From a virus (taxonomy: Duplodnaviria; Caudoviricetes), in the IMG/VR virus record IMGVR_UViG_3300044701_003603, positions 1-32,408 of that record: a stretch of 32,408 nucleotides of DNA; one strand, given 5' to 3'. A program made the position numbers and the translations under genes. The first letter of the stretch is position 1, and each line of letters begins with the position of its first letter. The notes below the pieces were generated by a model, which saw only the letters and a list, made by a program, of their open reading frames with translations, was not told the DNA's origin and ran no database searches. Shown here piece after piece: positions 1 to 32,408 of the stretch.

Positions 1-1275
1 AAGACCGTCTTCAGCGCGATCAGCGAGATTGTCGTCGATGGCGGCACACCGGATCTCATCCAGGTCACCCGCCTACTGGAAGCGCGCAAGGAACTCGTCA
101 AAGTCGGCGGTCCCGGCGCCGTCACCGAGATGATCGGCGCCGCGCTCACCCGCAACATCGACTACCAGCTTGGCATCCTGCGCGACTACGCGGCCCGCCG
201 GAAGATTATCACCGCCGCCGACCGGATGAAAGCCGCCGCCATGGACACCACCCAAGATGCCGACGAAGCGCTCGCCACCGCCGGCACTGCGGTTCTCGAC
301 ATCGACCTCGCCGGCAAGTCCGACACCATCCAGCCCGCCAGCGCGATGATGCACGGCGCCCTCGCCGAGTTGCACCGCAGCGTGGCCGAGCGCGGCAAGC
401 CCCGTGGCATCGTCACCGGCTACAAGACCTTCGACCTCTGGACCGGCGGACTGCGCGAAGGTCAGTTCGTTTTGGTCGCCGCTCGTCCTGCCATGGGTAA
501 GAGCGCCTTGCTCGTCAACATCGCTGACCGACTTGTTGCCCGCGGCATTCCGGTGCTGCTGTTCTCCCTTGAAATGCTGAAGCTGGAGCTGATCCAGCGC
601 ATCATTTGCGCGCGGGCATCCTTCGACAGCACCCGCCTCAAACTCGGCGACATTGAGCACGACGAGATGCGCCGCCTTGAGCATGAGCACATGCGTCTCG
701 CCGGCCAGCCGCTCTTCATCGATGACCAGGGCGGTCTTTCCATCATGGATGTCCGCGCGCGTGCGCGCCGCGCCGTCAAAAAGCACGGCGTGAAAGTCGT
801 CCTCGTTGACTACCTGCAGCTTCTCTCCGCGAAGAACGCGCAGTCACGCGAGAATGAGGTCGGCTTCGTCTCCCGCGGCCTCAAGAGCATGGCTATGGAG
901 CTGAAGGTTCCGGTGCTTGCCGCCGCCCAGTTGAACCGAAAGGCCGAAGAGCGCGGCGACAACCGCCCCAAGATGGCCGATCTCCGCGACTCTGGCCAGA
1001 TCGAGGCGGACGCCGACATCGTCACGCTGCTCTACCGCAAGAGCTACTACGAAACGGAAAGCAACCCGCAGGACAGCCACGAAGCCGAGTGGACCGTAGC
1101 CAAGCACCGCGCCGGCCGCACCGGAGTCATCCCGCTTATGTGGCATCCGCCGTATACCCGATTCGACACCGTCAGCGACCGATTCACAGACGAGCCGGAC
1201 GTGCCGTGGGGACAGGAAAAGGCCGGCGACCTATTCCCCGTCTCGCCGAAACTCATGGAGGCCATCAATGAATAG
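1..1275 (+). CDS. dnaB: Replicative DNA helicase, DnaB family (5'-truncated by window edge)
   Basis: Frame +1 is open from base 1 (KTVFSAISEIVVDGGTPDLIQV..., DnaB N-domain-like). Walker A AARPAMGKS, FSLEM, DYLQL, AQLNR, DLRDSGQIEADAD and KHRAG motifs are all present. Confidence 0.95.
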   Translation, partial: KTVFSAISEIVVDGGTPDLIQVTRLLEARKELVKVGGPGAVTEMIGAALTRNIDYQLGILRDYAARRKIITAADRMKAAAMDTTQDADEALATAGTAVLDIDLAGKSDTIQPASAMMHGALAELHRSVAERGKPRGIVTGYKTFDLWTGGLREGQFVLVAARPAMGKSALLVNIADRLVARGIPVLLFSLEMLKLELIQRIICARASFDSTRLKLGDIEHDEMRRLEHEHMRLAGQPLFIDDQGGLSIMDVRARARRAVKKHGVKVVLVDYLQLLSAKNAQSRENEVGFVSRGLKSMAMELKVPVLAAAQLNRKAEERGDNRPKMADLRDSGQIEADADIVTLLYRKSYYETESNPQDSHEAEWTVAKHRAGRTGVIPLMWHPPYTRFDTVSDRFTDEPDVPWGQEKAGDLFPVSPKLMEAINE

Positions 1276-1618
1276 CCGTGCAAAAGGCGCCCGCGGAGAG
1301 CGCATGTGGCGCGACGAGCTGCGCGAAGCCTTCGGCGACTCCGGTATCCGCCGCGGCCAGCAGTTCAGCGGCCTTGGCGACTCGCCCGATGTTGTCTGCC
1401 CGTGCCTCCCCGACTTCCACTTTGAGGTGAAGTTCTGCCAGGTCGTGAAAATCCGCGAATGGATGGCCCAAGCCATCCGCGACGCCAAGGCCAAGCTCTT
1501 CCCGGTCGTTGCCCACAAGCGCAACGGCGAGGAGTGGTTTATCACGCTGCGCGCGCAGGATTTCCTCACCATCCTTCGCCGCTCCGATTTTTTAGTAGTA
1601 ACACAAAAACCCAAATAA
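1268..1618 (+). CDS. Holliday junction resolvase-like PD-(D/E)XK nuclease
   Basis: N-terminal MNSRAKGARGER, then PD...EVK catalytic motif, WxxQA and PVVAHKRN. Overlaps the helicase stop. Confidence 0.85.
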   Translation: MNSRAKGARGERMWRDELREAFGDSGIRRGQQFSGLGDSPDVVCPCLPDFHFEVKFCQVVKIREWMAQAIRDAKAKLFPVVAHKRNGEEWFITLRAQDFLTILRRSDFLVVTQKPK

Positions 1619-1622
1619 CCAC

Positions 1623-2195
1623 ATGAAAATAAAGCAACCGAAATACAAGACCGTCACGCTCGCTACTCCGTTTGGCAAAGCTGGATGGGTCTACGTCAAC
1701 GCTCCCAAGATGTTTGAGGGCGACAAGAGGGCGGCGTATCGCGCCGAGCTGTACGTCACCAACAACGACGCCGAAGGTGTCATCGCGGCAATCGAAAAAT
1801 CGTACGCATCCGAATACAAGGCATGGTGCGAGGAGGTCGGCAAGAAAGCGCAGAAGGCCGCCTTCCCGTGGCTCGAGAACGACGGCGTCACCAAGTTCAA
1901 CTTCAAGGTCGCCGACGCTTGGCCAGATGGCACCAGTCGCCAGCCCGAGCTGACGGACATGGACAAAAAGCCGATCACCGCCAACATCGGAAAAGACAGC
2001 ATCATCCGCATCATGTTCCGCCCGCATTACTACAATGCGTCGGCTGGCTTCGGCGTTCAGCTTCAGCCGATCAAGGTGCAAGTCAAAGACCTCGTCACAT
2101 TTGGCGGCGGATCTTCCGCAGACATCGACTTTGAAGATGTCTCCGATTCCGAAACGCTGAAAACCGGAACCGACAACAAAGAAGTCACTTGGTAA
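1623..2195 (+). CDS. Single-stranded DNA-binding protein, T7 gp2.5-like
   Basis: TPFGKAGWVYVNAP start, NIGKDSIIR and GVQLQPIKVQVKDLV strands, and an acidic tail ending in an aromatic residue (W). Lies in the replication module. Confidence 0.8.
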   Translation: MKIKQPKYKTVTLATPFGKAGWVYVNAPKMFEGDKRAAYRAELYVTNNDAEGVIAAIEKSYASEYKAWCEEVGKKAQKAAFPWLENDGVTKFNFKVADAWPDGTSRQPELTDMDKKPITANIGKDSIIRIMFRPHYYNASAGFGVQLQPIKVQVKDLVTFGGGSSADIDFEDVSDSETLKTGTDNKEVTW

Positions 2196-2200
2196 CCCTC

Positions 2201-2977
2201 ATGCCAGCCAAAAACACCACAGTCAAAAGGGGGGCGGCAAAACGCCGCTCCCCTTCGGCCAAGGCCGCCAAGCCCGCCGAGCCGGATCGCTTCACCGAGG
2301 ACGGACGCAAAATCGTCCGCCTTGAGAAAACCCGCGCCCACCAAAAGTATCCGCTGAAAGACGGCACCGACGTTCCCGGCGCCTCAACCATCGCCAAGAT
2401 CGGCGAGGACAGCAGCGGCCTCATTCATTGGGCATGGAAGCTCGGCATGGACGGTCAGGATTACCGCAAGGTGCGCGACAAGGCCGCCGACATCGGCACC
2501 GTGGCGCATTTTATGATCGAGTGCTTCCTGCACAACCACGAACCCGACCTCTCAGAGTTCTCCCCGGCAGACGTTGAGAAGGCCACCATCGCCTACAACA
2601 ACTTCCGCCGCTGGTGGGACAGCGAGGGCTTCACCGTCATTGAGCCAGAAGTTCAGCTCGTCTCCGAAGAGTTCCTCTTCGGCGGCACTATCGACGCCCC
2701 CGCGCGCGACCGCGACGGCAAGATTGTCTTGTTGGATTGGAAGACCAGCAAAGCCATCGTCCCAGCGCACAAGATCCAGTTGGCCGGCTACGAGCAACTC
2801 TGGAACGAGAACCGCCCGGACATGAAAGTCCAACGCCGCGGCATCGTCCGCATCGGCAAAGAGTCACCGGATGACTTTGAGGTGTCCTGGATCTTCTCCG
2901 CGGAGCCGCTGTGGGAAAACTTCAAGGCTCGCCTCGCGCTCCACTACGCGAACCTGCGCCTCAAAAAAGCCGCCTAA
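2201..2977 (+). CDS. PD-(D/E)XK (Cas4/RecB-like) exonuclease
   Basis: GTVAH, E, GTID, LDWKTS and QLAGY motifs. ATG 2201 is preferred over the TTG at 2189, which overlaps the SSB. Confidence 0.85.
   Translation: MPAKNTTVKRGAAKRRSPSAKAAKPAEPDRFTEDGRKIVRLEKTRAHQKYPLKDGTDVPGASTIAKIGEDSSGLIHWAWKLGMDGQDYRKVRDKAADIGTVAHFMIECFLHNHEPDLSEFSPADVEKATIAYNNFRRWWDSEGFTVIEPEVQLVSEEFLFGGTIDAPARDRDGKIVLLDWKTSKAIVPAHKIQLAGYEQLWNENRPDMKVQRRGIVRIGKESPDDFEVSWIFSAEPLWENFKARLALHYANLRLKKAA
2227..2255. terminator. GC-rich hairpin just after the SSB gene (attenuator, or - strand terminator)
   Basis: 12-bp stem AAGGGGGGCGGC/GCCGCTCCCCTT with an AAAAC loop. On the - strand it ends in a T4 run. Confidence 0.45.
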
Positions 2978-3328
2978 ATGAAACGCACCCGCCGGTTCGT
3001 CGTCCGAGAGCAGACCTTTGGTCTGGTCGTGGAGTTCTATTGCGGAACCCCGCAATTATCGGCGATCCGGCGGTGTGCGAACATCCTCCAGCTCGACCCC
3101 AAAGACCCCGACAACCAGCCCGACGACTCAGACGCCGCCTGGGCGATGTGCTTGGGCAGCCAAGCGGTCGTTTGGATCGAAGACGCCGCGGACACCGGCT
3201 CGCTCGTCCATGAGTTGTATCACGTTGTGCAGGATTTTCTAAAGCACATCACCAGCAGCGACGAGGAGACCGGCGCTTACTTGATCCAATACCTTTTCCG
3301 AGAAGCCATCAAAAAGAACAAGCCATGA
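2978..3328 (+). CDS. Small HExxH zincin-like (metallopeptidase-fold) protein
   Basis: LVHELYH followed by DEETGAY (candidate third ligand E). Abuts the upstream stop (TAAATG). Confidence 0.65.
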   Translation: MKRTRRFVVREQTFGLVVEFYCGTPQLSAIRRCANILQLDPKDPDNQPDDSDAAWAMCLGSQAVVWIEDAADTGSLVHELYHVVQDFLKHITSSDEETGAYLIQYLFREAIKKNKP

Positions 3329-3480
3329 AAAAAACCGCAGGACTGTACGCAAACATTCACGCTAAAAAAGCCCGCATCGCCGCCGGAAGCGGTGAACGCA
3401 TGCGCAAGCCCGGTTCCGCCGGCGCGCCCACCGCCAAAGCCTTCCGCGCCTCAGCGAAGACCGCCAAAGCCCGCCGATGA
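3325..3480 (+). CDS. Small basic phage protein, 51 aa (not in ORF track)
   Basis: MKKTAGLYANIHAKKARIAAGSGERMRKPGSAGAPTAKAFRASAKTAKARR, with ATGA overlaps at both ends. I recall this motif from uncultured aquatic phage proteins (not searched). Confidence 0.75.
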   Translation: MKKTAGLYANIHAKKARIAAGSGERMRKPGSAGAPTAKAFRASAKTAKARR

Positions 3481-3632
3481 CCTCCGGCGCCCTCATCGCC
3501 TTGGTCGGCTTCATCTACTTCGCCGTTGCCATCGACCTCGGCCTCATCCAGCACCGCTACTGGCACGGCTTGATCTGGCTCGGCTACAGCATCGCGCAAA
3601 TCGGCCTCTGGCGCGTCACGATTTATGAGTAA
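3477..3632 (+). CDS. Small two-TM membrane protein, 51 aa (not in ORF track)
   Basis: MTSGALIALVGFIYFAVAIDLGLIQHRYWHGLIWLGYSIAQIGLWRVTIYE. Two hydrophobic segments; ATGA coupling to the upstream ORF. Confidence 0.7.
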   Translation: MTSGALIALVGFIYFAVAIDLGLIQHRYWHGLIWLGYSIAQIGLWRVTIYE

Positions 3633-3780
3633 ATACGATATTATGACACCGGAAATTGCCGAGATCGACAAGACCATCACGCTGCTAAAAACGCAGCGCA
3701 GCAAACTTGTCGCCGCCGCGGCAAAGAAGAAGGCAGACGCTTTGTGCGCCGAGATGCGCAAGCGCAAGCAAGCAAAATGA
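3625..3780 (+). CDS. Small basic coiled-coil protein, 51 aa (not in ORF track)
   Basis: MSKYDIMTPEIAEIDKTITLLKTQRSKLVAAAAKKKADALCAEMRKRKQAK. Overlaps the upstream stop; GC3-rich codon use like neighbouring genes. Confidence 0.65.
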   Translation: MSKYDIMTPEIAEIDKTITLLKTQRSKLVAAAAKKKADALCAEMRKRKQAK

Positions 3781-3898
3781 CTTTATCTGACGGCTCAAGC
3801 GGGTTCTCGTCGCGGTTCATGTGGTGTGGCCGCGCGGACATTCCGGGGATGCCCAGCCTCACCGCGCGAGACGAGTGGGGCGCCGTCACTATTTTCCA

Positions 3899-4108
3899 AT
3901 GATCTCTTGGCCACCCCAAAACTTCCGCGTCGAGGTAGACGGCATCGGCACCTGCCGCGTCCTCTACGTTGTCGCGCAGGGCGGCCTTGAAAACGACTAC
4001 GTCACTGTGTGCCGCGAAGACAGCGGCCGGTGGCTGACCGCGCGCATCGACCAGCTCGCTGCCGCGGAGAATCCGACTTTGGACATTTTGGGCGCCGCGC
4101 CGGTTTAA
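3899..4108 (+). CDS. Hypothetical protein, 69 aa
   Basis: MISWPPQNFRVEVDGIGTCRVLYVVAQGGLENDYVTV...ENPTL. ATG 3899 is preferred over the GTG at 3821. Confidence 0.6.
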   Translation: MISWPPQNFRVEVDGIGTCRVLYVVAQGGLENDYVTVCREDSGRWLTARIDQLAAAENPTLDILGAAPV

Positions 4109-4167
4109 CCAACGGCTTGGGGAAGCTGGCGCTGCGCAAACGCACCGGCCGGCGCCCGATCTACTTC

Positions 4168-5790
4168 GTGAACGAGCACCAGACACGCTTCAAGCCCACG
4201 CCGCACCCGGTCATGCAGCTAGATTACGATCTGCTGGACAAGCTGGGAGCTGAAAACGGCTGGCTATATCTCAAAACGCGCGAAGAGATGATCGCCCGCG
4301 AGGCATCAGACCCGTTTCGCTATGGCTACATCCCGCCGGTCTGGAAGCGCGCGTCCGAATTGCTGGAAAAACACCGCGAAATCCTCGTCATGGGCGGAAA
4401 CCGCAGCGGAAAGACCGAGTGGGCGGCCAAGGAGGTCATCAAGACCATGTATTCCAAGCCCGGAGCGGTCGTCTGGTGCTTTCAAACTACGGCGCCGAAC
4501 TCCATCGAGCTGCAACAGCCCCGCATTTGGAAATATATGCCTCCCGAGTGGAGGAATGCGCGCAAGGGTCAGGTCACCAACATCACCTACAGCGTCAAAG
4601 GCGGCTTCACCGAGGGAAAATTTGTCGCGCCGAACCAAAGCATCTGCGTGTTTCGTAATTACGCGCAAGATCCGAGCACAATTGAAGGTGGAGAGGTCGA
4701 TTTCTGCCACGCAGACGAATTGGTGCCTCTTGATGTTTTAGAGACGTTGCGATTTCGCCTCGTAGACAGAAACGGCAAGTTGGCCGTCACCTTCACCCCA
4801 GTGCAAGGCTGGTCGCCGACCGTTGCCGACTACTTGAGCGGTGCCAAGACCGTCACCGATACGGACGCCGAGCTGCTGCCGTTCAAGAACGACCGCGGCG
4901 AAGTCGCCGGCTACGAGAAGGTGCCCATTGAGCAGATCAATCCCAAGGGCCGCCCGATCCTTTACTTCCACACGCAGTCAAATCCCTGGGCAGGCTGGAC
5001 GCGCATGCGGCAGGAGCTAAAGAACGAGACTAAGGAAAAGATTTTGTGCCGCGCCTACGGCGTCCCAACCAAAGCCATCAGCGGCCGGTTCCCGCTGTTC
5101 AATCCAAAGGTCCACGTCATCCGCCACAGCGATGTCCCGCAGGGCACGCGGTATCACTGGGTCGATCCGGCGTCCGGCAAGAACTGGGCGATGATCTGGA
5201 CCGTTCACGACACCGCTGGCCGCATCATCGTCTACCGCGAATGGCCCGACCAAACGTCATACATCGAAGGCGTGGGCTACGCTGGCGAATGGGCACTGCC
5301 CGATGGCAAAAAGCTCGACGGCAAGCCCGGACCCGCGCAGCAGGACTTCGGCTTCGGCCTTGAGCGCTACCGCGACGAAATCCTGCGCGTCGAAGGCGGC
5401 GAGGAAATCTTTGAAAGGTGGATGGACAGCCGCTACGGCCACGCGCGCACGCTCGGCAAGGAGTCGCCGACCACCTTGATCGACGAGATGGCCGACTTGG
5501 ACATGAACTTCACGGCAACCCCGGGCGACAGCATCGATGAGGGTGTGTCGATGATCAACGATGCCCTGTCATACAACCCCGAGAAGCCGGTGGACGCGCG
5601 CAACCAGCCGAAGCTCTACATCTCGGAGAACTGCAAAAACGTCATCTATGCGCTGCAGACTTACACTGCGGCGGACGGCAAAAAAGGCGCGACCAAGGAC
5701 TTCATCGACCTCCTGAGATACGTTTGCCTTTCGGACGCCATCAATGTCGAGGGCGACATCCTGCGCTGCACCGAGGGAGGAAGCTACTGA
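4168..5790 (+). CDS. terL: Terminase large subunit
   Basis: Walker A MGGNRSGKT, Walker B FCHADE, TFTP coupling motif, RNase H-like WVDPAS...MDSRYG...KDFIDLLRY. GTG 4168 is the likely start; the in-frame extension to 4009 overlaps the upstream gene. Confidence 0.92.
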   Translation: MNEHQTRFKPTPHPVMQLDYDLLDKLGAENGWLYLKTREEMIAREASDPFRYGYIPPVWKRASELLEKHREILVMGGNRSGKTEWAAKEVIKTMYSKPGAVVWCFQTTAPNSIELQQPRIWKYMPPEWRNARKGQVTNITYSVKGGFTEGKFVAPNQSICVFRNYAQDPSTIEGGEVDFCHADELVPLDVLETLRFRLVDRNGKLAVTFTPVQGWSPTVADYLSGAKTVTDTDAELLPFKNDRGEVAGYEKVPIEQINPKGRPILYFHTQSNPWAGWTRMRQELKNETKEKILCRAYGVPTKAISGRFPLFNPKVHVIRHSDVPQGTRYHWVDPASGKNWAMIWTVHDTAGRIIVYREWPDQTSYIEGVGYAGEWALPDGKKLDGKPGPAQQDFGFGLERYRDEILRVEGGEEIFERWMDSRYGHARTLGKESPTTLIDEMADLDMNFTATPGDSIDEGVSMINDALSYNPEKPVDARNQPKLYISENCKNVIYALQTYTAADGKKGATKDFIDLLRYVCLSDAINVEGDILRCTEGGSY

Positions 5791-5996
5791 TGGCTCCATC
5801 CGGCATTGTCCCGCCGCCTCCGCGCGTTCGCCCTTGGCGTGGCCGCAGCAAAGAGCCGCCGCGCTGTGGCGTCTGTGCCAAGCAGCTTGGTATTGAGGAC
5901 ATCCATGGCGTGGACGAGATGCTCGGGCCGGTCTGCCATGAGTGCGGCCCGCACGTCATTTCCGCCAACAAAGTCATGTATCCGTTCTGGGTCTAA
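5790..5996 (+). CDS. Small zinc-finger-like protein, 68 aa
   Basis: CGVC...CHEC pair. TGATG coupling to the terL stop, preceded by GGAGG. Confidence 0.6.
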   Translation: MAPSGIVPPPPRVRPWRGRSKEPPRCGVCAKQLGIEDIHGVDEMLGPVCHECGPHVISANKVMYPFWV

Positions 5997-6000
5997 TCTT

Positions 6001-6285
6001 ATGTTCACAAAAACCAAAGCCATCCCGGCCGATCTCTACCGGCCCAACGACAACTACGAACCCAAGGGTGCCCTCGCCTTCAGCCGCGAGCAGGCGCCGC
6101 CGGCCTTCATCGCCGTGATGACCGAAATCCAAGACCGCATCGCCGACACCTCCCTACTCGTCTCAACAATGGCGACCGCCAAAGAACCCGGTTGGCTCGC
6201 CCACGCCAGCGGACAACTCAACGCCCTCCTCGAGCTGTGGGACGCATTGGAGCAACGCCGCGTAGAGTCATCGAAGCTGGAATAA
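6001..6285 (+). CDS. Hypothetical helical protein preceding the scaffold (head module)
   Basis: ATG 6001, 94 aa, ending AHASGQLNALLEL. Typical small pre-scaffold gene position. Confidence 0.65.
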   Translation: MFTKTKAIPADLYRPNDNYEPKGALAFSREQAPPAFIAVMTEIQDRIADTSLLVSTMATAKEPGWLAHASGQLNALLELWDALEQRRVESSKLE

Positions 6286-6293
6286 AATAGTGC

Positions 6294-6330
6294 TGGACTT
6301 TTGTACAGCAGCCGCTATACTTATTAGTAT
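6294..6330 (+). promoter_or_regulatory. Putative sigma70-type promoter for head genes
   Basis: AT-rich intergenic island. TGGACT(6294)-16 nt-TATACT(6316), or alternatively TTGTAC(6301)-18 nt-TAGTAT(6325). Confidence 0.45.
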
Positions 6331-6413
6331 CAAAGTGGAGTCGTGCCCTCATGGCACATCGGTTTGATCGGACTGAGCGCCGCCCGCTCTGGCACTACTT
6401 GGAGGTTTGATCC

Positions 6414-7439
6414 ATGGACGAAGGGAAAGCAGCTCCGGCTGCAGGTAAGGACGATATACTCTCGCTGGCTCTTGAAGAGCTGACCGGGCAACCGGCGAAA
6501 AGCGAGGAAGCGAAACTGGATGATGAATCCGGTGATCTTTCACAAGACGAGACGAACGAGGAATCCGCGGAGCAATCCGAGGAGACCTCCGAAGATAACG
6601 AGGAAGCGACGAGCGAAAGCTCCGAGGACGAAGACGAGGCCGGCGAAGAGGACGAAAAGCCAATCAGCCAAGACAAGATCCAAAAAAGGATTGATAAACT
6701 GACCGCGCAAAAGCGCGCAGCCGCTGAAGAAGCCGCCGCCGTTAAGTCACAATACGAAGAGGCGCAGAAACGCCTGCAAGAGCTGGAAGCCCAGGTCAAC
6801 GAAGCTGCGCGCCCCGTGCTGCAACCGACCGCGGAGAACCCGCTGGCCGATGTAGACACCTCCGAAGCGCTGGACGCCAAAATCAAGTCCGCGCAGGAAG
6901 TCCGCCGCTGGGCCTTAAAAAACAGCGACGGCGCCACGGTCAAACGACCGGACGGCAGCGAGGTCTACGTTGATAGCGACCAAGTCAAAGACTACCTCCT
7001 CAAAGCCGACGATGTTCTAACCATCCACGCCCCGGCACGCCAGCAATGGCTCGCCCAGCGTCAACCGGCCGTCGAGGCAGCGAAGAACCTCTTCCCCGAT
7101 ATCTTCAAAAAAGGCACGCCGATGCACACGGCGTTCCAAGCCACAGTCAAGCAGGCGCCGGAGCTTCTGAAGCTCCCGCAAGCCGAATACTGGGTCGGTC
7201 TGGCCCTCTACGGAGAGCAGACCCTCATGGCCAAACAAGCCGCCGACCAAGCCAAGAGCAAGGCCGCCGGCAAAGTCTCGTCCGCGAAAGCAACAAGTAA
7301 AACGCCCACACCTGTAAAGCCGATCAGCGCGCCGAAAACTTCGACCAAAGGCGCGTCCAAAGTGACGCGCGACAGAATGCTCGCCTCGGGTCGTCTTGAT
7401 GACGTTGCCGATTTTATGAGCGAAGCGCTGTTCGGATAA
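6414..7439 (+). CDS. Capsid scaffolding protein
   Basis: Very acidic disordered N-terminus, coiled coil IQKRIDKLTAQKR, K/P/A-rich linker and short C-terminal helix. Directly upstream of the MCP; GGAGG RBS at 6401. Confidence 0.8.
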   Translation: MDEGKAAPAAGKDDILSLALEELTGQPAKSEEAKLDDESGDLSQDETNEESAEQSEETSEDNEEATSESSEDEDEAGEEDEKPISQDKIQKRIDKLTAQKRAAAEEAAAVKSQYEEAQKRLQELEAQVNEAARPVLQPTAENPLADVDTSEALDAKIKSAQEVRRWALKNSDGATVKRPDGSEVYVDSDQVKDYLLKADDVLTIHAPARQQWLAQRQPAVEAAKNLFPDIFKKGTPMHTAFQATVKQAPELLKLPQAEYWVGLALYGEQTLMAKQAADQAKSKAAGKVSSAKATSKTPTPVKPISAPKTSTKGASKVTRDRMLASGRLDDVADFMSEALFG

Positions 7440-7470
7440 ACCCAACAAAACTTAGAAAACTCTAAATATC

Positions 7471-8490
7471 ATGTCAGCTCCCGCAGGAACTCTCTTCCCA
7501 GCAGTTGGCAACCGCGAGGATCTCCTCGACGTGTTGACCGTTGTTGATGCGAAGAACACCCCCATCTCCAGCTCGGTCGCCAAAACTGGCGCCGACATCA
7601 CCAATCCCTCCGTCTACTCCTACCTCGCCGATTCCTACAACTCGCCCTCCACGGACGGCGTTGTCGATTCCGCCGACGTGTCCGAGTTCTCGGATGCCAC
7701 CGCCAACCGTGTCCTCCTGAGCGCCCGCGCCCAGAAGATGCGCCGCACCGTCCGCGTCAGCGACTTTCAGGCGAACCTCGCCGATGTCGCCGCAATCGGC
7801 CGCAAAAAAGAATTTGCGCGTTCGACGGCAAAGGCCTTGACGGAACTAAAAAGGGATATCGAGGCAACCATCAGCTCCGACAACGAATCCGTTGAAGGTT
7901 CCGGCAGCGTGGCCTACAAAACCCGCGGCCTCGGCTCCTGGATTTCTTCCAGCGCGCAGACCGACCTCCCGGTGCCCGCTTCCCAGCGCACACCGTCCGC
8001 GTCGATCACCAACACCGCGACCACCGCGCTCACCGAGAGCAACCTGCAGAACGTCTTGCAGAGCATCTACGAGCAGACTGGTTCGCAGGACCGCCTGATC
8101 TTGGTTGCTGGCCCGAGTCTCAAGAAGGCCATCACCAACTTCACGCGCTTCACGGTGAACAGCACCTCGAACGTGTTCAACCTCCGTCAGACCGCGCAAG
8201 CCGCTGGCTCCGACAAACTGGTGTCGAACATCTCCTTCTACGAAGGCGACTTCAGCACCGTTGAGATCGTCACGTCCTTGTTCCTGGCCGCTAACGCCAG
8301 CACCGACGCCGAGAAATACGCCCGCGGCTACGTCATGTCGCCCGACCACCTCATGCTCCGCTACGGACGCCGCCCGCGCTTCCAAGAGCTGGAAGACCAA
8401 GGTGGTGGACCTCGCGGTTTGGTGGACGCCATCGTCTCCCTCGCCGTCATGTCGCCCAAGGCCATGGCGAAGTTCAACGCAACAGCTTAA
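7471..8490 (+). CDS. Major capsid protein (DUF5309/SU10-type HK97 fold)
   Basis: GNREDLLDVL...NTPI, ELKRDIEATI, TRGLGSWI and YEGDF motifs. Strongly biased codon use. Confidence 0.88.
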   Translation: MSAPAGTLFPAVGNREDLLDVLTVVDAKNTPISSSVAKTGADITNPSVYSYLADSYNSPSTDGVVDSADVSEFSDATANRVLLSARAQKMRRTVRVSDFQANLADVAAIGRKKEFARSTAKALTELKRDIEATISSDNESVEGSGSVAYKTRGLGSWISSSAQTDLPVPASQRTPSASITNTATTALTESNLQNVLQSIYEQTGSQDRLILVAGPSLKKAITNFTRFTVNSTSNVFNLRQTAQAAGSDKLVSNISFYEGDFSTVEIVTSLFLAANASTDAEKYARGYVMSPDHLMLRYGRRPRFQELEDQGGGPRGLVDAIVSLAVMSPKAMAKFNATA

Positions 8491-8521
8491 TCAACCCAGA
8501 ACTACTAATTAGGAGAAAATT

Positions 8522-8971
8522 ATGACTGTTTTTGAACTCCCAGCCAACACGAAGAGCGCCACCGGGTTTACCCACAAGGCGATCATCACGCACAGCGACC
8601 TCACCGAGTCCACCGCCGACACCGACCAGACGCTCTCGCTTCTGGCCCTCGAAGCCGGCGATGTGGTCACCACGGCCGCCTGGAAACTGGTCACGCCCTT
8701 CAAGGATGCCAGCGACAGCGCCCTCAACGACACCAAGGTTCAGCTCGGTGACAGCTCCGACGACGACGAATACGTCGCCGCCACGCAGGTCAACGAGAAC
8801 GGCACCGAAGTCCTTTTCGCCGCCGCTGCTCCCGCCTCCGTTCCGTTCGTTTACACGGCGGCCAACGCGGTCGAACTCTTGGTTGAGTCGATGACGGCCA
8901 AAAGCCTCAGCAACATCGACACCGGTGAACTTCACGTTTACCTGGGCGTCGCCAAACTGAGCGACCTCTAA
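8522..8971 (+). CDS. Putative capsid decoration/cement protein
   Basis: 149-aa acidic beta-rich protein directly after the MCP, with an AGGAG RBS. Confidence 0.6.
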   Translation: MTVFELPANTKSATGFTHKAIITHSDLTESTADTDQTLSLLALEAGDVVTTAAWKLVTPFKDASDSALNDTKVQLGDSSDDDEYVAATQVNENGTEVLFAAAAPASVPFVYTAANAVELLVESMTAKSLSNIDTGELHVYLGVAKLSDL

Positions 8972-8984
8972 GCGTCTTAACACA

Positions 8985-9008
8985 CGGCGGCTCCTTCGGG
9001 AGCCGTCG
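8985..9008 (+). terminator. Stable C(UUCG)G hairpin after the capsid genes (attenuator or mRNA 3' stabiliser)
   Basis: CGGCGGCTCC-TTCG-GGAGCCGTCG, 10-bp stem. No U-tract follows. Confidence 0.55.
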
Positions 9009-9016
9009 CAGTTAGG

Positions 9017-9355
9017 ATGTCAGATCAAATCTTCGGCGATCTGGTCGCCGACATGGATGGCGAGCTGGCCCAGCTCGTCCGGGATGAGCTGAAGACCGGC
9101 TGGCACGCCCAGCAAGTCATGGCCGGCATCCAATCCACCCGCGCCAAGCAGCTCAACGACCAGATCGAGCACTGCACCGTCGATGGTCTCGGCCAGCATG
9201 TCATGGACGTGCCGGCCGATGCTTATTTCGCGTGGCAACAGCATCTTGGCCGCGACTGCTGGGGCGACAAATCGTTCCGCTCTTGGTTCCTCAAGAAAAA
9301 CCCGCAGTGCGCGGTCAACTACACTCCACGCAATCCCTCCATCCTCGTCCCATGA
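9017..9355 (+). CDS. Hypothetical protein (head module)
   Basis: 112-aa ORF ending FRSWFLKKNPQC...; ATGA-coupled to the portal. Confidence 0.7.
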   Translation: MSDQIFGDLVADMDGELAQLVRDELKTGWHAQQVMAGIQSTRAKQLNDQIEHCTVDGLGQHVMDVPADAYFAWQQHLGRDCWGDKSFRSWFLKKNPQCAVNYTPRNPSILVP

Positions 9356-11448
9356 CTCTTAAACGAGAAGACCTCACCAAGATCATCGGCGACATCGACC
9401 AGGCTGACGCTGACGGCTCCCAGTATCAGCAGCGCAAGGTCAAAAACTTCAACACCCGCTACTGCATCTGGCCGGGGCAGACCGACGACGGCCGCAAGCA
9501 CCAGAGCGCCTACGGCAAGAAAATCTTCCCCTTTGAGAATGCGGCCGACACCCGGGTTTTTCTTTCCGAATCGCTGATTCGCGAGCGTGTCATCGCCTTG
9601 GTCAACGCCTTCTTCAAGGCCCGCATCCAAGTGCAGCCCGTCGAGTCCATGGACGTGGCCAAAAAGAACGCCATCGACACCGTCCTCAAGTGGCTCATGG
9701 GCCATTGCCTTGATGACCTCCGGCGCGAAGTCCGCCTCGCCGCCGAGACCCGCGAGACCTATGGCCTCGCCATCATGGCCATCGATTGGGAGCAGCAGAC
9801 CCGCGTCGAGATCAAGACGTTCACCATGGAAGAGGCCATGATGATGCTGCAGGAAAGCCAAGACCCCAACCTGCAAGCCCTCCTTGAGGTTATCCTCGAC
9901 CCAGAGCAAGAAGAACTCGCTGCGCAGTTGATGGGCGAAATCATCCCCGAGCTGGGCACCACCGCCAAAGTCCGCCAGTTCCGCGAAAAGGGCGAAGTCG
10001 AATGGGAGCAGCCCTACATTTTCTCCAGCAAGCCGGTCGTCCGCAGCCTCGAGCCTTGGGAAGACATCATCTTCCCCATCCAGACCGACAGCATCCAGCG
10101 CGCCCCCTTTGTCGCCCGCCGGGAACTCCTCAGCGAATTTGAACTCCGCGAGCGCGCCACGCTGGAAGGCTGGGACAGCGAATGGGTCGAGCGCGCCGTG
10201 AAGCACAAGGGCGAGCTGAAGCGCATCCACCTCAACATCCACCGCAGCGACAACTTCCTCTTCGAGCAGCTCCGCGACCTCATCGAAGTCTGGCACGTCT
10301 ACAAAAAGGAGCACGACCCGCGCACCAACGCCACCAAGGTCACCCGCACCGTCCTCAGCTACAACATCACTGACAAGCCGGCCATCCATGAGCTGATGCC
10401 GTATGACCACGGCTTGTATCCCTTCGTTGAATTGCCCCGCGAGCGCAACACCCGCCCGCTACTGGAGGCGCGCGGCATCCCCGAGATCACCCAGACCGCG
10501 CAGGAAGAGTGCAAGATCCAGCGCGATGCGCGGGTTGATGCCACCAGTCTCAGCATCATTCCTCCGCTTAAAACCCCGGCCGCGCGCGGAAAATTTGACC
10601 TTGTCCTCGGCCCCGGCGTGCAAATCCCCGAGCGCCGCCCAGGTGAAATCTCTTGGATGGCCCCGCCGCCATTCGGCCAGGGCAGCATTGAGGTCGAGAT
10701 GGCCACCCGCGCCGATGTGGACCGCTACTTCGGCCGCATGACCGACACGGTCAACCCCAACATCTCCATGCTCCACATGCAGGAGCTGGTCGATTCGTGG
10801 CTCCTCGACATGAAGCTGGTCGTCTCCCAGATCATGCAGCTCGCCCAGCAATACATGACGCCGGAAGAGGTCGCCCGCATCACCGGCAACCCGGTCGCCA
10901 TGACCGAAGGCGCCGCCGACATCCGCGGTCAGTTTGACGTGGTAGCGGATTTCGATGCCCGCACGCTCGACGCAGCCGCCCTCGAGGCCAAACTTACGTT
11001 CGTCGCAAACACCCTAGTGCCCCTGGATTCTTTCGGAGTTTTGGACCGAGCAAATTTGATCCGCTACATGATGGCGGCCCTCGACCAAAACCTCGCCGAC
11101 ATCTTGGTGCAAGACATCGGCGCCGCCACCGCCGCCGAGCAAGAAGACGAGCAAGGCGCCTTCGCCAAAATCGCCGCAGGCACCGAGCCGCCGCTCAAAG
11201 AAGGCGGACAAAACGCGCAGGTAAGACTGCAAACCTTGCAGCAAATCATCCAGAGCAATCCGGCGGTTCAGCAGCGGTATCAGCAGGACGAAATCTTCCG
11301 CAGCATGATCGACGCGAGAGCACAAGCCTTCCAATTTCAATTGCAACAGCAACAAAACGCCGTCATCGGCCGCACCGGCGCCCAGCCCGCGCTGCAAAAG
11401 ATGGCGCAAGACCAGCAGCTCGGCATGGCCGCCCAACCCGCCGCTTAA
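9352..11448 (+). CDS. Portal protein (podovirus type)
   Basis: About 698 aa, with WPGQTDDGRKH, YDHGLYPFVE, RGIPE and a Q-rich C-terminal barrel. ATG 9352. Confidence 0.82.
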   Translation: MTLKREDLTKIIGDIDQADADGSQYQQRKVKNFNTRYCIWPGQTDDGRKHQSAYGKKIFPFENAADTRVFLSESLIRERVIALVNAFFKARIQVQPVESMDVAKKNAIDTVLKWLMGHCLDDLRREVRLAAETRETYGLAIMAIDWEQQTRVEIKTFTMEEAMMMLQESQDPNLQALLEVILDPEQEELAAQLMGEIIPELGTTAKVRQFREKGEVEWEQPYIFSSKPVVRSLEPWEDIIFPIQTDSIQRAPFVARRELLSEFELRERATLEGWDSEWVERAVKHKGELKRIHLNIHRSDNFLFEQLRDLIEVWHVYKKEHDPRTNATKVTRTVLSYNITDKPAIHELMPYDHGLYPFVELPRERNTRPLLEARGIPEITQTAQEECKIQRDARVDATSLSIIPPLKTPAARGKFDLVLGPGVQIPERRPGEISWMAPPPFGQGSIEVEMATRADVDRYFGRMTDTVNPNISMLHMQELVDSWLLDMKLVVSQIMQLAQQYMTPEEVARITGNPVAMTEGAADIRGQFDVVADFDARTLDAAALEAKLTFVANTLVPLDSFGVLDRANLIRYMMAALDQNLADILVQDIGAATAAEQEDEQGAFAKIAAGTEPPLKEGGQNAQVRLQTLQQIIQSNPAVQQRYQQDEIFRSMIDARAQAFQFQLQQQQNAVIGRTGAQPALQKMAQDQQLGMAAQPAA

Positions 11449-11475
11449 TTATAGCGAAATTAGAAAGTTTATCCC

Positions 11476-11694
11476 GTGCATCCTAACATTAACGTCCGCA
11501 ACGTCGCCGGATTAAATATTCCGCAGCACGACTATCTCTCGATCAGCTACTACGGCAGCACCAACAACATCCAGACTGTCACCTACAAAGAAGGCGGCAG
11601 CGGAGGCCAAACAGTCGCCACGCTGACCTTCTCCTACACGACCAATCCGCCAACGACCAACGACGCGGACCTCGCTGCCGTCACCCGCTCTTAG
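11476..11694 (+). CDS. Small virion-associated hypothetical protein
   Basis: 72 aa with GTG start; TVTYKEGGSGGQTVATLTFSY beta-hairpin pattern. Confidence 0.65.
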   Translation: MHPNINVRNVAGLNIPQHDYLSISYYGSTNNIQTVTYKEGGSGGQTVATLTFSYTTNPPTTNDADLAAVTRS

Positions 11695-11719
11695 TCTCTT
11701 AGTCTTTTAGTCTCTTTTA
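11689..11719. repeat. Short tandem octamer repeat (TCTTAGTC)~3.5
   Basis: tcttagtc tcttagtc ttttagtc tctttta between a stop codon and the tail fiber ATG. Confidence 0.7.
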
Positions 11720-11721
11720 CC

Positions 11722-12786
11722 ATGCCTTGGACGTTTAACCCCTTCAGCGGCACGTTCGATCAAAAAGGATCGGGCGGCGGCGGTGGTGCGTCCTACATCG
11801 ACGGCGAGGTAGCGACCTATGCGGACCTTCCGCTAGACGGCTCGGCCGCTCTCAACACCGCATGGCTTGTGCGCGAGGCCAGCGGCGTCTGGCCGGTGAG
11901 CCGCAAGCAGGCGGGCATTTATATTCGCACAGCCACCGGCGGCAGCAGCAGGGACGCTGACTACACCTACGCTGGCACCATGCCGGATGTGTTCAGCGAT
12001 GCGCAGTTCACTCTCTACGGAGACGTGGACTCCACGAAAAACGTAAAGTTCAACGTAGACGCCCAAGTCGGCGCAAACCAAACCCGCGTAATCACCGTCC
12101 CAAACAAAAACATCACGCTGGACGACGCAGGCGACTCTCGGACGCCAACCTCCCACACCCACGGCAACCTAACCAACGCGGGAGCCATCGGCACCACCGC
12201 CAACCTCCCGCTCAAAACAGGCACCAACGGCGTAGTCGAGGCGGGTTCTTTCGGCACGGCGGCAGGGAGCTTTTGCGAGGGGAATGATGCGCGGCTTTCG
12301 GATGACCGCGACCCGAACGCACACGCCGCAAGTCACGCCGCAGGGGGAAGCGATCCAATAGAGGCTGATGACTTGGCTGCGACTGGTGTTGCTGCCAGCA
12401 GTGTTTTAATTTCAAACGGCAGCGGGGGAACACAATGGTCTGGCGCTGGAGATCAGCTTACATTTGACCGTTTTGTAGCGACTGATGGAGCATCCGCAGA
12501 CGGAACCCAAATTCTGGGTGACGGTATTGTTTTCGATGATACAACGGTTCAAAACACCGCTTGGACGGGAAGCGTTGCCGCTTCGGCGGTCAGTGGAGCC
12601 ATCACCACATCGGGCCTCACCCAATCCACCGCAAGAATTTTAGGGCGCACGACAGCCAGCACAGGTGCCATCGAGGAAATCCAAATCGGCTCGGGCCTTT
12701 CGCTGTCGGCGGGGGAGCTTTCGGCTACGGGCGGAGGTGGCTCTTCCATCATGCAGTCCATCGCGGTCGGCTTCGTCCTCAACTAA
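11722..12786 (+). CDS. Tail fiber-like protein
   Basis: G/T/A-rich, with HTHGNLTNAG and HAASHAAGGSDP His-knot motifs, EGNDARLSD, and LGRTTASTGAIEEI...GSGLSLSAGELSA fiber repeats. Confidence 0.75.
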   Translation: MPWTFNPFSGTFDQKGSGGGGGASYIDGEVATYADLPLDGSAALNTAWLVREASGVWPVSRKQAGIYIRTATGGSSRDADYTYAGTMPDVFSDAQFTLYGDVDSTKNVKFNVDAQVGANQTRVITVPNKNITLDDAGDSRTPTSHTHGNLTNAGAIGTTANLPLKTGTNGVVEAGSFGTAAGSFCEGNDARLSDDRDPNAHAASHAAGGSDPIEADDLAATGVAASSVLISNGSGGTQWSGAGDQLTFDRFVATDGASADGTQILGDGIVFDDTTVQNTAWTGSVAASAVSGAITTSGLTQSTARILGRTTASTGAIEEIQIGSGLSLSAGELSATGGGGSSIMQSIAVGFVLN

Positions 12787-12804
12787 TGTGAAAGGAATAA
12801 AACT

Positions 12805-13182
12805 ATGGCAACTCCCAACATCAACGACGCCACCAAAAACATCACGGGCTACACCGCAGGCACCGCGCTATCCACAACTAACGCCACGGCGATCCTCAAC
12901 AACGCCGCCTCATCGGGCAAACTGATGAAGGTCAACTCGGTCTATGTCGCCAATGTGGACGGCACCAACGCCTGCGATGTGACCGTATCCTACTACACGC
13001 AAGACGACATCGGCGGCACGGCCTTCAGAATCGCCTCCACCGTCAGCGTCCCCGCTGATGCCACGGTTGTCGTGGTCAGCAAAGACGCTCCGCTCTATCT
13101 GCGCGAGGATTCGTCGCTCGGCGCAATGGCGGCAGTCGCCAGTGACCTTGAAGTGGTGGTCAGCTACGAGGAGATCAGCTAA
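12805..13182 (+). CDS. Virion structural protein (tail-fiber associated beta-sandwich)
   Basis: VANVDGTNACDVTV, ASTVSVPADAT and VSYEEIS motifs; context among fiber genes. Confidence 0.65.
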   Translation: MATPNINDATKNITGYTAGTALSTTNATAILNNAASSGKLMKVNSVYVANVDGTNACDVTVSYYTQDDIGGTAFRIASTVSVPADATVVVVSKDAPLYLREDSSLGAMAAVASDLEVVVSYEEIS

Positions 13183-13185
13183 CGC

Positions 13186-13977
13186 ATGATCGAAAACGCT
13201 AACATACTTGGCAAATATCAAGCTGCAAGGCTCGGTCAGTCCAGCGGGATGCACTCGCTGCAAGCCGTTGCTTTGCGGCGCAATGGCGGCGTGTGGCCCG
13301 TCAGCACCGCATCGTTACCTTACACAACAAATCTTTTTGCCCACTTTGACGCTAATGATGGCGCAACTATTTTTGACTCCAATAGCGGCGGGTCTGCCAC
13401 CACCAACGGCGGGGCCGTCGGGCGATGGGAAGACAAAAGCGGAAACGGCAGACACTTGGTGCAGGCCACGGCCAACAATCGCCCATTGCTAAGAACGGGT
13501 CATCGAGTCGGGCGCAGCGGCATTGAATTTGACGGAACCAATGACGGCTTGGCCTTTGTCGCCACACTGCCATCCGCTTGCACCATTTTTCATGTAATCA
13601 GCTCAAGCGTTTCAAACAAAATTCCGTTCAAAGAAGACGATTCAACCAATTATTTCGGCTATATTCACACGGCGGCTGGCGGTGGAAGCCAAAGTGCTGG
13701 CAATAATTTTCGATATTTCATCAATGGCGTTGCTACATCTGATTATGACTGGGTTCCAAGTGCTCAATTTGTTCGCTTCCACACCTTCAGCAACGGCGTT
13801 GTCACGACCTGTATCCGCAATCTGACGCTTAACACATGGAGCGGGCTGTCGCTCGCCGATTATTCTAATTTTGTGTGGTCGGGCTTTTTCTACGAGTTAA
13901 TCATTTATAGCGAGAGCATCAGCGACGCCAACAGGGCGCTAGTCGAAGCATACTTAATGAGTAAATGGCGCACCTAA
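13186..13977 (+). CDS. LamG/ConA-like lectin-domain receptor-binding protein
   Basis: HFDAND...VGRWEDKSGNGRHLVQAT...FDGTND...ELIIYS...VEAYLMSKW pattern. The 3' half is lower in GC. Confidence 0.7.
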   Translation: MIENANILGKYQAARLGQSSGMHSLQAVALRRNGGVWPVSTASLPYTTNLFAHFDANDGATIFDSNSGGSATTNGGAVGRWEDKSGNGRHLVQATANNRPLLRTGHRVGRSGIEFDGTNDGLAFVATLPSACTIFHVISSSVSNKIPFKEDDSTNYFGYIHTAAGGGSQSAGNNFRYFINGVATSDYDWVPSAQFVRFHTFSNGVVTTCIRNLTLNTWSGLSLADYSNFVWSGFFYELIIYSESISDANRALVEAYLMSKWRT

Positions 13978-14267
13978 TGAACCGATATTTTACAGTAGAA
14001 GCAAATGCCTACGAGCAGACTCGCCTTGCCGTGGATGCCGCATGGGGATTTTCCGAAACAGAAACCAGCATCGAGCCGCTGGCATCTGCTCCAAAGGACG
14101 CCGATGGAAAAGTGCTAATCTCCATTAGAACCGTCCATTGCGAGATGGAGCCGTTTAAGAGCGCCGTTGAAGGGCTGCTCGCCAGCGGCGCGGCCACCGA
14201 AATTACGCAAGCCGACTACGAAGCTGCGCTGCTTGCGTCTGTGCTGCCGATAGGAGGGCAAGAATAA
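13977..14267 (+). CDS. Hypothetical protein
   Basis: ORF coupled to the previous stop (TAAATG at 13965 or TAATG at 13977), ending TEITQADY. Confidence 0.6.
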   Translation: MNRYFTVEANAYEQTRLAVDAAWGFSETETSIEPLASAPKDADGKVLISIRTVHCEMEPFKSAVEGLLASGAATEITQADYEAALLASVLPIGGQE

Positions 14268-14365
14268 TGAATCCCACACCCGCACCAGCGGAGTCTTTCG
14301 GCCAGCCGCAGGCGAGCTTTGCGGAGGCGAGTGGGGAGGCTGTGGCTGACTTAAACACCCAATGA
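14267..14365 (+). CDS. Possible 32-aa mini-ORF (not in ORF track)
   Basis: MNPTPAPAESFGQPQASFAEASGEAVADLNTQ, with an AGGAGG RBS, TAATG coupling upstream and ATGA coupling downstream. Confidence 0.4.
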   Translation: MNPTPAPAESFGQPQASFAEASGEAVADLNTQ

Positions 14366-14979
14366 GGACTGTAACTTTACAATCTATATTGCTCCGCGCA
14401 TGGCAACGCGCAGGCAACGACGGCTCGGATATTTCTAACATCCCATCCGGCGCCAAGACCATGATGGTCGCCGCCGCCAACGAACGCATCGCCGACTGCT
14501 GGGAATGGGCGGATTGGCCGGAACTAATGCGCGTCGAAAGCCGCACCGTGCAGGGCGATGCTACGAACGGCTATTACATCGACTACGAGCAGAGCGGCCA
14601 GACCGCCATGGGCGAGGTCTTTGGCGTCCTAAGAGACAACCCTGCAACCCACGCCGCTCCCCGCGCCATTGGCTTTACGCTCCTCGGAGATGCCATTCGC
14701 TTCCCCGAAGACACCGACCTGCCGACTAGCGTCTGGGTCAACTACCGCATCCGCCCGACAGAATACTCAGCAAGCAACCTCACCGCCACCGTGCCCGCCG
14801 TCATCGCAAAAGCAGTCGGCTACCTCCTGACCTCGGATCTTTTGACCGAAGACGGCCAGCTCGACAAAGCACTCGCCATGGAACAGCTCGCCGAGTCCGA
14901 GCTGATTAGCCAGCGCGACAAATATTACTTTCAGCAGAGCCAACCCTCCATGTGGACCGCCCGCGTCAACCAATACTAA
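14362..14979 (+). CDS. Head-tail adaptor / tail tubular protein A-like
   Basis: 205 aa, with ANERIADCWEWADWPEL and C-terminal helices; size and position fit. Confidence 0.6.
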   Translation: MRTVTLQSILLRAWQRAGNDGSDISNIPSGAKTMMVAAANERIADCWEWADWPELMRVESRTVQGDATNGYYIDYEQSGQTAMGEVFGVLRDNPATHAAPRAIGFTLLGDAIRFPEDTDLPTSVWVNYRIRPTEYSASNLTATVPAVIAKAVGYLLTSDLLTEDGQLDKALAMEQLAESELISQRDKYYFQQSQPSMWTARVNQY

Positions 14980-14983
14980 TCCT

Positions 14984-15241
14984 ATGAACCCTAACGTCAG
15001 AACAACGAACAAAGCCAACGGCGTCCGCCTCATCTCCGACACCACGGCCGTCACCGGAACATTCAGCGTTGTCGAAAGCCTCGACGCCGCGACCAAGTTC
15101 CACACGCTCGCAGGCAACCAGACCAACGTGGCGAACACCACCGGCGCCAGCGCCTATGCGTTTCCGGTCGGCACCGCCATCGAAGGCAGCTTCACCGAGA
15201 TCAAGCTGCACGCCGGTGCCGTGCTTGCCTACTTGAAGTAA
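14984..15241 (+). CDS. Small virion hypothetical protein
   Basis: 85 aa ending FPVGTAIEGSFTEIKLHAGAVLAY. Confidence 0.65.
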   Translation: MNPNVRTTNKANGVRLISDTTAVTGTFSVVESLDAATKFHTLAGNQTNVANTTGASAYAFPVGTAIEGSFTEIKLHAGAVLAYLK

Positions 15242-15261
15242 CGCATCTGAGGAGCCGCGCG

Positions 15262-15471
15262 ATGAGCCTGTCGTATTTTCATCATAACATGAGCACCACC
15301 GAGAAGGGTGTGCTTGGAACGGTTACTAGCATCGGCTCAAGCGTCTTCTCAATGCTCCCTCACCTAGAAACAACCCTGCGAGTCGCCGGTCTATGTGTCG
15401 GCCTCGCGGTCGGCATCGTCACCCTAATTTCGGTCCTTCACGACCTGAGAAAGAAACAGAAGCAAAAATAA
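15262..15471 (+). CDS. Holin/antiholin-like membrane protein
   Basis: Hydrophobic segments plus a basic C-tail (RKKQKQK); first gene of the lysis cluster. Confidence 0.55.
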   Translation: MSLSYFHHNMSTTEKGVLGTVTSIGSSVFSMLPHLETTLRVAGLCVGLAVGIVTLISVLHDLRKKQKQK

Positions 15472-15472
15472 T

Positions 15473-15646
15473 ATGCGTAACTACAAAACAACCCTCCTCG
15501 GAATCCTCACAATCATCGCATCGCTCTCGACCGCTGGCCGCGAGTTCTTGGCCAACGGCAGCGTGCCCGACCTCGGCCTCATCGCCGCGAGCCTGCTCGC
15601 CGGTTGGGGATTGGTCATGGCCAAAGACAACAACGCCCGCCTCTGA
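15473..15646 (+). CDS. Holin-like two-TM protein, 57 aa (not in ORF track)
   Basis: MRNYKTTLLGILTIIASLSTAGREFLANGSVPDLGLIAASLLAGWGLVMAKDNNARL; the NxKTTxxG...GLxxAKD pattern is typical of small phage holin-like proteins. Confidence 0.65.
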   Translation: MRNYKTTLLGILTIIASLSTAGREFLANGSVPDLGLIAASLLAGWGLVMAKDNNARL

Positions 15647-15650
15647 CTCC

Positions 15651-15806
15651 ATGCCCGCCCGCGTCACAAAAGCCATTGCAGTTGCGATCCTCGCCGTGAG
15701 CTGGGCTGTCGCTGCGGCTGGCTGCGTGACCATCGGCTATGACTTCCTGAAGCAGCAGGCCACCGTCACGTTCGACGCAAAGACTGTCAAAGAGCCGACC
15801 AAGTGA
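15651..15806 (+). CDS. Small lipoprotein (spanin-like candidate), 51 aa
   Basis: MPARVTKAIAVAILAVSWAVAAAG-C: basic n-region, hydrophobic h-region and an AAGC lipobox. GTGA coupling to the lysin gene. Confidence 0.6.
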   Translation: MPARVTKAIAVAILAVSWAVAAAGCVTIGYDFLKQQATVTFDAKTVKEPTK

Positions 15807-16366
15807 TCCCCAAAAGCCGACCACAACAAAAGCGCAACGAGACGCTGAAGCAGCTCAAGGCTGCCAACGTCAGCGATCCAGTGTGCTTGGTCGGCATTCG
15901 TGGCTACTACCGCGACAGCATGGGCGCCAAGGGCAAGCAGGATCGCGGAATCTACGACGATGCCATCATCCTTGTCTCGCCCAACGCGCACGTTGCCTTC
16001 AACGCCAACGTCGATCCGGCCCGATACGGCATCAACCCAAAGATCGGAAAAGGCTACGCATCGCTCAAGTCAGGTGTCTACCGCTACAAGCTGGGTAAGC
16101 ACGGCATTCGGAGCGGCAACCCTTACAAAGCTCTGGTCCAAGGCGATGCAGTCACCGTCCAGCGCGACGGCGGCAAGGAGGAGACCGGCTTCTTCGGCAT
16201 CAACATCCATCGCGGCGGAATCACCCGCACCAACAGCGAAGGATGCCAGACCCTGCCGCCCGCCCAGTGGCCCGCCTTCATCTCCCTCGTCGAGTCTGAG
16301 ATGAAGCGCAACAACGCCAAAACCGTCAGCTACGTCCTGACCCATCCCCGCAAAGACATCTCCTAA
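15803..16366 (+). CDS. Putative endolysin with an L,D-transpeptidase (YkuD)-like His/Cys catalytic motif
   Basis: GINIHRGG...NSEGCQT resembles H-x(n)-S-x-G-C; also LVGIRGYY and YDDAI. Located after the holin-like genes. Confidence 0.65.
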   Translation: MIPKSRPQQKRNETLKQLKAANVSDPVCLVGIRGYYRDSMGAKGKQDRGIYDDAIILVSPNAHVAFNANVDPARYGINPKIGKGYASLKSGVYRYKLGKHGIRSGNPYKALVQGDAVTVQRDGGKEETGFFGINIHRGGITRTNSEGCQTLPPAQWPAFISLVESEMKRNNAKTVSYVLTHPRKDIS

Positions 16367-16367
16367 C

Positions 16368-16402
16368 CCTTTCACTTTCACCCTCACTCCTCACTTCCTC
16401 TT
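16368..16402. repeat. Pyrimidine-rich TCAC(Y)n short tandem repeat
   Basis: tttcac tttcac cctcac tcctcac ttcctc directly upstream of the tailspike ATG. Confidence 0.55.
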
Positions 16403-18148
16403 ATGGCCAAAACAATTCCCCAACTCACCGACGCCACAACCGTCAACGCCGCCGACGAGCTAATCATCCAGCAAGGCGGCATTACCAAACGCGCCACCGG
16501 CGCCGAGCTGGCCAAGGGGTTGAATGCGATAAACAAAACGCTGAACATCCGAGATTTTGGAGTTGTTGGCGATGGTTCTGACGAGTCCGCCAAGGTTCAA
16601 GCCGCATTGGACGCCATTAACGCAAGTGGTGGAGGCACGCTGCGCTTTAATGGAGAAGTCATAAGGTGCGACAGTCCGCTTGTCGGATACTCAAACACGC
16701 GACTCATTGGATCACCAAATGCAACAATAGATTTTTCATATCGCGCATCGCGGCTTAACACCGTGGATCAAGGATTGTTTGTTTTTAGAGGATCAGCCGC
16801 CGCGCCGCAGTCATTGGCATCAGATGCCGCTTTTGAAACCAATGTCGTTGCGCTTAGCAGCACAACTGGCTTTTCAGAGGGCGACCTTATTGAACTGTCG
16901 ATGGACAATGAAGGCTCTTTTCCTGATACGTCAATAAACGTCAAAAGCGGTCAACTGAACATTGTCACAAAAGTCAATGCTTCATCACTTGTTTTGGATA
17001 CTGCAGTTATGGAGCCTCTTGGCTACTCCGTCGCTAATACAGCCCGCGTAAGAAAGATCGCGCCGGTAGAAAATGTTACCATTGAAGGAATGACATTTAT
17101 TGGAGGCGGGCGGCCAGCGTCTACCGCAGGCGATTACGGACTCAGAATTTTCTTTGGCAAAAACGTGGCGATCAAAAACTGTGTGTTTCGGCAAATCGAC
17201 GCCCGGGCTTTAGAGGTCGTTGGATGCTACAATTTTACTATTTCCGGCAATGAACTATATTTCGACAATCTTGACACAAACACAAATGTCAGCTATGGAG
17301 TTATTTTTAGCTCAAGCTCGTTCGGTAATATTGTCAACAATGTTATTACTAAAGCGCGGCATGGAATTGTCTCGTCGCATTTATCTACTAATGCTACATT
17401 TGCATATTATGGGGTTAGCCGTTTCGTCAATATAGCTAACAATGTTGTAACCGGCAATTACGGTGATCTTTCTGGCTTAGGATACACGGCCTCGCATGCC
17501 GGCATTTCTACTCATATTGACTGCGAGCTTGTTAATATAACGGGCAACCATGTTTCTGGATGTAAGCACGGCATCAATCCGCGCACGTTTAATGTGTGCA
17601 TAAGTAATAATATTGTTTCTGGCAATGATGTCGGAATATATCTGTCTGGAGTGTATAATAATATAGCTGTCATGAATAACCATATTTCAGGAGGCGACGT
17701 GGCTATAGCGGATGACTCAAACACAAACGTGCATTCTAATATTGTTATTAGCGGCAATATTCTGAGGCGCACAGGCTCTATTAGCATCACCGCAAGCACG
17801 TCCTCGGTAAGTTATGGTTTTGTTTGCTCGTCCAATCACATTTCTGATTATTCTGGCTCTTCATCCACTGGGGTCATTGTGCTTAACGGCGCATTAAGCG
17901 GTGCCATATCAAACAATATCATCGATGGGGCTTCCATTCCGGCAATTCGCTTAGGCAATACAACCGGAATGGTCGTTCGCGGAAACACTATTTCTAGAAC
18001 AGGTCGACCGCTAAACATTCTAGATACCAACAGAAATACAACTATAAGTGACAATACATTTATGAGCAACACCAATGAATCTGCGGTTAATCCCTTATCG
18101 ACAACAACGATAAGCGGCAACGCCAACTACGGGAGCGCATCCCTATGA
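16403..18148 (+). CDS. Tailspike / polysaccharide depolymerase (right-handed beta-helix)
   Basis: N-terminal anchor MAKTIPQLTDAT..., NIRDFGVVGDGSDESAKVQAALDA neck motif, and many I-S-G/N-N-x-I rungs. GC drops sharply after about 16520. Confidence 0.85.
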   Translation: MAKTIPQLTDATTVNAADELIIQQGGITKRATGAELAKGLNAINKTLNIRDFGVVGDGSDESAKVQAALDAINASGGGTLRFNGEVIRCDSPLVGYSNTRLIGSPNATIDFSYRASRLNTVDQGLFVFRGSAAAPQSLASDAAFETNVVALSSTTGFSEGDLIELSMDNEGSFPDTSINVKSGQLNIVTKVNASSLVLDTAVMEPLGYSVANTARVRKIAPVENVTIEGMTFIGGGRPASTAGDYGLRIFFGKNVAIKNCVFRQIDARALEVVGCYNFTISGNELYFDNLDTNTNVSYGVIFSSSSFGNIVNNVITKARHGIVSSHLSTNATFAYYGVSRFVNIANNVVTGNYGDLSGLGYTASHAGISTHIDCELVNITGNHVSGCKHGINPRTFNVCISNNIVSGNDVGIYLSGVYNNIAVMNNHISGGDVAIADDSNTNVHSNIVISGNILRRTGSISITASTSSVSYGFVCSSNHISDYSGSSSTGVIVLNGALSGAISNNIIDGASIPAIRLGNTTGMVVRGNTISRTGRPLNILDTNRNTTISDNTFMSNTNESAVNPLSTTTISGNANYGSASL

Positions 18149-18513
18149 GCACCGCGTTAAACTCACCATCGTTTGTCGATCCTGTAAAGGCTCAAGGATT
18201 CTATTCATTTGTCGTAACCATTGACGACGATGATGTTTACTCATTCGTTCCTAAAGGCGCGTGCGGGCATTTGTTAATAGCGACCACCAGCGTGGACGGT
18301 CATGGCGGATTTTGGTATAGAAATTCGTCAATAGTAAAGCAATTCGGAGCCGCCAATACAGTTGGCGCAACAGGAGTGCTGTCTGGCTCAACCGGAGCCG
18401 ATGGGCAAACAGCGGTGTCTGTGAATTCTGGAACACTTTACATTGAAAATCGAAGTGGAGCAGAGTGTGAGTATACGGTGACAATATTTGCGCAAAATAG
18501 CACGTACGAATAA
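18145..18513 (+). CDS. Tailspike-associated beta-sandwich protein
   Basis: 122 aa, low GC like the tailspike, ATGA-coupled; contains GTLYIENRSG. Confidence 0.6.
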   Translation: MSTALNSPSFVDPVKAQGFYSFVVTIDDDDVYSFVPKGACGHLLIATTSVDGHGGFWYRNSSIVKQFGAANTVGATGVLSGSTGADGQTAVSVNSGTLYIENRSGAECEYTVTIFAQNSTYE

Positions 18514-20501
18514 TGCCCCTCCAATCTCCAACCGCACGCGACGGAGACGCAGGTTTCATCGGCTTTGCCAGCCGGATGAATCCGGTGTCGTTGCCGGCAG
18601 GCGTGTTGCAGCTCTCGGAGAATATGCGCCTCGACCGTGGGACGGCCAAGACGCGCAAGGGAGTGAAGCGCTTGGCCGATGACATCCTTCCTTCCAATTC
18701 GCCGCTGACGGTGCCCTTCTTGTTGGACCCTGCGCCGGTGGTGCGCGAAAGCTACGCGGGAGGAATCTTCGCGGGATGCGCCTACCGCTCGCCGTCTCAG
18801 ACCAACAGCGAGGAGTGCATCGTGCTGGCTGGTGCGAGCGAGGCGTATGTCTACCAAGATCCGTCACAAGCCTACTTGCGGGATCAAGACGGCAACATCA
18901 TCACCGACCACTTGGGCAACCCGATCCAAGGCGCTTCTTTCCCCGCAACCCTGACCTATCCTTCCGGCGAGACCATCGAAGTGGCCGACGAGGTCTCGAT
19001 GATACAGGCTTTTGACCGGCTCTATCTTCTGCGCTCGGCATCCATCGGCGTTCAGGGATTTGAGGAGAAGTCGGTGACAGGCGGCGGCATTTCTGTGGCA
19101 GGAACCACCGCGACAGTAAACAGCACGGCACACGGATACTCGGTCGGTCAGCGCGTGCGCATCGAAGGGTCTACGGTCGCCGCCTTCTCGGGCCACGAAT
19201 ACGACATCGCCACGGTCGCCACGAACTCTTTCACGATCACAGTGCCGAGCGGCACGGCGTCAGACGCTACGGCCACCGGCCGCACGGTGCGCCGCACAAA
19301 GCCGCCTCTCTACTGGGACGGAGTCGCCAGCGCCTTCGTGAAATCTGCCGGTGGCGTTCCCGCCGAAGGACCGACCTATCGCACCATGCGCTCGGTTGGC
19401 TTTGGCGCCTACATCACCAACCGCATGTGGATACCGGACGGCCGCGACACGGTTGCGGTGTCGGACTACTTAAACGCCAACACCTACGACCCGTTCTGGC
19501 AGAGTTTCCGCGCCAACCAAGGCAGCAACGACTACATTGTAGCCATCCACCCATGGCGCGAGGGATCGGTGCTGATCTTCATGCGCAATTCGATCTGGCT
19601 GGCGGAGATTAACCAGATCCCAAGCACCGATGGCTCTGCCTTTGAGATCGACACTCCGGTGACAAGCCTTGTGCTCTTGAGCAACGAGGTCGGATGCGTG
19701 GCACGCCGCAGCATCCAGACGGCAGGCAACTTCGTCTACTTTTTGGCTGACAATGGTGTTCACCGCCTCGACACGCAGCTTGATCTCAAGTTGCAGGGTA
19801 ACACGCTGCCTCTCTCAGACCCGATTGCCGACCAGTTGGAAAACCTCAACTACGAGTTGGCGGACGGCGCGGTCGGCCTCTACTTGAACAACCGCTACTT
19901 CCTCTCGGCGCCTGTTGACGGCGCGATAGTGGAAGGGCAAGCGGCAGAGGGCAACAACACGCTGCTAATTTACTCGGCGCTCAACCAGCAGTGGGAAAGC
20001 AAGGACACCTACGGCGCCTCCCTCGATGACCTTATCGTGTCCGCGTATGGCGCAGAGCGCCGCGTCTATGCGGTCAACCGTGCGGGCAAGCTGCTGCTTC
20101 TGGACGAGCAGGAGGCGGGCGATGATCCGATGGACAGCGCGGTGGGCGCGGGCTTTGAGGCGCCGGTGCGGGGCAGGATCAAGACGCGCCGCTACGGATT
20201 CGGCAGCATGCACACCAAGCGCTTCGTTCGCTCACTGTCTGACGTTGTGCTGCCAGACACTGGCTCCATCAGCGTGAAGGCGCACATGGTCAATCCCGAC
20301 GCCGAGATCACGCTGGTGCCGGGGCAGACCAACACGTCCGGCCTTGCCGAAGACTACACGCTCAAGCAGCCCATTCGGACCAAGGCGCACTACTGTGAGC
20401 TTGAATTTATCACCACGGCCAACCGGCCGGAGATCCGCAATGTCAGCGTTGAGGCGGTCGCAGCAAGCCTGCCACAGACAGAGACAAGGAACGCAGCTTA
20501 A
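18513..20501 (+). CDS. Tail tubular protein B / nozzle (P22 gp10-like DNA stabilisation protein)
   Basis: 662 aa beta-propeller-like, with VGCVARRSIQTAGNFVYFLADNGV and LSDPI, plus an inserted TAHGYSVGQRVRIEG beta-barrel domain. Confidence 0.75.
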   Translation: MPLQSPTARDGDAGFIGFASRMNPVSLPAGVLQLSENMRLDRGTAKTRKGVKRLADDILPSNSPLTVPFLLDPAPVVRESYAGGIFAGCAYRSPSQTNSEECIVLAGASEAYVYQDPSQAYLRDQDGNIITDHLGNPIQGASFPATLTYPSGETIEVADEVSMIQAFDRLYLLRSASIGVQGFEEKSVTGGGISVAGTTATVNSTAHGYSVGQRVRIEGSTVAAFSGHEYDIATVATNSFTITVPSGTASDATATGRTVRRTKPPLYWDGVASAFVKSAGGVPAEGPTYRTMRSVGFGAYITNRMWIPDGRDTVAVSDYLNANTYDPFWQSFRANQGSNDYIVAIHPWREGSVLIFMRNSIWLAEINQIPSTDGSAFEIDTPVTSLVLLSNEVGCVARRSIQTAGNFVYFLADNGVHRLDTQLDLKLQGNTLPLSDPIADQLENLNYELADGAVGLYLNNRYFLSAPVDGAIVEGQAAEGNNTLLIYSALNQQWESKDTYGASLDDLIVSAYGAERRVYAVNRAGKLLLLDEQEAGDDPMDSAVGAGFEAPVRGRIKTRRYGFGSMHTKRFVRSLSDVVLPDTGSISVKAHMVNPDAEITLVPGQTNTSGLAEDYTLKQPIRTKAHYCELEFITTANRPEIRNVSVEAVAASLPQTETRNAA

Positions 20502-20520
20502 CAATTAAGGAGAACAATCA

Positions 20521-21192
20521 ATGGCAACAGTTACAGCAGGATATAATTGGGTCAGTGGCGAAACTGTCACCCCCGCGAAACTCAACTCAACCGGTTCGCC
20601 GACTGTTGTGCTGGCAGATGGCGAAGTGACCAACGCCAAACTGGCGAGCGGCATTGACGCGGCCAAGGTCACAACAGGAACACTGCCGATTACAAGGATT
20701 GCGGATGGCGCGGTTGTTGCGGCAAAGATGCAAAACGGCGTTTCTTTGCAAACCGTTGTTTCAAGTAAGTCCAGCGTCCAGTCTTTGGCAAATGTTGTTC
20801 CTTATGACAACACGGTTCCTCAAAGCGGCGAAGGCGAAGAGATTCTAACGGCGTCCATCACTCCGTCTTCAGCGACAAATAAAGTCTTGGTAGAGGCCAC
20901 GATTACCGGAACGCAGGCTAACGCCGGAACCATTATCTTTGCACTCTTTCGCGGGTCATCTGCAAACGCTATCGGAACGGCGATCCATTCGTTTCAGTCT
21001 GGATACGGAGGACAGTGCCACGTTGCGTTTTACGACTCGCCCGCAACAACATCTGCAACCACATACAGGTTGCGAGGTGGCTATGCGTCTGGAGGTAGTG
21101 GCTTTTATATCAATGGATCAGGGACAGGAGGGGCTTTGTTTGGCGGGACTCTTATTAGCTGGATGAAGCTGACAGAAATCAAAGCCAGCTAA
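20521..21192 (+). CDS. Short tail fiber / tail-needle-like protein
   Basis: GETVTPAKLN N-terminus, VTNAKLA repeats, and ASITPSSATNKVLV...DSPATTSATTY...LTEIKA C-domain. AAGGAG RBS. Confidence 0.65.
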   Translation: MATVTAGYNWVSGETVTPAKLNSTGSPTVVLADGEVTNAKLASGIDAAKVTTGTLPITRIADGAVVAAKMQNGVSLQTVVSSKSSVQSLANVVPYDNTVPQSGEGEEILTASITPSSATNKVLVEATITGTQANAGTIIFALFRGSSANAIGTAIHSFQSGYGGQCHVAFYDSPATTSATTYRLRGGYASGGSGFYINGSGTGGALFGGTLISWMKLTEIKAS

Positions 21193-21539
21193 TGACCCCA
21201 TGGCAAAAGGCAAAACACTGGTGGGACAACCACAGCACGCAAGACTTCTGGGAGCTTGTCGGCGAGCATTTGTCGGCGGGCTTAGTCCACGCCACACCGG
21301 AAGTCTTTCTGCTGGCCAGCGAGTTGCGGTGGAACGCGGAGGATCAAGCCTTTGAAAGCGGCGAGCCGAATTGTTGGTTCGTCACTTTGGCTGCTGCTGC
21401 TGGCCGCGCAAACCCTGTGCGGGAGTTTATGCGCGTGGCGACACGCCCGCAGCAATACGCGGCATGGTGCCGCAGGGGCAGCTTTGAGCCGCGAGTCTAT
21501 TCGTGGGAACAACTAACTAAGAAAGTAGGAGGACAATAA
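21192..21539 (+). CDS. Hypothetical protein, possibly a reduced GNAT fold (T7 gp13-like position)
   Basis: 115 aa with FLLA...NCWFVTLAA...YAAWCRR. Sits between the tail genes and the first ejection gene; the fold call is inference only. Confidence 0.5.
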   Translation: MTPWQKAKHWWDNHSTQDFWELVGEHLSAGLVHATPEVFLLASELRWNAEDQAFESGEPNCWFVTLAAAAGRANPVREFMRVATRPQQYAAWCRRGSFEPRVYSWEQLTKKVGGQ

Positions 21540-21540
21540 T

Positions 21541-22395
21541 ATGGGTGGAGGAAGACCGTCAGCACCAGCGCCGCAACCAGTGCCAGCCGCACCGGCGCCG
21601 ATTGATTACGATAAAATGGCCGCCGCGAGCATTCGCGTGGCGCAAGCGCAAACCCGCGAGGAAGAAGCGGCGATCAAGCGGTTGTATCCAGAATACATCC
21701 GCATGCAGTTCGGCACCGCCGACCAGCTCGCTGGTAGGCTCGACAACGAATACCTCCAGCGCACGCGCGGCGTCATCGGCGAGGAGCTGCAAGCGGCGTC
21801 CGCACCGAACGCCATTGAGGCGCAGCTTCAGCGGGATGCGGAGTCTGAACTCGCCCTCGGTCGCTCGCTCTCACCGGAGCAGATGCGCGAAGCCTCGCAG
21901 TCGGCACGCGCGGCGTTTGCTGCTCGCGGCCTTGGCACCTCGATGGGCAGCAGCGCGGCGGAGATTCTTAACCGTGATGCTTATGGCCAGCAGCGGCTAG
22001 ATGCGCGACGTGGCTTTGCGGCTGGCGTGAACACAATGGATTTGGCCCGCCGCGAACGACGTGTCGGACTGGCTGGCGCCTACATGGACATGGACCCCTA
22101 CCGTCAGGCTATCGGGCCAGCGTTTCAGCTTGGACTGGGCACACTGGGCAATACGACACAGCAGGTGAGCGGGATCTTTGGCAACTCGCTGCGCATGGGC
22201 GCTGGCGTCGAGACCTTCAACACGAATATGGCTGCGAGCAACCGCAACGCTATCCTCAACAATAATGCTGCGATGCAGGCGGCGTCTATGCAAGCTGGTG
22301 CCCAGCAGAACGCGGGCATGATGGGGATGTTTGGCGGGATCGGCGGCGGCATCGCTTCCGGCGCGGGCATGGCTATCGCGGGCGCCTCTTTCTAA
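21541..22395 (+). CDS. Internal virion / DNA ejection (pilot) protein
   Basis: MGGG-P-rich N-terminus, A/Q-rich helices with AARGLGTS, and a Gly-zipper hydrophobic C-tail (GMFGGIGGGIASGAGMAIAGASF). AGGAGG RBS. Confidence 0.7.
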   Translation: MGGGRPSAPAPQPVPAAPAPIDYDKMAAASIRVAQAQTREEEAAIKRLYPEYIRMQFGTADQLAGRLDNEYLQRTRGVIGEELQAASAPNAIEAQLQRDAESELALGRSLSPEQMREASQSARAAFAARGLGTSMGSSAAEILNRDAYGQQRLDARRGFAAGVNTMDLARRERRVGLAGAYMDMDPYRQAIGPAFQLGLGTLGNTTQQVSGIFGNSLRMGAGVETFNTNMAASNRNAILNNNAAMQAASMQAGAQQNAGMMGMFGGIGGGIASGAGMAIAGASF

Positions 22396-23204
22396 TGACC
22401 TACGAAGACAAAGTCTCCTACGCTCACCGGCTCATCGAGCAGTCGCTCGCCGAGTTTGGCAATCCGTGTATCGCTTGCTCGTTTGGCAAGGATAGCATGG
22501 TGGTGCTGGACTTGGTGCGGCGTCACCGCGATGACCTGCCGGTTGTCTTCCACCGCGAGCCTTGGCAGCCGCACAAGTATCGGTTCGCCGATGCGGTGAT
22601 CCAGCACTACGGACTGCGCGTCTACGATTTCCCGCCCTCGGCCACGATGGTGCAGGACGGCGGTGGCGAGGTGGAGATCGCCGGATACTACCAGATCGGC
22701 GCCCGCTACAATATGCTGCCGACCGGCATCCGCGCCCCGAAGGACGGCGAGGACTTTGTCTGCGGACTTGCGGACATCTACCAGCGGCCGACCGGCACGT
22801 TCAATTGGCCGTGGGATGCGATGTTCCATGGCCACAAGGCGAGCGATACGGATGCGGTCTACGGCGGCATCACGATCCGCACCGACGTGGCGCGCAATCT
22901 GGACAGCGCCAGCCTCGTCTTCCCCATCCGCCTCTTCACCGACGAGGACGTGTGGCGCTACATCGAGGAGAACAATTTGCCCATCCACCATGGCCGCTAC
23001 GAGAAGGTTGGCGAGTCATGGCAGGAGCGGGAGGACAAAGGTGACAACCCTGACTATGTGACCGCCTGCACGGCGTGCATGGCCAAGGACGGACCCGCCG
23101 AGGTGCTGTGCCCACGGCTTGGCCAACTGGTCAGCAATGTGAGCGATCAACTCCGGTGGTCACAAAAAGAACGCCCCAGCTACCTGCGGGCCGAAGCAGC
23201 TTAA
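22395..23204 (+). CDS. PAPS-reductase-family (PP-loop adenine nucleotide alpha-hydrolase) protein
   Basis: PP-loop ACSFGKDS, GHKASD, FPIRLFTDEDVWRYI, and CTAC...CP near the C-terminus. TAATG-coupled to the ejection gene. Confidence 0.82.
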   Translation: MTYEDKVSYAHRLIEQSLAEFGNPCIACSFGKDSMVVLDLVRRHRDDLPVVFHREPWQPHKYRFADAVIQHYGLRVYDFPPSATMVQDGGGEVEIAGYYQIGARYNMLPTGIRAPKDGEDFVCGLADIYQRPTGTFNWPWDAMFHGHKASDTDAVYGGITIRTDVARNLDSASLVFPIRLFTDEDVWRYIEENNLPIHHGRYEKVGESWQEREDKGDNPDYVTACTACMAKDGPAEVLCPRLGQLVSNVSDQLRWSQKERPSYLRAEAA

Positions 23205-23228
23205 TCAACAACGAAGGAGAACAAAACT

Positions 23229-23714
23229 ATGTTTAGCTATGCACCCCAAGAATCAGATCAAAGCGGACGCATCATCGCCACAGGCATGATGGGCGCCGCG
23301 CAAACCAACGCCCAGACGATGGGACAAATGGGCCAGGATATTGGCGGGGCGCTGGCGTCCATCGGCGGAATGGTCGGCAACGTCAGTCAGGCCAACGCCC
23401 AGGCGGACTCGGCTTTCGATGCCATCAACGCCATCGGACAGATGTATCCCGGCATGAAAAAGATCTCCAGCGCCCTCGAGGGTATGGACCCGCGCACACG
23501 CCGGCTGGCCTCAATGAGCATCCTCGACAACCTCGGGGCGATTTCGCAACTGGGTATTGCTGGCATGAACAACCAGACGCGCACCGCGCAGCAAGGGCTG
23601 ACGGCACGGATGCCTGCACAACGCGCCGCGGTAACCGCTCAGGCTCAGGTCGCCGCAGGCCAAGGCCGTGTGACCACGATGCCCTCCAACATCAATCCTG
23701 ACGTTATCCCCTAA
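23229..23714 (+). CDS. Internal virion / ejection protein
   Basis: M/Q/A/G-rich (GQDIGGALASIGG), AAGGAG RBS, ejection-cluster context. Confidence 0.6.
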   Translation: MFSYAPQESDQSGRIIATGMMGAAQTNAQTMGQMGQDIGGALASIGGMVGNVSQANAQADSAFDAINAIGQMYPGMKKISSALEGMDPRTRRLASMSILDNLGAISQLGIAGMNNQTRTAQQGLTARMPAQRAAVTAQAQVAAGQGRVTTMPSNINPDVIP

Positions 23715-23715
23715 T

Positions 23716-24642
23716 ATGCCTCCACGCCGAAACAACCAACTACCGCCGCCGGTTGAGCCGGATCTCCCTGCCCTAGAACCCGGCGAGGAAGCCGTGCCGC
23801 TTGATGCCATGGACGAGATGAACGGCGTGAGCGGGATGGATTACGACTACGGGACGCCGGACGATGTCTACAACGATGTCGCCGCGGAACCGTTGCCGGA
23901 AACGGGCGTGGGCTTTGACTTTACCAAGCTCAACGTGCAGACCCGTGAGGACTTTGATGCGTTGCCGGTCGAGCAGCAGGAATTGCTCAAGGCGATGAAG
24001 CGCGGCGTGCAGTTCACGCCGGAAGGTGCGGCGCAGTTTGTGATCAAGCAGCAAGAAGCTCGGGCGGAAATGGATCGCAGGGCGGCTATGATGCAGGCCG
24101 ATCCAGTGCGGCAAGAGCAGACGCGCAAGCTGAAGACTGAGGCGGATGTGCTGGAGGAAAACCGCATGAAGGCGATGCGCAAGACCTTTGAGACGGCGTC
24201 CTACATGGATGACCTGCTGGAAAAGACCAAGACGCATCCTGGGCGGCAATACGCCACGGGCAAGAGCAGCATCTTGCCGAAGGTTCCGGGCACGGCGCCG
24301 GCGGACTTCCAAGTGCTGCTTGACCAGATCGGCGGACAGCAATTCTTACAGGCGTTTGAAACACTCAAGGGCGGCGGTCAGATCACCGAGGTGGAAGGCC
24401 GCAAGGCGACCGAGGCGATGGCGCGGATGAACCCGCGGCAAAGCGAGGAGGCATTCCTGCAGGGCGTCAATGAGTTTCAATCGATCGTGCGTTCCGCCAA
24501 GGAGCGCGCCAACGCCAAGATCCAACCCCAAGATTCCCCATCAACGCCGGCCGCCCAAAGCGCGGCCCCGCGTCAGCGTAAAACAGTAGCAGGAACAACC
24601 TACGAAAAAGGAGCTGACGGAAGATGGTACCAAGTTCGCTAG
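23716..24642 (+). CDS. Internal virion / ejection protein
   Basis: Helical 308-aa protein with FLQAFETLKGGGQITEVEGRKA and a C-terminal TVAGTTYEKGADGRWY hairpin. Confidence 0.65.
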   Translation: MPPRRNNQLPPPVEPDLPALEPGEEAVPLDAMDEMNGVSGMDYDYGTPDDVYNDVAAEPLPETGVGFDFTKLNVQTREDFDALPVEQQELLKAMKRGVQFTPEGAAQFVIKQQEARAEMDRRAAMMQADPVRQEQTRKLKTEADVLEENRMKAMRKTFETASYMDDLLEKTKTHPGRQYATGKSSILPKVPGTAPADFQVLLDQIGGQQFLQAFETLKGGGQITEVEGRKATEAMARMNPRQSEEAFLQGVNEFQSIVRSAKERANAKIQPQDSPSTPAAQSAAPRQRKTVAGTTYEKGADGRWYQVR

Positions 24643-27600
24643 ACGGATTAACCGACGAGCAGCTCGCCGAGCTGGAAGCGCAGCAAGGACAGCCGGAGAT
24701 CACCACCGGGCTGGTGGATCGCCTTGCCGCATCCCCTGCTCCGGCGCAGGGATTCACCGACCAGCAGCTTGATGCGCTGCCAATTCTGGCATCCACACCG
24801 TTCGCCCAAGAGCGAGGCATTGCCCTGCCTCCCGAAGCGCCTGAAGAGCCTGATATGCTTACCGATTACGAGCTGAACCAGCTTGAAGAGGAAGCCTACC
24901 GCCGCGTGGACTACATCATGCCGAAGGAAGAGTTTCGGCAATTTCACACGCGACGCAAGGAGGAGAACAACGAGGTCGGACGCTTCATCGATGGCGTGGG
25001 CCAAGGTGCCGCAGCCATGATTGGTATGCTGCCGCAGGCGGCGACCGAAATCACTGACGCGCTAATCGGCGGCGTGACCGATCCGATCAACCAAGCGCAG
25101 CGCAACATCCAGACCGGCGCGGAGATCGTCCGCAAGGCTGGCATCAACATGGTGCAGCTCTTCGACTGGGTCGGCAACAAAGCCAATGACGCGGCAACTT
25201 GGGCGAAGCGCCGCGGACTGAAGCAGCAGGCATTGGCCAAGCGCCTCGAGCAGGAAGGCAAACTGACCGGCGATGAGCTGCGGGACGCGAACATTATTGC
25301 CGCGGCGGCCAGCGAGGCGGATGCGATGGAGCCAACGCCGGTGGAGGAGGAAGAGGATTTCGACAAGGCTTACGAGCGCTACCAGCGGGAGAAGGCGCTA
25401 GAGCAGGAGTTCGCGGGAGTCACAGACTTTCAGATCGGCGCCAGCAAGGTGAGCGCGCCGGCGGCGACCAAGGAGGCTTACCAGATTACCGACGAGCAGC
25501 CTGCAGAGACGCTGTCGATGATCGGCTCCATGGTTGTCGATCCGGTTAATCTGCTTCCGGTAGGCGCGGGCGCGTTGAGCAAGCTGCGCGTGCTGCGCCG
25601 CACGGCAACACTCGCCGGCGCCCCACTTCGAGGCGTGCAGCGTGCAGCGGATGCCACGGCAGACCTCGCCGAGCGGGTGGAGTTTGGCATCAGCAGCCGC
25701 GTGCAGGACATCACCGGGCTGACCGCAAAACAGCAGGCAGCGCTGGGTGCCGGTGCGGCCGGTGCGGCAGTCTATGCGGACGCGGCGGGCGGCGGCGGCA
25801 ATGTGACTGCGGCGGTCACGGCCATCGGCAGCGTGCTGCCTGGGCTGCGTTACGGCGGCGCGATCATCCGCAAGACTGGCGCGGCGGCGGGCGGTGCGGC
25901 GACCATTATCCGCGAGGCGGGCGTAGGCGGCATCGGCACGGCGCGAGCGGAAGCAGCGGCGGACTTGGCGCGCATGACGGCGATCCCCGAGCGCTACCGG
26001 AAATACTTTACAGGCTACGTTGACGGCACCGACAGCACGCTCAAGCGTGTGGCGCAGGATGCTGGCAACCCAGAGGCGCTGCGCCGTGTGGCGCGCTTTG
26101 CCGACCGCGCTGGCGTGACCACGGCGGCTCGCCTAGCTGACGATGTGACGAGCGGGGCGGTGGCGGCTGGAATTACCGGAGCACCCTTCGCTGCATTGCA
26201 ACCGGATGCCGAGCGCGCCGGTGAGGTGCTTGGCGGCATCATGGCCCTGGGCGGTGTGGCCGGAGTCGCTGGCAGTGTGGCCCGCCGCGGAGCTACGGAA
26301 GCTGACGCGGACATCGCCCGCATGATGGCTGACGTATATGCGGTGGGCGGTAATGTGGATGCGTTTTCTGCGCTGCCTCACGCCTCACTGGACCGCATGG
26401 CGGCCATGCAAGGCGTGCTGGCTGGCAAGGTAGATTTCGTTCCCCTCAAGGCGGACGAATACCGAATGAACAAGGATGTGTCGGCGACCGGCGGCGAGCT
26501 GGCCGCGGGACTGTTCCTCGAGAAGGACGCCAACGGACGCGCCCGAGTCTTTATTAATCTTGACGCCCGCAAGTCGGCCGGCGGCGTGGACGCCATTGCT
26601 CCGCATGAGATTGGCCATGCCATCCTGACGAGCAACGTCCTTGATGGGCAGCCGCGCAACGACCTGCGCAACTTGGTCAACCAGCAATATGGACCGGACG
26701 GCGTGACCGCCCGCGGACGCGAGTATGTCGGGCGCTTGGTTGACGCGGACATCAACAACGGCACAACCGGCGAGCTGCCCCAAGTGCTCACGGAGCAAGA
26801 GTTCCGCGACTTTGAGAGCGGCAACAAGTCAGCGGCGGACATCTCCAAGGCGCGCAAGCTCGAGCCAGCCGAGCGCGAGAGGTTGATCAACGAGCGATAC
26901 GAGGAGCTGTCGCAGCGCAGCATTGAGCGCGGCGAGGACGCCCTGGACTGGGCGCGCGACGAGATCATCGCCGAGACATTTGCCAGCGAGGCGCCGGCCA
27001 TTGACTTCCGCGCCATCCGCCGCGATGCCGCCTTCCCTCGCCTCGCCGAGTCCATGCTGGCTACCGGCGGGCGCGTGCTGGAGATGATGGGTGTGCGCTT
27101 GGACAGCGGCACCGGCAAGATGTTGGACAATCCGTCTGTCCTCTTCCGCGACAACCCGCTCTTCCAAGACCGCATCATGCAGAAGCGCGTGAAGGAATAC
27201 GTCCGCGCCTACGATCAATTTTTGACCGGCCTCGAGGAGGCTGGCAGTGCAACGCCCCGCGGCGTAGAGCTGGCGCGCAGCAGCCGCCCGGAGGACTTGG
27301 CGCGCAGCACGCATGTCAAACTAAGGGACGAGGGCCGTGGCGTGTTGGAGAATGACTTCCTGTTCCAAAAGCCGGACGGCACCTACGCTTACAAGCCGCA
27401 GCCGATCATCAATGCCGCCGAGGCCAACCGCGCGGCGCAGATCAAGACGCTGTACGATGCGAAGAAGTTCGTGCCGGTCAACTCGACCGAGTTCGGCAAG
27501 CGCAAGGTCAACGGTCGCGAAGTCATCGGCGGGCCGGTGCTACCGCCGCAGTTTGACCTCTTCACGCAATTCCCGCAGCACGTCCGCCAGTTTGCCCGGG

Positions 27601-30600
27601 GTATGGAAGCCAGCCGCGCCGAGGGCGAAAGCTGGAACATCGACTACAACGCCATCGGCACCGGATCGAGCGGACGCTACCGCATCACCAACATGGGCGC
27701 CGTGCGCGCTATCCAGCGGGAGACCGTGCCGTTCGGCTGGCAGGTGACCAAGCAGAACCACCTGCTCGCCGCCTCGCTCGACCTCAACGCCTTCCGCTCG
27801 TCTGCTATGAAGGCGATCAACAAGGGCGAGCTAGGCATCTTCAACAACGACATGAAGCAGGTGGAGGCCGACCTCAAGACCTACCTCGCCAACCACCGCA
27901 ACGGCATGCCCGGAGAGGCGACCATCGGACAGCAGAAGCGCGACACGCTCAACGGACTCATCGGCACCGGAACGGCCGTCCAGCGCGCCGCCAACCCGCT
28001 CTACGCCGAGCTGAATCCCAAGGGCAGCATCCGCACTTGGCGCATCGACCGGCTCAACGATGCCCAGCCGAGCGGCCGCACCGGCTACTTCTTCGACTAC
28101 GACAAGATCAACAACAACCGCATGCCACAGCAGATTCCGCGGGAGGCTCAGGGGATGCCAGATGTGGCAACAGGCGGAACCCGCGGGCAGGCGATGCCGG
28201 ATGCTGAGGCTCGCTCAGGCGCCGCCGAAACTCTCGACCAATTAAAGCGTTCGCAATTTATCCCAACAAAAGTCGCCGCGGAAGTTGTCGGAGGATTCCC
28301 TGAGTATCTTCGCCCAGTCGCGCAATTCATCACCGACCAGCGGCAGAAGCTCGCCAACGGCCAGATCACTCGTCGCGATGTGATGAAGGCTTACGCCATG
28401 ACCATTGCCTCGCAGGGTTCTGGCGCCCGGGCCGTTGAGGTCATCGCCAACAACGTGGCCAAGGATGGCGTCCGGTTTCGTCCATCAAAGGACTTTACAA
28501 CGGCGGACAAAAAGGGACGCGCGGCCATCCGCCCCGAGGAAGCCGCAGCGTATTGGCTTGGCACCGACGCCGGCCAGAAGGCTCTAGACAACTTTGAGGC
28601 CGGCCGCTTTAGCCCAGACGACTGGAAGGAGCTGGTCGCCATTCGTAAAGCATACGGCGATGACCGCTTCAACAACCTCGGCGCGTTCAATCCCGACAAC
28701 ATTCGCACGATGGACAAGGTGCTGGCCGACTTAAACGCCAGCCGCGCGGACACCGGCAAGGTAATGGATGCAGTGCAGCGGCTCCGCGGCATCAAGACGG
28801 GCAAGAAGGGATTCATCGCGCACCTGCTCGGCATCGGCGACGTGCCGACCATTGATGCGGTCGAGATCAACTTCTGGCTGACCGGCAAGGCCGACATCGG
28901 CAAGCTAAACACGCGCAAGGCAACGCTGGCGCGCAGCGTCAAGGAGTCAATAAGCGACCGGCGCGTTAGCCAAGAGATGTTCCGGCGCATTGACCAACGG
29001 ATCAACGCTTTGCGGGACGAGGTTCCGGGCGGGGCAAATATTAGCCCAGAAGTCTGGTCGCACGTCATGCACCACTGGCTGTGGGATAAGTCGAAGGGTA
29101 TTGAGACAACGCATGAAGGCATGTATCGGGCGCAGGCGCAATTCATGCCTGACAGCGTCGTCAGCGATGAGGGCGGAACTGTATGGCGAGAACTGCAAGA
29201 CGCTCCTGTCATTACGCTGAAAGATCTTAAGGGACGCAAGGTATTCGCGGCGTTCGCAGATCTAACAAGCGCCGGCAAGATTTACCGCGGCATCGACTCA
29301 AGCGAGATTGCTGTTCCGGTTGAGACGCACGGCGGCCCCGAGTGGCCCTTGCTGCAGGCTGAGAAGGTCGGCAAGGAAACAAACGTGTGGTCGAACCAAG
29401 GTGCTGGCGTTTCGGCCATCAAGGCGCGGCGCGCCAACGAGGGGGCTATCATGCTCATCGCCGCAATGGATAAGAACGCGCATGTCAGCAACACTGAGAC
29501 GGCGACCGCGGTGATCGCAACAAATGCAGCGTATGCCCGCGACGGTCGTATCACGCCGGAAAATTTGGCCGCTCTCGACAACTCTATCCGCAAGGAAATT
29601 GAAGACTTTCCCGGCATCGAATCGCCGAGCATTATGGAATACGTCAACAAGCTGCCGTTCCAGGGCACTAAGAGCCGCGCGCGTATTGCTGAAATCCTTG
29701 AGTCGAAAAAATCGCAGGATCTCGGGGCGCCTAACGTGCAGCGCATTTTGGATGAGGTGCGCTCAGACCAATACGACGGACTACGCATCGGCGATGTGGT
29801 GTTAGCCATTGAGCTGACGCCAGGCGCTCCCGCAGTGAAGCTGGGCGAGCAGGGAACGCTTAAGCATCCTTCGTATCAGTATGGCTTGCGCGGTCGAGTA
29901 ATCGGACGGTTTGCGAGGCCGATCAACATTAGCTCAATTTTCGACGACTTCTACGCGCAGCGCCGAGCCGATGGTAAGCCAGAGCTTGGAGATCGTCGCG
30001 CTTTTGATCTGGCCAAGCCAGTGCAAGAGATTACCGACGCCATCGCATCGCGCATTCCTGGCACGCCATACAAGTCGTTCCGCTCGCCGCGGCATGCGCA
30101 GCTAATTGACATCGCCAAGGACGACAAGTGGAGGTCATCCAAGCAAACCGTAAAGGCTGGCGGTGTATCACCGGCGGCATTTATCGACGCACTCAACGCA
30201 TCGCCGGCGAAGCTGGCCCTTGATCGCTACACACTAAAGGGGCTGCAGGAAAAACTTGAGGCCGGTGCGATGTCGATATACCAGCTCGCTGACGCTCAGG
30301 TGTTTTTCGGCATTAAGCAGGGCGATCCCGCTTCCGCCTACGGACAAGACCCCGCGGCCTTTGGATTCGGGCCCAACGAGAAGACGCTGTCGCTGGTGCT
30401 TAACAACGAACGCAAGACGGGCGGAATGGCGGACGCGGTGGTTATTAAGGCGCTGCAGCTAGGCGTCACGGCGCTCGATTGCTTTGCGGTGAAGTCGGAA
30501 AAATATCCGAAGGGCATGCTGCCAAAACTTTATGCGTCATACGGCTTTGAACCTACTGGAAGCATCCCGTTTGACCCGTCCTTTTACAGCAAGTTGGAAC

Positions 30601-30974
30601 TTGCAGACCTAAAGAAATACTGGAAATCTATTGGGTGGGATGAAAGCACTGGCCTGCCAGAAATCACCCTAATGAAATGGAGAGGAAACGATGAACTCAG
30701 AACAAAAAGCCTACGAGAAATTATTGAGCAAGGTGGACAAGGTGTTCGGGGAAACCCTGGACAAGTTGTCGCCGACACAAGAAGCCGTCGTAAATCGGCT
30801 GCTGGATCTGTCGGTCGAGGAAAGCGGCGGGCCGGACAAGGTGACGCTGGCGCAGGTGCAGGGAGTCAAGGAGATGTTGGAGGAGGAGTTCGGATTAGCC
30901 GCGGCTTCCTAGACGCCAACACTGAGCTGCTTTCTCTTTCGCCCGCGGAATTGCGCAACCTCGGAATACAATAG
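24624..30974 (+). CDS. Giant internal virion / polyvalent protein (2116 aa): Gly/Ala-rich membrane-active region, HExxH metallopeptidase-like, HhH-GPD-like and GNAT-like domains
   Basis: LTDxQL N-terminal repeats; PHEIGH (26601-26618) plus EIIAE; LRGIKTGKKGFIAHLLGIGDVPTID; LDCF...LPKLYASYGFEP. Last gene of the virion operon; AAGGAG upstream. Confidence 0.8.
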   Translation: MVPSSLDGLTDEQLAELEAQQGQPEITTGLVDRLAASPAPAQGFTDQQLDALPILASTPFAQERGIALPPEAPEEPDMLTDYELNQLEEEAYRRVDYIMPKEEFRQFHTRRKEENNEVGRFIDGVGQGAAAMIGMLPQAATEITDALIGGVTDPINQAQRNIQTGAEIVRKAGINMVQLFDWVGNKANDAATWAKRRGLKQQALAKRLEQEGKLTGDELRDANIIAAAASEADAMEPTPVEEEEDFDKAYERYQREKALEQEFAGVTDFQIGASKVSAPAATKEAYQITDEQPAETLSMIGSMVVDPVNLLPVGAGALSKLRVLRRTATLAGAPLRGVQRAADATADLAERVEFGISSRVQDITGLTAKQQAALGAGAAGAAVYADAAGGGGNVTAAVTAIGSVLPGLRYGGAIIRKTGAAAGGAATIIREAGVGGIGTARAEAAADLARMTAIPERYRKYFTGYVDGTDSTLKRVAQDAGNPEALRRVARFADRAGVTTAARLADDVTSGAVAAGITGAPFAALQPDAERAGEVLGGIMALGGVAGVAGSVARRGATEADADIARMMADVYAVGGNVDAFSALPHASLDRMAAMQGVLAGKVDFVPLKADEYRMNKDVSATGGELAAGLFLEKDANGRARVFINLDARKSAGGVDAIAPHEIGHAILTSNVLDGQPRNDLRNLVNQQYGPDGVTARGREYVGRLVDADINNGTTGELPQVLTEQEFRDFESGNKSAADISKARKLEPAERERLINERYEELSQRSIERGEDALDWARDEIIAETFASEAPAIDFRAIRRDAAFPRLAESMLATGGRVLEMMGVRLDSGTGKMLDNPSVLFRDNPLFQDRIMQKRVKEYVRAYDQFLTGLEEAGSATPRGVELARSSRPEDLARSTHVKLRDEGRGVLENDFLFQKPDGTYAYKPQPIINAAEANRAAQIKTLYDAKKFVPVNSTEFGKRKVNGREVIGGPVLPPQFDLFTQFPQHVRQFARGMEASRAEGESWNIDYNAIGTGSSGRYRITNMGAVRAIQRETVPFGWQVTKQNHLLAASLDLNAFRSSAMKAINKGELGIFNNDMKQVEADLKTYLANHRNGMPGEATIGQQKRDTLNGLIGTGTAVQRAANPLYAELNPKGSIRTWRIDRLNDAQPSGRTGYFFDYDKINNNRMPQQIPREAQGMPDVATGGTRGQAMPDAEARSGAAETLDQLKRSQFIPTKVAAEVVGGFPEYLRPVAQFITDQRQKLANGQITRRDVMKAYAMTIASQGSGARAVEVIANNVAKDGVRFRPSKDFTTADKKGRAAIRPEEAAAYWLGTDAGQKALDNFEAGRFSPDDWKELVAIRKAYGDDRFNNLGAFNPDNIRTMDKVLADLNASRADTGKVMDAVQRLRGIKTGKKGFIAHLLGIGDVPTIDAVEINFWLTGKADIGKLNTRKATLARSVKESISDRRVSQEMFRRIDQRINALRDEVPGGANISPEVWSHVMHHWLWDKSKGIETTHEGMYRAQAQFMPDSVVSDEGGTVWRELQDAPVITLKDLKGRKVFAAFADLTSAGKIYRGIDSSEIAVPVETHGGPEWPLLQAEKVGKETNVWSNQGAGVSAIKARRANEGAIMLIAAMDKNAHVSNTETATAVIATNAAYARDGRITPENLAALDNSIRKEIEDFPGIESPSIMEYVNKLPFQGTKSRARIAEILESKKSQDLGAPNVQRILDEVRSDQYDGLRIGDVVLAIELTPGAPAVKLGEQGTLKHPSYQYGLRGRVIGRFARPINISSIFDDFYAQRRADGKPELGDRRAFDLAKPVQEITDAIASRIPGTPYKSFRSPRHAQLIDIAKDDKWRSSKQTVKAGGVSPAAFIDALNASPAKLALDRYTLKGLQEKLEAGAMSIYQLADAQVFFGIKQGDPASAYGQDPAAFGFGPNEKTLSLVLNNERKTGGMADAVVIKALQLGVTALDCFAVKSEKYPKGMLPKLYASYGFEPTGSIPFDPSFYSKLELADLKKYWKSIGWDESTGLPEITLMKWRGNDELRTKSLREIIEQGGQGVRGNPGQVVADTRSRRKSAAGSVGRGKRRAGQGDAGAGAGSQGDVGGGVRISRGFLDANTELLSLSPAELRNLGIQ
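30691..30912 (+). CDS. Nested out-of-frame 73-aa acidic helical protein inside the 3' end of the giant gene
   Basis: GGAGAGGA RBS (30679-30686) before the ATG; amphipathic helical sequence, while the host frame over it is G/R-rich low complexity. Confidence 0.55.
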   Translation: MNSEQKAYEKLLSKVDKVFGETLDKLSPTQEAVVNRLLDLSVEESGGPDKVTLAQVQGVKEMLEEEFGLAAAS

Positions 30975-31001
30975 CTCATCCGGCACGCCCGGAAGGAGAC
31001 T

Positions 31002-31031
31002 AAGGGTCAGCTACGGCTGGCCCTTTCATTT
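31002..31031. terminator. Rho-independent terminator between the convergent virion operon and integrase
   Basis: AAGGGTCAGC-TACG-GCTGGCCCTT hairpin followed by TCATTTT; abuts the integrase stop. Confidence 0.7.
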
Positions 31032-32141
31032 TGTCCCAAAGATTCCCTCTGGCAGCGTCACGCTCGACTCATAAGTCGCATAGTGCCGCAGCGTCACGGC
31101 CGCGCTGGTATGGCCTAGCAGTTTCGACACCAGGCTAATCTTCCCGGTGGCCACCAGCCAATCGCTGCCGGCCTGCTTGCGCAGCGTGTAGAGGAGCTGC
31201 TCGCGGTCTGGCATGTAGCCGCGGAGGAAGGCGTTGAAGACTCGCATGAGCCAGTTGTAGCGAGTGTATGGCGTTCCTCCAGGGATGCCGTAGTCATCGC
31301 AGGCAAGCAGCTCGGCGGCCATGTCTGGCGGGATGCCGATGTCGCGCTCGCCGCGGCTGCCGGTCTTCAGCGCAAAGTCTTCCGAGGGGCGCTGCCGCAC
31401 GCACAGGAAGTGCTGTTCCCCTCGCCTCTCAATCCAGCCCTTGCGGAAGCCGGCGATCTCGCTGGGACGCAGTCCGAGGTAGCGCGCCAAGATCCATGCC
31501 CGCCGGATGCCGCCGCCTGTGACCTTGGTTGCCTTGTCGATCTCCTCCAAGGTCTCCGCGGGCAATGGCTGGAAGGCGTCCAAGTGGACGCGCAGCCCGG
31601 TGCGGGTGCAGGCGTCGCGGAACTCGCCCATGTCTGGCAGGCCATCGAAGCCCTCCCAGTCGTTCTGCCGCGCGAAGATCGCCCGGGCGCTGGCGAGGCA
31701 GGACTTCTGCGTGCTGGTCTTCACCTTGGCGTTCTTCAAGTAGGCGGCGACCAAGGCGCGGTTAAGGCGGGAGAGCGCAAGGTCGCGGACCTTCTGGCCG
31801 TCATCGGTCTGCAGGGCAGCCTTGATCACGCGGTAGAGGCAATTCACATTGTCCCTGCGAAAAGCCACTGTGCTGGTCGCCAAGTAATGGTCACAAGCCT
31901 TGCCAACCGTGGAGCTGGTGTCGCGCCGGGAGAAGTCTCGCAGCGCGGCAATGCCCTCGTCCGCGGTGCGCTCGAGGATGGCTTTGGCCTTGGCCTTGGC
32001 GGTCGGCAGGTCGGAGGTGGCGAGGCTGATGCGCTGGCGGCGCCGTTTCTCCGGGTGATAAAACCTCAGCCGGTAATACGGCGACTCGGGGATGAGATGA
32101 ATAGTTCCGGTGAGTCCGCGTGTGGTGATCTTGATATCCAT
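31026..32141 (-). CDS. int: Tyrosine recombinase / phage integrase
   Basis: N-terminal arm-binding-like YYRLRFYHP...RISLAT, then catalytic GLRPSE, LKT, YTLRK, LLGHTS and RHYA. ATG 32141 is preferred because the extension to 32246 runs through the repeats. Confidence 0.9.
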   Translation of the reverse strand: MDIKITTRGLTGTIHLIPESPYYRLRFYHPEKRRRQRISLATSDLPTAKAKAKAILERTADEGIAALRDFSRRDTSSTVGKACDHYLATSTVAFRRDNVNCLYRVIKAALQTDDGQKVRDLALSRLNRALVAAYLKNAKVKTSTQKSCLASARAIFARQNDWEGFDGLPDMGEFRDACTRTGLRVHLDAFQPLPAETLEEIDKATKVTGGGIRRAWILARYLGLRPSEIAGFRKGWIERRGEQHFLCVRQRPSEDFALKTGSRGERDIGIPPDMAAELLACDDYGIPGGTPYTRYNWLMRVFNAFLRGYMPDREQLLYTLRKQAGSDWLVATGKISLVSKLLGHTSAAVTLRHYATYESSVTLPEGIFGTK

Positions 32142-32163
32142 GGCGGACAGATCGCATCCGCGC

Positions 32164-32234
32164 GTGCCACAGTCAAGACGACTGTGGCTGGACTGTGGCA
32201 CGAGTGTGGCAGTCAATGTGGCAGACTGTGGCAG
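32164..32234. repeat. Array of GACTGTGGCA-like 10-11 bp repeats (putative integrase arm-type sites)
   Basis: Inverted copy GTGCCACAGTC 32164-32174. Direct copies GACTGTGGCTG 32180, GACTGTGGCAC 32191, GAGTGTGGCAG 32202, AATGTGGCAG 32215 and GACTGTGGCAG 32224. Confidence 0.8.
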
Positions 32235-32243
32235 ATCAATCAA

Positions 32244-32265
32244 CATCTGTTGGCATCTGTTGGCA
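32244..32265. repeat. Tandem CATCTGTTGG x2 (possible Xis or repressor sites)
   Basis: catctgttgg catctgttgg ca, between the arm repeats and the tRNA fragment. Confidence 0.6.
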
Positions 32266-32292
32266 CCACAATAACAGACTAAAACAAACTTT

Positions 32293-32332
32293 GCTCCCGT
32301 AGCTCAGGGGATAGAGCAGCGGATTTCTAATC
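32293..32332 (+). other. 5' half of tRNA-Arg(UCU): putative attP core (not a complete tRNA)
   Basis: GCTCCCG-TA-GCTC AGGGGATA GAGC-A-GCGGA TTTCTAA TC gives the acceptor 5' strand, D arm and anticodon loop with TCT. No T arm or acceptor 3' strand follows. Adjacent to the integrase. Confidence 0.85.
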
Positions 32333-32408
32333 TTTGCTCTACCCCTGTCGCTATGCGGGTTTCCGGCTGTCGTGCCGGATAGTGTGTCAGCATTGTAACT
32401 ACAACTTT

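Follow-up and report, generated by a model that had tools for sequence, protein, structure and literature searches.

The giant gene that closes the virion block of this phage raises the question of whether a short second reading frame near its 3' end is a gene in its own right and, if so, what its product does to the predicted GNAT domain encoded just upstream. The window, i.e. the whole stretch of DNA that was analysed (32,408 nucleotides), represents a whole virus record of 32.4 kb, in which Pfam and PHROG searches revealed genes for DnaB, SSB, an exonuclease, terminase, an SU10-type capsid protein, tailspikes, an ejection-type protein and an integrase. The ORF preceding the giant gene matches phrog_2534 ('released from the phage upon host infection'), and the giant protein, to which no match was found in Pfam or PHROGs, is likely packaged and ejected, as judged from its position. 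Its HEIGH motif at residue 661 (26604-26618) is likely a zincin metallopeptidase site, as in polyvalent proteins. Q-[G/A/F]-M-P-D repeats stand at module junctions (giant residues 1176, 1189 and 1506; about 28149, 28188 and 29139), occur in relatives too and could possibly be cleavage, restart or recombination joints. An optional domain at giant residues about 1195-1505 (window about 28200-29130) is missing from two relatives (P0046 and P0056); database searches with it gave no match, and we take it to resemble a helix-hairpin-helix DNA glycosylase. A PAPS-reductase-family gene lies within the virion block (22395-23204), and the 5' half of a tRNA-Arg(TCT)-like sequence, recognised by eye directly upstream of the integrase gene (32290-32333), is a possible attP; ARAGORN found no tRNA in this stretch and Rfam no tRNA match.

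Table 1. Features of the giant gene and of the nested frame, in window coordinates.
Feature	Position	Strand	Evidence or remark
Giant modular (polyvalent-type) protein, 2116 aa	24624..30974	+	Last gene of virion block
Upstream domain of ~300 aa	29187..30086	+	Confident in AF2; conserved D, GGP, W, H-x-S-N, F, R, H residues
GNAT-fold domain, predicted acyltransferase	30099..30686	+	Giant residues about 1826-2021; model residues about 305-505
GNAT residues 1961-1978 including K1968 (30525-30527), predicted contact patch for nested protein	30504..30557	+	Columns 1963 and 1968
Shine-Dalgarno-like GGAGAGGA inside W-R-G codons	30679..30686	+	Sequence; purine-rich equivalents in 33/33 loci
Main-frame helices after GNAT core, both frames coding	30690..30734	+	AF2 helices 502-516
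Nested +1-frame gene, 73 aa, predicted three-helix protein, likely cognate inhibitor	30691..30912	+	Stop 30910-30912
Main-frame G/R/Q/S/A-rich linker, predicted disordered, apparently unconstrained	30735..30884	+	pLDDT <50, model residues 517-566; pN/pS
Conserved main-frame tail (EL..LSP.EL.NLG), predicted folded	30900..30974	+	Alignment; pLDDT 86-92
Terminator-like hairpin, 10-bp stem	31002..31033	+	3' of giant gene; 3 sites by scan vs 1.2 expected, weak alone

The nested frame is +1 relative to the 2116-aa ORF. Its start region consists, in this order, of GGAGAGGA (30679-30686), AACG and the ATG at 30691, and the main frame reads W-R-G-N-D-E across it. The original prediction that a ribosome-binding site and an ATG inside the giant ORF open an acidic +1 ORF of 73 aa holds at these coordinates, and the encoded protein carries a net charge of -6 as counted from the sequence. 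Two in-frame stops are located five codons upstream of the nested ORF in the +1 frame. Twelve nested ATG ORFs of at least 35 aa were counted inside the giant gene, and an SD-like run was seen by eye in the one at 30691 only; a scan of 48 long frames gave no other convincing nested gene. Over the overlap, the GC3 of the main frame falls to 0.35-0.38 and its GC1 rises to 0.77. The nested protein was modelled by AlphaFold as three helices without any strand (pLDDT 92); it had no match in Pfam or PHROGs, and neither sequence search nor Foldseek returned anything for it from the PDB.

A scan with the GNAT alignment yielded 34 viral loci, one of them without downstream DNA, and the remaining 33 (24 distinct) were assessed. 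In all 33 a +1 ATG lies at most two codons from KW.G and opens at least 73 codons, the +2 frame is open in none of the same 24 distinct loci, and in related loci the +1 frame contains 5-11 stops over the 150 codons preceding the nested gene. One search pattern ended in MKW, so that K-W was partly selected for, and the ATG and the open frame were not. Because every assessed locus keeps start and frame, while the +2 frame is closed and the upstream +1 frame is ridden with stops, the nested ORF is more than a product of chance. Stops, or a loss of the ATG or RBS, were looked for among the homologues as signs against the gene; start, open frame and purine-rich SD are retained throughout the 33 loci. 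Six DNA copies (15 pairs) gave a pN/pS over the overlap of 0.10-0.61 for the nested frame versus 0.84-2.2 for the main frame, and over the 188 codons upstream the relation was reversed in the same copies, with 0.11-0.36 for the main frame versus 1.26-2.85 for the +1 frame. This frame-specific check bears out the selection that had been proposed to act on the nested frame, which is constrained where the main frame is not.

The nested sequences diverge considerably, with identities to the window copy down to 18%, and retain a hydrophobic pattern and two glycines. When the profile of the close family was compared with the nested ORF of locus L028, the match was weak (probability 2.7%), and homology of the deepest nested members is suggested by position and multiple alignment. 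The arrangement is not a one-off, since the GNAT module forms about 208 clusters at 50% identity and the nested family comprises 521 members at 90% clustering. The wider family was surveyed at the protein level, by signatures instead of DNA, in the 150 of the 208 GNAT-module clusters that were listed. A regular expression recovered W.G with 75 aa after it in 111 relatives, 105 of which carry a dipeptide compatible with a +1 ATG, versus 21% of control windows; Met accounts for 0.1% in these relatives versus a background of 1.5%. A forced-stop dipeptide test, with just 6 Met, gave 1 case versus 0.8 expected. By profile alignment, 139 of the 150 relatives qualified, and among these 126 were ATG-compatible and 134 had a G/R/Q/S/A-rich linker (protein only). 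By every sequence test applied the nested gene is real, and these signatures suggest that the hidden gene is widespread among related phages.

The last 595 aa of the giant protein were predicted by AF2 as one unit (pLDDT 86, pTM 0.84). A sparse search with the upstream domain gave no PDB assignment, with no sequence match in the PDB and no usable Atlas match. The description of the following domain as GNAT-like is supported by predicted structure and not by Pfam, in which no match to the domain was found. VIA-align of the predicted model gave a best Z of 12.5 (rmsd 3.1, 146 aligned), the matches listed being of GNAT type, and the best Foldseek matches listed were acetyltransferases, the best having an E of 1.8e-3 and none an E <= 0.001. 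The conserved columns N, G, LD and G-LP--Y--GF presumably correspond to the GNAT motifs.

Over the overlap the main frame is G/R/Q-rich, and a helical tail resumes at the nested stop, as had been noticed from the letters; the AF2 model places the tail helices from about nt 30900. A loose form of the tail motif was present in 70 of 111 relatives. Disorder in the 595-aa module is confined to model residues 517-566 in mid-overlap and the tail after the nested stop is confidently predicted, so that the nested gene coincides with what is predicted to be a loop in a folded module. One relative (P0271) has no linker, its flanking helices being joined directly; since the linker is missing there and pN/pS is high over it, the linker represents the unconstrained frame. 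The view that the nested gene was overprinted on the giant gene is thus probably backwards, the main-frame linker being the unconstrained partner and absent from P0271. The arrangement could have arisen either by engulfment of a downstream gene or by entry of a gene into a loop. In P0271, P0277 and P0288, more G/R/S-rich linkers beside other domains upstream of GNATs look, at the protein level, like the main-frame shadow of other nested genes.

The product of the nested 73-aa gene is probably an allele-matched inhibitor, which would act by binding the predicted GNAT domain encoded just upstream. The charge at the end of nested helix 2 varies with the identity of GNAT residue 1968, and a K/E swap is accompanied by a nested charge swap in three lineages. 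Among 26 DNA-backed pairs, a segment charge of -2/-3 accompanies K1968 in all 9 cases, one of +1 to +3 accompanies D/E1968 in 8 of 10 cases, and all 7 pairs with another residue at this site have a charge of 0 to +3; the two D/E exceptions (L046 and L047) have E1968 yet a segment that is still acidic, and both gain an Arg relative to the K-type sister. Columns 1963 and 1968 are the only ones that separate the nested alleles in all three lineages. In the best-sampled lineage, 7 of 166 variable columns separate the alleles, 6 of them in 1961-1978, none in 1979-2021 and 1 upstream, and the DNA between the patch and the nested gene contains no separating columns. Simple linkage fits poorly, because a locus often differs in allele from its nearest relatives over the flanking DNA: P0050 and P0047 share 98% identity upstream and are of opposite allele type, and the intervening stretch of L041 is nearest to those of P0045 and P0046, again of opposite type. 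The complementary swap appeared in 1 of 3136 relabelings, the observed one, in a test that ignores kinship, is post hoc (the pattern was first seen by eye) and takes five labels from protein only. The grouping left out L048 and L047, the marine group covered only 203 columns, and one of the three covarying lineages is represented by one pair, separated by 13 differences. In a naive column-pair charge scan, 1606-25 was the top pair and 18 pairs, including 1963-44, tied for the next score; 1968 did not stand out, a miss that probably stems from the alignment of the marine key residue as an insertion. The helix carrying the patch 1961-1978 presumably borders the CoA site, which would suit an inhibitor.

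Alternatively, the inhibitor could act on the upstream domain, or on the enzyme formed by both domains. AF2 predicts the two as one unit, 112 of 119 GNAT relatives with room upstream keep the upstream domain, and 6 of the 7 relatives without it are also without the nested signature, so that both were lost together in about two lineages (P0271 and a group of five). As judged from these proteins, some GNATs do without a nested partner. However, the joint losses amount to only two apparently independent events, the seventh relative (P0272) keeps the linker without the upstream domain, and the covarying columns are in the GNAT, with a single separating column upstream in the best-sampled lineage (the marine test extending over 203 columns only); we consider this target unlikely.

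The cognate-inhibitor reading gains a second, indirect line of evidence from copies of the small gene that stand alone. In 7 of 8 metagenome loci the gene is stand-alone, its main frame closed by stops and no GNAT present on the contig, where absence refers to the available contig DNA, as only L013 and L017 include more than 2 kb upstream. These orphans come after three small ORFs, amid GspD-like, TPR, trypsin, GIY-YIG and DUF488 genes, and the contigs appear to be cellular and non-viral. The cassette before the orphan (L013 3272-4096; L017 1679-2479) contains conserved ORFs of 82, 58/78 and 51 aa with ATGA overlaps, and L013 and L017 have different orphan alleles at the same cassette slot. 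The similarity of another copy (L063, in GTDB genome G001) to phage DNA begins about 37 bp ahead of the ATG (M-P-K-L-V-I-M-K-W-K-G-D, the last GNAT strand) and reaches nearly to the gene end. The copy keeps, as a relic, 13 codons of the GNAT end and carries SD and ATG along; because this relic is retained, the direction in this case was from phage to host. No GNAT match beyond the relic was found in G001, an incomplete MAG, and this orphan, like those on the seven metagenome contigs over their available DNA, is kept without a cognate effector. With a GC of 0.386, compared with 0.37-0.40 in six other contigs, L063 shows no sign of mis-binning, but its host label carries no weight in the argument. 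The copy is surrounded by small ORFs and an adjoining type I restriction-modification operon (HsdM, HsdS, DUF4268, HsdR), and it is the only defence-adjacent orphan seen. Two tandem small ORFs beside the orphan and the operon (L063 7448-7846; 66 and 64 aa, 72% identical) gave no family. Searches for cassette neighbours as nested phage genes found none for the 51-aa gene and one 16-aa match, disregarded, for the 66-aa gene.

The orphan gene occurs in 1 of 31 genomes of the family of G001, and a GTDB scan with the freshwater family gave none. Supported branches force four DNA-verified orphans into at least three places of a tree that is short and poorly resolved, and the orphans include both charge types. 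Many database members with other C-termini may be orphans too. Viral matches were all nested where judgeable (5 of 5 in one search and 13 of 14 in another, the remaining one being truncated). In L011, a copy that otherwise resembles that of L009 has a stop codon within its GNAT, at about 6640, and an intact nested gene; this is either a broken gene or an assembly error. Repeated capture of the nested gene by hosts, for which these copies appear to be good indirect evidence, had not been anticipated by the original prediction; its proposal of a cognate inhibitor is supported, indirectly, by the charge covariation with the GNAT and by the orphan copies in non-viral DNA.

The covariation shows at most contact and not its sign, and co-translation from one mRNA would suit an assembly factor. 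A chaperone, packaging adaptor or activator that binds the module is nevertheless improbable, as it would not explain the intact stand-alone copies without the module on contigs and in one genome. We regard as decidedly improbable a small protein with a job of its own, such as host takeover or superinfection exclusion, whose adjacency to the GNAT reflects history and linkage: the gene does exist alone in bacteria-like DNA and adjacent sites share history, but its position behind the GNAT recurs in proteins that differ greatly and range from about 650 to 4000 aa, the allele matching cuts across the intervening DNA, and no viral match was stand-alone. That the +1 frame is an alternative C-terminus reached by programmed frameshifting, as the identical +1 offset in all loci might suggest, is highly improbable given the conserved SD and ATG, the two in-frame stops five codons upstream and the SD and ATG taken along by the captured L063 copy.

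In the most likely mechanism, initiation on the late mRNA at the SD within the W-R-G codons would yield inhibitor along with every effector, and the inhibitor would keep the GNAT module inactive in the producing cell during virion assembly. The effector would then be packaged, ejected and act unopposed in the next cell, where a captured matching orphan could enable bacteria to blunt it. No sigma70-type promoter was found upstream of the nested gene, internally or at the orphan; as none lies upstream, the nested gene is more simply read as co-expressed with the late gene, and the protection of the lysogen that had also been suggested is not supported. A broader account, which we offer tentatively, is that phages of aquatic habitats carry, concealed in a second frame, the antidote to an acetyltransferase delivered by the virion; lying within a loop of the module, the antidote could move only together with the enzyme, and the enzyme only with it. 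The two might co-diversify by charge swaps, bacteria might repeatedly excise the antidote with its RBS into small-gene cassettes as a stolen anti-phage defence, and G/R-rich linkers of polyvalent proteins may hide more such genes missed by annotation. If true, this would represent a mechanism of self-protection for polyvalent virion proteins that is invisible to gene callers, and the nested gene would be a marker of which polyvalent domains are toxic. The reading also points to a contact that can be tested, between GNAT residue 1968 and nested helix 2, with natural allele pairs suited to a cross-protection test, and suggests a route to bacterial anti-phage genes by taking the phage's own antidote.

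Among known systems, TacAT and AtaRT are type II toxin-antitoxin systems with GNAT toxins, whose antitoxins are ribbon-helix-helix proteins encoded upstream. The locus resembles them in combining a GNAT enzyme with a small antidote, and differs in that the partner gene is nested downstream of the domain and its product is predicted as all-helical, with no strand. MuF toxins of temperate phages are followed by a small putative immunity ORF in 89.4% of 191 toxin genes, according to the accessible part of PMC5576092. The likeness to these pairs, as described there, consists in a head-associated phage effector followed by a small ORF, and marine relatives of our module come directly after the portal gene, which is the MuF toxin position. 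As in MuF systems, a small ORF (<150 aa) is tied to the end of the effector domain, in all 33 loci, but it is nested and not downstream: it is read in another frame within the effector ORF, which continues with conserved sequence beyond it. Host orphan copies, found here, are absent from that part of the MuF account (PMC5576092), and Pfam profiles, which did not comprise MuF3 and MuF4, gave no MuF domain match in the giant protein of the window or in the L070 protein.

In the Rpn systems, the intragenic antitoxin RpnS is the in-frame C-terminus of the bacterial nuclease RpnL (PMC10400984; accessible part of 10.1101/2023.05.02.539157), inhibition is variant-specific and decoupled copies occur occasionally (PMC10400984). 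The present locus likewise has a gene within a gene, with a predicted internal start (a conserved SD and ATG read from the sequence), putative variant-specific inhibition and decoupled copies, and unlike RpnS the nested partner is +1 out of frame, unrelated in sequence to the effector and on the phage side. Polyvalent phage proteins, as far as the available text of PMC5512222 describes them, with two families of GNATs, resemble the giant protein in being large modular virion-block proteins with GNAT and metallopeptidase-type domains, both predicted here. The module moves among proteins of differing size and context; the giant protein had no LPD or other Pfam match. In the available main text of PMC5512222, the terms 'overlap', 'linker' and 'low complexity' occur 0 times. 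The stand-alone copies are similar to orphan T6SS immunity genes and acquired interbacterial defence islands, which, in the accessible part of PMC8189183, are kept without the effector, some with remnants, in arrays of small genes; unlike those orphans, the source is a phage virion gene, so that the benefit would be anti-phage. The literature searched, largely its open-access part, described no out-of-frame nested partner in a phage virion protein.
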